The notes beneath the pieces were generated by a model. The model was not told the DNA's origin, did no database searches, and was given only the letters and a program-made list of their open reading frames with translations. From Acidimicrobiia bacterium (GTDB taxonomy: Bacteria > Actinomycetota > Acidimicrobiia > Spongiisociales > Spongiisociaceae), in the NCBI GenBank assembly GCA_041576165.1, contig JBFGLM010000021.1, positions 1 through 64,000 on the forward strand: 64,000 nt of DNA, in the 5' to 3' direction. Position numbers and translations under genes: made by a program. Of the stretch, positions 1-64,000 are shown in pieces. How positions within the stretch are numbered: position 1 is the first letter of the stretch; each line of letters begins with the position of its first letter.

Positions 1-37
1 GCGGTGATGCGTATCGCGGGATCCGACCGCCCCGCGC

Positions 38-502
38 TCAACCGACCGGGGTCTTCGCCTGATTGGTCACCATGGTCCCGCCCATGATCGAGCGTGCGTT
101 GACGGCCAGGGCCGGCGCATCCGACAGCAGATCGGCCTGACCTTCGAGCACCATGCGTGTGTCGCCCAGGAAGGCGCCGGTATCGCCGACGACCTTCCAC
201 TTGGACGGGATTCGAACCTCGACGCCGCCCCAAAGCGTGAAGACAGTGAGCCGGGCTCCGGGCGCCAGATGGGCGTTGCTGAGATCCAGCTCGACGCTGC
301 CCATGACCGCCACAACGGTCGCGCGACGCAGCGACGCGGCACGAGACGTGAATCGTTCGCCCCTCATGATGGCGATGCGCGAGAACTCGTCGCTGTATTC
401 GTCGCCCTCGGAGCGGAGCATGAACCGGGCGATCACGGCCGCCAGGACAATCACCGCATCGACGATGACGCTGTATTTGAGGAGCTTCTTCGCGAGTTGC
501 AT
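38..502 (-). CDS. LiaF-like / DUF2154-type membrane protein
   Basis: N-terminal TM segment, then beta-rich repeats (GSVELDLSNA, TLWGGVEVRIP). Start moved to ATG 502, which has GGAGG upstream. Confidence 0.7.
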   Translation of the reverse strand: MQLAKKLLKYSVIVDAVIVLAAVIARFMLRSEGDEYSDEFSRIAIMRGERFTSRAASLRRATVVAVMGSVELDLSNAHLAPGARLTVFTLWGGVEVRIPSKWKVVGDTGAFLGDTRMVLEGQADLLSDAPALAVNARSIMGGTMVTNQAKTPVG

Positions 503-724
503 GCCACCTCCGGCGGTGTTCAGGCATCGCACGTTACGACGGCGCGAAGGAAAGGTCTAGGGGGCGGATTCTTTGCGGTTCCCGGCGGGTACTCGTCTGA
601 CCGTCTGGCCGGCTGGTCAGATCCGGTGTCCGATGCGGCCGGTGACGCCGCGGCTCGTGCACGTCCTAGCGGGTTACGGGGATTCCGGGATGCCGCGCCT
701 CGATGACAGGTAGCGTGGTGGTGT

Positions 725-994
725 ATGCGAGCCGCGGACGCGTTTCTAGTCGAGCTCAGCTCTGCGCCACCCGGCGCCTGGTGGCGTCAGTTTCTCGCTC
801 GGGTCTTCCGTACCTTGGGCGACTACCCGGAGCCGAATCAGATCCTGGTGGCCGAGCTGGCCACGGGCCGTCTATTGGCGAGTCTCGACGGTGGGCGGGA
901 CGTGGCGGTGGAGATGGTCGCCGACCTGGATGCTCTGAGCGCCGATGAGTTCGCTCAGCGCTGGTTGCCGGCCGGCGCATGGTCGTCGGGCTGA
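725..994 (+). CDS. small hypothetical protein
   Basis: Protein-like composition; TAGCGT -10-like box upstream; overlaps the 3' end of nei by 40 bp convergently. Confidence 0.55.
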   Translation: MRAADAFLVELSSAPPGAWWRQFLARVFRTLGDYPEPNQILVAELATGRLLASLDGGRDVAVEMVADLDALSADEFAQRWLPAGAWSSG

Positions 995-1767
995 CAGGCG
1001 GTGCACCAGTATGTGATCCGCTCGAGGTCGGTGGATCTGCCCACTCGCACCTCGGAGCCGCACCGCCGGCAAGGACGGCCGGCCCGCCCGTATACGTAGA
1101 GTTCCGAACCCTGCCGCCGCCCCCCCGTGGTGGTTCGGCTCCCCGGCCCTACGTTGCGCCGCAGCTGGGCGGCGGCGCGTAGATACATCCATTCGAGCTG
1201 AGCGTCCGTCACGCGTCCGACCGGGGTTTCGGGGTGGATGCCGGCTTCGAACAGGACCTCGTTGCGGAACACATTGCCGATCCCGGCTGCGATCCGCTGG
1301 TCGAGCAGGATGCCGGAGATACCGACCGTTTGGTCCGCAGACCTGGCCCGCGCCACGGCGCTGGCGACATCGGGAGGATCATCCAAGAGGTCGGGGCCAA
1401 GGTGGCCTACCCGATCCCATATGAGCGGTGTTCGGTCGATCTCGACCGTCGGGGCCCCGTAGCACCGGGCAGACCAGCCGCTTGTCTCTATCACCACCCG
1501 GGCTGGGCCGTCGGACTTGGCCCCTGAGGGTGGTCCGAAACGCCACCGTCCGGTCATGCCGAGGTGGACGCGCAATGACCAGCCTCCCGAGAAGTCGATC
1601 AACAAGTGTTTGCCCACCGCTTCGACGTTGTCGAGGGTGCTTCCGCGCAGCTGTGCAGCCCGCCGCCGCACCGATGGTTCCGTCCCACCGACCCGAATGA
1701 GGGCCCGGCCCGCCATCTTCTCGCGGATCCGGCGGGCGTGGGCGTGGATCGAATCGCCTTCAGGCAT
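955..1767 (-). CDS. nei: Fpg/Nei family DNA glycosylase/AP lyase
   Basis: N-terminal MPEG, GKHL, HLGMTG, H2TH GIGNVFRNE and C-terminal zinc finger CRRC...CTACQ; start overlaps the lhr stop. Confidence 0.93.
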   Translation of the reverse strand: MPEGDSIHAHARRIREKMAGRALIRVGGTEPSVRRRAAQLRGSTLDNVEAVGKHLLIDFSGGWSLRVHLGMTGRWRFGPPSGAKSDGPARVVIETSGWSARCYGAPTVEIDRTPLIWDRVGHLGPDLLDDPPDVASAVARARSADQTVGISGILLDQRIAAGIGNVFRNEVLFEAGIHPETPVGRVTDAQLEWMYLRAAAQLRRNVGPGSRTTTGGRRQGSELYVYGRAGRPCRRCGSEVRVGRSTDLERITYWCTACQPDDHAPAGNQR

Positions 1768-4700
1768 CAACGGCCCCGGAAAGTGAGCCCCCTGGCGGCG
1801 GGTGCAAAGCCGTGGTCAAGAAGTAGCCGGCCCAGAGGATGGGACGAGATAGGTTCGTCGTCGATTCGCTCCAGGGTCATGCGTCGCTGCCGGCTCCCGA
1901 CGTCTGCCAGCGCACCTGCGGCAGGAACGAACAACTCAGGATCGTCGGTGAGCGTGATGGCGCGCTTGGCTCCTCGTTCGAGGTACACGAGCGGCCGGCC
2001 ATCGTGAAGGATGACGTATGCCCCGGCCGCCCGGCTGGCCCGTCCCCCGGCCTCCTCCGGCCACGGGATGATCGACCCGTAGGGGTTGGCCGGGTCGGCC
2101 GCCGCCAGTACCACGATCCCGCCGGACGGTTCCGCGGTCCGCAGGCGATCGATTGCGCCGGGTAGGGCAAACTGGAGGCCGCCCATGCCCTCCACGAAAT
2201 AGCCCCGCCGGATCCGTCCGATCTCTTCCATGTGCGTCAGCACCGGGTACAGCGACGTGAGTCCGCCCGGCACACCTTCTGCGAGGGCGGCCGGTCTGGT
2301 CACGACACCGTGACGTTCGAGTAGCTGGTCCGTCCAGGCCGTTGCCCAGGCGGCGTCACCAGCCGGATTGGACATCAGGTCGGCCACCCTCGACCACCGC
2401 CCGGTGGCGGACGGCGGCATCGAAGACGGAAGAACGGGTGCGCGCCGGGCGCCCGCCCCGCCGCGACGCCGGGCCCGGCCCATCTGCAGAGCCCGGAGTG
2501 GCGCCAGCGTGTCATTCGTGACCTCACCCGCCCATACCAGGTCCCAGACGGCTTCGAGCACCTCGGCGGGATCACCGCCGCCGGCCGCTGTGTAGATATC
2601 ACGGAAAAAGGAGGCGCCGCGCTCAGCGAGGTGGGCCCGGATGGCATCGTGCACCGGACCGGCCGGCAGCTCGGTCGCGGGATCGGTCCGGTGCAGCAGC
2701 TCGAGCTGGTCCCGTAGGTACAACGCGATCCGCCCGTCTCTGGGACCGATCGGTCCTCGTCCCAGCCATACGACTTCTCCCGACACCATCAGCTGGTCCA
2801 GCAGCTCTGGGGCGTAGTCGAGCCGTCCGGCCAGGACATCGCGTTCGAGTATGGAAGCCGGAATCGGCGCTCCTTGCAGCTGGCGCAGCACCTCGGTGAG
2901 CGCGACCAGGTCGCGCCGGCCCGTACGTCCGACGCCCTGCCAGACCGGTACGAAACGTGCCAGCGTCACCTGGTCGACCGCCTCGATCTCTTTGCGAAGC
3001 GCCGCCAGGCTGCGGCGCTTCAACCGTCGCAAGACCTCGTTGTCGACCCATTCCTGACCTTGGGCGCCCGGCCGGAACGCGCCGCGGGCGAGCCGACCTC
3101 GGGCCTCGAGCGCGGCCAGGGCGGTTGAGACGACGCCGACCGGCAGACTCAGATCGAAGGCGGCCTGATCGGCCGTGAACGGGCCATGACTGCGGGCATA
3201 ACGACCCACGACGTCCCCCAGCGGGTCGTCCACTGTCTCCAGGAAGACCTGAGGCACTCCGGGCGGCGGCTGCAAGCCCAGGGCGTCTCGTAGCCGGCCT
3301 GCGTCCTCGACCGCCGCCCACATCTCGCGACCAGCGACCCGCACCGGGATGATGCGTCGCGTGGACTCCAATTCCGACAGCATGGATGCGGCGTCGCCTT
3401 CCTTGAGCCGGGCGTTGATCTGATCGGTGGTCAGGGGCCCGATGGCGCGGAGAAGATCGTGCAGCCCGTCGACGCCGCGTACTTTGCGATCCTCGGCGAG
3501 TCGCTGGAGTTCCATTTCGATCGATTCGATCACGTCGACCGCCAGCAGCTCGCGGAGCTCGCCCTCACCGAGAAGCTCTCGGAGAAGCTCGCGATCCAGC
3601 GTGAGTGCGGCGGCCCGGCGCTCCGCCAGCGGCGTGTCCCCTTCGTAGAGGTAGGAGGCCACGAACTCGAACAAGAGGGACGAGGCGAAGGGACTCGCGC
3701 TGCTGGTCTCGATTTCCACAACGCGCATCTTGCGGGACCGAACGTCGGCCAGAACCTGCGTGAGCGCCGGTAGGTCGAACCGATCCTGCAGTATCTCCCG
3801 GTACACCTCCAGTACGATGGGGAATGCGCCGAAGTCCTTCGTCACCTCCATCAGGTCGGCTGCGCGCCGTCGTTGCAGCCAGAGCGGGGTGCGCCCGTCC
3901 GGCCGGCGGCGGGGGAGGAGCAGCGCTCGGGCGGCCGCTTCCCGGAAATGGGCCGCAAAGATCGCTGTGTCGACTAGCTCTTCCATCAGAAGCGGCTCGA
4001 GCTCGCCAGGCTCGATCACCAATTCTTCGGTGCCGGGGACCTCATCGGAGTCCACGAACCGGAAGGCGATGCCGTCGTCGCCCCAGATGACGTCCATCGA
4101 CCGCCCGAACCGCTCTCGGAACCGCTTGTTGAGCGCAATGGCCCAAGGCGCATGAACCCGAGCGCCGAGGGGCGACAGGACGACGACGCGCCAGTCGCCG
4201 ATCTCGTCTCGAAAACGCTGGATCACGATGACCTGGTCGGAGGGCAGCACACCCGTGGATTCGCGCTCCTCATCGATGTAGGCAACGAGGTTGCGTGCCG
4301 CTCGCTCTTCGAGGCTGTATTCCTTGGTCAGCGTGTCCACTGCCGAGCCGGCCGGCAGCGATCCGATCTCGCGGATGAACTTGCCGACGGCCCGGCCGGT
4401 TTCGAGCGGTCGTCCCGGCTGGTCGCCTCGCCAAAACGGCATCCGTCCGGCCGAGTCGCCGGGTGCGGGTACGACCTCCACCCGGTCGTGGGTGATGTCG
4501 GTGATGCGCCACGTCGAGGTCCCGAGGATGAAGACGTCACCTGGTCGGGACTCGTACACCATCTCCTCGTCGAGTTCTCCCACTCGAGCGCCGTCGGGCA
4601 GATTGACGGTATACAAACCCCGGTCTGGGATCGTGCCCGGATTGGTTACGGCCAGCCGGTGGGCCCCGGCCCGGGCGGTCAACGTGTGTTCTACCCGGTC

Positions 4701-6170
4701 CCAGACGACCCGCGGTCGCAGCTCACCGAACAGCTCGGAGGGGTAGCGGCCCGACACCATGTCGAGGACAGCCTCGAAGGGACCCCGAGCCAGGTCGGCG
4801 TAGGGGGCGGCCCGACGGACGACCTCATACAGTCCATCGACCGTCCACTCATCCATCGCGACCATCGCCACGATCTGTTGGGCCAACACGTCGAGCGGGT
4901 TCTTGGGAATTGTCGTCGGTTCGACGGCCCCGGCGCGCATTCGATCGACCACGACCGTGGCTTCGAGCAGATCGCCTCGGTACTTGGGAAACACCTTGGC
5001 GACCGACGGGGCACCCACCTGATGGCCGGCGCGTCCCACCCGCTGGAGACCGGAGGCCACAGATGTCGGAGATTCGATTTGGACCACCAGATCCACCGCG
5101 CCCATGTCGATGCCGAGCTCGAGCGACGAGGTGGCCACGACCGCCGGGATACGTCCCTGTTTGAGCAGCTCTTCGATCTCGACTCGCTGTTCACGTGACA
5201 CCGACCCGTGATGGGCTCGGGCGACCTCCTCGCCCGCCAGATTGTTGAGTTCGGTACAGATTCGCTCTGCCAGCCGGCGCGAATTCGCGAAGACGATCGT
5301 TGAGTGGTGCTGCTGGATCAGCTCCAGCACTTCGGGGTAGACCGATGGCCAGATCGACCGGTAACCGGCGTCGGTCTGATCGGTGGTGAGCGGGTCGGGT
5401 GGCGCCGGTGCGGCCATGTCTTCCACCGGCACGATCAGTTCGATTTCGAGCCGCTTGTCGGACGGGACGTCGACGATTGACACAGGCCGGGGGGTACGCG
5501 TTCCGTCGGCGACGGCCCCGCCGCCGATGAACTCGGCGATGGTTTCCAGCGGCCGCTGCGTGGCGGACAAACCGATGCGCTGGGGGTCCACTTCGGTCAG
5601 CTCCTCGAGACGCTCGAGCGAGAGGGCCAAATGGGTGCCGCGCTTGGTCCCCGCCACCGCGTGTACCTCGTCGATGATCACCCAGCGCACAGAACTGAGC
5701 ATCTCCCGGGCGCGGCTGGTGAGGAGCAGATACAGCGACTCTGGGGTCGTGATCAGAATGTCGGGAGGGGTCCGTTGCATCCGGCGACGCTCGTCGGCTG
5801 GTGTGTCACCGGTGCGAATGGCGGCGGCCACCTCCTGCAAAGGGCCGAACTCATGCCGGGCAGCCGCGTGGTGAATACCAGTCAGTGGGGCTCGGAGATT
5901 GCGCTCGACGTCGTGGGCCAGCGCCTTCATCGGCGAGATGTACAAGACCCGGCACCGGCGGCGCGGTTCTGGATGGGGTTCGGTCAGCAGGCGATCGACC
6001 GTGTAGAGAAACGCGGCCAGTGTCTTCCCGGACCCGGTCGGCGCGTGGATCAGCGTGTGGTTGCCGCCGGCGATGACCGGCCACCCCCGGGCTTGGGCCG
6101 CGGTGGGTTCGGCAAACGATGACTCGAACCACGCTGCCGTGGCCGGCGTGAACAGGGTGGTGAGGTCCAT
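1767..6170 (-). CDS. lhr: ATP-dependent helicase Lhr (long form with C-terminal extension)
   Basis: APTGSGKT, DEVH, SAT, HHGS, SSLELGID and QRVGRAGH motifs; C-terminal RGYFVEG and AADPANPYG. Start at ATG 6170, 7 nt after TACCGT. Confidence 0.95.
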   Translation of the reverse strand: MDLTTLFTPATAAWFESSFAEPTAAQARGWPVIAGGNHTLIHAPTGSGKTLAAFLYTVDRLLTEPHPEPRRRCRVLYISPMKALAHDVERNLRAPLTGIHHAAARHEFGPLQEVAAAIRTGDTPADERRRMQRTPPDILITTPESLYLLLTSRAREMLSSVRWVIIDEVHAVAGTKRGTHLALSLERLEELTEVDPQRIGLSATQRPLETIAEFIGGGAVADGTRTPRPVSIVDVPSDKRLEIELIVPVEDMAAPAPPDPLTTDQTDAGYRSIWPSVYPEVLELIQQHHSTIVFANSRRLAERICTELNNLAGEEVARAHHGSVSREQRVEIEELLKQGRIPAVVATSSLELGIDMGAVDLVVQIESPTSVASGLQRVGRAGHQVGAPSVAKVFPKYRGDLLEATVVVDRMRAGAVEPTTIPKNPLDVLAQQIVAMVAMDEWTVDGLYEVVRRAAPYADLARGPFEAVLDMVSGRYPSELFGELRPRVVWDRVEHTLTARAGAHRLAVTNPGTIPDRGLYTVNLPDGARVGELDEEMVYESRPGDVFILGTSTWRITDITHDRVEVVPAPGDSAGRMPFWRGDQPGRPLETGRAVGKFIREIGSLPAGSAVDTLTKEYSLEERAARNLVAYIDEERESTGVLPSDQVIVIQRFRDEIGDWRVVVLSPLGARVHAPWAIALNKRFRERFGRSMDVIWGDDGIAFRFVDSDEVPGTEELVIEPGELEPLLMEELVDTAIFAAHFREAAARALLLPRRRPDGRTPLWLQRRRAADLMEVTKDFGAFPIVLEVYREILQDRFDLPALTQVLADVRSRKMRVVEIETSSASPFASSLLFEFVASYLYEGDTPLAERRAAALTLDRELLRELLGEGELRELLAVDVIESIEMELQRLAEDRKVRGVDGLHDLLRAIGPLTTDQINARLKEGDAASMLSELESTRRIIPVRVAGREMWAAVEDAGRLRDALGLQPPPGVPQVFLETVDDPLGDVVGRYARSHGPFTADQAAFDLSLPVGVVSTALAALEARGRLARGAFRPGAQGQEWVDNEVLRRLKRRSLAALRKEIEAVDQVTLARFVPVWQGVGRTGRRDLVALTEVLRQLQGAPIPASILERDVLAGRLDYAPELLDQLMVSGEVVWLGRGPIGPRDGRIALYLRDQLELLHRTDPATELPAGPVHDAIRAHLAERGASFFRDIYTAAGGGDPAEVLEAVWDLVWAGEVTNDTLAPLRALQMGRARRRGGAGARRAPVLPSSMPPSATGRWSRVADLMSNPAGDAAWATAWTDQLLERHGVVTRPAALAEGVPGGLTSLYPVLTHMEEIGRIRRGYFVEGMGGLQFALPGAIDRLRTAEPSGGIVVLAAADPANPYGSIIPWPEEAGGRASRAAGAYVILHDGRPLVYLERGAKRAITLTDDPELFVPAAGALADVGSRQRRMTLERIDDEPISSHPLGRLLLDHGFAPAARGLTFRGR

Positions 6171-6227
6171 CTGAGCAACGGTACCCGGCGGGTACGACAA
6201 ACGAGACGGCCCGCTCACCGGCCTCCT

Positions 6228-6863
6228 TCAGTCCGGGACGGGCGTCGATTCTCGGCCCACGTCGAACCCTGTTTTGGCCAGCAGATGAAGCAGCGCCGGC
6301 GCCGGCTCCCGGAACTGAGCGCCCTGCAGCATGTCTCCGTAGCGGCGGAGATAGCCGTACACGGTCTCGAAGATGTGGCTGAGGCTGATCGTGTTGAGAT
6401 TGACGACCGGGGACCGGCCAAATGCAACCAGCCGGGTTCGGATCGAACCGCCGGCCCGGGCCTCGCTGCGGGCCACCCCACCCTGCTGGAGCTCCTCGAT
6501 CACCGCCTCCACCCCGGACGAGTACAGCCACTCGAAGCGCCGGAGGATGGTGTGGAGTGCAGCATGCGTCGTCAGACCGCGGTTGAACACAGCTTCGCCC
6601 TGCTTCACTTCGCCGATGACGATGTCGATCGTGGCGTCTTCCAAGAACAACCCGTCGTCCTCGATGAGGAGAAACCGGCATTCGTCGTCGTCATGGACAT
6701 CTCCGGCGTATACGGGTCCCGGGAAGCGGATGGCGACGATGTCGATGTCGGTAACGGTCTCCCAAACGCCGCGCTGGTTGCGCTGCTGAATCTCGAACTC
6801 GGATAGCGTGACGTACCCGTTGAGCCGCAAGTAGTACTCGACCAAATTCACTGCGATGTCCAT
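6228..6863 (-). CDS. hypothetical protein, PD-(D/E)XK nuclease-like
   Basis: E-YL-LNGY helix, TDIDIVAIR strand and IGEVKQ match the E...D...(D/E)xK layout; start chosen at MDIAVN. Confidence 0.6.
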   Translation of the reverse strand: MDIAVNLVEYYLRLNGYVTLSEFEIQQRNQRGVWETVTDIDIVAIRFPGPVYAGDVHDDDECRFLLIEDDGLFLEDATIDIVIGEVKQGEAVFNRGLTTHAALHTILRRFEWLYSSGVEAVIEELQQGGVARSEARAGGSIRTRLVAFGRSPVVNLNTISLSHIFETVYGYLRRYGDMLQGAQFREPAPALLHLLAKTGFDVGRESTPVPD

Positions 6864-7070
6864 GTGTTCATTCTTGCGTCCACAGCTGGTGCGGTGGGCG
6901 ATGTCGCTCACGCCGGCGACCACTGTGGCCGGGTCGGGGCGCCGTCTGGGTCAGCCGACCCAGGACTAGTTCACATGTGCACGTAAATGAGTCGCCCGTC
7001 CCATGGACTGAAGTAGTGGAGGGTTCCAATAATGCGGAGGTCAGTTCGCCAGGGAAGGTAGGGATCCGCC

Positions 7071-7667
7071 GTGCTTGACACATTGGTTCGGCGCTTGCAG
7101 AAGGACGACCCGGGGCTGGCCGCGCACGGCGACCGGGTTGCGAGCCTGGCCCACTCCATCGGTAAGGCATTGGGCCTGGGGGCGGAACGGCTCCGCCGTC
7201 TGCGGGTGGCCTGCACCCTTCACGACATCGGCAAAGTCGACATTGACCAGGCAGTGCTCTGGAAGCCGGGCCCGCTGGTTGGAGCCGAATGGGATGAGAT
7301 TCGCCGCCATCCCGAGCTCGGCTACCGGATGGTCCGGGGTTCGGTGCACGAGGAGATCGCCGAAACCGTGCTCTGCCACCACGAGTGGTTCGACGGCAGC
7401 GGCTATCCCAACGGCCGGTCCGGCCACCACATCCCGCTGCTGGCCCGGGTGCTGACCGTGGCCGATGCGTTCGATGCGATCACCTCCGACCGCTGCTATC
7501 AGCCGGCTCTTCCGGTTGACTATGCCTTGGACGAGATCCGGGCGCACGCCGGAACGCAGTTCGACCCCGATGTAGTGGTGGGGCTCGAAGCTGCGGCCGA
7601 GGCCGGCCTGTTCCGCACCCCGGAGGAGGAGCTGGAAGAGATCAAAGCCGTGCTGGTGGGTAGCTGA
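7071..7667 (+). CDS. stand-alone HD-GYP domain protein (cyclic-dinucleotide phosphodiesterase family)
   Basis: LHDIGK, HPELG, HHEWFDGSGYP, ADAFDAIT, GTQFDP. Confidence 0.9.
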   Translation: MLDTLVRRLQKDDPGLAAHGDRVASLAHSIGKALGLGAERLRRLRVACTLHDIGKVDIDQAVLWKPGPLVGAEWDEIRRHPELGYRMVRGSVHEEIAETVLCHHEWFDGSGYPNGRSGHHIPLLARVLTVADAFDAITSDRCYQPALPVDYALDEIRAHAGTQFDPDVVVGLEAAAEAGLFRTPEEELEEIKAVLVGS

Positions 7668-7686
7668 GCGTCGCCGATCGCGTTCG

Positions 7687-7713
7687 AACGGCACCGCCCC
7701 TGGCGGTGCCGTT
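7687..7713 (+). terminator. hairpin / probable intrinsic terminator
   Basis: AACGGCACCGCC-CCT-GGCGGTGCCGTT, a 12-bp perfect stem just after the HD-GYP stop. Confidence 0.65.
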
Positions 7714-7854
7714 TCGCGTGCGGGCCGGCATGTCCGTCGCGAGCTAGATTGGTCCAAGGTGCATGCATCGGCGCCATTTCGAAGCGGCGTTCGCACCTGT
7801 GCCCGCTCTCCCGGCTGGAGGGGGTAGTGCAGGCGTCGGCGATGGGAGTTCGCC

Positions 7855-8199
7855 ATGAAGCTGGTCCCGATCATCTACGTAACCGACATGGATCGGTCGG
7901 TCGACTTCTACGAATCCCTCGGCGCGACGGTGGGACCGTCAGGACGCAATCCTCACTGGACCGAGATGGAGCTGAGTGGATCGGCGTTGGCGCTGCACAT
8001 CACGGCCGATGCTGGGAGCGGCGCGCAGCCTCGTGTGGCGATCTCACTCCGGGCTCACGAATCTTTGGAGAACGTTGAATCGTTGCTGAGCGCTCGAGGT
8101 ATCGAGACGGTCCGTGGGATAGCCGATGAGGCGTTCGGTCGGTCCATGGTTGTCTCCGATCCGGACGGGCTTGCGATACAGATCAACGAGCACCAGTGA
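7855..8199 (+). CDS. VOC (glyoxalase/bleomycin resistance) family protein
   Basis: YVTDMDRSVDFYE and FGRSMVVSDPDG. Confidence 0.88.
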   Translation: MKLVPIIYVTDMDRSVDFYESLGATVGPSGRNPHWTEMELSGSALALHITADAGSGAQPRVAISLRAHESLENVESLLSARGIETVRGIADEAFGRSMVVSDPDGLAIQINEHQ

Positions 8200-8223
8200 A
8201 CGCCACGATGGCCGGGTCCCGCG

Positions 8224-9081
8224 TCAGGCGTCGTCGCTCCCCGGCTCGCGCTTGCGCTTTGGTTTGCTGCGAGCGGGCTTGGACTCCTGCGGGCCAGCGG
8301 TAGCCGCCCGCGCCAAGGCAGCGGCTCGGTTCGGATCGACCGGGTTCTCCACCCGACCTTTGGTCTTGACGTCGGTCCCGACGATGACCCCGTCGGCCGC
8401 TTCGAGCAGCCGGCCCACATTGCGGCTGGTGGCGCCCGATCCGATCAGCAGCGGCGCGTCCGGCACCGCCCGGCGTACCTTGGCGATCGTCTTCTGATCG
8501 GGGGCCCGCCCCGTGGCCGGGCCCGACACGACCAGAGCGTCTGCCAGGCCGCGGTGATACGTGTCGGCGGCGGCCTCTTCGAGCGTCAAACCGGGTGGGG
8601 GAGCGGCGTGTTTCACGAAGACGTCGGCCAGGATCTCGATCTCTGGAGCCCACGCCGCTCGCGCCCGCGCGATCTCGGCCGCCCGGCCGCTCACCAGACC
8701 CTGATCGGTGTACATGGCGCCCGACAGCACGTTGACCCGAATGAACTGTGCCCCGCAGGTGGCGGCAATCGACAGCGCCGCCAGGCCGTCGTTGCGGAGG
8801 ACGTTGACGCCCAGCGGCTGGGACACCGCCGCCCGCACGGTTGCCACGGCGCGGGCCACGGCCGCGGTGGTTATGGGGGGAACCCGGTCGGCGAAAAAGG
8901 GCACGTCCCCGTAGTTCTCGATCATCAGGGCATCGAATCCGGCGTCGGCCAGCGCCAGCGCATCTGCCACCGACCGTTCCAGTACCGCCTCGAAGTCGCC
9001 GGCAAACCCGGGCGCGCCGGGCAACGGGCCCAAATGCACCATACCGATGAGCTGGGGAGCCGTGGATTCGGGCTGCGGCAC
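8224..9081 (-). CDS. BtpA/SgcQ family TIM-barrel protein
   Basis: IGMVHLGPLPG, IENYGD, GVNVLRND, DVFVKHA, ADGVIVGT. Confidence 0.9.
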   Translation of the reverse strand: MPQPESTAPQLIGMVHLGPLPGAPGFAGDFEAVLERSVADALALADAGFDALMIENYGDVPFFADRVPPITTAAVARAVATVRAAVSQPLGVNVLRNDGLAALSIAATCGAQFIRVNVLSGAMYTDQGLVSGRAAEIARARAAWAPEIEILADVFVKHAAPPPGLTLEEAAADTYHRGLADALVVSGPATGRAPDQKTIAKVRRAVPDAPLLIGSGATSRNVGRLLEAADGVIVGTDVKTKGRVENPVDPNRAAALARAATAGPQESKPARSKPKRKREPGSDDA

Positions 9082-9821
9082 TAGAGCGTGATTCTGACGA
9101 GTTCGAACGCTCGCTCGGCGAGATCGCCGGTGATGGTCATTTGATCCCGGACTTCATCCGGTGAGGCACGGCCGACGGCCAGCGTGCAGAACGGCAGGGC
9201 CGGGCCCTTGATCACCTGGTCGCTGTCTTCGGGACCACTCACCCACTTGGCATACATCGGTCCCACCACCTGCACCCGGATCGGCTCCGGATAGGGCTCG
9301 CCAGCCAAGCTGAACGTGTATGGGAGGTTCTTCCACGCAAGCCATGCGATGTGCCGAAGGCGGTCCGTCTCTTCGATTTCGGCCTCCACCGCCGCGTGGA
9401 TGTCCAGCCCGTAGGCCCAGGTTTCGGCGAGTCGGGCGGTTGCGAACGTCTTGGCTGACATGTCGCTTCGAAACCACGGAATCCGATCCGTGGGATTCAT
9501 GCGAGAGAGGGCGTCCACGACCTTGGCGCGGTTCTCCCGCCATACCTCGATCACATCTTGGGGTCGCATCCCGCGACCGGCCTCGGCGCCCACTTCGAAG
9601 AACCCGTCGAGCGAGTCGTGGTCGTCGATTTCGCCCAACCGGGTGCCACCGTCGCTGATGGCGTTGTGGGCGTAGCCCTCCATCGCCGCCAGATGACTCA
9701 CGGTGTCCTGGATGTTCCAGCCGTCACTCGTGGACAGTTTCCAGTCCCGTATGTTGATTTTCTGTAGAAACTGGTCGAGCGCCTGTTGCTCGGCCACCAG
9801 GTCTGAAAGGATTTCGCGCAC
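9081..9821 (-). CDS. DinB/MDMPI superfamily protein (TIGR03084-like)
   Basis: DLVAEQQAL, GWNIQDTVSHL, IPW..MS..F..ARLAETWAYGLD, TDRLRHIAWL. Confidence 0.82.
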   Translation of the reverse strand: MREILSDLVAEQQALDQFLQKINIRDWKLSTSDGWNIQDTVSHLAAMEGYAHNAISDGGTRLGEIDDHDSLDGFFEVGAEAGRGMRPQDVIEVWRENRAKVVDALSRMNPTDRIPWFRSDMSAKTFATARLAETWAYGLDIHAAVEAEIEETDRLRHIAWLAWKNLPYTFSLAGEPYPEPIRVQVVGPMYAKWVSGPEDSDQVIKGPALPFCTLAVGRASPDEVRDQMTITGDLAERAFELVRITL

Positions 9822-9956
9822 CTGCCAAGGCTAGTCATTTTCTACAGATTCTCGTACCGCAAACGCCACATAGCGTGAAATCTGGATCGACCTCAACCGC
9901 GGTAGGTGAGATACCACCGCGCGATTTGGGCCACAGCGGCGGATCACCGTCCGTGT

Positions 9957-11051
9957 CTAGACATCGGGCGGGACATCAGGGTTGAATGCGGTGGGAACAG
10001 ATCCGGGTACCGCGCCGTCGGGTGTCGGGAGATCGTTGAGGCGATCGATCAGCTGGCGCAGTCGCCCGTACTGTCGACGGTCGAACGTGAACCGGATCCG
10101 CTCACACTCCAACGCATCCTGGTCGGCCACCTCGGCGTCGGTGGCGGCTATCACTTCCATTTCGCCGTCGGTGATGATGTCGGAGAATTCCTCGTTGAGC
10201 TTGCCCAGCTGATCCTCGGTCGGCGCGTAGCGCACTCGCAGCACGAGGCGGCCCGCGACGTAGCGCTGCGAGTGATAGTTCCGGTAGAAGTCGCAGATCT
10301 CATCGGCCGCCGCCCCTATGTCGGTGGTGATCAGAAACAGGTTGAGGTCGTCGGGGGCGATCATGCCTGCGTCGAGAAGTTCCTCCTCGACGAAGTGGCG
10401 CCATTGATTCCAGTAGGAGCCCCCGGGTGCTTCCAAGAACACGATGGGATGGAGGTCGGTCTTGCCGGTCTGTACCAGGGTCAGCAGTTCGAACGCCTCG
10501 TCCATGGTTCCGAAGCCGCCGGGCGCAATGACGAAAGCGTGCGACTCCTTCACAAAGCCCAGCTTGCGGGTGAAGAAGTACTTGAAATTGATGACCCGCT
10601 GATCGGGGATGAACTCGTTGGCGTTTGCTTCGAACGGCAGCCGGATGTTGACGCCGAAAGAGGCGTCCATTCCGGCGCCCCGGTTACCCGCTTCCATGAT
10701 GCCCGGGCCGGCCCCGGTGATCACCATCCATTTCCTGACGTGTGCCATGTGGTGGGCGAAGTCTTCGACCAGCCGATAGTTCGACTCTTGGGGCCGGGTA
10801 CGCGCAGAGCCAAAGATGGTGACTTTCATCCGCTCCCGGTATTGCGAGAACACCAGGGATGAATAGCGCATCTCCTTGAGCGCCGCGTTGAACAGCTTCA
10901 TCTCGCCGCGATCGGGCTGGTCACGATGAAGCTTCAACGCGGTTGTGATCAGCTCGGCCACCAGATCGGCGTCGGCGCCGTCCCCGGCCGCCGCCACCAG
11001 CTCGCGGATGGCAGCATCGAGTTCGGCGTTTCCCATCTCATATGATCTCAT
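9957..11051 (-). CDS. LOG family (TIGR00730) nucleotide-binding protein
   Basis: IFGSAR, TGAGPGIMEA, FKYFFTRK, PGGFGTMDE. Confidence 0.92.
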   Translation of the reverse strand: MRSYEMGNAELDAAIRELVAAAGDGADADLVAELITTALKLHRDQPDRGEMKLFNAALKEMRYSSLVFSQYRERMKVTIFGSARTRPQESNYRLVEDFAHHMAHVRKWMVITGAGPGIMEAGNRGAGMDASFGVNIRLPFEANANEFIPDQRVINFKYFFTRKLGFVKESHAFVIAPGGFGTMDEAFELLTLVQTGKTDLHPIVFLEAPGGSYWNQWRHFVEEELLDAGMIAPDDLNLFLITTDIGAAADEICDFYRNYHSQRYVAGRLVLRVRYAPTEDQLGKLNEEFSDIITDGEMEVIAATDAEVADQDALECERIRFTFDRRQYGRLRQLIDRLNDLPTPDGAVPGSVPTAFNPDVPPDV

Positions 11052-11113
11052 CGTGCCTCTGCGCAGTGCGGTGGGTAGCAAAGTTAGTCATACCCGGGAG
11101 CCATGCATCATGT

Positions 11114-11911
11114 TCAGTCGGTGATCGGGCCGTCGGCGACGTAGCGGGGATAGGTCGTCCGAGCCTGCGCAACCTCAGTGAGGTCGAGGTCAACCGTGAC
11201 GGCAGGCTCAGAGGAGGAAGTCATTGCGATGACCAGACCGTTGGTGGGCGAGGTGATCCACCCGGCGCCTGCCATCTCAACGCCAAGATCAACGGTGGCG
11301 GCATCAGGCGCGTGGTTGGAGGAAACACAAAACGCGCCGGAGATCAAGGCGGTCACCCGGGCGGCTGCCAGCCACCGGTCCAGTGTCTCGGCCGGAGTGG
11401 CCCGAGGCATACACAACAGTTGCACCCCGCCCTTGCCATAGGCACGGGCGTATTCAGGGAACCAGATCTCAGTGCAGATCTGGAATCCCATCCGCGCACC
11501 TCCGGCGTCGTGCGGCTGAAACTCCACGGGGCCGCGGGCGTACCAGCTGGCCTCCCAGAATCCCGGCTCATCGGGCAGGAACGTTTTGCGATGAGTCGGC
11601 TGATACCCACCGGTGGCCGACCAGACGAATCCCTCGTTGTATCGCAGTCCTTCGGACAAGATCGGGCGGGTGCCGGCGACCGTCACGGCCCCCAGTTCAG
11701 GGAGCCTCTTCAGCCACTCCGCATGGGCATCCACCGCCTCGATCCAGCGGGTGTTGCTCACGCGGCGGGTAGCCGGCAGCCATTCGAAGAACGGCATTTC
11801 CGGTAGAACGACCAGCTCAGGAGAGGTCGTGGCAACATGGGCGGACAGGCTCGCCCAATCCCGATCGAGCCGGCTGGGATGACCGCTCAGCTCACATACG
11901 GTCACGCGCAT
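11114..11911 (-). CDS. carbon-nitrogen hydrolase (nitrilase superfamily)
   Basis: VVLPE, HRKTFLP and QICTE give the E-K-C triad; ATG overlaps the ppx stop. Confidence 0.88.
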   Translation of the reverse strand: MRVTVCELSGHPSRLDRDWASLSAHVATTSPELVVLPEMPFFEWLPATRRVSNTRWIEAVDAHAEWLKRLPELGAVTVAGTRPILSEGLRYNEGFVWSATGGYQPTHRKTFLPDEPGFWEASWYARGPVEFQPHDAGGARMGFQICTEIWFPEYARAYGKGGVQLLCMPRATPAETLDRWLAAARVTALISGAFCVSSNHAPDAATVDLGVEMAGAGWITSPTNGLVIAMTSSSEPAVTVDLDLTEVAQARTTYPRYVADGPITD

Positions 11912-12795
11912 CAGTCGCCGCCCTGTCCGGCGAGCCCGTCGAGGAGATCGTGCTCCGATATCAGGACCTGGTCGATCCCAATGCGCCGCATGCACTCCCG
12001 GGCCACGATCGCTCCGCCCAAAATGACCGGCGCCCGGGCTGGATCGAGCGACGGTATTGCCGCGGTTTCGTCCAAGGTTCTGGCAGCGAGAGACACGACC
12101 AACCGATCGACATCCAGCCGAGACAGTCTGCTGTGGTGCACCGCGGCGCGGTCGTATCCAGGCAGTTCCTGAGCGATGGCCGACAGCGAAGTCCATGTGC
12201 CGGCAACCCCGATCACCTCCGATACGGCGGGTGGGGCCGGCAGCTGCGCCAGCAGGTCTGCGGCATGGCGGGCTGCGCGCTGAAGTTGCTCGAACGATGC
12301 CGGTCGGTCCGGCAGCGTTCGTTCGGTCAGCCGAACAGAGCCGACGTCGGCCGAGTGGGCGGCGTCAGCGGTGACGAACTCGGTGGAACCACCGCCGATA
12401 TCGACGACCAGCAGCGATACCGTGCCGAATCCGGCCGCGGCCCCGGCGAAGGCCAGTCGAGCTTCTTCCTCGCCTGAGATGACTTTGGGCCACACGCCGA
12501 GGGCCGTCTCCGCGGCGCGTAGAAACTCCTCCCGGTTGGAGGCGTCGCGGGTCGCGGACGTGGCGACCGCGACCACTCGCTCGGCCCGGAGCTCTCCGGC
12601 CCTACGCGCGTAGTGGTTGAGCGTCTCGACAGTGCGCGTCATGGCGTCGTCCGCCAACTGCCCGGACCGATCAACTCCGCGGCCGAGGCCGGTGACAGTG
12701 GTCCGGCGGTCGAGTTCCCGCGAGCCGTCGCCAGAGTGCTCCACGATCAGCAGCCGAGTGGAGTTGGTGCCGATGTCGACTGCAGCCACACGCAT
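11911..12795 (-). CDS. ppx: Ppx/GppA exopolyphosphatase (short form)
   Basis: DIGTNS, ATSATRDA, GEEEA, DIGGGSTE. Confidence 0.93.
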   Translation of the reverse strand: MRVAAVDIGTNSTRLLIVEHSGDGSRELDRRTTVTGLGRGVDRSGQLADDAMTRTVETLNHYARRAGELRAERVVAVATSATRDASNREEFLRAAETALGVWPKVISGEEEARLAFAGAAAGFGTVSLLVVDIGGGSTEFVTADAAHSADVGSVRLTERTLPDRPASFEQLQRAARHAADLLAQLPAPPAVSEVIGVAGTWTSLSAIAQELPGYDRAAVHHSRLSRLDVDRLVVSLAARTLDETAAIPSLDPARAPVILGGAIVARECMRRIGIDQVLISEHDLLDGLAGQGGD

Positions 12796-12849
12796 TCCCG
12801 GACGGTAGCCGGGTCGGGAGAACCGACGTGGTCACGGACGGGCGGTCGG

Positions 12850-14046
12850 TCACGGCAGCAGGACGAGCGATCGGGCCAGGAAGCTGGCCATCTGGTCGCG
12901 CCGGACCCGATCGCGGGGGCAATACTGCGTCCCAGCCGTGTCACACCCGAAGGTGATGCCGTGGGCGCGGATGGTATTTATGGCGGCTTCGTGAGTGTTC
13001 CCGGTGTCGTCGGTGAAATAGTCAGTCGGCATGGATGTGAGATTCAAAGCGCGCGCCAACAGACTGGCCATCTGGTCGCGCGTGACGTGGCTGTCCGGCT
13101 CGAACTCGCCATCGCCCGTTCCGAGTGCGATACCGGCGGTGGCGACGGCATTGATGCCGGATTCGTGGCTGTTGCCGTCGTCGTCGGTGAAGTGGTCGGC
13201 AGTAGCGGCGGGAAGTGCGAGCATGCGAGCAAGAAAGCTCGCCATTTGTCCGCGGCTGACGGGCGCGGCGGGACAGTAGCGAGTGCCGCCGCAGCCGGTG
13301 GTGATGCCGGCGGCGGCGATCGTCTCGATGTTCGATTCGTGGACATTCCCGTCATCGTCGGAGAACGACCCGATGAACGAACCGCCGCTTTCGAAAAAGA
13401 ACGCCTGCAGCTCCTCGCCCCACATGATCCGGCCCGCCTCGTTGGGGTGGCAGTCGTCGGGTGACACAGTGGCCGGGGTGAGTGGCGAAACGTCGGGGCC
13501 CCTGGCGGCCCAGCCCTGGGCGGCCACCTGATCGGCCAACGTTCGCGCCACGATCGGCCCGGTGGTGCCCGAGATCGGACACACCACGCCTTCGAAGTCG
13601 TTCATCGGTGACACCCAGATGGTCGTTCCCGGGGCGCGGGCGGCAATCTCGGCGGCGATGTCCTCCACCGCCTGGTAATCGGCGTCGGTTGGTACGGGCG
13701 ACCCGGTGTCACGCAGACACAACATCCAGAAGATGTCAGTGGTCTGGGGATACTGCGCCAGAAGGGTCTCGAAACGATCCCAATACTTGGCCCGGCCGGG
13801 TGTCCAGTCGTGGATGGCGCCGCCGCCATAACCCGCCCCGGCCATGTCCCAGGAATTGGAATAGCCAGCCTCGTGGTGGCCGACCATGACACCCTCTGTC
13901 TGGGAGCAGCCGACCGCACCCAGCAAGGTTGTCTGGGCTACCGAGTCGTCCGCTCGGACGACCAAGGTGACCACGAGCAACACCACTGCTACCGCTGCTT
14001 TGTGCCGTTGACGTTCCCAGCCCAATGACAAGCCCCCAAACCCCAT
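12850..14046 (-). CDS. secreted SGNH-hydrolase-like protein with C-terminal SLH domains
   Basis: Signal-like hydrophobic stretch; GCSQT...DDCHPN; three SLH repeats (F.DD.GN.HE..I...GI..G...V.R.QMAS.LAR). Start uncertain. Confidence 0.75.
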   Translation of the reverse strand: MGFGGLSLGWERQRHKAAVAVVLLVVTLVVRADDSVAQTTLLGAVGCSQTEGVMVGHHEAGYSNSWDMAGAGYGGGAIHDWTPGRAKYWDRFETLLAQYPQTTDIFWMLCLRDTGSPVPTDADYQAVEDIAAEIAARAPGTTIWVSPMNDFEGVVCPISGTTGPIVARTLADQVAAQGWAARGPDVSPLTPATVSPDDCHPNEAGRIMWGEELQAFFFESGGSFIGSFSDDDGNVHESNIETIAAAGITTGCGGTRYCPAAPVSRGQMASFLARMLALPAATADHFTDDDGNSHESGINAVATAGIALGTGDGEFEPDSHVTRDQMASLLARALNLTSMPTDYFTDDTGNTHEAAINTIRAHGITFGCDTAGTQYCPRDRVRRDQMASFLARSLVLLP

Positions 14047-14138
14047 CCGGGAGGGTACCGAGCGGGATAGGGGTGATTCAAGATCCCGGCGTCAGTCGAG
14101 GATCGAGGCTCGCCGGCGTCGCCGTCACGCGGAGCTCA

Positions 14139-15131
14139 TCAGTCGTTGAACGGTGGATCCGACGGCCCGCGCCGCACGCAGGCATTCCACACCGTCTCGT
14201 AGTGGTCGATGTCGTATGAGTCGATGTGCGGCAGCACCATGCACTCCCACGCCTCGCGCAGTGGATCCTCCCGGCCGGCGAACATCCGCAGCCCGGCCGG
14301 AACCCGATCCAACACGGTCCGCAAGCTCATCGGCGTCTCGACCCGGGTCCCCGAGTCCGACGACAGGAAGGACTCGTTGACCTCGGCCGCCAACCTGCTC
14401 AGCGCATCGACATACGGCTCTTGCAACTGCGGATAACGGCGGACGATCATCGACGCGATCTGCTCCTGGCTCGGGAAGTCCTTCTGCCAGATGACCCAGC
14501 GGTCGGCGAACGCCTTGTTCAAGTTCTGGGTACCGGCGTAGTCGCGCAGGTCCGTCGGGTTCATCGTGCCAAACATGCGAATGTCCTCGCGCAGCCGCAC
14601 GGTCTCGCCGGTGGGCAAATCAAGCGCCTGGTAGCGGTCCAGCAGGCCGTGCAACGCGAACAACGTCTCGGCCCCGGCCGCATTCAGTTCGCTCAGGTTG
14701 ACCAAGGCAGGACCTCGCAACGCCCGGGTGATGTCGCCGTCCTCCCACCGCGACGACGTTCCGCCTTTGCCATCTCCATACAGCTTGACCGACCCGATGA
14801 GAGTGATGTCGCGGACCTCACCGGTCAGCGGGATCCGGTAGTAGGGCAGCCGCATCAGGGCTGCGAACTGCTCGATATCGTGATCTTTACCGGTCCCCAT
14901 GTGGCCCCGCACCGCCAGGTGAAGCGGGGTGTCGCCCCCGTGGGTCCGCCGGACCTGTTCGATCTGGGCGAACCGATACAGCATGCCGAGATCGACGTAG
15001 TGGGGATCCGGGTCTGGGATCTTCCCCACGCGCTGCTCCCGGTTGGGGATGTCGTCGGGCACCTCGATGGTGGTCAGCTCGATCGGCTTGCCGTCGCCGG
15101 TCGGGTCGTGGAACGTCACCGTGTCAGGCAC
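14139..15131 (-). CDS. MoxR/CbbQ/CobS-like AAA+ protein with atypical Walker motifs
   Basis: GHMGTGKD, WEDG.IT.A, LVNLSELN, GTMNP, YAGTQNLNKAFADRW. GTG start at 15131 with GAAAGGA upstream, overlapping the VWA stop. Confidence 0.85.
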   Translation of the reverse strand: MPDTVTFHDPTGDGKPIELTTIEVPDDIPNREQRVGKIPDPDPHYVDLGMLYRFAQIEQVRRTHGGDTPLHLAVRGHMGTGKDHDIEQFAALMRLPYYRIPLTGEVRDITLIGSVKLYGDGKGGTSSRWEDGDITRALRGPALVNLSELNAAGAETLFALHGLLDRYQALDLPTGETVRLREDIRMFGTMNPTDLRDYAGTQNLNKAFADRWVIWQKDFPSQEQIASMIVRRYPQLQEPYVDALSRLAAEVNESFLSSDSGTRVETPMSLRTVLDRVPAGLRMFAGREDPLREAWECMVLPHIDSYDIDHYETVWNACVRRGPSDPPFND

Positions 15132-17226
15132 TTTGTCGGTCCTTTCGTAGTACGGGTCCACGCCGTCCGGCGCGTATCCACCAGGTTTCTTCTCCAAAGA
15201 GGGCGAGGCTTCGCCGCAATGCGCCGCGAACGCCATCCACCATCGACTGGGCAAGGACGTCCGGACGGCTGACGACCTCGCTGCGGCTGTAGGCAAGCTC
15301 AACCGTGTCATCGCCGATGCCGATGCCGAGCACCGTGGTGCCCTGATGCTCGACGGCGTCGACCGCACCGGCGAGAGCCTCGACCGATCCGCGGGTCATC
15401 CCATCGGCCAGCACCACCATCACCCGGACGTCGGCCCGCTGGGCGGCCATCCGCTGGGCGGCGTAGGTCACGTTGTATTCGTCGACGTTGGCCGCTTTCT
15501 CAAACATGGAGACGGGCGGTGTCTCGCGTGGGGCCCGCCGAGCCTGGGTGGCGGCATCGGCGGGCGACATGGCCGACCAGAACATGCCGGCCAGCACGTC
15601 CTCAGACCGGCGCCACGGCTCGTCGTAGCCGGAGATCAGGTAATGGTTGACCGTCGTTGTCAGCCGGTCCGCTGCCGCCCCCTGAGCGCGCCGGAGGGCC
15701 CCCCTCGCGGAACTGCGGCGCCGGGTATAGCTCCACTCGGTGTCGCTGGGCCGGGCCGCGAATGCCCGGTTGAAGATGGCCACCTCGAAGGAAATCTGCA
15801 GCTGGTCGCACATAGCGGCCAGCGTCCAGGCGCCCAGCATGGCGGCTGCCAGACCCCAAGGCGAGCGGTCACCGGGATGGCTCAGGCGGCGCGGCTGCAG
15901 CATCGACGCCGACCCGTCGACCAGCAGACTGACTGCGTAGGAACGGCGCATCTGCAGCGACCGGCGTTCGAACATCCGCTCGTAGAGGCCGGCCCCGAGG
16001 AAGAGCGCCGAGTATGGCGACAGGTCCCCGGCGTCGTAACCCGAACGCAGTCCCCGCCGCTGGTTGGCGATGAACAGCGGATGGAGCTCTCCGGACACGT
16101 GACGCTGGTCGACGCCCCAGCGGGCGGCAGCCTCGTAGATCGCAGCCCGCCCATCCGTCGCGAACGAACGGAAGCGGTCCGGCACAGTGGACACGATCAG
16201 TTTGCCGCCCTGCCCGGTGGGGAGGTAGACCGTGGGCGACTGGCTGACCAGCAGGATCTGATCAGTCGCGTCATCGCCGCCAATTTCCGCATCGTCCTTC
16301 CGGCCGGACTCGCCGGCGCGCGCTTCGGAGGCTTTCTTGGCTTCGTCGTACCCGGTGGTGTCCTGCACGACCGGGCTCAGCAGGCGGATCCGGTCCACAC
16401 CCTCGGCGATCGAGTCGTGTTCGGCTGCTTCTCGAGTGTTGCGGTCGGCCACGGTTTCACTCTCAGCCATTTCCGTGACGAGACCGTGCAGGCGGGCGAT
16501 CGTCAGCAGCTGGAGCGCCAGGTGACCCACCTCCCACGGACCCTCTGCGTCGGTTACCTGGTCGATGAACGCGGTCGCATCTCCGAGGGCGACGGCGGCC
16601 CGGGGATCGATCTTGCGCTCCAGTTCTTCGCGTTCGGCGTAGCCACCGCTCAAGAGGAACGCGCTGAGCGCGTACTGACCCAGTGGGCCGGATTGGGAGA
16701 TGGCTTCGGTGATGGACGCCCGATAGATGTCGGCGAGGACCGAGTGAGCTCCGGGATAGGTGCGCAGTCCGATCCGCTCCTGACGGGCGTCCTCCAGCGC
16801 GAAGAACAGTGCTTCCGCGGCCCGACCGCCGGCCCGATCGAGTGCGTCGAGCAGCGCAAGCGGTTCTGCGGCCGGCTCCTTGTCGGGCGGCACCCACTCC
16901 GGTGGGAGGGGACGTCGTTCCTCGAAATCGGTGGACACGAGGTGCACAACCTCGTGCAGCGCGGAGGCCAGCGCGGTCTCCTCGGGGGTCACGGGTGCCC
17001 GGCGCCCGTACGCGGCCTGGAAGAGGCTGGGATCGACCACCACCTCGTTCTCACCGGCACGGGTTTCAGATCCCAGCGTGACACGCAGGTTCTCGTTACC
17101 GGACAAGCTCCGGGCAAAACGGGTCACTGCGCCCGCGACCCGCTGGTACCTGGCGACCACAGCCTCGATCGCCCGGTCTTCGGGCGCGAGAATCTCCATC
17201 AGCATCGAGCGGTCTCGTGAGGCCAT
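15124..17226 (-). CDS. CobT/NorD-like VWA domain protein with N-terminal HExxH region
   Basis: LHEVVH, ALEDARQE, MIDAS LLVDGSASM and VLADG, GIGIG; GGAGG before the ATG. Confidence 0.85.
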   Translation of the reverse strand: MASRDRSMLMEILAPEDRAIEAVVARYQRVAGAVTRFARSLSGNENLRVTLGSETRAGENEVVVDPSLFQAAYGRRAPVTPEETALASALHEVVHLVSTDFEERRPLPPEWVPPDKEPAAEPLALLDALDRAGGRAAEALFFALEDARQERIGLRTYPGAHSVLADIYRASITEAISQSGPLGQYALSAFLLSGGYAEREELERKIDPRAAVALGDATAFIDQVTDAEGPWEVGHLALQLLTIARLHGLVTEMAESETVADRNTREAAEHDSIAEGVDRIRLLSPVVQDTTGYDEAKKASEARAGESGRKDDAEIGGDDATDQILLVSQSPTVYLPTGQGGKLIVSTVPDRFRSFATDGRAAIYEAAARWGVDQRHVSGELHPLFIANQRRGLRSGYDAGDLSPYSALFLGAGLYERMFERRSLQMRRSYAVSLLVDGSASMLQPRRLSHPGDRSPWGLAAAMLGAWTLAAMCDQLQISFEVAIFNRAFAARPSDTEWSYTRRRSSARGALRRAQGAAADRLTTTVNHYLISGYDEPWRRSEDVLAGMFWSAMSPADAATQARRAPRETPPVSMFEKAANVDEYNVTYAAQRMAAQRADVRVMVVLADGMTRGSVEALAGAVDAVEHQGTTVLGIGIGDDTVELAYSRSEVVSRPDVLAQSMVDGVRGALRRSLALFGEETWWIRAGRRGPVLRKDRQSA

Positions 17227-17320
17227 AAGCCTCCATTGTCTCACATGTCCCGTCCGCTCAAACCCGGTGCTGGGCTTGCTTTTCCGGACGGCGGGCCGGT
17301 TTCTTCGTTAGCGTCGCCGA

Positions 17321-18181
17321 ATGGAGTTCCGGGAACACCGAGTCCCATCCGAGGGTGCGGAGCTGTACGTGCGGGAGTACGGATCGAGTGATGCTCCGCT
17401 GCTGATCGCTCTGCACGGCTGGCCCGATTCCAGCCGGGGCTGGTCGGAGGCGGCCCCCCTGCTGGCCGAGCACTTCCGCGTTCTGGTGCCGGACAATCGA
17501 GGATTCGGACGCTCAGACAAACCGGTGGGGACGGCCGCGTATCGAATGGGCCGTCTCGTAGGCGACGTGGCCGCACTGGGTGCGTGGGCGGGGGTCGCGC
17601 GCTTCTACCTGACGGGGCACGACTTCGGATCTGTGGTGACGTGGGGTTCGTGCATGTTTGCTCCGACGATGGTGGAACGGGCCGTCACCATGGCCGGCCC
17701 CCATCCGATGCGCATGAAGTCCGCCGCCGGCGACCTCCGCCAGCTCATGAAAGCGGCATACACCTTTTTGATGAATGCCGGCCCGGAGGGAGAAGCGCTA
17801 CTCGCCGCCCAGAACTTCCGGCTGCTCGAACGCCTGGCGTTCGGGACCAACCCGGCAATCAGCGAGGACGCGCGGGCCGCCTACCGGCAGGAATGGTCTC
17901 AAACGGGAACCTTCACCGCGATGGCTGAGTGGTACCGAGCCCATTACTCACCGAGCCTCCTCAACCCCGACGTGCCACTCGAGTTGCCGAAGACGGAGGT
18001 TCCGATTCGCTACATCCACGGAACCGACGACTTTGCGTTCATCCCCGAACTGGCCGAGACGAACGAGCCGTTTGTGGCGGGACCCTACGACCACGTCCTG
18101 ATCGACACGACGCACTGGATGCTCTACGAACGTCCTCGCGAGGTTGCGGATCTGATCACCGGATGGATGCTCAGCGACTGA
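17321..18181 (+). CDS. alpha/beta hydrolase, epoxide hydrolase-like
   Basis: LHGWP, PDNRGFGRS, GHDFG (Asp nucleophile), THW. Confidence 0.88.
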   Translation: MEFREHRVPSEGAELYVREYGSSDAPLLIALHGWPDSSRGWSEAAPLLAEHFRVLVPDNRGFGRSDKPVGTAAYRMGRLVGDVAALGAWAGVARFYLTGHDFGSVVTWGSCMFAPTMVERAVTMAGPHPMRMKSAAGDLRQLMKAAYTFLMNAGPEGEALLAAQNFRLLERLAFGTNPAISEDARAAYRQEWSQTGTFTAMAEWYRAHYSPSLLNPDVPLELPKTEVPIRYIHGTDDFAFIPELAETNEPFVAGPYDHVLIDTTHWMLYERPREVADLITGWMLSD

Positions 18182-18209
18182 GCCTCGCACCGGGCATTCA
18201 GATCGGGAG

Positions 18210-19043
18210 TCAGGCGAGCAACGCCAGCACCAGGCTGATCGCCGCGACCGCGGCGGCGAGCAGAGTCCTTTTGACGTCGTCCTTGGGCACAGGAGCCAGA
18301 TAGAGCCAAGCCGAGATGACCGCGACCCCTGCCAGCAGACCGCCCACGTGGGCCTGCCAGGCGATGTTGAGCCCGGGGGCGAGGAACGGCAGTGCCAGGT
18401 TGATCAGCAGCAGGACTGCCAGGTTGCGGAATTGGGCGGCTCCGGCCGGCGTGTTGCGCATTCGATAGGAGGCACCGATCCACGCTCCGAACAGGCCGAA
18501 GATCGCTCCGCTGGCACCCACGGCGGCGTTGTCGCCACCGAAGTACAGAAACGCCGCACCACCGGCCAGGGCCGATGCGATGTACAACATCACGAATGGG
18601 AGGCTGCCAAACCGTCGCTCCAGCGATGGGCCGAATAGGTACAGGGCGTACATGTTGAACGCAATATGCATCACGCTGCCGTGGAGGAACGCCGCGGTTA
18701 CCAGGCGCCAATACTCGCCGGCCCGGACGAACTCGTTGATCTGGGCGAAGTCGAGCTGGAACGACGCAGAACCCCGCTGCACGAAGAACACGAGAATTGT
18801 GAGCGCAATGATGCCGGTGACGACCGGCGAGCTCGAGCGGGTTTGCCGCGCGCGAATAACCCGGGTCGTTCCCGCCCGGGCGACGCATTCGGGGCACCGC
18901 TGGCCGACCGCGGCGTCGTAGCTGCAATCCGGGCATATCGAGCGCCCGCATTGGGAGCACGAAAGGTGAGTAACCCGGTCGGTGTGGCGGTAGCAGACCG
19001 GGGCCGCGCTGAGGTCGGCCGGGTCGCGGGGCTCAGGGTTCAT
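18210..19043 (-). CDS. rhomboid intramembrane serine protease with N-terminal B-box-like Zn finger
   Basis: CYRH..CSQC..ICPDC..CPEC, WRLVT, H..FN, GASG, AHVGG. Confidence 0.92.
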   Translation of the reverse strand: MNPEPRDPADLSAAPVCYRHTDRVTHLSCSQCGRSICPDCSYDAAVGQRCPECVARAGTTRVIRARQTRSSSPVVTGIIALTILVFFVQRGSASFQLDFAQINEFVRAGEYWRLVTAAFLHGSVMHIAFNMYALYLFGPSLERRFGSLPFVMLYIASALAGGAAFLYFGGDNAAVGASGAIFGLFGAWIGASYRMRNTPAGAAQFRNLAVLLLINLALPFLAPGLNIAWQAHVGGLLAGVAVISAWLYLAPVPKDDVKRTLLAAAVAAISLVLALLA

Positions 19044-19100
19044 GGGCACAGTGTATGGGTCTCGGACTTTACGCAGGCATAAAGCCTGACGGTGGTCGAC

Positions 19101-20021
19101 TCAAGCCGAGGCGGCGAAAGGTTGTATGACCCGCCGCATCCGGCGTCGGACCTGGCGCATCCGGAGCCGGTAGTAGTAGCGGCCGACGACACCAAAGCCT
19201 CGCAGCCGGTCTGCGGCGCTGATGTCGGGGATGCGAGCGACGAGCCGTGCCACCAGCCCGCAGAATTGGAGGCGTTGGGTCCGGGCGCTGACGCTGGACC
19301 GCACGCCGCGCCGGCCTGTGTAGCGGCGGAACGCTTCCGGGCCGGAGGGCGGCGTCGAGTAAGTGCGTCCGCACAGAAACTCGGGTACGTGAGCCCACGG
19401 CCCGGCAATGGCCAGCTCGCACGCAAACGCGAGATCACCAAACTGCATCGGACGGATGAGCCCCGTCGCCGTCAGCGCCGACCGGCGGACGAGCGTATAC
19501 ACCGGGTCGATCCAGAATGGGGAACCGGTGAGGAGCGTGAGGATCTCGGCCAGGCGATCAACGGGATGGTCCGATGTCACCCGGGGGCCTGTGTACCGCT
19601 CGCGGTGTTGGGTGCCGTCGGGTTCGACATACTCCTGATAGCTGGTCACGGCGACGACGTCCGGCCGGCTGTCGAACGCAGTGACGAGGCGCGCGAGATA
19701 GTCGGGCTCCAACCAATCGTCGTCGCCCATCCACCGGAACAACTCGCCCGTAGCCAACTGAGCCACCGCGGCAAAGTTCCCGTTCTGGCCCAGGTTCTCG
19801 GGATGACGGACGTACCTCACCCGTGAATCCGTCGCGGCGTACGCCTCCATCACGGCCTCGGTGCCGTCGGTGGAACCGTTGTCGGCGACGATGAGCTCGA
19901 AGTCGCTGAATGTCTGCTGGAGAACAGAATCGACGGCCATCTCGATGGTCTGCCTGCTGTTGAAGACCGGCATTCCAATCGTGACGCGCGGCGACCCCGG
20001 CCTCGCCTCGTTCACGCTCAT
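19101..20021 (-). CDS. glycosyltransferase family 2
   Basis: IGMPVFN, DNGSTDGT, WMGDDD; GGAGG before the ATG. Confidence 0.9.
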   Translation of the reverse strand: MSVNEARPGSPRVTIGMPVFNSRQTIEMAVDSVLQQTFSDFELIVADNGSTDGTEAVMEAYAATDSRVRYVRHPENLGQNGNFAAVAQLATGELFRWMGDDDWLEPDYLARLVTAFDSRPDVVAVTSYQEYVEPDGTQHRERYTGPRVTSDHPVDRLAEILTLLTGSPFWIDPVYTLVRRSALTATGLIRPMQFGDLAFACELAIAGPWAHVPEFLCGRTYSTPPSGPEAFRRYTGRRGVRSSVSARTQRLQFCGLVARLVARIPDISAADRLRGFGVVGRYYYRLRMRQVRRRMRRVIQPFAASA

Positions 20022-20135
20022 TGCGTCCTCCGGAACCTCGAGTCTATGCAAGGTGGCGCCTCAAACACGGAACGTGGTGACGGCGTACAGAGCCTGACAA
20101 GCCATAAGCGCTGCCCATGTTTCTAACATCGTCTG

Positions 20136-21386
20136 ATGCACTTTGATGCGACGACACTTCCATCCGGCCTGCGCGTGCTCACCGAGCACATCCCCGGGAT
20201 CCGCTCGGTGGCAGTGGGCTGCTGGGTTGACACAGGCACGCGCGACGAACGGCCCAGCGAGGCCGGCGCCTCCCACTTCCTGGAACACCTGCTGTTCAAG
20301 GGTTCGGAGCGCCTGTCGGCACGCGATATCTCTCAGACATTCGATGCGATTGGCGCCCAGTCCAATGCGTTCACAAGCAAGGAGTACACCTGCTTCTGGG
20401 CACGGCTCCTGGACACCGAACTGGAGACCGGCATCGATCTCCTGGCGGAGATGCTGCAACGGCCGGCCTTCCGGCCCAAGGACATCGATTCGGAGCGGCA
20501 GGTCGTCATCGAGGAGATCAACATGACCGACGATGATCCCTCCGACGTTGCGGTCGAAGCGTTCACCCGCTCACTGTTCGCCGGCCATCCGCTGGAGGCC
20601 CCGGTGCTGGGGACCCGAGAGTCGATCACTGCGATGACGCCGGAGGACATTGGTGGCTATTGGGACCGGCGCTACGGGTCGGCGACCACGGTCGTCGCGG
20701 TAGCCGGCAGCGTGGAACATCAGCGGGTAGTCGACTTGGTCGACAAATACTTCGGTGAATGGTCGGAGGACGAATCCGGCCGTGGTCTGGCGCAGCCGTC
20801 GATCAAACCGCGGGTGGAGGTGGTCGAGCGACCGACGGAGCAGACTCACTTGGTGATCGGTGGCGAGTCGATCACGCGGACCGACGACGCCCGTTACGTC
20901 GATTCGGTGATGCACCACATCCTCGGCGGGGGCATGTCGTCGCGTTTGTTCCAGTCGATCCGGGAGGAGCGGGGCCTGGCCTATGCGGTCCAGAGTTTCT
21001 CGATGCCGTTCGCCGACACTGGGGCATGGGCGGTGTACGTGGGCACCACTCCCACGATGACGGGCACGGTGATCGAGCTCGTGCTGGATGAAGTCCAGCA
21101 ACTGGCTACGTCGGGGGTCACCGAGGACGAGCTCGAACGCGCCAAAGGGCACATGCGCGGCGCACTGGCCCTCTCGATGGAAGATGCCAACTCGCGCATG
21201 AATCGTCTTGGCCGGGCCGAGCTGCTGGGTTTGCCGCATTTGAGTCTGGATGAGCGCCTCGCCAGAGTCGAGGAGATCACGGCGGACGACATACGCGATC
21301 TGGCGGCCAAGACTCTCACCGGGCCCAGGGTCATTGGCGCGACCGGCCCCTTCGAGTCCGACCAGCTCGCAAGGTACGTGACATGA
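20136..21386 (+). CDS. M16 (pitrilysin) family zinc peptidase
   Basis: HFLEH inverted zinc motif, NAFT, SSRLFQ.IRE.RGL.Y; usual position upstream of dapB. Confidence 0.93.
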   Translation: MHFDATTLPSGLRVLTEHIPGIRSVAVGCWVDTGTRDERPSEAGASHFLEHLLFKGSERLSARDISQTFDAIGAQSNAFTSKEYTCFWARLLDTELETGIDLLAEMLQRPAFRPKDIDSERQVVIEEINMTDDDPSDVAVEAFTRSLFAGHPLEAPVLGTRESITAMTPEDIGGYWDRRYGSATTVVAVAGSVEHQRVVDLVDKYFGEWSEDESGRGLAQPSIKPRVEVVERPTEQTHLVIGGESITRTDDARYVDSVMHHILGGGMSSRLFQSIREERGLAYAVQSFSMPFADTGAWAVYVGTTPTMTGTVIELVLDEVQQLATSGVTEDELERAKGHMRGALALSMEDANSRMNRLGRAELLGLPHLSLDERLARVEEITADDIRDLAAKTLTGPRVIGATGPFESDQLARYVT

Positions 21387-22153
21387 AAGTCGGCGTGTCG
21401 GGCGCGGCCGGGCGGATGGGGCGGCTAACGGTGTCCGTCGTCCAGGACTTGGAGGGAGCGGAGATCCACGGCCTTTATGCCCCCCGTCACGGTGGTGAGG
21501 AGATCGGGGGCCTTTTGTGCTCGGACCGGCCTGACGCCCTCGCCGGATGCGACGTGATCGTTGAGTTCACGACTCCGCAAGCCGCCGCCATCAACGTTCC
21601 TGTATGGCGCGAGCTGGGTGCGCACGTGCTCATCGGTACCTCCGGCTACACCGTCGAGAAGCTCGCCCAACTCCGTGCGGAGTGGGGAGACGGCTCGTCG
21701 CGCTGTCTCGTGGTTCCCAACTTCGCCATCGGCGCGGTGCTGATGATGCGTTTCTCGGAGCTCGCCGCGCCGCATTTCGAATCCGCCGAGATCATCGAGA
21801 TGCATCACCGCGACAAACCCGATGCGCCGTCGGGCACCTCCTTGGCGACGGCTGCTCGCATGGCAGACGCCCGGCGTGGCGCAGCCGCGAGCGAGCCGGC
21901 GTCCCGCGGCACCGAGATCGCACCGGGGGCGCTCGGCGCCGACATCGATGGCGTGGCGGTCCATTCCTTGCGGCTGGAAGGATCGATTGCCCATCAGGAG
22001 GTCGTGCTGGGCACGACCGGCCAGTACCTCACGATCCGCCACGACACCACCAACTACGCCGCCTTCGCTCCGGGCATCGCCCTGGCCGTGCAGCACATCA
22101 GTGACCTGCCCGAGCCCGTCACGGTTGGACTCGAAGCGCTTTTGGGTGTGTAG
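21383..22153 (+). CDS. dapB: 4-hydroxy-tetrahydrodipicolinate reductase
   Basis: GAAGRMG, PNFAIG, EMHHRDKPDAPSGT. Confidence 0.96.
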   Translation: MKVGVSGAAGRMGRLTVSVVQDLEGAEIHGLYAPRHGGEEIGGLLCSDRPDALAGCDVIVEFTTPQAAAINVPVWRELGAHVLIGTSGYTVEKLAQLRAEWGDGSSRCLVVPNFAIGAVLMMRFSELAAPHFESAEIIEMHHRDKPDAPSGTSLATAARMADARRGAAASEPASRGTEIAPGALGADIDGVAVHSLRLEGSIAHQEVVLGTTGQYLTIRHDTTNYAAFAPGIALAVQHISDLPEPVTVGLEALLGV

Positions 22154-22190
22154 CGCCGGATTCCAATCAGCGACTAGTACGCTGCGCGGC

Positions 22191-22658
22191 GTGACCCGCT
22201 GGCTGGATGATGCCGAGATGGAGGTCTGGGAGCCGTTCGTCGTGGCGACCATGAACCTGTTTGCCATGCTCGATGCCGAGCTGAAGGAAGCGTTCGATAT
22301 CACGCATCTCGATTACGGGCTGCTCACTCAGATGAGCCGCCGGCCGGGCGGCAGGCGCATGTCGGACCTCGCCGACACTTTCGGGGTCGACCCGAGCGTC
22401 GTTACGTACCGCGTGGGCCGGATGGAGCAACGCAACCTGGCCAAGCGGGTGGAATGCCCCACCGACCGCCGAGGGGTGCTGGCCGTGCTGACCGATGCGG
22501 GGCGCCGCCTGCTGGAAGAAGCTGCTCCGATGCATGTCGCGTCGGTGCGGCGCCTGTTCCTCGACCAACTTGATCGCGCCGACTATCCGGCGTTGGGAGG
22601 CTCGTTCCGTCGTATCCGGGGGAGCCAGATACCAGCAAGCAACGCTCAGGCGCTGTGA
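22191..22658 (+). CDS. MarR family transcriptional regulator
   Basis: RWLDDAE...W, RMSDLA, CPTDRRG..LT..G. GTG start 7 nt after TACGCT; the ORF-track extension into dapB is spurious. Confidence 0.88.
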   Translation: MTRWLDDAEMEVWEPFVVATMNLFAMLDAELKEAFDITHLDYGLLTQMSRRPGGRRMSDLADTFGVDPSVVTYRVGRMEQRNLAKRVECPTDRRGVLAVLTDAGRRLLEEAAPMHVASVRRLFLDQLDRADYPALGGSFRRIRGSQIPASNAQAL

Positions 22659-22680
22659 CGACAGGAAACGTACCCGCAGG

Positions 22681-23013
22681 TCAGGCGCGCTCGACTGCGG
22701 CCGCCAGCAGTCCGCCATAGACGAGAGCCGTGCCGAGCACGATGACGGTCGCCAGGTTCCACTGGCGACTCAAGGGTGGGCGCTCACCGCTCAGGCGGGT
22801 ATGCAGCACGCCGACGAGTATCCAGAGCAGCATGTCAACCGGCCAGGCCAGGACCAGGTCGCTCCCTCCCAGGACGGTGATGATCCCAGACACCGGCGCA
22901 CCCGCGAAGAGCAAAGTGAATGCGCCCCACTCGCACATTCCCAGACAACCATCGCGACCTTCGAGTGTGATGCCGGTGCTCCACAGCAGCGCGCCGGCGA
23001 CGACCAGTGTCAA
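22681..23013 (-). CDS. small multi-TM hypothetical protein
   Basis: Three to four hydrophobic segments. The frame stays open upstream to about 23085, so the true start may lie earlier. Confidence 0.6.
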   Translation of the reverse strand: MTLVVAGALLWSTGITLEGRDGCLGMCEWGAFTLLFAGAPVSGIITVLGGSDLVLAWPVDMLLWILVGVLHTRLSGERPPLSRQWNLATVIVLGTALVYGGLLAAAVERA

Positions 23014-23081
23014 TGCGGCCCATGTGACCGCTGCGCAGCCGACACCCGCTTGCGGATCGGCGGCCGGCGGTGTGGGCGTGG

Positions 23082-23588
23082 TCAGGACTCCCGGATCTCG
23101 ACCGAGCTGATGACGCAGTCCTCGAGCGGTCGTTCGCCGGAACGGGGTGCCGCAGCGATGGAATCGACCGCGTCCATCCCATCGGTCACCTTCCCGAAGA
23201 TTGTGTACGCATGCGGAAGGCTGACGTCATCGAGACATATGAAGAACTGCGACCCGTTGGTATTGGGCCCGGCGTTGGCCATGGCCACCGTGCCGCGAGC
23301 ATACGAACCGTCGCCATCCAGCTCGTCCCGGAATTTGTAGCCGGGACCGCCGCTCCCGCTGCTGGTTGGGTCACCGCCCTGAATCACGAAACCGGGGACG
23401 ACCCGGTGGAAGATCACCCCGTCGTAGAACCCCTCCCCGGCCAGGAAAAGCCAGTTGTTGACGGTTATGGGAGAGCGCGCTGCGTCAAACTCGATCGATA
23501 TATCACCGTGGTTGGTGCGGAGGACGGCGCTGTAGGTCTTGTCGAGATCGACTGTGAGGTCGGGAGGGCTGGCGTATTGCTTCGCCAT
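23082..23588 (-). CDS. ppiA: cyclophilin-type peptidyl-prolyl cis-trans isomerase
   Basis: FHRVVPGFVIQGGDP, AMANAGPNTNGSQFFI, YTIFGKV; GAAAGG RBS. Confidence 0.95.
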   Translation of the reverse strand: MAKQYASPPDLTVDLDKTYSAVLRTNHGDISIEFDAARSPITVNNWLFLAGEGFYDGVIFHRVVPGFVIQGGDPTSSGSGGPGYKFRDELDGDGSYARGTVAMANAGPNTNGSQFFICLDDVSLPHAYTIFGKVTDGMDAVDSIAAAPRSGERPLEDCVISSVEIRES

Positions 23589-23813
23589 GTGACGGCCTTT
23601 CTTCTGATTCATCGTGCGCCGGGTCGGGCGGGTGCCGGCGCCTGCACCGGGGTGGGGACACCCGCGAGTCAGCTCAGCGCCGTTCGAGAGGCTAGGCGGA
23701 TCGGCGGCATGTCCAAAAGCGTGGAGCTGCGGCAGCGCCACCGACGAACCTAGTCTCTGGCATGTACCTGAAATCGATTGGCAACCGGTGTTCCGGTCCG
23801 ATGGAGGTGGCGG

Positions 23814-24713
23814 ATGATCGATCCCGAACACGTCGTCATTGAAGAGGAAGTCGATGGCGCAGTCGTTCAGCTGATGTACGTCGAGACCTGGGACGGTTTG
23901 TACACGCCGATCGGGGTCCGCAAGCCGGACGGGGATGGCCCGTTCCCGATGGTGTTGTTGGCTTCCGGCAATGGTGGGGAAGGCATGCCGTGGGTCCGGG
24001 CTGCGGTGCGGGAGCGGGGTTACATCATGGATCGGCTCGTGGACGCCGGATATTCCTCTGCCTGGCTGCGGTACCGGACCGAAGTCGAGCTCGGATACAA
24101 CCAGGGCGGCGCGTTGATCCGCGACATGCGGCAAGGCCGGGAACTGTTCAGCCGGGCTCCCCTGGAGTACGAGGACGAGATCGCCATCATCGATCACGTC
24201 AAAGCGTTGCCCTATGTGGAGCCGGACCGGATCGGTCTGATCGGCATGAGTCACGGGGGCGAGATGGCGCTCAAGGTGACGTCGGAGTATCACGGCGTGG
24301 CGGCGGCGGTGGCGAGCGAACCGGCGGCCCATGAGTTTCTGGCCCTCACCCCAGACTCGACTGCCTTCGTGGATGAACGAACCCAGCTCCGCAACATCGA
24401 GGCCATGCAGATGGCGCAGGTCTCCAAGGTGCGTCGCCACATAGACCTGGATGCAGCGACGGCCCGGATCGAGACGATAGAGACGCCGATACTGGTCATG
24501 GGCCGCGAGCGGGATCACCTGCAGGGCATCTTCCGGACGACCTATGAGCTGCTCGCTGAGGCCGGTAAAGATGTCGAGTGGATCTCTTACGACCACGACG
24601 TGCACGGCTACGTGTATCCCACGCGCAACGAGGAAGGCGACTACGACGTCGACGAGGTCCAGCTGGAGGCGATCGCGTATGTCATCAGCTGGCTGGACCG
24701 CTATCTGAAGTGA
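23814..24713 (+). CDS. alpha/beta hydrolase (S9 / dienelactone hydrolase-like)
   Basis: RIGLIGMSHGG nucleophile elbow, ERD, HDVHG; GGAGG RBS. Confidence 0.78.
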   Translation: MIDPEHVVIEEEVDGAVVQLMYVETWDGLYTPIGVRKPDGDGPFPMVLLASGNGGEGMPWVRAAVRERGYIMDRLVDAGYSSAWLRYRTEVELGYNQGGALIRDMRQGRELFSRAPLEYEDEIAIIDHVKALPYVEPDRIGLIGMSHGGEMALKVTSEYHGVAAAVASEPAAHEFLALTPDSTAFVDERTQLRNIEAMQMAQVSKVRRHIDLDAATARIETIETPILVMGRERDHLQGIFRTTYELLAEAGKDVEWISYDHDVHGYVYPTRNEEGDYDVDEVQLEAIAYVISWLDRYLK

Positions 24714-24736
24714 GGCCGGGCCCGAGACCCGCTAAT

Positions 24737-25570
24737 TCAGAAGAGTGCGCTGGCCAGCTTGGTTCGGTACGTCTTGACGAGCGGATCGTCGGGGCCGCGC
24801 AGATCGAAGATGTCGATCATGGCCTGGCGCGCCTGCTCCGACTCGTCCGCCTTGGCCTGAACGACGGCCAGTAGGCCCTCGAGAGCGTCTTCGAGGTCGC
24901 CGGCGGCGGCGGCGGCTTGTGCCACGTGCAGGCGGGCCTGGACATCGTCCGGATTCTTGGCCAGGGCGGCGCACGCCGCCTCGGCGTCGATGCTCTCAGC
25001 CGCGGTCATGCGGGCGGCTGCCTGGAGATGGGCGACCTCTTCGTTGGCGGAGAGGTGCGCCAGCACTTCGAGAGCGGCATCGGCGTCTCCCTGGTTGATG
25101 CGGAGGGCCGCCACCGCCAGACCCGCCTCCTGGTGCGTTGGCTCGGCAGCCAGGACGGTGTTCAGTATCTCCAGAGCCGCGTCCTCGTCGCCGGCGTCCA
25201 GCAGCCGTTCGGCGGCGGCGACCTGGCGGTCGGAGTCGGTCGGCCTCAGCTCTTCCACCCATTGTCGAACCTGTGTGTCCGGGAGCGCGCCGGTGAAGCG
25301 TGCCGTCGGCTGGCCACCCTTGAAGGCGATCACAGTGGGAATGCCCTGGATGCCGAACTGGCCGGCGAGCTGCTGATTGCGATCGACGTCGACCTTGGCG
25401 AGCTCCACCTCGCCGTCTGTGGCTTGCACCGCAGCCTCGAGCGCGGGGCCGAGCACCTTGCAAGGCCCACACCATTCGGCCCAGAAGTCGACGATGATCG
25501 GCTTTTCGTGTGATCGATCGAGGACCCGAGTGGAGAAGTCTTCGGATTCGACGTCGTAAGCGATCGGCAT
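24737..25570 (-). CDS. thioredoxin-TPR protein (YbbN/CnoX-like)
   Basis: DFWAEWCGPCK, IQGIPTV, TPR-like helices, YRTKLASALF end. Confidence 0.92.
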   Translation of the reverse strand: MPIAYDVESEDFSTRVLDRSHEKPIIVDFWAEWCGPCKVLGPALEAAVQATDGEVELAKVDVDRNQQLAGQFGIQGIPTVIAFKGGQPTARFTGALPDTQVRQWVEELRPTDSDRQVAAAERLLDAGDEDAALEILNTVLAAEPTHQEAGLAVAALRINQGDADAALEVLAHLSANEEVAHLQAAARMTAAESIDAEAACAALAKNPDDVQARLHVAQAAAAAGDLEDALEGLLAVVQAKADESEQARQAMIDIFDLRGPDDPLVKTYRTKLASALF

Positions 25571-25745
25571 TATGCGCCCAAGGTTAGATCGTCGCCCGAC
25601 GTTCCCGAACCCCGTCGGACGGACCGGGCCCATGTCAGCAGCCGCCCGGGCAACGGCCCGCGCTTTCTCCGGCTCCAAAGAGACGAAACACCCCCGCATG
25701 CGTGCTCTATCCTGGCAATGACCAACACACACGGAAGGTGCGGAA

Positions 25746-26639
25746 ATGTCCGGCGCGGATACACCCTTTGGACAGGTCCTGACCGCGATGATCACGCCGT
25801 TCGATGACGATGGACGCGTCGATTATGACCGCGCATCTCGGCTCGCCGCCTACCTCGTGTCGCACGGCTCCGACGGCCTCGTGGTAACCGGTACGACCGG
25901 GGAGTCGCCCACTCTCAGCGACGACGAGAAGCTGGCGCTGTACCGAGCGGTGCTGGACGCGGTGGGAGGACGAGCCACCGTGATCGCCGGGACCGGTACG
26001 TACGACACCCACCACTCGATCGAACAGTCGACTAGAGCCGCCGAGCTGGGCGTCGACGGACTCATGGCCGTGACGCCGTACTACTCGAAGCCATCTCAGG
26101 ATGGACTTCTGGCTCACTTTGCGGCCATCGCCGACGCAGTCGACCTGCCCATGATCGTCTACAACATCCCCGGTCGGACAGGACGGCTCATCGAGATACC
26201 CACTCTGGCCGAACTAGCCGTACACCCCAACATCGTCGCCACCAAGGACGCCGTCGACGACGTGGGTTACACCGCGCGCAGCCGGGCGGCACTACCGGAG
26301 GATTTTGCCATCTATTCGGGGTCTGACATCTATACGCTGCCCCAACTTTCCGTCGGGGCGATTGGGGTGATTTCGGTAGCTTCGCATTTCGTCGGCCCGC
26401 AGATCAAGCGGATGATCATCGCGTACACCCAGGGTGATGTGGCAGAGGCGCAGCGGTTGCTGGCAGGCCTCATCCCGATCTTCGAGGCGTGCTTCGTGGA
26501 GCCCAATCCGATGCCGACCAAGGCCGGGCTCAACGCGTTGTGGGAATCAGTGGGTGACCCCCGCCCCCCGCTGGTCGGTGCCCATCCCGACACCACCCAG
26601 ATGATCAAAGACGCACTCGGTATCGCGCAGCAGTTGTGA
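25746..26639 (+). CDS. dapA: 4-hydroxy-tetrahydrodipicolinate synthase
   Basis: GTTGES, PYYSKP, YNIPGRT, catalytic K in ATKDA. Confidence 0.96.
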   Translation: MSGADTPFGQVLTAMITPFDDDGRVDYDRASRLAAYLVSHGSDGLVVTGTTGESPTLSDDEKLALYRAVLDAVGGRATVIAGTGTYDTHHSIEQSTRAAELGVDGLMAVTPYYSKPSQDGLLAHFAAIADAVDLPMIVYNIPGRTGRLIEIPTLAELAVHPNIVATKDAVDDVGYTARSRAALPEDFAIYSGSDIYTLPQLSVGAIGVISVASHFVGPQIKRMIIAYTQGDVAEAQRLLAGLIPIFEACFVEPNPMPTKAGLNALWESVGDPRPPLVGAHPDTTQMIKDALGIAQQL

Positions 26640-28273
26640 CGGTCAGGGTCACGTTTCTCGGCGGCCTCGGCGAGATAGGACGCAACTGCGCCGCATTGGA
26701 GCACGATGGAAAGATCGCGCTCATCGACTGCGGGCTCATGTTCCCTGAAGAGGACATGCTCGGCGTGGATTTGGTCTTCCCCGATTGGAGCTGGCTCGTC
26801 GAGCGGCGCGAGGACGTGGAGATGGTCGTGCTCACCCACGGCCATGAGGACCACATCGGCGCGCTGGGATACTTCCTACGCGAGATCGGTGTCCCCGTCT
26901 ACGGCACCGAACTCACTGTCGAATTCGCCCGAGCCCGAGTGGATGAGCTGCGGGTAGACGCCGATTTCCGGCCGGTGGAGCATTCCCGTTGGCTGGATCA
27001 CGGTCCGTTCCGGTTCCGCCTGATCCCTGTCTCCCACAGCGTGCCGGACGGATGCGGGGTTGCCTTTGACACCCCCGAAGGCATGGTCGTGCACACCGGT
27101 GACTTCAAGCTGGACCCCACCCCGATCGACGACAAGCCGACCGATCTACCTGCGTTCGCCAAGCTCGGTCGGCAGGGTGTCCGGCTGCTCCTGTCCGACT
27201 CGACCAACGCCGAGCGGGAGGGCTTCGTCGCGTCCGAGCGCTCTCTGGGCAGGACTATCAATGCCATCATGCGGGAGGCTCCGGGGCGGGTGATCGCTGC
27301 GTGCTTTTCTTCTCATATCCACCGCGTGCAGCAGATCGTGGATGGTGGGATCAACGACGGCCGGTTCATAGCGTTTCTGGGCCGGTCGATGGAACGGAAC
27401 ACGGCGATCGGCACTCGGCTGGGACGGCTCCACATCCCCGACGACCGAATAATGCCCATCGAGGAGCTGCTGTCCTTGCCGCCACACGAGATCCTGGTCG
27501 TCACTACCGGTGCGCAGGGGGAACCATTCGCCGCTCTGTCGCTGATGGCATCCGGGCGGCACCGCTGGGTGGACTTGCACGAGGACGACACTGTGATCAT
27601 CTCCGCCACGCCCATCCCCGGCAATGAGTCGGCGGTATCGAAGGTGATCAGCAAGCTGAACAAGAGCGGCGCCCAGGTCTATCACGGTAGAAACGCCAGC
27701 GTGCACGTCTCCGGCCACGGAGCACGGGAGGAACTCAAGACGTTCTTCAATGTCGTGCGCCCCACCGCTTTTGTGCCGGTGCATGGGGAGTACCGCCACC
27801 TGCGGGCCCACGCCGAGATGGCCGAAGAAATGGGCATCACCGAAGTGTTCGTGCTGGAGGACGGCGACGCCATCGTCCTCGACGGCAAAGACACCTGGGT
27901 CGAGCGGGAAGCGGTCGATGCCGGCTATGTGTATCTAGACGGCCTGGGCGTGGGTGATGTGCGTGAAGGAGTGCTGCGGGATAGGGGGCATCTGGCCGAC
28001 CACGGTGTCGTGGTTGTGAGCGTCGGGCTCAATGCCAAAAACGGAACCATCATTTACGGACCGGACCTCACCAGTCACGGCTTCATGGATGAACCGGACC
28101 AGGTGCTGGCCAAAGCTGCCGAGGCGATCGAGGCGGCCCTCGCCGACTTTGCGCCGGACACTGGCGAGGACGACGACACGGTGAACGTCGTGATTCGACG
28201 GGCGGTGACCAGGGTGATCCGGGGTGAGACCCAGAGACGGCCCGTCGTGCTGCCGGTCGTGCTCGAGTTGTGA
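26636..28273 (+). CDS. rnj: ribonuclease J
   Basis: LGGLGEIGRN, THGHEDHIG, HTGDFK, HVSGH, PVHGE. Confidence 0.96.
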   Translation: MTVRVTFLGGLGEIGRNCAALEHDGKIALIDCGLMFPEEDMLGVDLVFPDWSWLVERREDVEMVVLTHGHEDHIGALGYFLREIGVPVYGTELTVEFARARVDELRVDADFRPVEHSRWLDHGPFRFRLIPVSHSVPDGCGVAFDTPEGMVVHTGDFKLDPTPIDDKPTDLPAFAKLGRQGVRLLLSDSTNAEREGFVASERSLGRTINAIMREAPGRVIAACFSSHIHRVQQIVDGGINDGRFIAFLGRSMERNTAIGTRLGRLHIPDDRIMPIEELLSLPPHEILVVTTGAQGEPFAALSLMASGRHRWVDLHEDDTVIISATPIPGNESAVSKVISKLNKSGAQVYHGRNASVHVSGHGAREELKTFFNVVRPTAFVPVHGEYRHLRAHAEMAEEMGITEVFVLEDGDAIVLDGKDTWVEREAVDAGYVYLDGLGVGDVREGVLRDRGHLADHGVVVVSVGLNAKNGTIIYGPDLTSHGFMDEPDQVLAKAAEAIEAALADFAPDTGEDDDTVNVVIRRAVTRVIRGETQRRPVVLPVVLEL

Positions 28274-28293
28274 GGCTCGCGGGACCGCGGCCG

Positions 28294-28695
28294 TCAGTTG
28301 AGCTGGACGCCGGCCGCCCGCACTGCGTCTTCTAGCCCGGCCGGGTCCTCCTGCCACACATCGATCACCTGGTCGCCGCGGAAGCGATATGTCGTGCGAG
28401 TGTTGACCGTGACTTGGTCGCTCGAGTCAGTGTCGGACGCGACGATCGACATCACGAATGACACCAGATCTCCCTCCTCGGTGAAATCGGAGACCTGGGT
28501 CTGGCGATCACGGCGGGTGCGTCGCAGCAGGTCGGTCAGAGCGATCAGGTCCTCGCGGCCCATCGCCCGCTCACCGCTCAGCCGGTAGATGAGATCGTGA
28601 GCGAACAGCGCCGTGACGTTCTCTTCGGTGCTGCCCTCCTCTGTCTCGTATTGTCGCCGGAAATAGTCGCGGATCAGGTCGGGGCGCGTTGCCAC
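28294..28695 (-). CDS. SnoaL/NTF2-like protein
   Basis: LIRDYF...LFAHD...EEGDLV...YRFRGDQVIDVW; GTG start after GGGAGG. Confidence 0.72.
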   Translation of the reverse strand: MATRPDLIRDYFRRQYETEEGSTEENVTALFAHDLIYRLSGERAMGREDLIALTDLLRRTRRDRQTQVSDFTEEGDLVSFVMSIVASDTDSSDQVTVNTRTTYRFRGDQVIDVWQEDPAGLEDAVRAAGVQLN

Positions 28696-28913
28696 ATTGT
28701 CCTCCCAGGGCCGGGATCGTACATCGTATATTCTCATTGGCACTGGCGGCGAGTCACGTTTATTGCTCACGCCGGATCGGGCCAACGGACCGTCGGTTTC
28801 GTCTCATGTCGCCGGGCGAGCCCCCGCCCCTGCGACTGATCGCGCGGATCGCGCGATAAATCGCGCGATGGGTCGTTGGTACAGATTATGGGCTTGTGTA
28901 GTGTTCCAGACAC

Positions 28914-31199
28914 ATGCCCAAAGCGACACCCACCCGCCGAGGGGCCAACGGGCGGAAGCGGGTGTCGAAGAAGAAGACGACAACCAAACGCCAGGCGCCG
29001 CAGCGCTCGGTGGGGTCCGTGCTGGCGGACCTGCGGGAGCGACTCAGCTACGGCATTGGCCGCCAGGCCGACGATGTCTGGGGCCTCGTCCTCCTGGTCA
29101 TCTCCACGCTGCTCGCCTTGGCCTTCGTCGGACTGGCCGGCCCGCTGGGTGGCTGGATCGTCTCCTCGCTCCGTTTTCTGATTGGTGCCTGGGCATTTGC
29201 GCTCGTCCCGGCGATCGCCGGACTGGGGCTGGTGCTGGTGCTGGGACGGCACCGCAACGATTACGGCCGCATTGGGGCGGGCGTGGCCGTGGCCTTCATC
29301 GGCTCGCTGGCACTGTTCCATCTGCTGACGGGCAGCGTCGCGCTCGCCCAAAGCATCGATCTCGTAATGCAGCGCGGGGGAGCGCTGGGCGCCCTCATTG
29401 CTTTTCCGCTCCGGAGGCTGATCGGGTTTTGGGGTGGATTCGTCGTGCTGGCGGCGCTCATCTCGGTCGGGGTGCTGCTGATCACCCGGGCGTCGATCCG
29501 GGAAACGTTCGAGGCCGCAGTCGAGCTCGGCAAGGCCCTGCAGGCATGGGCGGTGTCGGTCGTCCGGGCTCGGCGGGCATCCCGCCCGAGCCGGGACGCG
29601 CCGAACCACACGCCCGCACGACCGCTCCCGCGGCCCAAACAAGCGCCAACGTCGAACCGTCCCAAGCATCGAGCGCCGAAGAAATCGAAGCCGCGACCCG
29701 AGCCGGCCACCGAACCTGAGCCGGTCCCGGCGCCCCGGCCCCAAGGAGGCGACTACAAGCTGCCTCCGCTTGATCTGCTCGGTTCAGGCGGGGGAGAAGG
29801 CCAGTCGCGCCGTGTGCTAGAAGACACCGCCCGCCAGCTGGAGGAAACCCTGCGCCAGCACAGCGTCGACGCCCGCCTGACCAAGATCGTGCCCGGCCCG
29901 ACCGTCACGCGCTACGAGATCGAACTCTCCCCCGGCGTCAAGGTGTCGCGCATCACCAACCTCTCCAACGACATTGCCTACGCACTTGCCACACCCGACG
30001 TGCGCCTGCTGGCGCCGATCCCGGGAAAGAGCGCCATCGGCGTCGAGGTCCCCAACGAGCGGCGCCAGCTAGTGACCTTGGGTGATGTCCTGCGGTCGAC
30101 AGAAGCCCGCCAGGCAGCAGACCCACTTGTGGTCGGCGTCGGTATGGACATCTCCGGTAGGCCCATCCTCGTGAATCTGGCCGAGCTGCCGCACGTGCTG
30201 ATCGCCGGTGCAACCGGCGCCGGCAAGTCCTCGTGTATCAACTCGCTGGTGACCTCGATCCTCATGCGGACGCGCCCGGAGGAGGTCCGCATGATCATGG
30301 TCGATCCCAAACGGGTCGAGCTGGGCCAATACAACGGCGTCCCGCACCTCTTGACCCGGGTCATCACCAACCCCAAAAAGGCAGCCGACGCACTCCAGTG
30401 GGCGGTCAAGGAGATGGACCGTCGTTACGATCTGCTGGCCGACGCGAGCGTGCGCGACGTCATCGGATACCACGAGAAGTACGACTCCGGCCAGCTCGAT
30501 CAGGACGGTTTCGATCGGTTCCCCTACCTGGTTGTGATTGTTGATGAGCTCAACGATCTGATGATGGTGGCGGGGCGCGAGGTCGAGGATGCCATCGTCC
30601 GGATAGCCCAGATGGCGCGGGCGGTCGGAATTCATCTGGTAATCGCCACCCAGCGGCCGTCGGTGAACGTGATAACCGGCGTGATCAAGGCGAACGTCCC
30701 CAGCCGCTTCGCCTTCTCGGTGGCTTCACAAACCGACAGTCGCGTGATCATCGACACGATTGGTGCCGACAAGTTGATCGGGATGGGCGACATGTTGCTG
30801 GTCACCGCCCGGGAGCCGCGCCCCCAGCGCGTGCAAGGCGCCTGGGTGGAGGAATCTGAGATCCACGCCGTCGTGAAATGGGCCAAACAGCAGCAGGCCG
30901 CTGAGTATCGCGAGGTGGCGGAATCTATCGCAGCGGAACGCAAACAGGCCATCGAACAAGACGAAGGCGACGATCCCGAGCTCATCCAGCAAGCTACCGA
31001 GCTAGTCGTTCGATCTCAGCTGGGATCCACCTCCATGCTGCAGCGTAAGCTCCGGATCGGTTTCGCCCGCGCCGGTCGCATCATGGACATCCTCGAGAAC
31101 CGAGGGGTGGTGGGCCCGTCAGAAGGATCAAAGGCGCGTGAGGTCCTCATGACCGTCGATGATCTGGAACAGGCTCCATCGGGAGTGGGCGCCGAGTAA
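28914..31199 (+). CDS. ftsK: DNA translocase FtsK
   Basis: N-terminal TM domain, AGATGAGKS, IVDEL, ATQRPS, gamma domain STSMLQRKLRIGFARAGR. Confidence 0.97.
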   Translation: MPKATPTRRGANGRKRVSKKKTTTKRQAPQRSVGSVLADLRERLSYGIGRQADDVWGLVLLVISTLLALAFVGLAGPLGGWIVSSLRFLIGAWAFALVPAIAGLGLVLVLGRHRNDYGRIGAGVAVAFIGSLALFHLLTGSVALAQSIDLVMQRGGALGALIAFPLRRLIGFWGGFVVLAALISVGVLLITRASIRETFEAAVELGKALQAWAVSVVRARRASRPSRDAPNHTPARPLPRPKQAPTSNRPKHRAPKKSKPRPEPATEPEPVPAPRPQGGDYKLPPLDLLGSGGGEGQSRRVLEDTARQLEETLRQHSVDARLTKIVPGPTVTRYEIELSPGVKVSRITNLSNDIAYALATPDVRLLAPIPGKSAIGVEVPNERRQLVTLGDVLRSTEARQAADPLVVGVGMDISGRPILVNLAELPHVLIAGATGAGKSSCINSLVTSILMRTRPEEVRMIMVDPKRVELGQYNGVPHLLTRVITNPKKAADALQWAVKEMDRRYDLLADASVRDVIGYHEKYDSGQLDQDGFDRFPYLVVIVDELNDLMMVAGREVEDAIVRIAQMARAVGIHLVIATQRPSVNVITGVIKANVPSRFAFSVASQTDSRVIIDTIGADKLIGMGDMLLVTAREPRPQRVQGAWVEESEIHAVVKWAKQQQAAEYREVAESIAAERKQAIEQDEGDDPELIQQATELVVRSQLGSTSMLQRKLRIGFARAGRIMDILENRGVVGPSEGSKAREVLMTVDDLEQAPSGVGAE

Positions 31200-31273
31200 C
31201 GCCCGCTGTCGGGGCTCGCAGCCGGGCTGATCTGGCTTGGCACGCCATTGCGCTTCTCGGTTACGCTCCGACG

Positions 31274-32299
31274 ATGCGCCAATTGCTTGATCCGAGCGGC
31301 CACCTGGTCGGCGAGTCGCCGATTGATCTCGTGACCGCACGGCGGTTGTACCGCTCGATGGTGGCTGCCCGTCTGTTCGACCGGAAATGTGTTGCCCTGC
31401 AAAAGCAGGGACGTTTGGCCACCTACGCCCCCTATGAGGGCCAGGAGGCCGCCCAGGTGGGCAGCGCCGCCGCTCTTGCGGCCGACGACTGGATGGTGGC
31501 GACGTATCGAGACGCTGCGGCTATGTGGATGCACGGCTTTCCCTGGGAGTCGCTGGTGCTGTGGCGATCGGGCGATGAACGAGGGGCGGCCGCGGCGCCG
31601 GAGGTGCCGGTGCTTCCGGCTTCGATCACGGTCGGGGCCCACATGTTGCACGCGGTCGGATTGGCGTGGGCGGCGCGACTGCAGGGCGAACGCCGTATCG
31701 CGATCACGTACTTTGGGGACGGAGCCACCTCGGAAGGCGATTTCCATGAAGCCATGAACTTCGCGGCTGTGTACACCACCGGCACTGTGTTCGTTTGTCA
31801 GAACAACGGCTACGCCATCTCGATGCCCCGCGATGCCCAGACAAAATCCGAAACCATTGCCCAAAAGGCCGGCGCCTACGGAGTGCCGGGTGTCGTCGTG
31901 GACGGCAACGACGTCCTGGCCGTTTATGCCGTCACCGCCGAAGCCGCAGAACGGGCCCGCACCGGTGGCGGACCCACCCTCATCGAAGCCGTGACCTATC
32001 GGGTCGGGCCCCACACCACCAACGACGATCCCCGCCGTTATCGAGATCCCAATGAGGAGCGGCGCTGGGCGGAACGGGACCCGCTCGAGCGTGTGCGTAT
32101 CTACCTGGCCGCCAACGACGCGTGGGAGGCAGACTGGCAATCCGACATCGAGCGCATCGAGTCTGAATTGATCGAGGAGGCAGTGGCCGCAGCCGAGGCG
32201 TTAGATCGCCAGACGCCCGATGCGATGTTTGAGTCGATGTTCGCCGACCCGACCCCGCAGCTGCGCGCCCAGTACGCAGCCCTGAAAGAGCTCCCATGA
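31274..32299 (+). CDS. pdhA: 2-oxoacid (pyruvate/branched-chain) dehydrogenase E1 alpha
   Basis: GQEAAQ, GDGATSEG...NN ThDP motif, YRVGPHTTNDDP. Confidence 0.88.
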   Translation: MRQLLDPSGHLVGESPIDLVTARRLYRSMVAARLFDRKCVALQKQGRLATYAPYEGQEAAQVGSAAALAADDWMVATYRDAAAMWMHGFPWESLVLWRSGDERGAAAAPEVPVLPASITVGAHMLHAVGLAWAARLQGERRIAITYFGDGATSEGDFHEAMNFAAVYTTGTVFVCQNNGYAISMPRDAQTKSETIAQKAGAYGVPGVVVDGNDVLAVYAVTAEAAERARTGGGPTLIEAVTYRVGPHTTNDDPRRYRDPNEERRWAERDPLERVRIYLAANDAWEADWQSDIERIESELIEEAVAAAEALDRQTPDAMFESMFADPTPQLRAQYAALKELP

Positions 32300-33270
32300 G
32301 CCGCACGATCGCCGATGTTCTGCGTGATGCGCTGAGCGCCGAGCTGGAGGCCGACGACCGCGTCATGCTCCTCGGGGAAGACATCGGTCGCAACGGAGGC
32401 GTGTTTCGCATCACCGACGGCCTTCAGGACAAGTACGGGCCTGATCGGGTGGTGGATACTCCCGTGGCCGAGAGCGGCATCGTTGGTGCTGCGGTCGGTC
32501 TGGCTCTGGGGGGAATGCGCCCGGTATGTGAGATCCAGTTCATGGGCTTTTCGTATCCCGCGTTCGATCAGATCGCCAGTCACGTGGCACGGATGCGCAA
32601 CCGCAGCCGCCACCGGTTCCACCTTCCAATGGTCATCCGCATGCCTTACGGCGGCGGGATCGGCGCCGCCGAGCATCACAGCGAATCGAACGAAGCGATC
32701 TACGTCAACGTCCCCGGTCTCAAGATCGTGGTTCCCTCCACCCCCTACGATGCGGCCGGGCTCCTCCACTCCGCCATCGCAGACCCCGACCCGGTCATCC
32801 TTCTCGAACCGATCCGCCTGTACCGGTCGGTGAGAGAGGACATACCGGCGCTGCCCTTCGAGGTGCCGATCGGCGTTGCCCGCGTCGAACGCCTCGGCAC
32901 GGACGTCACCCTGATCTCGTACGGGGCCATGACCAAAGAAGTCAGGGCGGCCGCCGACCAGCTGGAGAGCGGCGGCGTGACGGCCGAGGTGATTGACCTC
33001 AGAACGCTCGTCCCGCTCGACGAGACGACGCTGCTCGAATCGGTGATCAAAACTGGCCGGGCGGTGGTTGTGAACGAGGCCCCCCGTACGGGTGGGTTCG
33101 CTTCAGAGATCGCCGCCATCATCCAGGAACGGGCGCTCTACTCCCTGCACGCCCCAGTGCAACGGGTGACCGGCTGGGACACCGTGTTCCCGCTACGACG
33201 CACGGAGGATTACTACCTCCCGAGCGTGGATCGGATCGTGGCGGCCGCCCAGGCGACGTTGGAGGGCTGA
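32296..33270 (+). CDS. pdhB: 2-oxoacid dehydrogenase E1 beta
   Basis: GEDIG.NGGVFR, DTPVAE, EIQF, EHHSES. Confidence 0.88.
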   Translation: MSRTIADVLRDALSAELEADDRVMLLGEDIGRNGGVFRITDGLQDKYGPDRVVDTPVAESGIVGAAVGLALGGMRPVCEIQFMGFSYPAFDQIASHVARMRNRSRHRFHLPMVIRMPYGGGIGAAEHHSESNEAIYVNVPGLKIVVPSTPYDAAGLLHSAIADPDPVILLEPIRLYRSVREDIPALPFEVPIGVARVERLGTDVTLISYGAMTKEVRAAADQLESGGVTAEVIDLRTLVPLDETTLLESVIKTGRAVVVNEAPRTGGFASEIAAIIQERALYSLHAPVQRVTGWDTVFPLRRTEDYYLPSVDRIVAAAQATLEG

Positions 33271-33271
33271 G

Positions 33272-34516
33272 GTGGCCACCGAATTCCTGCTGCCGGACAT
33301 TGGGGAGGGACTCACCGAAGCCCAGATCATCCGGTGGATGGTCGGAGTCGGTGAACGCGTGGACCTCGATCAGCCGCTGGTAGAGGTCGAGACCGCCAAG
33401 GCCGTAGTCGAGATACCGGCCCCCCGGGCAGGCGTGATTCTGTTTCACGGCGGGGCAGAGGGTGACACGGTGACCGTGGGTTCGGTGCTTGCCGTTATCG
33501 GAGATCCCGGCGAGGTCTGGCCGCCGGCGGACGGGGAGATCCCTGCCGGGATGGCAACCGCCGACCCGCCGCTGGTCGGGACTCTGTCGGACGTGGGCGA
33601 AGAACTGCCCGCCCGGGCCGCATCCGGCGAGACAGTTCAGACCGGACGCATTCAGGCTTTGCCCATCGTGCGCAAGCTCGCCCGGGAGGCCGGCGTCGAG
33701 TTGACCCAGGTGCCGGGCACCGGACCAGGGGGCCGGGTAACCCGGGACGATCTCGAGGCGTTCCTGGCGGCAGGCCCCGCTGCCGAAGCGCCGGCCGGGG
33801 CCACCCCCACCCCGGCTGTGACGCCGGACCGTTCGGGCAGGGGCGAACGGCTGCGGATGTCGATGCTGCGTCGCACCATCGCCGAGCACATGGCGCGTTC
33901 CTGGGCGGAGATTCCCCACGTCACGACCTTTGACGAGGTCGATGCCACCCGCCTGCTCGAGGTCCGCCACGCCCTGGCCACGCGGCACGACGAGGTGATT
34001 CCACTCGAGGCGCTCGTGGCCAAGGCTGTGATCCCTGCGGTCCAGGATTTCCCGTTCTTCAATGCGTCACTTGACGGCGACGAGATCATCCTCCACGCCA
34101 GCGTCCATCTCGGGATTGCGGTGGACACCAACGACGGGTTGCTCGTACCCGTCATCCGCAAGGCGGAGTCGGCTTCCGTGCTGGAGCTTGCCGCCTCGGT
34201 GGTTGATCTGGGTGAACGCGGCAGGAGCAGGACGCTCCAACCGGACGAACTGTCCGGCGGCACCTTTACGATCTCCAACATCGGCGCAGTGGGTGGGGGG
34301 TTCGGGACGCCGATCATCCCCTACGGCACCACTGCCATCCTTTCCATCGGGCGCGCGGCCGACAAGCCCATCGCCCGTGACGGCCGGGTGGAGATCGCCC
34401 CGATGATGCCGCTGTCGCTGTCGTTCGATCATCGGGTGATCGACGGCGCTACCGGCCGCCGGTTCATGGCGGTCGTGGTCGAGAACCTGGCACAGCCAGC
34501 ATTGTTCCTGGCCTGA
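33272..34516 (+). CDS. pdhC: dihydrolipoamide acyltransferase E2
   Basis: Lipoyl motif VETAKA, E3-binding GTGPGGRVTRDD, catalytic DHRVIDG. Confidence 0.88.
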   Translation: MATEFLLPDIGEGLTEAQIIRWMVGVGERVDLDQPLVEVETAKAVVEIPAPRAGVILFHGGAEGDTVTVGSVLAVIGDPGEVWPPADGEIPAGMATADPPLVGTLSDVGEELPARAASGETVQTGRIQALPIVRKLAREAGVELTQVPGTGPGGRVTRDDLEAFLAAGPAAEAPAGATPTPAVTPDRSGRGERLRMSMLRRTIAEHMARSWAEIPHVTTFDEVDATRLLEVRHALATRHDEVIPLEALVAKAVIPAVQDFPFFNASLDGDEIILHASVHLGIAVDTNDGLLVPVIRKAESASVLELAASVVDLGERGRSRTLQPDELSGGTFTISNIGAVGGGFGTPIIPYGTTAILSIGRAADKPIARDGRVEIAPMMPLSLSFDHRVIDGATGRRFMAVVVENLAQPALFLA

Positions 34517-34550
34517 TCGCGGGCTTACTGAGCCTTTCTGAGACTGACTC

Positions 34551-34579
34551 GTTGGGGCCCGCCGGCGGCGGGCCCCAAC
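34551..34579. terminator. hairpin between convergent genes
   Basis: GTTGGGGCCCGCC-GGC-GGCGGGCCCCAAC, a 13-bp perfect stem. Confidence 0.7.
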
Positions 34580-34591
34580 GCTCACAGGAGT

Positions 34592-35998
34592 TCAACCCCT
34601 CTTCTTGTCCTTCTCCTTGGGTTCGATAGTGAATTCCTGCGTCTGGGGATTCAGCCGGTCGAGCTTGATGGCTCCTTTGACCGCCTTGTCCCGCAGTCGC
34701 CAGATATTGAGCCCGCGGGTGATGTCCGACTCGTAGATCCTGCCGTTGTACCAGTACGACGACCACGACCCGCCGATCTGGCAGAAGCCGTCGCAGAACG
34801 GCCCCGGCCCCAGCGATACGGGATCCGAGTAGGCCACGACCACCGGTTTGGCCGGATCGGTGAAGTCGGTGACCCACGTGCCGGCCTGGTAATTCCCGCT
34901 CACCACCACATAGCGACCGCTTCTGAGCGGCACCAGGTTGTAGTTGTGGATGGTGCAGTTCTCGTCCGCACCCTGTGCGCGCGGCAGGACCCACTGGCCG
35001 AGCTTGGCGCCCGTATTGGCGTCATAGAAGAACATCGTCTTGTCGACATCCGGGTCATCTGCTTCACACTCCCCGGCGCCGCCTCCGCCCGGCTCCCAGC
35101 CGGCCACTATGACCTGGCCGTCCCAGGTGAAGCCGGCGGAGTGCCAGCGACCGTTCGACAGCGAGTCGCCGACACCCGGCTCGGTGATCGTGAGCAGCAA
35201 CTCCGGGTCGCGGGGGTAGCTGATGTCCCAGACATTGATGGTGTCGGCACTGGCGCAGACCGCCTTGTTGACGTCGCCCAGAATCACCCCGGCGTCGTGA
35301 CAGCCGGTCCTGACCGCCGTGTCGGTCGGGCCCGCCAGCGGCTCCCGGTGGATCAACTGCGGATTTCCCGGGTTCCTGAGCGGAACGGCAATCACATCCA
35401 TGAAGTCGCCGAGGGTGTTCTGGCCAGCCTCGTCCAGGCCGACTCCGCAACCACCGCTGCTGGAGTTGTTGCTGTAGACGATCAACGCACCGCGATGAAC
35501 ACCCGCCGCGGTGGCGGTGTGGGATCCGCACGGCAACTCGAGTGCCCCGACCAGCTGTGGGTTGGAGGGATGACTGATGTCCCAGACGTGGATGCCCTCC
35601 CAGCCGGCCGGCACGGTCGTGCCACCGCAGGCCCGATCCTCCGCACGCTTCGTATTCCAGGTCCGGATCAGGATGTCGCCCCATACGACCAGATCACCCT
35701 GATCACCATTACATTCCGGGAATGCAAGTAGCTTCGGTTTTCTCGGGTTTGAGATGTCGATCACCCGGAAGCCGTTGTAGTTGCCCTGGTACGCCAACTT
35801 GCCCTGAAACGCCAAATCAGAGCTGATCACCCGCTCACCATCCGGCACCGAAAACGTCGCCGGCTGTGGGCTATGACCGAGCGCCCGCATGTTGTCGGTC
35901 GCGGGCTCCGTCGCATGATCGGCCGACGCCGGAGCTGTCGGGATCGCCAGGGTCGATGCCACCAGTGCCAAAAGAACAAGCAAACGGATACGTCGCAT
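34592..35998 (-). CDS. secreted LVIVD-repeat beta-propeller protein
   Basis: Signal peptide MRRIRLLVLL...ASA; repeated xDISxPxxP; CHD, HS, CTIHN, WSSYWYNG.IY.SDI.RG. Confidence 0.82.
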   Translation of the reverse strand: MRRIRLLVLLALVASTLAIPTAPASADHATEPATDNMRALGHSPQPATFSVPDGERVISSDLAFQGKLAYQGNYNGFRVIDISNPRKPKLLAFPECNGDQGDLVVWGDILIRTWNTKRAEDRACGGTTVPAGWEGIHVWDISHPSNPQLVGALELPCGSHTATAAGVHRGALIVYSNNSSSGGCGVGLDEAGQNTLGDFMDVIAVPLRNPGNPQLIHREPLAGPTDTAVRTGCHDAGVILGDVNKAVCASADTINVWDISYPRDPELLLTITEPGVGDSLSNGRWHSAGFTWDGQVIVAGWEPGGGGAGECEADDPDVDKTMFFYDANTGAKLGQWVLPRAQGADENCTIHNYNLVPLRSGRYVVVSGNYQAGTWVTDFTDPAKPVVVAYSDPVSLGPGPFCDGFCQIGGSWSSYWYNGRIYESDITRGLNIWRLRDKAVKGAIKLDRLNPQTQEFTIEPKEKDKKRG

Positions 35999-36228
35999 CC
36001 GCGCCCCCTTTCCTGCCTCCGTTCCCCCCGCCCCTTGCGGAGGGGCGCTATCCGACCCTACGTACGGGCAACCCCGCTGCGCGGGGAGATTTCGGCCTGT
36101 GCGCCGCTGGCGACGAGCAGTGACCGGAAGGGCACTGTGGGTGTTGGCGATCAAGCTGGTCGCCGCTGCCCGACCCGGCGATGTAGGTTCAAGGTCGGAG
36201 CCCTAGTGCCAACCACATCTTTGGTGAT

Positions 36229-37005
36229 GTGGCGGACGGCAACGTCCACGCGCCCGGTATCGAGTTTGCGGCTGGAGCCGGCATCACCGCCGGGTGCGGC
36301 GATGGTTCTATCTACTGCCCGAACGACCCGGTGACTCGCGGCCAAGTCGGTACCTTCTTGCACCGACTGTCGGGCTATGCATCGGGCGTGGCGCCCAGCG
36401 TCAATGCCGACCAGGTCGACGGCGCGGACGCCTCCGATTTCCTGGGTGCCGGAGACAAGGCAGCGGATGCGGAGCTCTTGGACGGGTTGGATTCGACGGC
36501 TTTTTTGGGTGTTGGTGACAAGGCAGCGGATGCGGAACTCTTGGACGGGTTGAATTCGACGGCCTTTCTGGGCGCAGGTGACACCGCAGTTGACGCGGAC
36601 AAGGTTGACGGCCGCCACGCCAACGAACTCATCCGCGTTGCCTACGACGAAGCGCCCGGTCCGCTGCCGGTGCCGGGTCTCCTGTCGACCACAATCGAGG
36701 CACCCACCGTTGGATTCCTGATCGTGAGCGCGTCGGCCAACCTCCACGATTCCGCGCCCGGATCGCATTTGGTCGAGTGCACTCTCTGGCTCGACGGAGC
36801 CTTGCTCGGCTCGTCTCCGCGCATGCACGACGTCGGGTCTGGAGCCCCTGACATCGAAGAGTCATGTGCGTCGGATTCAGTGACACCCGTTCTCCCAGGT
36901 GTCCACACCGTCGAGCTGCTGGTCGATCTCGGCTCGGGTACGACCATGTTCGGTCCCGCCACGCTATGGGCGCTGTTCGTGCCCTTCGACGCCGCCGGCG
37001 CCTGA
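36229..37005 (+). CDS. SLH-domain surface protein with DAxxLDG repeats; 5' end apparently truncated
   Basis: GITAGC...YCPNDPVTRGQV..FL.RL SLH motif. In-frame TAG at 36184 and no signal peptide. Confidence 0.65.
   Translation: MADGNVHAPGIEFAAGAGITAGCGDGSIYCPNDPVTRGQVGTFLHRLSGYASGVAPSVNADQVDGADASDFLGAGDKAADAELLDGLDSTAFLGVGDKAADAELLDGLNSTAFLGAGDTAVDADKVDGRHANELIRVAYDEAPGPLPVPGLLSTTIEAPTVGFLIVSASANLHDSAPGSHLVECTLWLDGALLGSSPRMHDVGSGAPDIEESCASDSVTPVLPGVHTVELLVDLGSGTTMFGPATLWALFVPFDAAGA
36439..36612 (+). repeat. 63-bp intragenic tandem repeat (about 2.7 copies)
   Basis: Units start at 36439, 36502 and 36565 and encode FLG(A/V)GDKAADAELLDGL(D/N)STA; the third copy is degenerate. Confidence 0.85.
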
Positions 37006-37197
37006 CGCAAACAGCCGGTCCCAAATCGCCACGAACGTGGATGGGCTCGGGTCGTGGCCCGGTCGAAAGACCGCGATCACCGCAGGTACTTGGACCGAGC
37101 CGGTTGCGGGCACTCGGACCGGGCGACAATGACCGATGGCACTGTCGGGCGCTTTGCTCGTGAACGCATACTGCGGCCAAACCCAGAAAGGTCACGG

Positions 37198-37842
37198 ATG
37201 GAGCAAGTACCCATCACTCGCTCCGCATTGCTGGCGCGAAGGGGCCGGCTGGACCTTGCGAAGCGTGGGTTGGAGTTGCTCGAGCAGAAACGGGACCGGC
37301 TCTTGGACGAGTTTCGTGACGCCGCTCAGCACGTCTTGACCGAGGCCGGCGAGCTGGATCGCGCTGTCGGCGCGGGGCGTCGAGCTCTCATCGCAGCCGA
37401 GGTTGCTGATGGACCCGAGATCGTGGGATCGGCTGCCCTTGCGGCCCGGCGCGATCTCGTGGTCAGCGCTCGTCCCGTCACGGTGATGGGCGTCCGCATC
37501 GCGGAGATCGACTACGCGCCGCTGGGACGCCCCCGGATGGGTCGCGGTTACACGGCCGCCGGCAGCACTGCACATGTCGACGAGGTGGCTGCTGCGTTCG
37601 AGGGGGTAGCGGAACAAGTTCTTCGGCTGGCTGCCCACGAAGTGCGCATCCGTCGACTCTCCGACGAAATACGCAAAACGAGTCGTCGCGTGAACGCCCT
37701 CGAAAACACTCTGATCCCCCGGCTCGAAGTGGAGATACGTTGGATCGCATCTCGCATTGAGGAGCGGGAGCGCCAGGACCGATTTCGACTGAAACGGATC
37801 AAAGACCAGAAGGGGATTCGCCCTGGGAGAGGGACTCAATGA
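37198..37842 (+). CDS. ntpD: A/V-type ATP synthase subunit D
   Basis: TRS.LL....L.LA.RG..LL..KRD and EIRKT.RRVNALE..LIP; GAAAGG RBS. Confidence 0.92.
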   Translation: MEQVPITRSALLARRGRLDLAKRGLELLEQKRDRLLDEFRDAAQHVLTEAGELDRAVGAGRRALIAAEVADGPEIVGSAALAARRDLVVSARPVTVMGVRIAEIDYAPLGRPRMGRGYTAAGSTAHVDEVAAAFEGVAEQVLRLAAHEVRIRRLSDEIRKTSRRVNALENTLIPRLEVEIRWIASRIEERERQDRFRLKRIKDQKGIRPGRGTQ

Positions 37843-38177
37843 CGGATGCGGAGCGAACGATCGCGGCTATTCGTCGCACGGAACTCGCGGCAGCTCAGCG
37901 AGTAGACGCAGCCCGGGTCAGGGCAGACGAGATTCTCTCGGAGGCACGGGCCGAGGCCCGCGTTCAGCACCGGGAGGCCGAAGCGCGGGGACGCGAGCAA
38001 GCTCTGCAGCGGCAAGCGGAAGCGCAACAGGAGGCGGAACAGGAGGCTCAGAAGATCCGCGCTGCCGCTTCACGAGAAGCTGAGCTTCTCAGAGAGGAGG
38101 CCGCAGACCGGATATCCGATCTCGCGGCAGCGCTCCTCGAAGTTGTGCTGCCGTCAGTCGCACTGCGGGAGGTGTGA
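37839..38177 (+). CDS. A/V-type ATP synthase peripheral stalk subunit G/H
   Basis: A/E/R-rich coiled coil, translationally coupled, directly before subunit I. Confidence 0.75.
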   Translation: MTDAERTIAAIRRTELAAAQRVDAARVRADEILSEARAEARVQHREAEARGREQALQRQAEAQQEAEQEAQKIRAAASREAELLREEAADRISDLAAALLEVVLPSVALREV

Positions 38178-38178
38178 C

Positions 38179-40083
38179 GTGCAGGTGCCGATGGCCAAGG
38201 TCCGTGTGTTCGGTCATCGTCGAGTGCTTGACGCAACTCTGGCCGTATTGCATCAGTCCCGCTGTATGCATCTGGTCGATGTCTCCCAGGATCCCTCCAT
38301 GACGCTCCCGCCCCTGTCGGTGGACGACGCGCAACTAGAGCGCAGCGAGGATCTTCGCTACCTCCGCACCCGTCTCGATGCGCTCCTCGGGTTGGCTCCG
38401 GGTGCGACGGCGGTGGCTGACATTGCCGGGGAGATCGATCTCAACGTCCTTCGTGATGAACTGGATGCCGACGGTCCCCAGCTGGAACAGATGGTGGCGA
38501 GTCTCGACGGGCTGCGCATGGAGCTGGAGACGCTTCCCCGCCATTTGGAATCGCTGCAGCGCTTGTTGCCCCTGGTTCCCGACATGGCCGAGCTCGACGG
38601 CTACGAGACGACTGCACTGCTGCTCGACGCGCGCCATGGGTCGGTTCTGGCCGAGCTGAACGACCGACTCACCACAGAGCTGCATGGCAACCTGGAACTC
38701 ATTTCAGACCGTGTAGACGAGCACGTGATCGGCGCCATCCTCATCTACCCGAAGCGCAGTGCCGAGCTCGTCCGGCGCGAGTTCGGACGGGAGCAGGTGT
38801 CCCGGGTGCGGCTTCCCGAGCAGTACGAGTCTGTGCCGTTCCGCCAGGCGGTTGGCGCCATGCAACGCCGGCTGGCAACACTTCCGTCCGAGATCGAATC
38901 CGCCGAGGTCAAGCTTGTGAACCTGGTGCGAGCCCACGCGGATTGGCCGGCGGCCCGGGCCTCCATCCAAGCACACCTCGACCAGCTCGAAGCGCTCCGC
39001 AGTTTGGGCGCAACCCCGCACACCTTCGCGGTCTCCGGCTGGGTTCCGAAGATGCAGTTGGCGTCCTTGAGAGCAGATCTGACGAGAACGGTGGGCCCCC
39101 AGGTGGACGTGTCGGAGGTGCCTCCAGGCGTGGACGAGTTCCCTCCGGTGCTTCTCGACAACCCTCGGGGGGTGGCCCCATTCGAGTCATTTGTCCGACT
39201 GCTCGACGTACCGAGGTCGGGCACCTTCGACCCGTCGCTTCTGATGTCGGTGTTCTTGCCACTGTTCTTCGGGATGATGCTGGGCGACGTAGCCTACGGG
39301 CTGCTGGTGCTCGTCATCGCGGTGGTGGTGCGGCGACGGGTATCCAGACCCGGGCTGCTTCGCGACCTCACGCGCATCCTCGTGCTCAGCGCAATCTGGA
39401 CTGTGGTCTGGGGATTCATCTACGGGGAGTTCCTGGGTGACCTGGGTCACAGATTCGGAATGCAGCCCATCTGGATCAACCGGGAGGTGGCGATCCAGAG
39501 TTTGCTGCTGTTCGTCGTTGCGGTCGGCGCCGCCCATGTGACGCTCGGGCTCATACTCGGCGTCTGGCAAGCCAGCCGGAAGCCCGATCGACGCCAGCTG
39601 GGTGAGCGTGTCGGACTGCTCGTGTCCTTGACCGCACTATTTGCGATCGCCGGCGTGGCTGTAGGGATGCTCCCGGAAGGTGTAGTCACGCCGGCGACGG
39701 CCATTGCGCTCATCGGTCTGGCGATCGTGATGTCGAGCGGCGGCGTGATGGGACTGCTCTTGGGTCCGCTCGAGTTGGTCGGTCTCATTGGCAGCGTGCT
39801 GTCGTACCTGCGGATTGGCGCGATCGGTCTAGCCTCGGTGTATCTAGCGCGCATTGCGAACGAGCTCGGCGCCACTGGGCCCCTGTGGCTCGGACTTGCC
39901 CTTGCTGCGCTATTCCACGCGCTCAACTTGGTGTTGGGAATCTTCAGTCCAACGGTTCAGGCATTGCGACTCCACTATGTGGAGTTCTTCGGCAGATTCT
40001 TCGAGGGCGGTGGAGAGTCGTTCCGTCCGTTCGGCGGACATGACGCCACCCGCCCAACACTTGTGGCCAGCCATAGGAGGTAG
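38179..40083 (+). CDS. ntpI: A/V-type ATP synthase subunit I (a)
   Basis: GWVP, PPVLLDN, FFGMMLGDVAYG, essential Arg in LSYLRI, LRLHYVEFF. Confidence 0.93.
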   Translation: MQVPMAKVRVFGHRRVLDATLAVLHQSRCMHLVDVSQDPSMTLPPLSVDDAQLERSEDLRYLRTRLDALLGLAPGATAVADIAGEIDLNVLRDELDADGPQLEQMVASLDGLRMELETLPRHLESLQRLLPLVPDMAELDGYETTALLLDARHGSVLAELNDRLTTELHGNLELISDRVDEHVIGAILIYPKRSAELVRREFGREQVSRVRLPEQYESVPFRQAVGAMQRRLATLPSEIESAEVKLVNLVRAHADWPAARASIQAHLDQLEALRSLGATPHTFAVSGWVPKMQLASLRADLTRTVGPQVDVSEVPPGVDEFPPVLLDNPRGVAPFESFVRLLDVPRSGTFDPSLLMSVFLPLFFGMMLGDVAYGLLVLVIAVVVRRRVSRPGLLRDLTRILVLSAIWTVVWGFIYGEFLGDLGHRFGMQPIWINREVAIQSLLLFVVAVGAAHVTLGLILGVWQASRKPDRRQLGERVGLLVSLTALFAIAGVAVGMLPEGVVTPATAIALIGLAIVMSSGGVMGLLLGPLELVGLIGSVLSYLRIGAIGLASVYLARIANELGATGPLWLGLALAALFHALNLVLGIFSPTVQALRLHYVEFFGRFFEGGGESFRPFGGHDATRPTLVASHRR

Positions 40084-40085
40084 CC

Positions 40086-40307
40086 ATGGAAGTTGGTCTC
40101 ATCGCAATTGGTGCCGGGCTCGCGGTGGGCCTGGGTGCTCTCGCTACCGGCATCGCCCAAGCCCGAATCGGATCGGCCGGAGTGGGCGCAATCGCCGAGA
40201 ATCCCGAGCTCATCGGTCGGGTTATTCTGCTGGTGGCCATTCCGGAGACCCTGGTGATTCTGGGATTTGCCGTGGCCGCAATGGTCATCGTGCTACTCGG
40301 CGGCTGA
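40086..40307 (+). CDS. ntpK: A/V-type ATP synthase proteolipid subunit K (c), single hairpin
   Basis: GLAVGLGALATGIAQARIG...IPETLVI; 73 aa, two TM helices. Confidence 0.93.
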   Translation: MEVGLIAIGAGLAVGLGALATGIAQARIGSAGVGAIAENPELIGRVILLVAIPETLVILGFAVAAMVIVLLGG

Positions 40308-40897
40308 TGGCGCTCGAGGACATCCTCGAGACGATCCGTCGCGAAGCCGACGAAGAAGCGACGCGGATCATAAGCGCAGCACAGGCTCGGGCGTCCGGGC
40401 TTCTGGAGCAAGCCCGGACCGAGTCTGCGGCCAGCGAGGAAGAGCTTGCGCATGCTGCGGACGACAGGATTCGGCAGATGCAGGAACGCATCACCAGCCT
40501 GGCGCACTTCGACGCGGCGCGGGAACGCCGAGCGACCCGCGAAGAGATCTTCCGGGCGCTGCTCGATGAGGTTGCGCGGCGGCTGGCGAACCTTCGCTCG
40601 GATGAGCGATATGCGGCGATCCTCGAGCTGTTGCTCGACGAAGCATTGGAGATCCTTCCTGAGCCGGCATCGATCCGAGCCGCTGCGGCCGATACCGGAA
40701 TCATCGGGCGCCTTGCGTCCGAGCGGGGTCTCGACATCGCCATTGATGCGATGGCTGACAGCTGGTGTGGCGTGGAACTCGTTGGCGCCGGTCGGATTGT
40801 GAGGAACGATCTCGCCACGCGGCTGGAGAACGCCAACGCCGAACTCAGGCGCCTTGCCGGCGAACGGTTCCCGGCGTTACGAGGAAGCTCACGATGA
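40307..40897 (+). CDS. ntpE: A/V-type ATP synthase subunit E
   Basis: MALEDILETI..EA coiled coil, C-terminal V.N.L..RLE; TGATG coupling to K. Confidence 0.82.
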   Translation: MALEDILETIRREADEEATRIISAAQARASGLLEQARTESAASEEELAHAADDRIRQMQERITSLAHFDAARERRATREEIFRALLDEVARRLANLRSDERYAAILELLLDEALEILPEPASIRAAAADTGIIGRLASERGLDIAIDAMADSWCGVELVGAGRIVRNDLATRLENANAELRRLAGERFPALRGSSR

Positions 40898-41955
40898 TCG
40901 GCTATGAGTACGGCAACGCCCGTCTGCGCGCCATGCGGGCGAGGCTCCTGAAGAGGGCCCAGCTGATGCGGCTTTACGCGGCCAGGAATCTAGACAGGAT
41001 GCTTGGCGGCCTGGCCGAAACTGCGTTCGGTCCCGACGTGGAGGCGGCGATGCCGCGGGCCAGCGGGCTGCGAAGGCTCGATGCTGTGCTGCGCGATAAC
41101 CTAGCTCGCACGCTGGCCGCAGTTACCTCGTTCTACGAAGGCCCGGCGGCCGAGCAAGTGGCACTGCTGGTGGATCGCTGGGCGTTGCATGACATACGGA
41201 CACTGATCCGCCTTCCTGACATGCCCGATGTCCCATATCTCTCCGACCTGCTGGTGCCGGCCGGCCGGCTCGACGGTCCGGCACTGGCAGAACTGGTGAA
41301 GCTCCCCGACCTCCGGAGCAGAGTCGAGCTGACCATCGCGTGGGGGTTGCCGTCGCCGTCCACTGCTCGGAAGGTCCTTCCCGCCCTAGCTGCCTTCGAG
41401 CGTACAGGTGTGCGAAGCGTGCTGGAACATGCGTATGCGGAGGCGTTCGGCACTCACCTCGACGAGGTGTTGGGAGCGAGCCAAACGGGAGCTGCGCACG
41501 TACTCCGAACCGAGATCGACGTCACAAACTTTCTCACGGCGTTGCGCCTCAGGGAGGCACGGCATAGCAGCGAACCCGGGCCCGCCGACGAGTATTCGCC
41601 GTACATACCCGGTGGCACGCGAGACGCTGGTGCCTGGGAATCGCTCATGTCGGAAGACGACCTCGAGCAGTTGGCGGAGAAGGCGACTGCAGGATGGATG
41701 CCAGGCTGGCGCGATGAAGTGTTCGACTGGCGGCGCCACGGTGATCTGACAATCCTGGCAGAAGGGTTGCGGCGGCGCCTGGCCGCCGCGGCCACCGGAC
41801 TGCTCGCCACCGGTGATCCGCTCGGGTTCGATGTCCCGGTGGCGTTCACTTTCGCCAAGGAGGCAGAGGTGCGCGATCTGCGCCTCATCGGGCGTGCGCT
41901 GGTGCATAACTTGGACGAAGCCGACGTGCTGGATCGCTTGGAGTCTGCGGCATGA
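40894..41955 (+). CDS. ntpC: A/V-type ATP synthase subunit C (d)
   Basis: YEYGNARLRAMRARLL, EIDVTN, KEAEVRDLRLI. Confidence 0.88.
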   Translation: MIGYEYGNARLRAMRARLLKRAQLMRLYAARNLDRMLGGLAETAFGPDVEAAMPRASGLRRLDAVLRDNLARTLAAVTSFYEGPAAEQVALLVDRWALHDIRTLIRLPDMPDVPYLSDLLVPAGRLDGPALAELVKLPDLRSRVELTIAWGLPSPSTARKVLPALAAFERTGVRSVLEHAYAEAFGTHLDEVLGASQTGAAHVLRTEIDVTNFLTALRLREARHSSEPGPADEYSPYIPGGTRDAGAWESLMSEDDLEQLAEKATAGWMPGWRDEVFDWRRHGDLTILAEGLRRRLAAAATGLLATGDPLGFDVPVAFTFAKEAEVRDLRLIGRALVHNLDEADVLDRLESAA

Positions 41956-42299
41956 GCAACGGAGTCCTCGCTGTCGTGGTGCCGCCGGAGCTGGCGCGTG
42001 GTTTCCAGCTCGCCGGCGTGACGACCATCGTTGCGGCGGAAGCCGGCGAGGCCGAGCGCGAGATGTCGCGTCTCATGATGGACGCGCAACAGGGGGTAGT
42101 GGCTGTCTACGAGCCGTTCTTGAACGCGTTCGATCACGACGTGCGGACGCGCGCTGAAACCTCGTTGACTCCTGTGACCGTTCCTCTGGCCGCGGGCCCC
42201 GGAGAGGTCGATCCGCACCTACGCCGCGCCCGACTTTCGGAGCTGTTGAGCCGGGCAGTTGGCTACCACATAACGTTCGAGCCGGAGGGAGCCCAATGA
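41952..42299 (+). CDS. ntpF: A/V-type ATP synthase subunit F
   Basis: GFQLAGV and L.RAVGY; lies between C and A. Confidence 0.88.
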   Translation: MSNGVLAVVVPPELARGFQLAGVTTIVAAEAGEAEREMSRLMMDAQQGVVAVYEPFLNAFDHDVRTRAETSLTPVTVPLAAGPGEVDPHLRRARLSELLSRAVGYHITFEPEGAQ

Positions 42300-44056
42300 C
42301 TCGGGCCGGTACCACAGGCCGTGTTGTCCGGGTTGCCGGCCCCGTTGTGGTTGCCGAGGGCCTCAGTCGGTCCCGCCTGTACAACGTGGTTCGAGTGGGG
42401 AAGCTCGGGCTGGTGGGAGAAGTGATCCGCCTGGTCGGAGGCGACACCGTGATCCAGGTCTACGAAGATACGTCGGGCCTCCAAGTCGGTTCACCCGTCG
42501 TGGACACAGGACTGCCGTTGGACGTGGAGCTAGGACCCGGGCTGCTCGGCTCGATCTTTGATGGGGTCCAGCGGCCGCTCCTCGCGCTGGCCAGAGGAGG
42601 AGGCCAAGATCCGTTCGATCAGCCGTTTGTGCACCGCGGCGTTGGGGTGCCGGCGCTGGATCGACAGCGACGCTGGACAGTGACGCATCGTGTTCGACCG
42701 GGCGACCAGGTGGTTGGTGGGGACGTTGTCGCCACCGTTCAGGAATCACAGGCGATCGAGCACAGGGTCCTGGTGCCGCCCGGCAGTGGTGGGACGGTCA
42801 CTTCGGTGGGAGAGTCAGAGATCACGATCGAGGAACCGTTGGTGGCTATCGATGATGCGGGCATGACGCTGCTTTCCCGGTGGCCTGTGCGAACCCGGCG
42901 CCCGGTGGCTCGGCGGCTTGACCCGGTCGTTCCACTCATCACCGGACAGCGCGTGGTCGACACACTCTTTCCCATGGTCCGGGGTGGGAGTGCGACGATC
43001 CCAGGGGGTTTCGGAACTGGGAAGACGGTCCTGGAACAGAGCCTTGCGCGCCAGACGGACGCCGACATAGTGGTCTTCATCGGATGCGGAGAACGCGGGA
43101 ACGAGATCGCCGAGCTGCTCGAATCCTTCCCGCAGCTATCCGACCCTCGCAGCGGCGCTCCACTCGTCGAGCGGACGGTGCTCATTGCCAACACCTCGAA
43201 CATGCCGGTTGCAGCCCGAGAGGCCAGCATCTACACGGGGATCACGATCAGTGAGTACTACCGGGACCAGGGTTACGACGTCGCGCTTCTCGCCGACAGC
43301 ACCAGCCGATGGGGCGAGGCTTTGCGCGAAGTGTCAAGCCGGCTGGAGGAGATACCGGGCGAGGAAGGCTACCCAGCCTATTTGCCGTCCCGCCTTGCCG
43401 AATTCTATGAGCGGGCTGGCTCAGTCGTCGCTCTCGGTGAGGAACAACGCCGCGGTTCAGTCTCCATCGTCGGTGCCGTATCGCCGCCCGGAGGCGACTT
43501 TTCGGAGCCGGTGACCCAGTACAGCCTCCGTCTCGCCGGAACGTTCTGGGCACTCGACTCGGATCTGGCCCGGCGGCGTCACTATCCGGCCATTGATTGG
43601 ACGCAGAGTTACTCGCTCTACAAGACGTCTGAGTGGTTCGATACCAACGTCGCGCCAGACTGGAGCGATCAGGTCACCTGGGCAGTTGGACTCCTCGGCA
43701 GAGCGCAACAGTTGCAGGACATCGTCGAGCTGCTCGGAGCCGACGTGCTGGCACCAAGCGAGCGAGTGACTTTCGCTGTCGCCCAGATGCTGCGGGAGGA
43801 CTTCATGCAGCAGTCGGCTTTCGATGATCGAGACGCGTTGTGTCCACTCCACAAGCAGTACTGGATGTTGCGAGTAATCCGCTATTTCCACCAATCCGCC
43901 CAGAAAGCGGTGACGGAAGGCGCGTCGCTCGATGACGTGATCGGCAGCGGCTCCGCGGGCGAGATCGGTCGGATGCGGTCCTGGTCAGTCGACGAAGTGG
44001 AGGCCCAAGCCGAGAAATTGATCGATCGGATCGAGCGGGAGCTTACGCCACCATGA
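42296..44056 (+). CDS. ntpA: A/V-type ATP synthase catalytic subunit A
   Basis: [52 protein letters not shown]. Confidence 0.97.
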
Positions 44057-45423
44057 CGATGCTGTACACGACCGAGCTGCAAACGGTCCACTCCGTCTCC
44101 GGTCCTCTCCTCTTCATCGAACGTTCCGAGGGCATCCGGGCCGGCGAAGTCGTAGAGATCGTGCCGCCGGACGGTTCGAACCGGCGGGGCCAGGTGCTCG
44201 AGGTTGACCACGACCGAGCCGTGGTGGAGGTTTTTGCAGGCACCCAGGGTCTGGATGTGGCGACGACGCGGGTGCGATTGAGCGGAGCAGCTGCTCGGCT
44301 CGGGGTCGGTCTCGACCTGCTGGGACGGGCCCTAGACGGTATCGGCAGACCCATCGACGGCGGACCACCGGTGATGCCCGAAGACTTCTGGGACGTGAAT
44401 GGTCTGCCGGTCAATCCGGCTGCCCGCGCGTATCCGAATGACACGATCGAGACAGGCGTGTCCGCTATCGACGTCATGAACACGCTGCTCCGGGGCCAGA
44501 AGCTCCCTATCTTCTCGGGCTTTGGGCTGCCCGCCGAGCGCCTGGCGGCGGACATAGCCACAGCCGCTCATGCGGCGGGGGTCGAGCAATTCGTGGTTGT
44601 GTTCGCGGCAATGGGCATCACGCATCGCGAAGCCAGTTATTTTCAGCGGCGGTTCGAGGAATCGGGTCACCTGGATCGGACCATCATCTTTCAGAACCTC
44701 GCAGATGATCCTCCCATCGAGCGTCTGCTGACGCCTCGTATGGCGCTGACTGCGGCCGAGTATCTCGCGGTTGAGCGGGACTACCACGTGTTGGTGATGC
44801 TCACGGATATGACGAACTACTGCGAAGCGCTGCGCGAGGTCGCCACAGCGCGCGAAGAGGTGCCCGGCCGTCGCGGTTACCCGGGCTACATGTACACCGA
44901 TCTGGCAAGCATCTACGAACGGGCCGGGCAGCTCCATCACCGCCCAGGGTCGATAACCCAGCTGATGATCCTCTCGATGCCCGACGATGACATCACCCAT
45001 CCGATCCCCGACCTGACCGGATACATCACCGAAGGTCAAATCGTGCTTTCTCGGGAGCTTCATCGCAGGGGTGTTGAGCCACCCATCGACGTGCTGCCGT
45101 CACTGAGCAGGCTGATGAACGCAGGCATTGGCGAGGGGAAGACGAGGGCTGATCATCGCGAACTGTCCGATCAGCTCTACGCGTTGTATGCCGAAGGTCG
45201 TGATCTCCGCAGGTTGGTGGCAATCATCGGCGAAGAAGGTCTTTCCGACCTGGATCGACGCCTCCTCACGTTCGCCGAAGCATTCGAAGCCGATTTCATA
45301 TCCCAGAGCGCACCGCGGAGATTGCTCGAGAGTCTCGAGGTCGCCTGGAAGCTACTCGCACCGTTCGCGCACGACGAACTCAAGCGGATCTCCCCGCAGA
45401 CCCTCGCGGCCTTCGGGCTCTGA
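44053..45423 (+). CDS. ntpB: A/V-type ATP synthase subunit B
   Basis: [51 protein letters not shown]. Confidence 0.97.
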
Positions 45424-45842
45424 CACGGTTCACGGCACGGCAGCGGTGCGACGAGACGCGTCCCGGGCCGGTCGCAAGAAGCTCCGAACGCCCATCGTGT
45501 CAGCCAGGGATCAACGGATTGGTCCCCGATTACGTGAACGAGATCGGGTCTCGCTGCGTGATCGGATCCGCTCGATCCTCTGATTCCCCTTGAGACGGGC
45601 GGACGGTGCCATCGGCGGCTTCGCCACAGGGTTCCCCGGTTTCTAGACCGGTGCGGCCTGCCCGCCGGATACGCCGGCTGCCGGCCGGGCCAACCACAGT
45701 GTCGTGCGGCACCACACAGTCCCAGTGAACAACCTCTTCTTGGGGCTCCGGGGCCAAGGGCACGCCATGACAATGGTTCAGAAAGCCACCTGCGAAATCG
45801 CCACGGGCCGGGAGCGAACAAGCAAGAGGCCGCTTCCGGCCC

Positions 45843-46694
45843 ATGTTGCTCCTGCGTAGGCTGAAGAGGCGGGCTACAAGGAGGTTTGCTGGCTTGGGGC
45901 GGCTGCTGATCACATCGGTGACCCTCGGCCTGCTGCTGGCGCTGTCCGCCCCTCCAGCAGCGGGGTTGGAGATCGATATCCGCGATCCATCCATCTTCGG
46001 CCCGGGGGAGGGATGGGAACCCGGAACTCTCGGACCCGGGTCGAACGGCCCGTGGGTGGCTGAGCTACAAGACGAGCTCAATCGAGCAGGGTTCCGCGTG
46101 GACGAGATCGATGCGGTGTTTGGTCGCCAGACCGTGGCGGCCGTGCACGCCTTCCAAAAGCTCCACGGGCTGGAGAGCGACGCCGTGTTCCGGCCCGAGC
46201 ATTGGCAGCTGCTCGAGGAGCCCCTACCGTCGCTCGGAAAAACAGGCGAGGCCAACCGGATCGAAGTCGATCTCTCCCGTCAGCTGTTGTTCCTGGTGAA
46301 GGACCACGAGGTGCGTCGCGTCCTTCCCGTGTCCAGCGGGAACGGCAAGCCGTATGTGAACTACGCCGGCCACGCCGTCAGGGCGAGAACCCCCGAGGGT
46401 CGGTTCGAGTTCAACCGCCAGCGCTCCGGGTGGCATGAGTCGTACCTCGGGATGATGTACGCCCCGTTCTACTTCAGAGGTGGCTACGCCATCCACGGCT
46501 CCACCAGCGTTCCCGCCTATCCAGCGTCGCACGGGTGTGTGCGGGTGACGCTGAGCGACATGGATTACCTGCGCCAGACGCTCGAGCTCGGTATGCCCGT
46601 GTACGTGTATGGCAACCGGGTCGATCGGGAGGCCCTGCTGCCTACCCCGCCCCCACCGCCGCCGGTGATACCGCAGATCACCGTTGCGTTCTAA
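45843..46694 (+). CDS. L,D-transpeptidase (YkuD) with peptidoglycan-binding domain
   Basis: Signal peptide; V.ELQ..L...GF....D..FG.QT..AV.AFQ; AIHGS...SHGCVR. Confidence 0.92.
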   Translation: MLLLRRLKRRATRRFAGLGRLLITSVTLGLLLALSAPPAAGLEIDIRDPSIFGPGEGWEPGTLGPGSNGPWVAELQDELNRAGFRVDEIDAVFGRQTVAAVHAFQKLHGLESDAVFRPEHWQLLEEPLPSLGKTGEANRIEVDLSRQLLFLVKDHEVRRVLPVSSGNGKPYVNYAGHAVRARTPEGRFEFNRQRSGWHESYLGMMYAPFYFRGGYAIHGSTSVPAYPASHGCVRVTLSDMDYLRQTLELGMPVYVYGNRVDREALLPTPPPPPPVIPQITVAF

Positions 46695-46796
46695 CTGGGA
46701 GTGTCGGAACGTCCGAAGCTCGCCAGATGATCAGGCTCTTGTCCCCGCAAGCCGCCACGCGCAGTATCTTGGATTCGCGCGCAGTGTGGGGAGGGT

Positions 46797-47369
46797 ATGG
46801 CGCAGGCTCTGGCCGTGGCGATCACCGTGAACGTGTTGTTGTTCGCGGGCCTGGCGGTGTGGGCCGTGCGGTACGCCCTCCAAGAGGATCTGCCCCGCAT
46901 TCGCCCGCTGGCCTGGGGCCTCGCGGCTGTAGCGGTTGCGTTTGTGCTCGGCGCCGGGACGCGGTTGCTGCTGGTCGGTGTGCGCCTCGGGTGGCTGGAT
47001 GGCCGCGTGAGCGACTTTCTCCTTTCCGAATGGCACCTGGTGCAATCGCTGATGGCCACCACGCTCGGGGTCGGGGGAGTGATGCTCGCTCGCCGGCTGG
47101 GCCAGCCGCTCCGAGAGGCAGACCGCATCGTGAGCGCCCTCGCCGACCGCCTACCGACCGGAGTCGAACTCGAGCAGGCGGGGCTCACGGCCCGCGAGCG
47201 GGAGGTGCTGGCGGTGATCATCGCTGGCAGGCTCTCCGACCAGGAAATCGCCGACGACCTCTACATCTCTCCTGCCACCGCCGGCACCCATGTCAAGAAC
47301 ATCCTGCGTAAGACCGGCATGAAGAGCAGGCGCGACCTCGCCCTGCTGGCCGCTTCCCGCCCCGAATAG
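46797..47369 (+). CDS. membrane-anchored LuxR-type HTH regulator
   Basis: Three N-terminal TM segments, then LTAREREVL...EIADDLYISPATAGTHVKNILRK. Confidence 0.88.
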   Translation: MAQALAVAITVNVLLFAGLAVWAVRYALQEDLPRIRPLAWGLAAVAVAFVLGAGTRLLLVGVRLGWLDGRVSDFLLSEWHLVQSLMATTLGVGGVMLARRLGQPLREADRIVSALADRLPTGVELEQAGLTAREREVLAVIIAGRLSDQEIADDLYISPATAGTHVKNILRKTGMKSRRDLALLAASRPE

Positions 47370-47373
47370 CCCT

Positions 47374-47436
47374 CTACCGGAACCCGGTAGCCGCGAATCC
47401 CCGAACCGGGTAGCCGCTTTACCCCCTCCTCGGTAT
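47374..47436 (+). promoter_or_regulatory. three 23-bp-spaced sites, probable LuxR/NarL-type operator
   Basis: CTACCGG-AAC-CCGGTAG (47374-47390, perfect palindrome), ATCCCCGAACCGGGTAG (47397-47413), TACCCCCTCCTCGGTAT (47420-47436). Confidence 0.6.
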
Positions 47437-47546
47437 TTCCCCGCCCCCGCCGCGGCCGTATCAATGGTGTCGGCCACCACGACGTGGTGCAACAACGGGA
47501 GAGCGGAGTCGATTGCGGCCCGCCAGGGCGATCGGAGGAGGTCGCA

Positions 47547-49046
47547 ATGAAACCATTCAGTCGGATCCGGCGCAAAGCCGGTAACAGCAACAGGCGGCGG
47601 CTAGGCATCGTATTGCCAGTGGCGCTGGCGTTTTCCGTGTTCGTCTCGGGCATCGCGCTGGCGGACAACGTTCAGAACAACGTCACCGTGGGCGGCAACG
47701 ACACGTTTGTGGCCGGTGGCTCCACCAGCATCAGCTACCGCATTGTGGCGACCAGCGGCGATGGGCAAACCGGCTGCAACGCCAGCGACGGCAGCCCTGC
47801 AGTCGTGACCATCAACACGCCCGCGGGCGTCACCGCCTCGCCGAACCCGCTCACCTTCAACGCGTGCAGCACATTCCAGCCCACGACGTTCTCTAGCTCC
47901 ACGCCCGGCAACTATTCGATCACGGTGTCGGTATCCGACCCAGGGCCCGGCACCTACAACACGAGCCCGGCTGCTTTCACACTCAAAGTGCTGGCGCCGC
48001 CCGACACCACTCCGCCGGTCATCTCGTCCAACGTGTCGGGCACGCTCGGCGACAACGGCTGGTACACCAGCGACGTGAATGTGTCGTGGTCGGTCAGCGA
48101 CCCCGAGTCGGCGATATCTTCGACGAGTGGTTGCGGTCCGGCCACCATCAGTGCCGACACGGCCGGGCAGTCGTTTACCTGCACGGCAACGAGCCTCGGC
48201 GGCACCAACACGCAGTCGGTGACGATCAAGCGCGACGCCACTGCTCCGACGATCAGCGGTTCGGCCTCGCCGGCCCCCAACGGCAGCGGCTGGAACAACA
48301 CCGACGTCTCGGTGAGCTTCACCTGCGCCGACAACCTGTCCGGCGTCGCTTCGTGCGGACCGAACCAAAGGCTCGGTGGTGAGGGCGCCGGTCAGTCCGC
48401 CTCCGGCACGGCAGTCGACCATGCCGGGAATTCGGCCTCGGACACCGTGAGCGGGATCAATATCGACAAGACCGCTCCGAGCGTGTCGGTCACCGGCGTT
48501 GCCAGCGGGGCCACCTACACCCTCGGCTCGGTGCCGGCGGCCGGATGTGACACGTCGGACAGCCTGTCCGGCGTGGAGACAGCCGCCTCGTTGTCGCAGT
48601 CCGGTGGGCCGGTCGGATCGGTCACCGCCACGTGCAGCGGTGCGCTCGACAGCGCAGGCAATGCCGGCCCTTCGGCCAGCGTCACCTATTCGGTGAACTA
48701 CAGCTGGAGCGGATTCCTGCGTCCGGTCGACAACCTGCCGACCATCAACGTGGTCAAGGCCGGCACCGCGGTTCCGGTCAAGTTCAGCCTCAGCGGCAAC
48801 CACGGACTTGACATCTTCGCCGCCGGTTGGCCGAAGTCTGTGGCAGTCCCCTGCGACGCCACGGCGCCGGCCGATGCGGTCGACGAGATTGCGACCCCCG
48901 GGAGCAGCGGCCTCTCTTACGAGGCTTCGAGTGATCAGTACACCTACGTGTGGAAGACCACCAAGACGTGGAGCGGCTGCCGCCAGCTCCAGGTGAAGTT
49001 GGCCGATGGCCAGACGTACATGGCGACCTTCCGCTTCACCAAGTAA
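47547..49046 (+). CDS. secreted Ig-like repeat protein with C-terminal PxKF domain
   Basis: Signal peptide; S/T-rich beta repeats (DTTPP, GW..TDV.V, ID.TAP); C-terminal SGFL.PVD...AG..VPVKFSL...Y.YVWKT; GGAGGAGG RBS. Confidence 0.82.
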   Translation: MKPFSRIRRKAGNSNRRRLGIVLPVALAFSVFVSGIALADNVQNNVTVGGNDTFVAGGSTSISYRIVATSGDGQTGCNASDGSPAVVTINTPAGVTASPNPLTFNACSTFQPTTFSSSTPGNYSITVSVSDPGPGTYNTSPAAFTLKVLAPPDTTPPVISSNVSGTLGDNGWYTSDVNVSWSVSDPESAISSTSGCGPATISADTAGQSFTCTATSLGGTNTQSVTIKRDATAPTISGSASPAPNGSGWNNTDVSVSFTCADNLSGVASCGPNQRLGGEGAGQSASGTAVDHAGNSASDTVSGINIDKTAPSVSVTGVASGATYTLGSVPAAGCDTSDSLSGVETAASLSQSGGPVGSVTATCSGALDSAGNAGPSASVTYSVNYSWSGFLRPVDNLPTINVVKAGTAVPVKFSLSGNHGLDIFAAGWPKSVAVPCDATAPADAVDEIATPGSSGLSYEASSDQYTYVWKTTKTWSGCRQLQVKLADGQTYMATFRFTK

Positions 49047-49062
49047 GCCTCCCCGGAGCCCG

Positions 49063-49117
49063 AGCGCCGGCGGATCCGGCGCTTCCCCACCGGGGGCGGG
49101 TGCCCAGCCCGCCCCCG
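49063..49117. terminator. two hairpins between convergent genes
   Basis: AGCGCCGG/CCGGCGCT (49063-49083) and CGGGGGCGGG/CCCGCCCCCG (49091-49117). Confidence 0.55.
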
Positions 49118-49128
49118 CCCGCGTGTGA

Positions 49129-50559
49129 TCAAACCCGCGAGTCGAGGAACTCGTAGAGCGCCACGGTGTCGATGTCGGCGGTCGCGCGGATCGAGACCAA
49201 TGTCGGCTGCTCGTGCAGAGACGGCCATACCTTGCTCTGCCAGCGAGCAGCGAGCTCCTTACTCGGATGACGGCAGCACGCCGGGTCGGGGCAGTTGGAC
49301 GTAGCGTGCAGGTCGGTGTCGCGCCCACGGAGATAGCGCGACCCCTCGAAGTCGGTCCCCACCGTGACCGCATGCTGACGGAGGTCGTCGACCAGCACGT
49401 GGCTGGTCTCGAAGAACGTTCCGGCGGGGGTGTCGAGAAACTGACAGTGCAGGCCGTAGCGCTGATCGGATGCGAACACTGCGCGGCCACCCCAATGCCG
49501 GCACAAACGCTGACCGACGATCACTCCGTCCTCATCCTCGGGCAAGCCAATGCCATCGTTCGACCAGGCACGCCAGATCGTGCCCTCGCGATCGGAACGG
49601 ACGTAATGGATGCGGACCCCGAGATGGCGGGTGATCAGGTTTGAGAATCGGTGCGCCGCCATGGCGTAACCGACGTAGAAGACCTCCTTGACGTCTTCGA
49701 TGGCCAGATCGCGCCGCGCGTGGGCTTCTCGGAGCATCATGACGGCGGCTGATTCGGGGACCAGCACGGCCCGGGCGAAGTAGTTGGCATGAACCCGCTG
49801 GCGGATGAACTCCTCGTGCGACTTCGGATCCTCGTGGCCGAGGACGAAGTGACCGAGCGTGCGCAGGATCACGGTCCGCGCTTCGCGGGTGCGGAGTGCA
49901 TCCCGCTGGGGAATGTAGATCCGCCGTCGTTCCAGGTCGGTGATCGACTGCAGCGATTCCGGCACGTCGGCGTCCTGATGAATCTCGAAGCCTGCATGCT
50001 TGGCAAGGGCGGTGAGCAGAGCCTGGGGGACTGCCCCCTGTCCCGGGTAGTCGACCGCGGTGAGGAGGCCGGCTGCCACGTCTTCGATCTCCGGGAGATA
50101 GTTGTCCACGGCCTCCAGTTCCCGCCGCAGCGACACGTTGGCCCGCCGAGCCGACTGGACCGAGCCGCCGGCCTGAGCCGATGCCTGCTTGAGTCGCTCG
50201 TACAGGGCCAGGATGTGGGTGATGGCGGTGTCCGACAGTTTGGCGTATGGCTTGAGATGGGGAAGTCCAAGGGCCCGATACAGCGGCTCTTCCTGGGCTC
50301 GGAGCAGGGTGACCTCCAGCTGGGCCCGCGGATTGGGCGGCTCGGCCGTCAGCAGGTCGGCGGTGGTCGTCCCCAACGCCTCGGCGAGTCGGGTGATGAG
50401 GGAGATCCGCGGTTCCCGCTTGCCGTTCTCGACCAGTGAGAGGTACGGCGCGGGGCGGTCGACCCGGCTCCCCAGTTCTTCGAGCGTCAGTCCCGCCTGG
50501 CGGCGCCAGTGGCGTAGGCGCTGACCGAACAGCAGCGGATCGAAGCTCACCTGATCCAT
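49129..50559 (-). CDS. ramB: XRE-family regulator, RamB/PrpR (ScfR)-like
   Basis: N-terminal HTH (GQRLR..R...GLT..EL...YLSLVENGKR), ANYFA..L.P, C-terminal Cys cluster CPDPACC; divergent from isocitrate lyase. Confidence 0.78.
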   Translation of the reverse strand: MDQVSFDPLLFGQRLRHWRRQAGLTLEELGSRVDRPAPYLSLVENGKREPRISLITRLAEALGTTTADLLTAEPPNPRAQLEVTLLRAQEEPLYRALGLPHLKPYAKLSDTAITHILALYERLKQASAQAGGSVQSARRANVSLRRELEAVDNYLPEIEDVAAGLLTAVDYPGQGAVPQALLTALAKHAGFEIHQDADVPESLQSITDLERRRIYIPQRDALRTREARTVILRTLGHFVLGHEDPKSHEEFIRQRVHANYFARAVLVPESAAVMMLREAHARRDLAIEDVKEVFYVGYAMAAHRFSNLITRHLGVRIHYVRSDREGTIWRAWSNDGIGLPEDEDGVIVGQRLCRHWGGRAVFASDQRYGLHCQFLDTPAGTFFETSHVLVDDLRQHAVTVGTDFEGSRYLRGRDTDLHATSNCPDPACCRHPSKELAARWQSKVWPSLHEQPTLVSIRATADIDTVALYEFLDSRV

Positions 50560-50586
50560 AAAAAGGCCCCCGAATCGTCTCATCTC

Positions 50587-50671
50587 GAAAGATAGTCGAT
50601 TCTTTCTCCCAAATATCCTCGGATTTGGCATGTGGCCGGCAAAGAATGCCGAATAGATCGCAATCTTCGCC
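50587..50671. promoter_or_regulatory. inverted repeats in the ramB-aceA divergent promoter (candidate operators)
   Basis: GAAAGA-N8-TCTTTC (50587-50606) and GGCAAAGAATGC-N10-GCAATCTTCGCC (50638-50671, 10/12 match) in an AT-rich spacer. Confidence 0.55.
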
Positions 50672-50682
50672 GTGGAGGACAC

Positions 50683-51966
50683 ATGCGGACGGACTTCGAT
50701 AGCCAGGTACGGGCGCTCGAGCACGATTGGCAAACCAACCCCCGCTGGGCGGGAATCGAGCGACCGTATTCGGCCGAAGACGTGATTCGGCTGCGGGGAT
50801 CGGTACGGGAGCACATGACCCTCGCCGACCGGGGAGCTCGCCGGCTGTGGGAGCTGATGGAACAACGCCCGTATGTGAACGCGCTGGGCGCCCTGACCGG
50901 CGGGCAGGCGGTGCAGATGGTGAAGGCCGGCCTCGAGGCCATCTACCTGTCGGGCTGGCAGGTGGCCGGGGATGCCAACCTGGCCGGACAGGTGTACCCG
51001 GACCAATCGCTCTATCCAGCCAACAGCGCCCCAGCCCTCGTGCGGCGGATCAACAATGCGCTCCAGCGAGCCGACCAGATCCATTGGGCCGAGGGCGCCG
51101 GCGACGAGACGGACTGGTTCGCCCCGATCATGGCCGATGGAGAAGCGGGTTTCGGCGGCCCGCTCAACGTGTTCGAGCTGACCAAGGAATTCATCCGGGC
51201 CGGCGCAGCCGGAATCCATCTGGAGGATCAGCTGAGCTCGGCCAAGAAATGCGGCCACATGGGCGGCAAGGTGCTGGTCCCCACCCAGCAACACATCCAG
51301 ACGCTGGTGTCGGCCCGCCTCGCAGCCGACGTGATGGGCGTGCCCATGGTCATCGCATGTCGCACCGATGCGCTGTCGGCGACGCTCCTCACCTCCGACG
51401 TGGACGAGCGCGACCGGGAGTTTGTGAGCGGTCAGCGCACCGCCGAGGGCTTCTATCACGTGCGCAACGGCCTGGAGTCGCCGGTGGCCCGAGCACTCGC
51501 CTACGCGCCATATTCGGATCTCATCTGGTGTGAGACCTCGACACCGGATCTGGAGGAGGCCCGCCAGTTCGCCGAAGCGATTCACAAGGAGTACCCGGAA
51601 AAGCGGCTGATGTACAACTGCTCGCCGTCGTTCAACTGGAAACGTCACCTGGATGATGAAACGATTGCCCGGTTCCAGGGCGACCTAGGGGATATGGGCT
51701 ACGCATTCCAGTTCATCACCCTGGCCGGGTTCCATGCGCTCAACGAGTCGATGTTCACCTTGGCGTCGGGGTACCGGGAGTCACAGATGACGGCCTACGT
51801 CGAGCTCCAGGAGCGTGAGTTCGCGATGGAGTCGGCCGGTTACACCGCTACCAAGCATCAGCGCGAAGTCGGCGCGGGATACTTCGACGACGTGGCTACA
51901 GTCATATCAGGTGGTACGGCCTCGACCCTGGCGATGGTTGGCTCAACCGAAGAGGATCAGTTCTGA
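50683..51966 (+). CDS. aceA: isocitrate lyase
   Basis: [19 protein letters not shown]...[30 protein letters not shown]. Confidence 0.98.
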
Positions 51967-52194
51967 TTCCACCCGCCTGAGAATGCTGCTTGTGCTCCGC
52001 CCGGCGGGATTCGACAAACGAGGGGGCGTCCTGTGGTCATGAATTTCGGGTCTGAGTGTCGTTGTTGCGCGCCATCGTGCCAGTCGCGCATCCGACGGCC
52101 CGTGCCCATCGGCCCGCAGGTAGATTCCCCACCACGCTCCTAGACCAGAAAGGCGGTCTTCGTCACAATGGCAAAATCCGAACAAGGGGCAGAC

Positions 52195-53253
52195 ATGGCG
52201 CACATCGTTCATGTGGTCGGTACCGGCACGATCGGTGAACCCTTGATCGGCTTGCTGGCCGATCACAAGGAGGACTTCGGGATCGACGAGGTCACGTTCC
52301 ACAAGCGAACGCCCCTGGTGGAGGAGCGGGCCAAGGTGAACGACCTGATTCGACGTGGCGCCCATCTGTCGGTCGAGCAGGATCGCTGGAGCTCGTTCGA
52401 AGAGCTGGGCCACATACCCAAATACGAGGCGCGCGAGGCGATTGACCGGGCCACCGTTGTCATCGACTGCACACCCGCAGGTAACGAGAACAAGGAAGCC
52501 TTGTATGCGCACGCAACCGGCCCCCGCGGGTTCATGGCCCAGGGGTCCGAGTTCGGCTTCGGGAAGATGTATGCCCGCGGGATCAACGACTCCGCCTTGG
52601 ACCGCGCCGACGATCGATACCTGCACATTGTCTCCTGCAATACCCACAACATCTCGGTCCTGATCAAGACGCTGGGCATGGATCCGGATGGCACCAACCA
52701 CCTGACCGATGGGCGATTCATGTGCATCCGCCGGGCCAACGACATCAGCCAGGACGCCGGCTTCGTTCCGAGCCCCACAGTGGAACGTCACAAGCTCGAG
52801 CGGTTCGGCACCCATCACGCCCGCGACGCCCACGATTTGTTCAAGACCATGGGCTATGACCTGAACCTGTTCTCGTCGGCGGTGAAGCTGAACACCCAGT
52901 ACATGCATGCCCTGCACTTCAGTCTCACCCTCGACCGCGAGATGACGGTCGACGAAGCCGTTGAGCGCCTCATGGGCAACACCAGAGTCGCGATCACCAC
53001 CAAACGGTCGGCCAACAAGATCTTTTCGTTCGGTCGTGACCACGGCTACTACGGCCGCATCCTCAGCCAGACGGTCATTCCCACCGATACCCTGACCGTG
53101 CGCAACGGCAACGAGCTGGTGGGCTTCTGCTTCACACCCCAGGACGGCAACCCGATGCTCTCGACGCTGGCCGCCACGTTGTGGTACCTGCATCCCGACG
53201 GGTTCGAGGAGCGCATCGACGTCGTGCGTCCGTATTTGTTTCGGGAGATCTAG
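52195..53253 (+). CDS. archaeal-type (class II) GAPDH-like dehydrogenase; substrate unknown
   Basis: VVGTGTIG, VIDCTP.GNENK, AQGSE, IVSCNT (catalytic Cys), RRAND, THHARD, YMH. Confidence 0.75.
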   Translation: MAHIVHVVGTGTIGEPLIGLLADHKEDFGIDEVTFHKRTPLVEERAKVNDLIRRGAHLSVEQDRWSSFEELGHIPKYEAREAIDRATVVIDCTPAGNENKEALYAHATGPRGFMAQGSEFGFGKMYARGINDSALDRADDRYLHIVSCNTHNISVLIKTLGMDPDGTNHLTDGRFMCIRRANDISQDAGFVPSPTVERHKLERFGTHHARDAHDLFKTMGYDLNLFSSAVKLNTQYMHALHFSLTLDREMTVDEAVERLMGNTRVAITTKRSANKIFSFGRDHGYYGRILSQTVIPTDTLTVRNGNELVGFCFTPQDGNPMLSTLAATLWYLHPDGFEERIDVVRPYLFREI

Positions 53254-53346
53254 GGGCCTAATAACGCGCCTGTCCTGCCGACACGCCCGCGCAAATCTCG
53301 GTGGCGGTGCCAGTAGGCGAGGAGGCCTACGGCGTAGAATCCTGAG

Positions 53347-53622
53347 GTGGACGGGCAGCAGCAGCGCAAGGCACTCACTGCGGCGGAGCGGGCGATCGAC
53401 CGGCTGGTCGACGCTGATGGGCAGGGAGCACGGAGGGCCGCCGCCACCGCGGCGTCGCTCGATCAAATCGGCGCCTTCGCCCGGCTGGAGCACGCGGTGG
53501 GCGCAGCCGCGCAGGATCTCGAGCGGGGCGGCACGGTTTCTGCAGCATCGCGCAACCTTCTGCTGGAAGCGGTCGGTCCGGGGCCGTTGCAGGCCGCGGT
53601 GGAGCGCCTGGCGGTCGCCTGA
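53347..53622 (+). CDS. small helical hypothetical protein
   Basis: Ala-rich helical ORF; GTG 6 nt after TAGAAT. Confidence 0.6.
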   Translation: MDGQQQRKALTAAERAIDRLVDADGQGARRAAATAASLDQIGAFARLEHAVGAAAQDLERGGTVSAASRNLLLEAVGPGPLQAAVERLAVA

Positions 53623-53635
53623 ACGCCGAGTGCCG

Positions 53636-55504
53636 TCAGCTGAGGACGGACGTGCGGAACCGCCGCCCATCAAGGAACGCGGGGCGGGTTTCGACGTGGT
53701 CGATGATGGGCTCGGTGCCGGCCGACATGAAACCGGTCCCCGTACTCAGCTTCACATCCCAGCACGTTCCCGCGTCGCAGTCGATGCGGTAGACCAGATC
53801 CGACAGCCCGTTGGCGTCCACGTCTGCGGTGTGGAAACCGCCGCTACTGGCGGCGCTTGCGAGTGCGGCGTCTGATCCCCAGTAACGCGGCGCGAACACG
53901 TTTTGGGGGGTGGCGATGAGGGCCCGCCAGCATTCAGCCTCGCCGCACTCACCGCGGTACAGAATGTCGTCGCGCCCGTCGCCGTTGAGGTCACCTGTGC
54001 GGAAACCGAATGCCAGCGTGGTGCCGGCAAACCCGGTGGTGTTCCCCCATGACATGCCGCTGGCGAATCCCGCGCCGGTGGATTGCTGGACCCGCCAGCA
54101 TGGGCGCCGCTTGCCGCAGAACCCCCGGTAGACGAGATCGTCCATCCCATCGCCGGTCACGTCGGCCAATCCTATGCCCAGGGCCTCGGTCGATTCGCTG
54201 AAGTATGCGCCATCCCCGGCCGGCGTGGGAGCTGCGAAGCCCGTGCCGGTCGAGAACTGAACCAGCCAGCAGTCCCGACCGTCGCATGCGCTGCGAGCGA
54301 CGATGTCGTCGAGCCCGTCGCCGTTGACGTCGCCTGCCAGCAGCTGGCCGATATCGGCGTAGAAGGGGGGAACCCCCCACTCCTGCACCGGCCCCGGTGC
54401 GGCGCCATCGCTCGGATGGACCAGCCAGCAACGGCCGCCCCCTGCGCATCTTCCTACATAGGCGACGTCGTCCCGCCCATCGCCGTCGAACGCGCCGGTG
54501 ACGATGCCGCGCCGGATGGTCTCGGCCCCGGCCCGGGCGTCTGATGGGACCGTCGTCGGTGCGGCGAACGCCAGCGGGTCGCCGGGTTCCACCGTCCAGC
54601 ACCGTCCCTCGGCACAACTCGTCAACTCGATTGCGTCGTCCCGACCGTCGCCGTCGATATCGGCGACGGCCACCGGAACCTCGCCGCCACATCCGATGCG
54701 GGCAGCACCCACCGCAACGTTGTCGAACACGATCTGCTTGGCGTGCTGCGAGGGCTGCTTGCCGCCGAAGTACACGTTGAACCAGAACGCACTGATCCGG
54801 ATGTGTTCCTCACCCGCCCGCCGGAAAGCCAGACCCCTCTGTTCGATCGCCAACGATTCATCCACCCAGCCCCGCAGCACTCCGTCGTGCTCCCCGGGCG
54901 TGTTGAGATCGATCGCCCCTTCGATGCAATACCAGTCACCGTTGGTGAGGAGCCCGTTGGGCCCCCACGACATGCCCTGTCCGAATCGACCCGGCTGGTC
55001 CAGATGGTATGTGTAGTAGCCGAGCTGGGTGGTGCCCGGTTCCGGTCCGGGACCGAACTGCATGCGTGCCGACCAGCCCGGCCGCTCCTCGGTGGAGGGC
55101 TTGCCGCCGAGGGCGGTTCCGTTGTAGATACCTACCGGTCCGGGCAGCTTGCCGGTGCCTTCCGTACTGAAGTCACCTGCGAACCGGAGGTAGTACCGGA
55201 AATACAGCGTCTCCGGCTGCTCCCCGCGGAACGGGTACGAGAACCGGGTGCCGTAATGAGCGCCGGGCGGGATGGTGACGAGCAAGCCGTTCCCGTCGAG
55301 GCCAATCCCGGGGCCTGCTCGATTCAACGCTCCCGGATACCAGCCGGCCCAATCGGCATGCCAGCCGTCCCCGTCGAATCCCTCCTCGACCGGCGGCTGG
55401 GCCGCAAGGGCGACTTGCGAAATGAACACGACGGCCGCGGTCACCGAAGAGAGAATCATCAGCGCGCGCCGGCTGAAGTCTCTCCCTGGCGTCCGCACTG
55501 ACAT
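53636..55504 (-). CDS. secreted polysaccharide lyase (PL14-like) with FG-GAP repeats
   Basis: Signal peptide; YFRYYLRF, GKLPG, WSARMQF, YYTYH, LNTPG..DG...WVD, YFGG; six D.(D/N)GDG.DD-type repeats. Confidence 0.8.
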   Translation of the reverse strand: MSVRTPGRDFSRRALMILSSVTAAVVFISQVALAAQPPVEEGFDGDGWHADWAGWYPGALNRAGPGIGLDGNGLLVTIPPGAHYGTRFSYPFRGEQPETLYFRYYLRFAGDFSTEGTGKLPGPVGIYNGTALGGKPSTEERPGWSARMQFGPGPEPGTTQLGYYTYHLDQPGRFGQGMSWGPNGLLTNGDWYCIEGAIDLNTPGEHDGVLRGWVDESLAIEQRGLAFRRAGEEHIRISAFWFNVYFGGKQPSQHAKQIVFDNVAVGAARIGCGGEVPVAVADIDGDGRDDAIELTSCAEGRCWTVEPGDPLAFAAPTTVPSDARAGAETIRRGIVTGAFDGDGRDDVAYVGRCAGGGRCWLVHPSDGAAPGPVQEWGVPPFYADIGQLLAGDVNGDGLDDIVARSACDGRDCWLVQFSTGTGFAAPTPAGDGAYFSESTEALGIGLADVTGDGMDDLVYRGFCGKRRPCWRVQQSTGAGFASGMSWGNTTGFAGTTLAFGFRTGDLNGDGRDDILYRGECGEAECWRALIATPQNVFAPRYWGSDAALASAASSGGFHTADVDANGLSDLVYRIDCDAGTCWDVKLSTGTGFMSAGTEPIIDHVETRPAFLDGRRFRTSVLS

Positions 55505-55646
55505 ATGGCTCACAACGTCTAGATCGGCGCCGGAGTTTCCGAACTACAACCGCACGCTCATAAACGCCGGGTGCTATAGGGGTTGCTGGGGGAATGAGGC
55601 AGGAAGTGCTTCAGAACCTGGGTGTGGGCGCCGGTCGGGGGGGAGA

Positions 55647-56027
55647 TCAAGCCAGCTCACCCAGGGCGACGGCCACGATGACGAGCGCAAGCGCGATCAA
55701 CAGACCGGTGCGGACCGTTCCGTGTGAGGTTTCGTCGCCCGCCCGCCGGGCCCGGCCCAGGTAGATGTGCACGACCGCCAGCGCCGCCAGGCCGGCCACC
55801 GGGTGCACCCAGGCCTGGAGAAAACTCTCAGACCAGCCGCTGTCGACGATCCAGAGGATGATGCCGAGCGTGACCTGGATATCGACAGCAACGGCGGCGA
55901 TCGAGTAGGCGGGACTCGATCGTTCCCAGTGCTCCCCCGACCGGGTCGCGACGAAAATGGCCACGATGACAGCCACGAGCGTGACGTACTGCCAACCGGA
56001 GTGCGCGTTGAGTAGGAAATCCTGCAT
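55647..56027 (-). CDS. four-TM hypothetical membrane protein
   Basis: HSGWQY, DIQVTLG, HP...LAVVH; ATG 7 nt after TACTCT. Confidence 0.7.
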   Translation of the reverse strand: MQDFLLNAHSGWQYVTLVAVIVAIFVATRSGEHWERSSPAYSIAAVAVDIQVTLGIILWIVDSGWSESFLQAWVHPVAGLAALAVVHIYLGRARRAGDETSHGTVRTGLLIALALVIVAVALGELA

Positions 56028-56111
56028 AGGCGCCAGAGTACGAACTGGAACCGGTCGGAGCCATTCGGGGGAGCGTTCCTCTTGGTGGCGCAACTGAAGG
56101 AGGTGAGGGAG

Positions 56112-56525
56112 GTGGCACATTCATTGGAGCCACACGTGTGGGTGGCAGACTTTGCAGCTTCGGTCCGCTGGTACCGGGAGGTACTGGGGTTCGCGCCGGC
56201 CGCTTGGTACCCGGACGAGGATTCCGCCACCTGGTGCCAGCTACGGCGTGGCAATGCTTCGGTCATGCTGGCGATCGTGCCCGACCCGGCTGGTCTCGCC
56301 CCGCACCAGCAGTACATGACTGAGCTGGGCCCCAGGGTGCAGGGTGCCGGTGGCCCGCTGTCGCTGTACCTACACGTCGACGACGTCGACGCTGCCTACG
56401 CCACTGCGATCGATGCGGGTGCCGAACCGGTCGAAGACATATGGGACGCATGGTGGGGCGGGCGCCAGTTCACCGTGGCGGACCCGGACGGGAACTGGTG
56501 GTCGTTTTTCCAAACGACAGAATGA
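56112..56525 (+). CDS. VOC family protein
   Basis: V.DF.ASV.WY..VLGF, LYLHVDDVDA, WGGRQFTVADPDGN; GGGAG before the GTG. Confidence 0.9.
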   Translation: MAHSLEPHVWVADFAASVRWYREVLGFAPAAWYPDEDSATWCQLRRGNASVMLAIVPDPAGLAPHQQYMTELGPRVQGAGGPLSLYLHVDDVDAAYATAIDAGAEPVEDIWDAWWGGRQFTVADPDGNWWSFFQTTE

Positions 56526-56635
56526 TCGGCCGGAGGCGGCGCGGCCGGGTGTTGCGAGCAGTTCCTGATGTCGTCGCCCGCTCAGCGGGCCGACCTGCGA
56601 CAATTGGCCGCAAGCGGGCAACCTAAGGAGCAAGA

Positions 56636-57274
56636 ATGTCCAGCACGACATTTGTCGTCGGTCTGGTGATTCTCGTCGGGGCGTTCCTCATTGGCCAGTC
56701 AGTCGCCTACCAGAGAGCCGCCAGGCGCGAACGAATCCAGCAGGCGCTGTCTGCAGCTGCGTCGGTCCTGGTTCTGAATCGGGAGCTTCTGGCCAACGGC
56801 TGGGTGCGCCAGATGCTCGAGCGAACCGCCGCCGACGGGGCGGTGGCCAATCCGACATCACGTCTCACCGGCGAGCGAACCGAGGCCCACCGCATGATCC
56901 GCGACCTGCTCAATGCCATCCAGCTTGCGAAGTTTGCGGTCGATGCCGGGAACGGCCGAGCGAACCACCGGGCCGGCGTCCGGGGCTCGCTGGCCGATGT
57001 CGAAAAGAAGATGGTGACCATCACCAATGCCTGGCAGCGCGGGTTCGGGGCCCAGACCGGTGATCCGGTGGCTCCCGGCGAGCGCTTCGCCGATCGCCAG
57101 GTGCGTCGCGCCAAGCAGCTGGAAACCTCGGCCAAGCATCTACTGGAAGTTGAGCCCTGGGCCGACCGGATGCTGGACGGCATCTACGCCTGGGGAGCGT
57201 CGCTGTCGCAACGCTTGCGGGCGCAGTTCTCCGGCACCCGGATCGACGGTTTGATCCAGGCCGCCGACGAATAA
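56636..57274 (+). CDS. hypothetical protein with N-terminal TM anchor and helical body
   Basis: AAGGAG RBS; hydrophobic N-terminus FVVGLVILVGAFLIG. Confidence 0.68.
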   Translation: MSSTTFVVGLVILVGAFLIGQSVAYQRAARRERIQQALSAAASVLVLNRELLANGWVRQMLERTAADGAVANPTSRLTGERTEAHRMIRDLLNAIQLAKFAVDAGNGRANHRAGVRGSLADVEKKMVTITNAWQRGFGAQTGDPVAPGERFADRQVRRAKQLETSAKHLLEVEPWADRMLDGIYAWGASLSQRLRAQFSGTRIDGLIQAADE

Positions 57275-57436
57275 CAGGGCGATCGAGGTGGCCGGGGAGC
57301 GCCGGCCCGAGCCGGAACCGGCTTCCGCGGTCCCGAGCGCCGGTCGTGATGTGACGCCGAGAACGCGAAAAACGGCTCGTATTCGGCATCTGACGGCAAT
57401 AGATTTGACCTAGCTGGACGCACCGGGTGGGCGCGA

Positions 57437-58417
57437 ATGAAAGTCTTCGTCAGCTACTCCCGCGCAGACGAGAAACTGGCCGCCGAGGTTTGCAGCCGTC
57501 TCGAACTCGATGGCCACGAGCTGTGGAGAGACGTCAGCTCGATTCCGGGCGGCGCCGACTGGTCTGCTGCCATCGAGCAGGGTATCCGGGCCGCAGACAC
57601 CTTCCTGATTCTCATGTCGCCGAATGTCGTGCGCAGTCCTAACTACGCACGGGATGAGCTCGGGTTTGCTCGCAAACACGACAAGACGATCCTTCCCGTG
57701 TACCTGAAGCCGGTCAAGAAGTTGCCAGATGGATTCGAGCTGACGCTCAGCGGCATCGAACACATCGAGCTGTTCCCCTCGTTCGAGGCAGGCATGGACG
57801 AGCTGGCAGAAGTCCTCGGATCGGCTGCGGTGAGCGCCACTGAAGATGATGTGCCCGGCCTGCGGGTGTGGGCGAGAGACCGCTACGGCAAGCTGCGGAC
57901 GGGCGCTCGCAAGCTCCGGGTAGAGGCGCGGCAGCGAGAGCTCGGCAAAAAGGCACTTCAGGTGGGCGGCGCACTCGCCGCGGCCGCCGGCGCGGCAGCG
58001 GTGGCAGCCGCCAAGACGAAAGCGGAGGCGGAAGCTGCCGCAGCTGAGCGAGAGCACGCCGCCGCGGCGTCGGCAATGGAGCTCTACCGGTCGAAGCTCA
58101 CCGAGCACATAATCGACTTCGTCAACTACTACAGCGATGCCGGTGACGTAACCGCCGCCGCGTACGCAGACGAGCTCAGGCCCCGACTGTGGCATCTGCT
58201 CGGCCAGGTGAAAGCCACGCCTCCACCGCCGCAGCTCGCGCAGCAGCACAATGATTTCTCCCAGAAGCTCAACGATTCGTTGAGCAATTTGGACGACGCG
58301 TACCGGGGCATCTCGGAGGGCGAGCTAGAACGGGCCAATCGAGCGGCTCGCCGCTCGATCGAAAACCTGATCAAGTCCATGAACTCCTATGTCGCGCTGC
58401 TGGACGGCAGCTCGTGA
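57437..58417 (+). CDS. TIR-domain (TIR_2) protein with helical C-terminus
   Basis: VFVSYSRAD, W.D...I.GG.DW...I..GI, LMSP....S..ARDEL (catalytic Glu position), ILPV. Confidence 0.9.
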   Translation: MKVFVSYSRADEKLAAEVCSRLELDGHELWRDVSSIPGGADWSAAIEQGIRAADTFLILMSPNVVRSPNYARDELGFARKHDKTILPVYLKPVKKLPDGFELTLSGIEHIELFPSFEAGMDELAEVLGSAAVSATEDDVPGLRVWARDRYGKLRTGARKLRVEARQRELGKKALQVGGALAAAAGAAAVAAAKTKAEAEAAAAEREHAAAASAMELYRSKLTEHIIDFVNYYSDAGDVTAAAYADELRPRLWHLLGQVKATPPPPQLAQQHNDFSQKLNDSLSNLDDAYRGISEGELERANRAARRSIENLIKSMNSYVALLDGSS

Positions 58418-59876
58418 TGTTCAGGCTGGCCGATTCAGCCGTCCCGTGAACTCCGCCGGAAGGCATGGGGTCGACGGCCGGGAGCCGCAACATCTGGGCC
58501 TGACCATCGACATATCTGGCGCGGTCGGTCTCCGCAGCGGCATCGACGGGGGCGTCGGTGCGCTCGCCGCCATCCTCGGCACTGAAGCGATTGCCCTGAT
58601 CGTGGCATTGATCGAGGCCGCACCGGAGCCCGCGTCTTCTCGCCTACGCACTGCTGGGGGCGTCCTCCCTGGCGGTGCAAGTCCGACTCCTCCGTACCGG
58701 CGTCCTGGGGTTTTGTTCTCGGAGGCGCCTCGGGCAGGTTGCCGGGTTGATCCTGCTGTTCGGGGTCGTGGCTGCCCTCGCAATCGGGGAGTGGTTGGTG
58801 TTGGGCAGCGTGCTCTTGATGGCCGTCCTCACCTCTCGTCAGCTGGGGCAGGCAGTCCGATCTATCCGCGTCATCTGCAGCAGGCGTGCCCGCCTGGCCG
58901 ATCCCACCACATTCGATGAGCTCGTGTGGGCCGGCCGGGTTGTGCGGGGCGGCGGGTGGGACGGCCACCGCCCCCTCCGCCAGGCGTCACGAGAAATCAC
59001 ACTGGGTGTCGCAGTCGTCGTGCTCCTGATCGGTCTGGTGGCAGCCGAGGTCATCCCAATCGACAATGCCGGCCGGCTCTGGATCGTCCTCCTACCCGCG
59101 ATGTATTTCGTCATGCGTGTCCGCCGCCGCCTGCAGTTGAGCGCGGCAGAACGCCGCTTGCACGATCAGCGGGAGCCACGCTCATCCTGCGCTCTTTCAA
59201 GGACGACCTGTTGCGCGTGCGCGGGCGAGCCTTCAGTATTCCCAGGCTGTCGCAGTTTCGGTTACGGGCGTGCACGCTGGAGGAGGTCCTGGCGCACGGG
59301 GCGACCTCCATAGGACCTGCGCTGATCATCGGAGAACCCGGTGAACGGCTCCCTCGACTCGGAGGGTCTAGAGAGTACGTCCCCGACAACGAATGGCAGA
59401 CCGCAGTCACCCGGCTGATGGCACACTCGAGCCGAATGTTCTTCGTGGCGGGCGACACCCCCAATCTTGGTTGGGAGTTGCGGACCGCGGTGGCGCAATT
59501 CGGCCTGAATCGGGTCGTGCTGGTGCTACCACCCCTGCGGGATCGTCAGATCGAGGCGCGCTGGCACCGGTTCACCAATGAGCCGGGACTGCCATCTCTG
59601 CCGGAAGATTCGTCTGGTCTCGTTCTGGTGACGTTCGTCGACGGTGCGCCGGTCCTGTTCAAGACCGACCAGCGGCGATTGTGGAGTTATCTGGTGGCTC
59701 TGTGGTTGCTGGAGATACTCCATCACCAGGTGGGTATCCGGACCGTCGCGGAGATGACAGCATTCCTGGGTTCGACATTGCCCATCCTCGAACTCTCGGA
59801 TAGACGGAATGATGTCTACCGAACAGGGGTATCAGAGCAGCCGGGAGAGTCTCGGCGGCCGACCCGGGGGCGGTAG
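58417..59876 (+). pseudogene. frameshifted multi-TM protein with C-terminal 'LRSF..DD / GP...GEPGE.LP.LG..R.Y / WQ..V / WEL' domain
   Basis: Coding sense moves between frames at about 58610-58632 and at 59176-59178 (HDQREP | TLILRSFKDD). The 5' end is uncertain; ATG 58417 overlaps the TIR stop. Confidence 0.65.
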
Positions 59877-59891
59877 GCTGGCTGCCGGCCC

Positions 59892-61070
59892 ATGACAGTT
59901 CCCGTCCTGACGACGCCGCCGGTCGACCTCGACGCCGTCCGCGCCCACCGGCTGGGTCGGATCCGGCGCCAGATGGAACAGGCCGACATGGCCCTGTTGA
60001 TACTCACCAACCCGGTGAGCCTGCGGTATGCGGTCGATTGGCGCGAATACGCCTTGTTCCAGTCTCGGATCCCCACCTACTACCTCTTCGTCCAGGTCGG
60101 TGGTCCGCTGGTGCTGCATGGTGCGTACGCCACGGCGCATCCCACCATCGACGAGTTCCGACCGGCCCACTACCTCAACTGTTTCGACGCCGGGCTCGAT
60201 CCAGGTCCCAACGCCGGCAGTTTCGCAGCGGACGTGGCGTCAATGGTCGGCCCGGAGGCCAGGGTGGGGGTCGAGCGAGCCAACCCGAGCGCCATCCAGG
60301 CCTTGAAGAGCCGCGGCATCGCGGTGGTCGACGCGGAGCCGTTGATGGAACGCGCCCGGTCCATCAAGTCGGGGGAAGAACTCGTGTGCATGCGCCACTC
60401 GATCGCGGTCGCTGAGGCCGCGATGGGCGCTATGCGAGCAGCACTGCGTCCCGGGATCACCGAGAACCGCCTGTGGTCGATTCTGCATCAGACCAACGTC
60501 GCCAACGACGGAGATTGGATCGACGGCCGCATGCTGAGCAGCGGGCCCCGCACCAATCCGTGGTACCAGCCGGCGTCGAGCCGCCCCATCCAGTCAGGTG
60601 AGCTGGTCGCCTTCGACACCGACATGATCGGACCGTTCGGATACTGCGCGGATATTTCCCGTACCTGGCTGGCCGGAGACGGCACACCCAGCCGCGTTCA
60701 GCGTGACCGATACCAGCGGGCCTACGCCGAGATCGAGCACAATGCCGGCCTGCTCCAGCCAGGCCGAACCTTCCGCGAGCTCTCCGACAAGGCGTACCGA
60801 CAGGATGACGAGTTCGTCGCTCACCGCTACGCCTGCCTGGCCCATGGCGTCGGCATGACCGACGAATACCCCAAGATCTACTATCGCCAGGACTGGGACC
60901 GCCATGGCTACGACGGTGTCATCGAGGCGGACATGGTCATCTCGGTCGAGAGCTTCGTCGGTTCAGATCAGGGGGGCCCGGGGGTCAAGCTGGAGCAGAT
61001 GTACCTAGTCGCGGACAAGGAGACGGTCCCGCTGTCCACCTACCCTTTCGAGCGGATTCTGCTCGACTGA
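59892..61070 (+). CDS. M24B family protein, DddP (DMSP lyase)-like
   Basis: R..RL.R, SGPRTNPWYQ, FDTDMIG.FGYCADISRTW, RY...HGVGMTDEYP, VESFVG, GVKLE. Confidence 0.8.
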   Translation: MTVPVLTTPPVDLDAVRAHRLGRIRRQMEQADMALLILTNPVSLRYAVDWREYALFQSRIPTYYLFVQVGGPLVLHGAYATAHPTIDEFRPAHYLNCFDAGLDPGPNAGSFAADVASMVGPEARVGVERANPSAIQALKSRGIAVVDAEPLMERARSIKSGEELVCMRHSIAVAEAAMGAMRAALRPGITENRLWSILHQTNVANDGDWIDGRMLSSGPRTNPWYQPASSRPIQSGELVAFDTDMIGPFGYCADISRTWLAGDGTPSRVQRDRYQRAYAEIEHNAGLLQPGRTFRELSDKAYRQDDEFVAHRYACLAHGVGMTDEYPKIYYRQDWDRHGYDGVIEADMVISVESFVGSDQGGPGVKLEQMYLVADKETVPLSTYPFERILLD

Positions 61071-61165
61071 GGGGCCCCAACGCGTTCGGCCATCTCGACC
61101 CGGGCCGGGTTACGCGGCGGCGGGGCGGGGCGTTCAGCGCACCGGGGGCTCCTAGACTCGCCGCC

Positions 61166-62500
61166 ATGTCTGCACCCCAGGTGTGGTTGACCACCCTCGG
61201 CTGTTCCAAGAACCAGGTTGACTCCGAGAAGGTCAGCGCCATGCTGGCCGAGTCGGGGTACGCCGCCGCCCCCTCGCCCGAGCAGGCCGATGTCGTGATG
61301 GTCAATACGTGCGCGTTCATCGAGGATGCCCGGCGCGAATCGGTCGAGACGATCCTCGAGTTGGAAGCGGCCAAGTCCGATCACGCCAAGCTGGTGGTCA
61401 TCGGCTGTATGGCCCAGCGGTTCGGGACCGACGTGGCCGAAGCCCTGCCCGAGGCCGACGACATCATCGGCCTCGACCGGTACGGCGAGCTGGTGGGCCG
61501 GCTTGATGCGTTGACGGGGTGGCATCCCGTTGAACTGCAGGATGCCACGCCGCGACGGTCCAGGCTCGACATTCTGAACGTCACGGCGCGACCCACCCCC
61601 ATCGCTCCTTACGCATACGTGAAGATCGCCGAGGGGTGCGACAAGACGTGCTCCTTCTGCGCGATCCCGCTCATCCGCGGGAAGCAACGTTCCCGGAGAC
61701 CCACCGACATTCGGGACGAGATTCTCGGGCTGGTCCACCACGGCGTCGCCGAGATCGTGTTGGTCGCTCAGGACCTGGCCGCCTACGGCAGGGACATCAA
61801 CGCGCCCGCCTCGGACCGGCCCGGCATCGTTGATCTCTTGCGGTTTGTCACCGACGTGGAGGGCTTGCGGCGGGTCAGGCTGCTGTACCTGTACCCCAAG
61901 GAGATCCGTCCGGCCCTGATCGAGGAGATGGCTACCAACCCGCTGATCGTGCCTTACTTCGACCTGTCCCTCCAGCATGCGGCGGGCGGCCTGTTGCGGT
62001 CCATGCGGCGGCCCGGTGACGGCGTCCGCTACCTGGAACTGATCCGCACCATTCGCGCAGCCTGTCCGGAAGCGGCTTTGCGGTCCAGTTTCATCGTGGG
62101 ATTCCCCGGCGAGAAGGACGAGGACGTCGACGAGCTGGCTCTGTTCCTCACCGACGCCCAGCTCGACTGGGCCGGGTTCTTTCCCTACTCGCCCGAGCCG
62201 GGGACGAGCGCCATCGACCTGGCCGGTCGGGTCGACGAAGCCGAGATCGGTCGGCGGCTGCGAGAGCTGTCGTCGATCCAGGACGACATCACGGCGGCCC
62301 ACAACGCGGCCCAGGTCGGCACGAGCCACGAGATCCTCGTCGACATGGTGGAGGACGGGGTGCCGGTGGGACGCTCCTTCCGGGAAGCCCCCGAGATCGA
62401 CGGCATGATCTCCCTCGACCGCGGAATCCCGGGCAAGTGCCTCCGAGCCGAGATCGTCGCCAGCTACGGCACCGACCTCGAGGCGGTGGTGACTCGATGA
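61166..62500 (+). CDS. rimO: ribosomal protein S12 methylthiotransferase
   Basis: LGCSKNQVDSE, NTCAFI, GCMAQR, CDKTCSFC, C-terminal APEIDG. Confidence 0.96.
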   Translation: MSAPQVWLTTLGCSKNQVDSEKVSAMLAESGYAAAPSPEQADVVMVNTCAFIEDARRESVETILELEAAKSDHAKLVVIGCMAQRFGTDVAEALPEADDIIGLDRYGELVGRLDALTGWHPVELQDATPRRSRLDILNVTARPTPIAPYAYVKIAEGCDKTCSFCAIPLIRGKQRSRRPTDIRDEILGLVHHGVAEIVLVAQDLAAYGRDINAPASDRPGIVDLLRFVTDVEGLRRVRLLYLYPKEIRPALIEEMATNPLIVPYFDLSLQHAAGGLLRSMRRPGDGVRYLELIRTIRAACPEAALRSSFIVGFPGEKDEDVDELALFLTDAQLDWAGFFPYSPEPGTSAIDLAGRVDEAEIGRRLRELSSIQDDITAAHNAAQVGTSHEILVDMVEDGVPVGRSFREAPEIDGMISLDRGIPGKCLRAEIVASYGTDLEAVVTR

Positions 62501-62549
62501 TGGCTGCACCCGCCGGCCGAGCCGGACTGAAGCACAGTCCCGGAGCGGC

Positions 62550-63797
62550 ATGATCGTCGAGGTGATCGCGGTTGGGACCGAGCTGCTGCTCGGCCAAATC
62601 ATCAACACCAACGGAGCGTGGATCGGAGCGCGCCTCGCCGAGCATGGGTTCGATTCGCACTTCCAGGTGGTCGTCGGCGACAACCTCGAGCGCCTGGCCG
62701 GCACCGTCCAGACGGCAATCGGCCGATCAGACGCCGTGATAATCAGCGGCGGGATCGGACCGACGCCGGACGACCTCACCCGCGAGGCGATCAGCGCCGC
62801 CACCGACCGGCAGCTGGTGATGAACGAAGAGTACGGCGAGAGCCTCCGGCAGCGCTGGGCGGCGATGGGACGCGAGTTCCCGGAGAACAACCTGCGCCAG
62901 GCCGAATACCCGCGGGGAGGCGAGCAGCTCCCCAATCCGAAGGGCACCGCCCCCGGGATTGTCCTCGACCACGATGGCACCTTGATCTTTGCGGTACCGG
63001 GCGTGCCTCCGGAGATGCAGCTAATGATGGTTGACCAGGTGCTGCCGCGGCTGCGGGCGGCCGGCGGCGACCAATCGGTGCTGGTCAGCCGGCTGATCCG
63101 CACGTGGGGAAAGGGGGAGTCGGCGGTGGCGGAGATGCTCGACGACCTGTACACGGCGACCACCAATCCCTCCCTGGCGTACCTGGCGTCGGCTGGTGAA
63201 ATCAAGGTCAGGATCTCGGCCAAAGCAGCCAGTGTCGAGGCCACCGAGGCGCTGATTGCTCCCGTTGAACAGGAGGTCCGGTCTCGTCTGGGCCCAATGG
63301 TGTTCGGGTCGGACGACGACACCATCGAAGAGGTCGTCTTCCGTGCGCTACGGGAACGCAACTGGACGGTCGGCACCGCCGAATCGATGACGGCCGGGAT
63401 CGTCGCGGCCCGGCTCACGGGCCGGCCCGGATCGAGCGAAGTGTTCCGTGGGGGAGTCGTGGCATACGCCGGCGACCTGAAGCGGTCCACCCTGGCAGTA
63501 CCCGAGGCGACGCTGACCGATCACGGTGCCGTCAGCCCGGAGACAGCGCTGGCGATGGCCGCTGGGGCCAGGCGGCTGCTGGCCGTGGACGTGGCGGTGG
63601 CGGTCACCGGATCAGCCGGTCCCGACCCGCAGGAGCACCCGCCCGGCACGGTAGTGATCGCGGTCGAGACGCCCGATGATGCCCGGGCCCGGGTGTTACG
63701 CCTCCCCGGCGACCGTGAGCGGGTGCGCGCCTATGCCGCGACCGCCGCCCTCCAGCTCACCCGAATGGCGCTGACCGGGACCTGGTGGGGAAAGTGA
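62550..63797 (+). CDS. cinA: competence/damage-inducible protein CinA (NMN deamidase domain)
   Basis: VGTELLLG, GG.GPT.DD.T, GTAPG, PGVP.EM, AES.TAG, GAVS. Confidence 0.95.
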   Translation: MIVEVIAVGTELLLGQIINTNGAWIGARLAEHGFDSHFQVVVGDNLERLAGTVQTAIGRSDAVIISGGIGPTPDDLTREAISAATDRQLVMNEEYGESLRQRWAAMGREFPENNLRQAEYPRGGEQLPNPKGTAPGIVLDHDGTLIFAVPGVPPEMQLMMVDQVLPRLRAAGGDQSVLVSRLIRTWGKGESAVAEMLDDLYTATTNPSLAYLASAGEIKVRISAKAASVEATEALIAPVEQEVRSRLGPMVFGSDDDTIEEVVFRALRERNWTVGTAESMTAGIVAARLTGRPGSSEVFRGGVVAYAGDLKRSTLAVPEATLTDHGAVSPETALAMAAGARRLLAVDVAVAVTGSAGPDPQEHPPGTVVIAVETPDDARARVLRLPGDRERVRAYAATAALQLTRMALTGTWWGK

Positions 63798-64000
63798 GGG
63801 TCTTTGTTGGCGTGCCGATCGACCTAGAGGCCACCGACCAGCTGGCGGCGTGGGCGGCCACGCTCGACCTGCCGGGGCGGCTCGTACCGCCCACAAGCTG
63901 GCACCTGACGCTGCGTTTTGTCGGTCAGGTGGACGAAGTGGGCGTGGACCGCCTGGCGGCTGCGCTCGATGAGCGGGACTTCGGGGAGTCGTTCCGGATC
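63794..64000 (+). CDS. thpR: RNA 2',3'-cyclic phosphodiesterase (2H family), truncated by the window end
   Basis: Hand translation from GTG 63794: MRVFVGVPID...WHLTLRFVG (HxT motif); follows cinA with a GTGA overlap. Confidence 0.88.
   Translation, partial: MRVFVGVPIDLEATDQLAAWAATLDLPGRLVPPTSWHLTLRFVGQVDEVGVDRLAAALDERDFGESFRI

Follow-up and report, generated by a model that had tools for sequence, protein, structure and literature searches.

Organization of the aceA-gapL locus

The window, by which we mean the whole stretch of 64,000 nucleotides that was analyzed, is part of the 5.1-Mb assembly of an Acidimicrobiia bacterium and harbors a RamB-like regulator gene, the isocitrate lyase (ICL) gene aceA, and a third gene co-directional with aceA, to which we give the name gapL (Table 1). 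This layout, including the spacer between aceA and gapL, had been described in an earlier reading of the letters without database searches (here called the sequence-only reading), and all of its elements are present in the window.

Table 1. Coordinates of the features at the aceA-gapL locus (positions refer to the window)
Feature	Position	Strand	Length	Remarks
RamB-like regulator gene	49129..50556	-	475 aa	real start at 50556, end at 49129; divergent from aceA
Regulator-aceA divergent intergenic region	50557..50679			position of aceB in relatives, absent in this genome
aceA, isocitrate lyase	50680..51966	+	428 aa	from ATG at 50680; alternative GTG start at 50632
aceA-gapL spacer	51967..52194		228 bp	
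gapL	52195..53253	+	352 aa	putative type II (archaeal-type) GAPDH-like phosphorylating dehydrogenase; Cys148 codon 52636-52638

The regulator protein begins with MDQVSFDPLLFGQRLRHW and carries an XRE-type HTH at residues 10-67 (HTH_31, 51.9 bits) as well as a Peptidase_M78/IrrE-like domain at residues 201-305 (30.2 bits). It scored 46.2 bits with the RamB equivalog model NF038139, the cut-off of which is 700, and resembles RamB only in its architecture (XRE HTH plus M78/IrrE-like domain) and in its divergent position by shunt genes. The assignment of aceA is given by NF011645 (758 bits, above the equivalog cut-off of 562) and PF00463 (350 bits), whereby the HMM alignment starts at residue 22 of the longer ORF from 50632. 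For gapL, possible starts are located at 52168 and 52195. The ATG at 52195 agrees with the N-terminus of the homologues (352 aa, 100% coverage) and is preceded by AAGGGG, a Shine-Dalgarno-like run. Neither a terminator-like hairpin nor a sigma-70-like promoter was predicted within the aceA-gapL spacer, and no sigma-70-like promoter was predicted in the divergent intergenic region, whereby the sigma-70 model says little for this phylum.

The gapL product and its protein family

gapL is a real gene: of 8000 candidates scored, 6962 are homologues at E ≤ 1e-3, the best 120 of which share 74-100% identity, and its AlphaFold2 model is confident (mean pLDDT 97.3). The top six rows of a Foldseek search with this model were chains of the archaeal GAPDHs 1CF2, 2CZC, 2YYY, and 1B7G (TM 0.78-0.85), followed by type I GAPDH and E4PDH with TM values of about 0.6-0.7. 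The identity to the solved archaeal enzymes amounts to 18-21%. Sequence search of the PDB yielded 1cf2 at an E value of 1.4e-7 with SCNT, RR, and HH aligned, and by HMMER alignment the gapL motifs VSCNT, RRxxD, and HH as well as His238 line up with the same motifs in 1cf2 and 2yyy. The six motifs on which the sequence-only reading was built all occur in the protein, namely GTGTIG (residues 9-14), DCTPAGNENK (91-100), QGSE (116-119), VSCNT (146-150), RRAND (179-183), and HHARD (207-211), and its assignment of gapL to the archaeal type II kind, not the bacterial SCTTN kind, agrees with the fold, the HMM scores, and the PDB matches. The Pfam search gave no match, including Gp_dh_N and Gp_dh_C (PF00044/PF02800), and since the SCTTN motif is absent as well, type I GAPDH was rejected as an identity for gapL. 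Likewise rejected was an Asd, ArgC, or malonyl- or succinyl-CoA reductase identity (TIGR01296: E 0.0024; 17 bits, cut-off 324).

With the models NF003251 and TIGR01546, gapL scored 76 bits (cut-off 185) and 47.6 bits (cut-off 232.9), respectively. None of 70 family members scanned reached the NF003251 cut-off, all of them staying well short of it (best E 4.9e-38), asd_B matched two of the 70 (best E 2e-4), and ten distant members gave 34-81 bits or no score with type II GAPDH models. The family comprises 730 representatives (50% clustering) at E ≤ 1e-3 and 163 at E ≤ 1e-30. Its named members stem from Acidimicrobiia, Marinimicrobia, Myxococcota, Deltaproteobacteria, and Pseudomonadota MAGs, and the majority of these proteins carry the label “hypothetical protein”. 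The residues of the catalytic and phosphate-site motifs are kept in 61-68 of the 70 members (Cys148 in 63, Arg179 in 64, Arg180 in 68, His238 in 67), except for position 208, where 42 members have His and 24 have Gln. Lys37, which is aligned with the Lys of “SKTRP” in 1cf2, is kept in 62/70. Directly after the catalytic Cys motif (SCNTH), 65/70 members carry His151, where the two archaeal enzymes aligned have Thr; this residue could change the substrate pocket. Arg281, Arg288, Asn319, and a PQDGN block are, together with His151, near-invariant and specific to the family. gapL thus belongs to a separate bacterial family, a probable sister of the archaeal type II GAPDHs.

The family's own near-invariant residues, the scores well under the equivalog thresholds, and the missing Pfam match would also fit an enzyme that shares the fold but uses another phosphorylated aldehyde or acyl phosphate as its substrate, e.g., erythrose-4-phosphate. 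We regard such a substrate as unlikely, because none of the motifs that line up with catalytic or phosphate-binding positions of archaeal GAPDH has been lost and the nearest structures are all G3P dehydrogenases.

Gene neighborhoods and co-occurrence with isocitrate lyase

The neighborhood of gapL was compared in 70 informative, species-level loci of relatives (gapL 73-79% identical). ICL is located upstream on the same strand in 43 of these loci, 24 of them with aceA directly adjacent, and was not found upstream in the other 27. The stop-to-start spacers of the 24 adjacent pairs range from 10 to 222 bp, six of them being 10-22 bp, so that the linkage to aceA noted in the sequence-only reading is also found in relatives. 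Where a substantial ICL hit is present, malate synthase A is part of the same operon in 40/41 loci, in the order aceB-aceA-gapL with gapL as the last gene. In 32 of 80 loci of relatives, aceB-aceA are flanked by a divergent homologue of the regulator, e.g., in L005 with ramB (-), aceB at 3018-4613 (+), and then aceA. In two loci (L083 and L025) glpX (FBPase II; PF03320, 440 bits) lies between aceA and gapL.

A second, deeply separate Acidimicrobiia lineage is the genus g31, with genomes of ~1.0-1.1 Mb and a gapL that is about 50% identical. Here, ppdK (TIGR01828, 1234 bits) is adjacent to gapL in head-to-head orientation in 35/36 loci, aceA-aceB follow directly downstream of gapL in 6/36, in reversed order relative to the window, and the transhydrogenase gene pntB is convergent downstream in 31/36. 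Pyruvate kinase is also present in all five genomes tested (G000 and four of g31), which leaves PPDK free to serve PEP synthesis. By contrast to these two lineages, to which the metabolic linkage of gapL is confined, 78 gapL loci of other lineages (51-61% identity; 56 of them with at least 1.7 kb on at least one side) contain no ICL, malate synthase A, glpX, or true ppdK. Their gapL neighbors are ccm genes, an MBL-fold hydrolase, tilS, ftsH, DUF192, and tldD.

In 57 of the 151 Acidimicrobiia genomes sampled, gapL occurs together with ICL, whereas 5 have gapL only, 7 ICL only, and 82 neither, whereby kin are not independent and the table amounts to roughly two gain events. The genomes with gapL in which ICL was not found are G013, G054, G118, and G146 (95-98% complete) as well as G049. 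In a phylum sample of 301 genomes, gapL was detected only in G000 and five genomes of the same order; the roughly 280 Actinomycetota in the sample that are not Acidimicrobiia yielded none.

The headline of the sequence-only reading was that gapL may act on a product of ICL (glyoxylate, succinate, succinyl-CoA, or succinic semialdehyde) as part of a modified glyoxylate shunt without malate synthase. The window itself indeed holds no malate synthase, and the proposal can also draw on the proximity of gapL to aceA, in the window as in the 43 relatives, and on their co-occurrence across the class. A malate synthase in the genome had been set beforehand as evidence against it, however, and when the whole assembly was searched with PF01274, a single match emerged, on contig C5 (the window lies on C21), which is malate synthase G (NF002825, 1197 bits; best named relatives from Acidimicrobiia, 76% and 73% identity). 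This ordinary malate synthase speaks against placing gapL in a new glyoxylate pathway. The same follows from the malate synthase A genes in the relatives' ICL operons and in the aceA-carrying g31 loci, from the genomes that have only gapL or only ICL, and from the 78 other-lineage loci, none of which has an ICL near gapL. Furthermore, the kept Arg-Arg/His-His sites argue for a phosphorylated substrate, and the Asd match is negligible. This proposal is thus highly improbable and close to refuted.

The neighborhoods also bear on the question of a substrate other than G3P. If gapL acted on one, its linkage to aceBA and ppdK would mark a still unrecognized step in C2/C3 assimilation. The housekeeping neighbors in other lineages, with no glycolytic genes among them, are in line with this, but glpX, ppdK, and aceBA point to the route from PEP via triose to hexose, and we identified no candidate pathway that misses such an enzyme. 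In the ~1-Mb genomes, a competent type I GAPDH was found in addition to gapL in 5/5 cases, and retention of both in so small a genome fits a non-redundant reaction. It would be explained if gapL were the founder of a bacterial family in which the type II GAPDH scaffold serves another acyl-phosphate/aldehyde pair and not G3P, which we consider improbable.

Proposed gluconeogenic role and comparison with known systems

With moderate confidence, we assign to gapL, from the bacterial sister family of type II enzymes, a gluconeogenic function alongside the cell's own type I GAPDH, the true type I enzyme of this assembly being encoded on contig C88 (TIGR01534, 460 bits; NASCTTNCLAP). A dedicated gluconeogenic GAPDH had been the fallback of the sequence-only reading, and the aceBA, glpX, and ppdK context makes it the best-supported one. 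In most bacteria, type I GAPDH works in both directions, and the need for a second GAPDH is thus assumed. GlpX, class I FBPase, and FBP aldolase/phosphatase were not found in this 96.5%-complete assembly; thus, upper gluconeogenesis is not accounted for here.

The roles of the SCNT cysteine, the catalytic histidine, and the Arg-Arg/His-His residues in phosphate binding are known from structure papers. For gapL, we infer G3P/1,3-BPG as the substrate pair, the direction of flux, and RamB-like control. The enzyme would reduce 1,3-bisphosphoglycerate to glyceraldehyde-3-phosphate when carbon enters via the glyoxylate shunt (acetate, fatty acids) or as pyruvate via PPDK. Cys148 would attack the acyl phosphate to form a thioester, which would then receive the hydride from NAD(P)H with His238 as acid/base, while Arg179/Arg180 and His207/His208 would hold the two phosphates. 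NADPH is the probable cofactor, as suggested by Lys37 and by the lack of a conserved acidic residue at the end of strand beta-2. In this genome, aceB has been lost from the operon and malate synthase G, encoded elsewhere, takes over its role; aceA and gapL may be co-transcribed across the 228-bp spacer.

The putative NADP(H) preference and the convergent pntB of g31, which hints at NADPH balance, would also suit a true GAPDH that works oxidatively or bidirectionally, e.g., in NADP-dependent NADPH supply, as would the five genomes in which gapL occurs and ICL was not found. We judge this to be quite unlikely, because gapL is conserved next to genes for PEP-forming and shunt enzymes and not next to those for sugar catabolism, and because the characterized type II GAPDHs are anabolic (PMC12525153, PMC10817205).

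Reviews describe type II GAPDH as archaeal and anabolic and type I as bacterial (PMC12525153). The locus studied here belongs to a large, highly conserved bacterial type II-like family that is listed at NCBI as “hypothetical protein”, is invisible to Pfam, and in Acidimicrobiia is wired to glyoxylate shunt, PPDK, and FBPase genes. If gapL is a gluconeogenic GAPDH, some bacteria divide glycolytic and gluconeogenic GAPDH flux between type I and type II enzymes like haloarchaea, and metabolic reconstructions of the widespread marine and soil Acidimicrobiia and of other gapL-carrying phyla need to include it. If it is not a G3P dehydrogenase, it would stand for an unrecognized C2/C3 assimilation reaction in abundant uncultured marine and soil bacteria. 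gapL also presents a concrete and cheap assay target. A new glyoxylate pathway is not revealed.

Compared with archaeal type II GAPDH, gapL shares the two-domain fold, the length of about 340-350 aa, the positions of GxGxxG, DCTP, SCNT, RRxxD, HH, and the catalytic His in the HMMER alignment, and, as predicted, the anabolic role. It differs in being bacterial, in its low identity and sub-cut-off scores, in the missing Pfam match, and in the His instead of Thr after SCNT, and it has a family of its own. In the ramB-icl/aceA-aceB loci of Corynebacterium and Mycobacterium, an XRE-family regulator is divergently transcribed from glyoxylate-shunt genes, as is the case here, but our regulator is not the RamB equivalog (46 versus 700 bits) and a type II-like GAPDH gene is added to the operon. 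Bacillus subtilis and Corynebacterium glutamicum possess GapB as a second, NADP(H)-preferring GAPDH, expressed on non-sugar carbon alongside the glycolytic GapA; these are type I (SCTTN) paralogues, whereas gapL is of the type II lineage. Haloferax volcanii and Haloarcula hispanica (gapI/gapII) combine, as does the present genome, a bacterial-type type I with a type II GAPDH, and in Haloferax the latter is gluconeogenic and the former glycolytic (PMC10817205). Haloarchaeal gapII is co-regulated with further genes of gluconeogenesis, among them fbp and ppsA, and the aceBA, glpX, and ppdK neighbors of gapL suggest something similar. Unlike in haloarchaea, gapL resides in a bacterium, into which the type II-like gene has probably been imported, and a RamB-like XRE protein would act as regulator in place of the haloarchaeal TrmB.

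The aceA-gapL locus and its malate synthase

The window belongs to a MAG assembly of 5.1 Mb with 96.5% completeness and 7.5% contamination, and its contig has a GC content of 65%. The regulator gene upstream of aceA yielded 46 bits against the RamB model NF038139, which has a cut-off of 700, and judged by its sequence the regulator resembles RamB only loosely. A scan of the region 50400-53700 revealed three terminator-like sites (1.4 expected), none of them inside the spacer between aceA and gapL, the gene for the archaeal-type (type II) GAPDH-like protein. No sigma-70-like promoter was found in the same scan (0.7 expected), and for this phylum neither result is informative.

Features of the aceA-gapL locus and of the type I gap locus in the same assembly
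Feature	Position	Strand	Remarks
RamB-like regulator	49129-50556	-	XRE-type HTH and Peptidase_M78/IrrE-like domain
aceA, isocitrate lyase (ICL)	50680-51966	+	NF011645, 758 bits (cut-off 562)
aceA-gapL spacer	between 51966 and 52195		228 bp
gapL ORF, 352 aa	52195-53253	+	type II GAPDH-like
Canonical type I gap gene	contig C88, L093:4269-5453		
Tandem gap paralogue	contig C88, L093:5291-6418	-	46% identical to type I GAPDH

The locus is flanked by a 520-aa ORF at 47484-49046 (+), which is Ser/Thr/Gly-rich, has a hydrophobic N-terminus and no Pfam match, and looks from its composition like a secreted, repeat-rich surface protein. Convergent with gapL lies a gene at 53636-55513 (-) for a 625-aa protein that combines a Polysaccharide lyase 14 domain with FG-GAP repeats. 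In relatives, this position downstream of gapL instead holds PHP-domain, rimO-like, or cinA genes (assigned by Pfam), or genes read as recA from the sequence. Thus, the window has been rearranged downstream of gapL, with aceA kept upstream.

The sequence-only reading had noted that the window lacks a malate synthase, and a search of the whole assembly with PF01274 confirmed that there is no match on this contig. The glyoxylate shunt without malate synthase that had been proposed does not hold up, as malate synthase G is encoded elsewhere in the assembly, on contig C5 (NF002825, 1197 bits), where its gene adjoins one that reads as IclR-like from its sequence. Since the named relatives closest to this malate synthase come from Acidimicrobiia (76% and 73% identity), it is probably native to the genome, with the usual caveat for a MAG. 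In relatives the order of the locus is a ramB-like gene divergent from aceB-aceA-gapL. The 531-aa gene of one such locus (L005) was identified as malate synthase A (PF01274, 362 bits), and malate synthase A is present in 40 of the 41 loci with a substantial ICL match, the lone exception ending at a contig end. In the lineage of the window, aceB has been lost from the operon.

The gapL protein and its family

All six motifs that had been claimed for gapL were found, namely at residues 9-14, 91-100, 116-119, 146-150, 179-183, and 207-211. There was no Pfam domain match, and the best NCBIfam matches were two type II GAPDH equivalogs with 76 bits (cut-off 185) and 47.6 bits (cut-off 232.9). A sequence search of the PDB returned archaeal GAPDHs only (1cf2 with an E value of 1.4e-7, then 2yyy and 1b7g), whereby the Cys of SCNT, both residues of RR and of HH, and a His further along coincide in the alignments. 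The AlphaFold2 model of gapL, for which 70 family members served as alignment input, reached a mean pLDDT of 97.3. Foldseek placed four solved archaeal GAPDHs on top (TM 0.78-0.85, 18-21% identity), and type I GAPDH and E4P dehydrogenase ranked lower (TM about 0.6-0.7). Among the 70 family members, Cys148 is kept in 63, Arg179 in 64, Arg180 in 68, Asp183 in 66, His207 in 61, and His238 in 67. We therefore assign gapL with high confidence to the phosphorylating GAPDH-type enzymes. His151, which immediately follows SCNT, occurs in 65 of 70 members and is a Thr in the two aligned archaeal enzymes. It is conceivable but unlikely that gapL acts on another phosphorylated substrate. At the end of strand beta-2, Lys37 is kept in 62 of 70 members and acidic residues are not conserved, which hints at NADP(H) as the cofactor.

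At the sequence level, the gapL family is large and distinct. Homologues at E<=1e-3 made up 6962 of 8000 scored candidates, with identities of 74-100% for the top 120, and clustering at 50% gave 730 representatives at E<=1e-3 and 163 at E<=1e-30. The homologues are annotated as "hypothetical protein" by NCBI and as GAPDH (NAD(P)) by JGI. Named members come from MAGs of Acidimicrobiia, Marinimicrobia, Myxococcota, Deltaproteobacteria, and Pseudomonadota, with few names among the 20 cluster representatives looked up, and the Atlas lists Acidobacteriota-labelled clusters. None of the 70 scanned family members approached the type II GAPDH cut-off; ten of the most distant members scored 34-81 bits against the type II model or not at all. 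The tree built for the family is unrooted. In the literature, searched as main texts, we found no description of a bacterial type II-like GAPDH family or of its link to ICL.

Genomic linkage of gapL to aceA and ppdK

For the close relatives, the best 80 species-level genome loci were considered (73-79% identity), of which 10 had too little upstream DNA and 70 were informative. ICL was located directly upstream of gapL in 24 of these, upstream past an insert of 0.7-1.2 kb in 15 and past one of 2.7-3.5 kb in 4, and in 27 there was none upstream. Thus, the linkage suggested by the window is real, with ICL upstream on the same strand in 43 of 70 loci, but not obligatory. The distance from the aceA stop to the gapL start ranges from 10 to 222 bp in the 24 adjacent loci, and in six of them it is at most 22 bp, which implies an operon; the spacer of the window exceeds all 24. 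In loci L083 and L025 the insert consists of glpX, encoding a class II fructose-1,6-bisphosphatase (PF03320, 440 bits), whereas other inserts are unrelated (pterin dehydratase/glyoxalase-like, RidA-like, proline-rich ORF). Among longer proteins, the only candidate for an ICL-gapL fusion was P0428 (766 aa, Pfam ICL domain) from a 6.7-kb metagenome contig. Its ORF begins midway through ICL and is garbled in places within the gapL portion, and it was rejected as a true fusion; most likely it is a gene-calling read-through of the aceA-gapL arrangement on an error-rich contig.

Among 151 sampled Acidimicrobiia genomes, gapL was found in 62 and ICL in 64, whereby 57 genomes have both, 5 gapL alone, 7 ICL alone, and 82 neither. 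The gapL genomes in which no ICL was found are G013, G054, G118, and G146 (95-98% completeness) as well as G049, and those with ICL and no gapL found are G066, G094, and five members of family f4. Within this sample, gapL and ICL are both restricted to the order of the window and to genus g31; since kin are not independent, the co-occurrence amounts to about two events. The g31 genomes are small (~1.0-1.1 Mb, 32-37% GC) and their gapL shares about 50% identity with the window protein. In 35 of 36 g31 loci, ppdK, the gene for pyruvate, phosphate dikinase (TIGR01828, 1234 bits), is divergently adjacent to gapL, in 34 of them within 61 bp by tblastn coordinates. Six of the 36 loci carry aceA-aceB directly downstream of gapL (malate synthase A, TIGR01344, 672 bits), so that gapL-aceA-aceB represents the order of the window reversed. 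Genus g31 is thus separate support for a metabolic linkage of gapL. Downstream of gapL, 31 of 36 g31 loci have a convergent pntB gene for a transhydrogenase (L084-L124, e.g., L084:11569-12900 (-)); this could be a link to NADPH supply or could be mere synteny.

Of the 301 Actinomycetota genomes sampled, gapL turned up in 6, the present one among them, and all 6 belong to the order of the window. With an 8-sequence alignment of distant members, 80 metagenome loci (L125-L204) were retrieved, 78 of which show 51-61% identity to the window protein (GC 0.28-0.73). No ICL, malate synthase A, glpX, or genuine ppdK lies near gapL in any of these 78, whereby flanks of at least 1.7 kb were available on at least one side in 56 and on both sides in 35. 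Two PPDK-like matches near gapL, in L129 and L204, are weak (25-27% identity); from their length (591-620 aa) and N-terminus, these ORFs were read as PtsI-like. Recurrent neighbours are instead ccmF/A/B/C upstream and tilS and ftsH downstream, besides DUF192, a CCG/4Fe-4S protein, and tldD, and a gene read as hpt from the sequence. An MBL-fold (Lactamase_B) hydrolase gene begins about 3 bp after gapL in 15 of the 80 loci (e.g., L177:7050-7682 (+)). The identities from ccm to tldD, including the MBL-fold hydrolase, were confirmed by Pfam for one representative each. In family f3 genomes in which no ICL was found, gapL adjoins a putative sufB, read from its N-terminal sequence. As gapL occurs in these settings and in genomes in which ICL was not found, it cannot rely on a product of ICL for its function; the idea that it acts on one, which the neighbouring aceA had suggested, is not borne out and seems highly improbable.

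Predicted role of gapL in central carbon metabolism

Searches of the 96.5% complete assembly detected no GlpX, class I FBPase, FBP aldolase/phosphatase, or GTP-PEPCK; it carries three PFK-family genes. Thus, the genes found in this genome do not account for the FBPase step of gluconeogenesis. Pyruvate kinase and a PFK-family gene are present in all five genomes tested (the present one and four of g31), so that PPDK is plausibly a PEP-forming, gluconeogenic enzyme. The assembly also has three PPDK-like genes (C39:9522-12056, C9:68908-71556, C75:10177-12729) with 45-46% identity to the g31 PPDK, and this copy number may be partly due to the contamination.

The tandem paralogue of the type I gap gene scores 306 bits against TIGR01534, under the cut-off of 367, and an Asn takes the place of the catalytic Cys (GSNTSN/GSNTAN versus ASCTTN). 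A Cys-less paralogue also lies beside gap in two ~1-Mb g31 genomes (L205:1409-2422, L206:1511-2524); this GAPDH-like protein is conserved and probably non-catalytic. In each of these genomes, gapL is therefore accompanied by a single type I GAPDH that bears the Cys.

We somewhat favour the prediction that gapL serves as the gluconeogenic counterpart of type I GAPDH, with a preference for NADP(H). In relatives it would be expressed together with the glyoxylate shunt under the control of the RamB-like regulator, and in g31 together with ppdK. An oxidative or amphibolic NADP-GAPDH, which would share the cofactor hinted at by the beta-2 end, appears quite unlikely. PMC10817205 describes gapII of haloarchaea as gluconeogenic and gapI as glycolytic, a split that the proposed roles of gapL and type I GAPDH would mirror. 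The gluconeogenic role predicted for gapL would also fit the general statement in PMC12525153 that archaeal GAPDHs act only anabolically.
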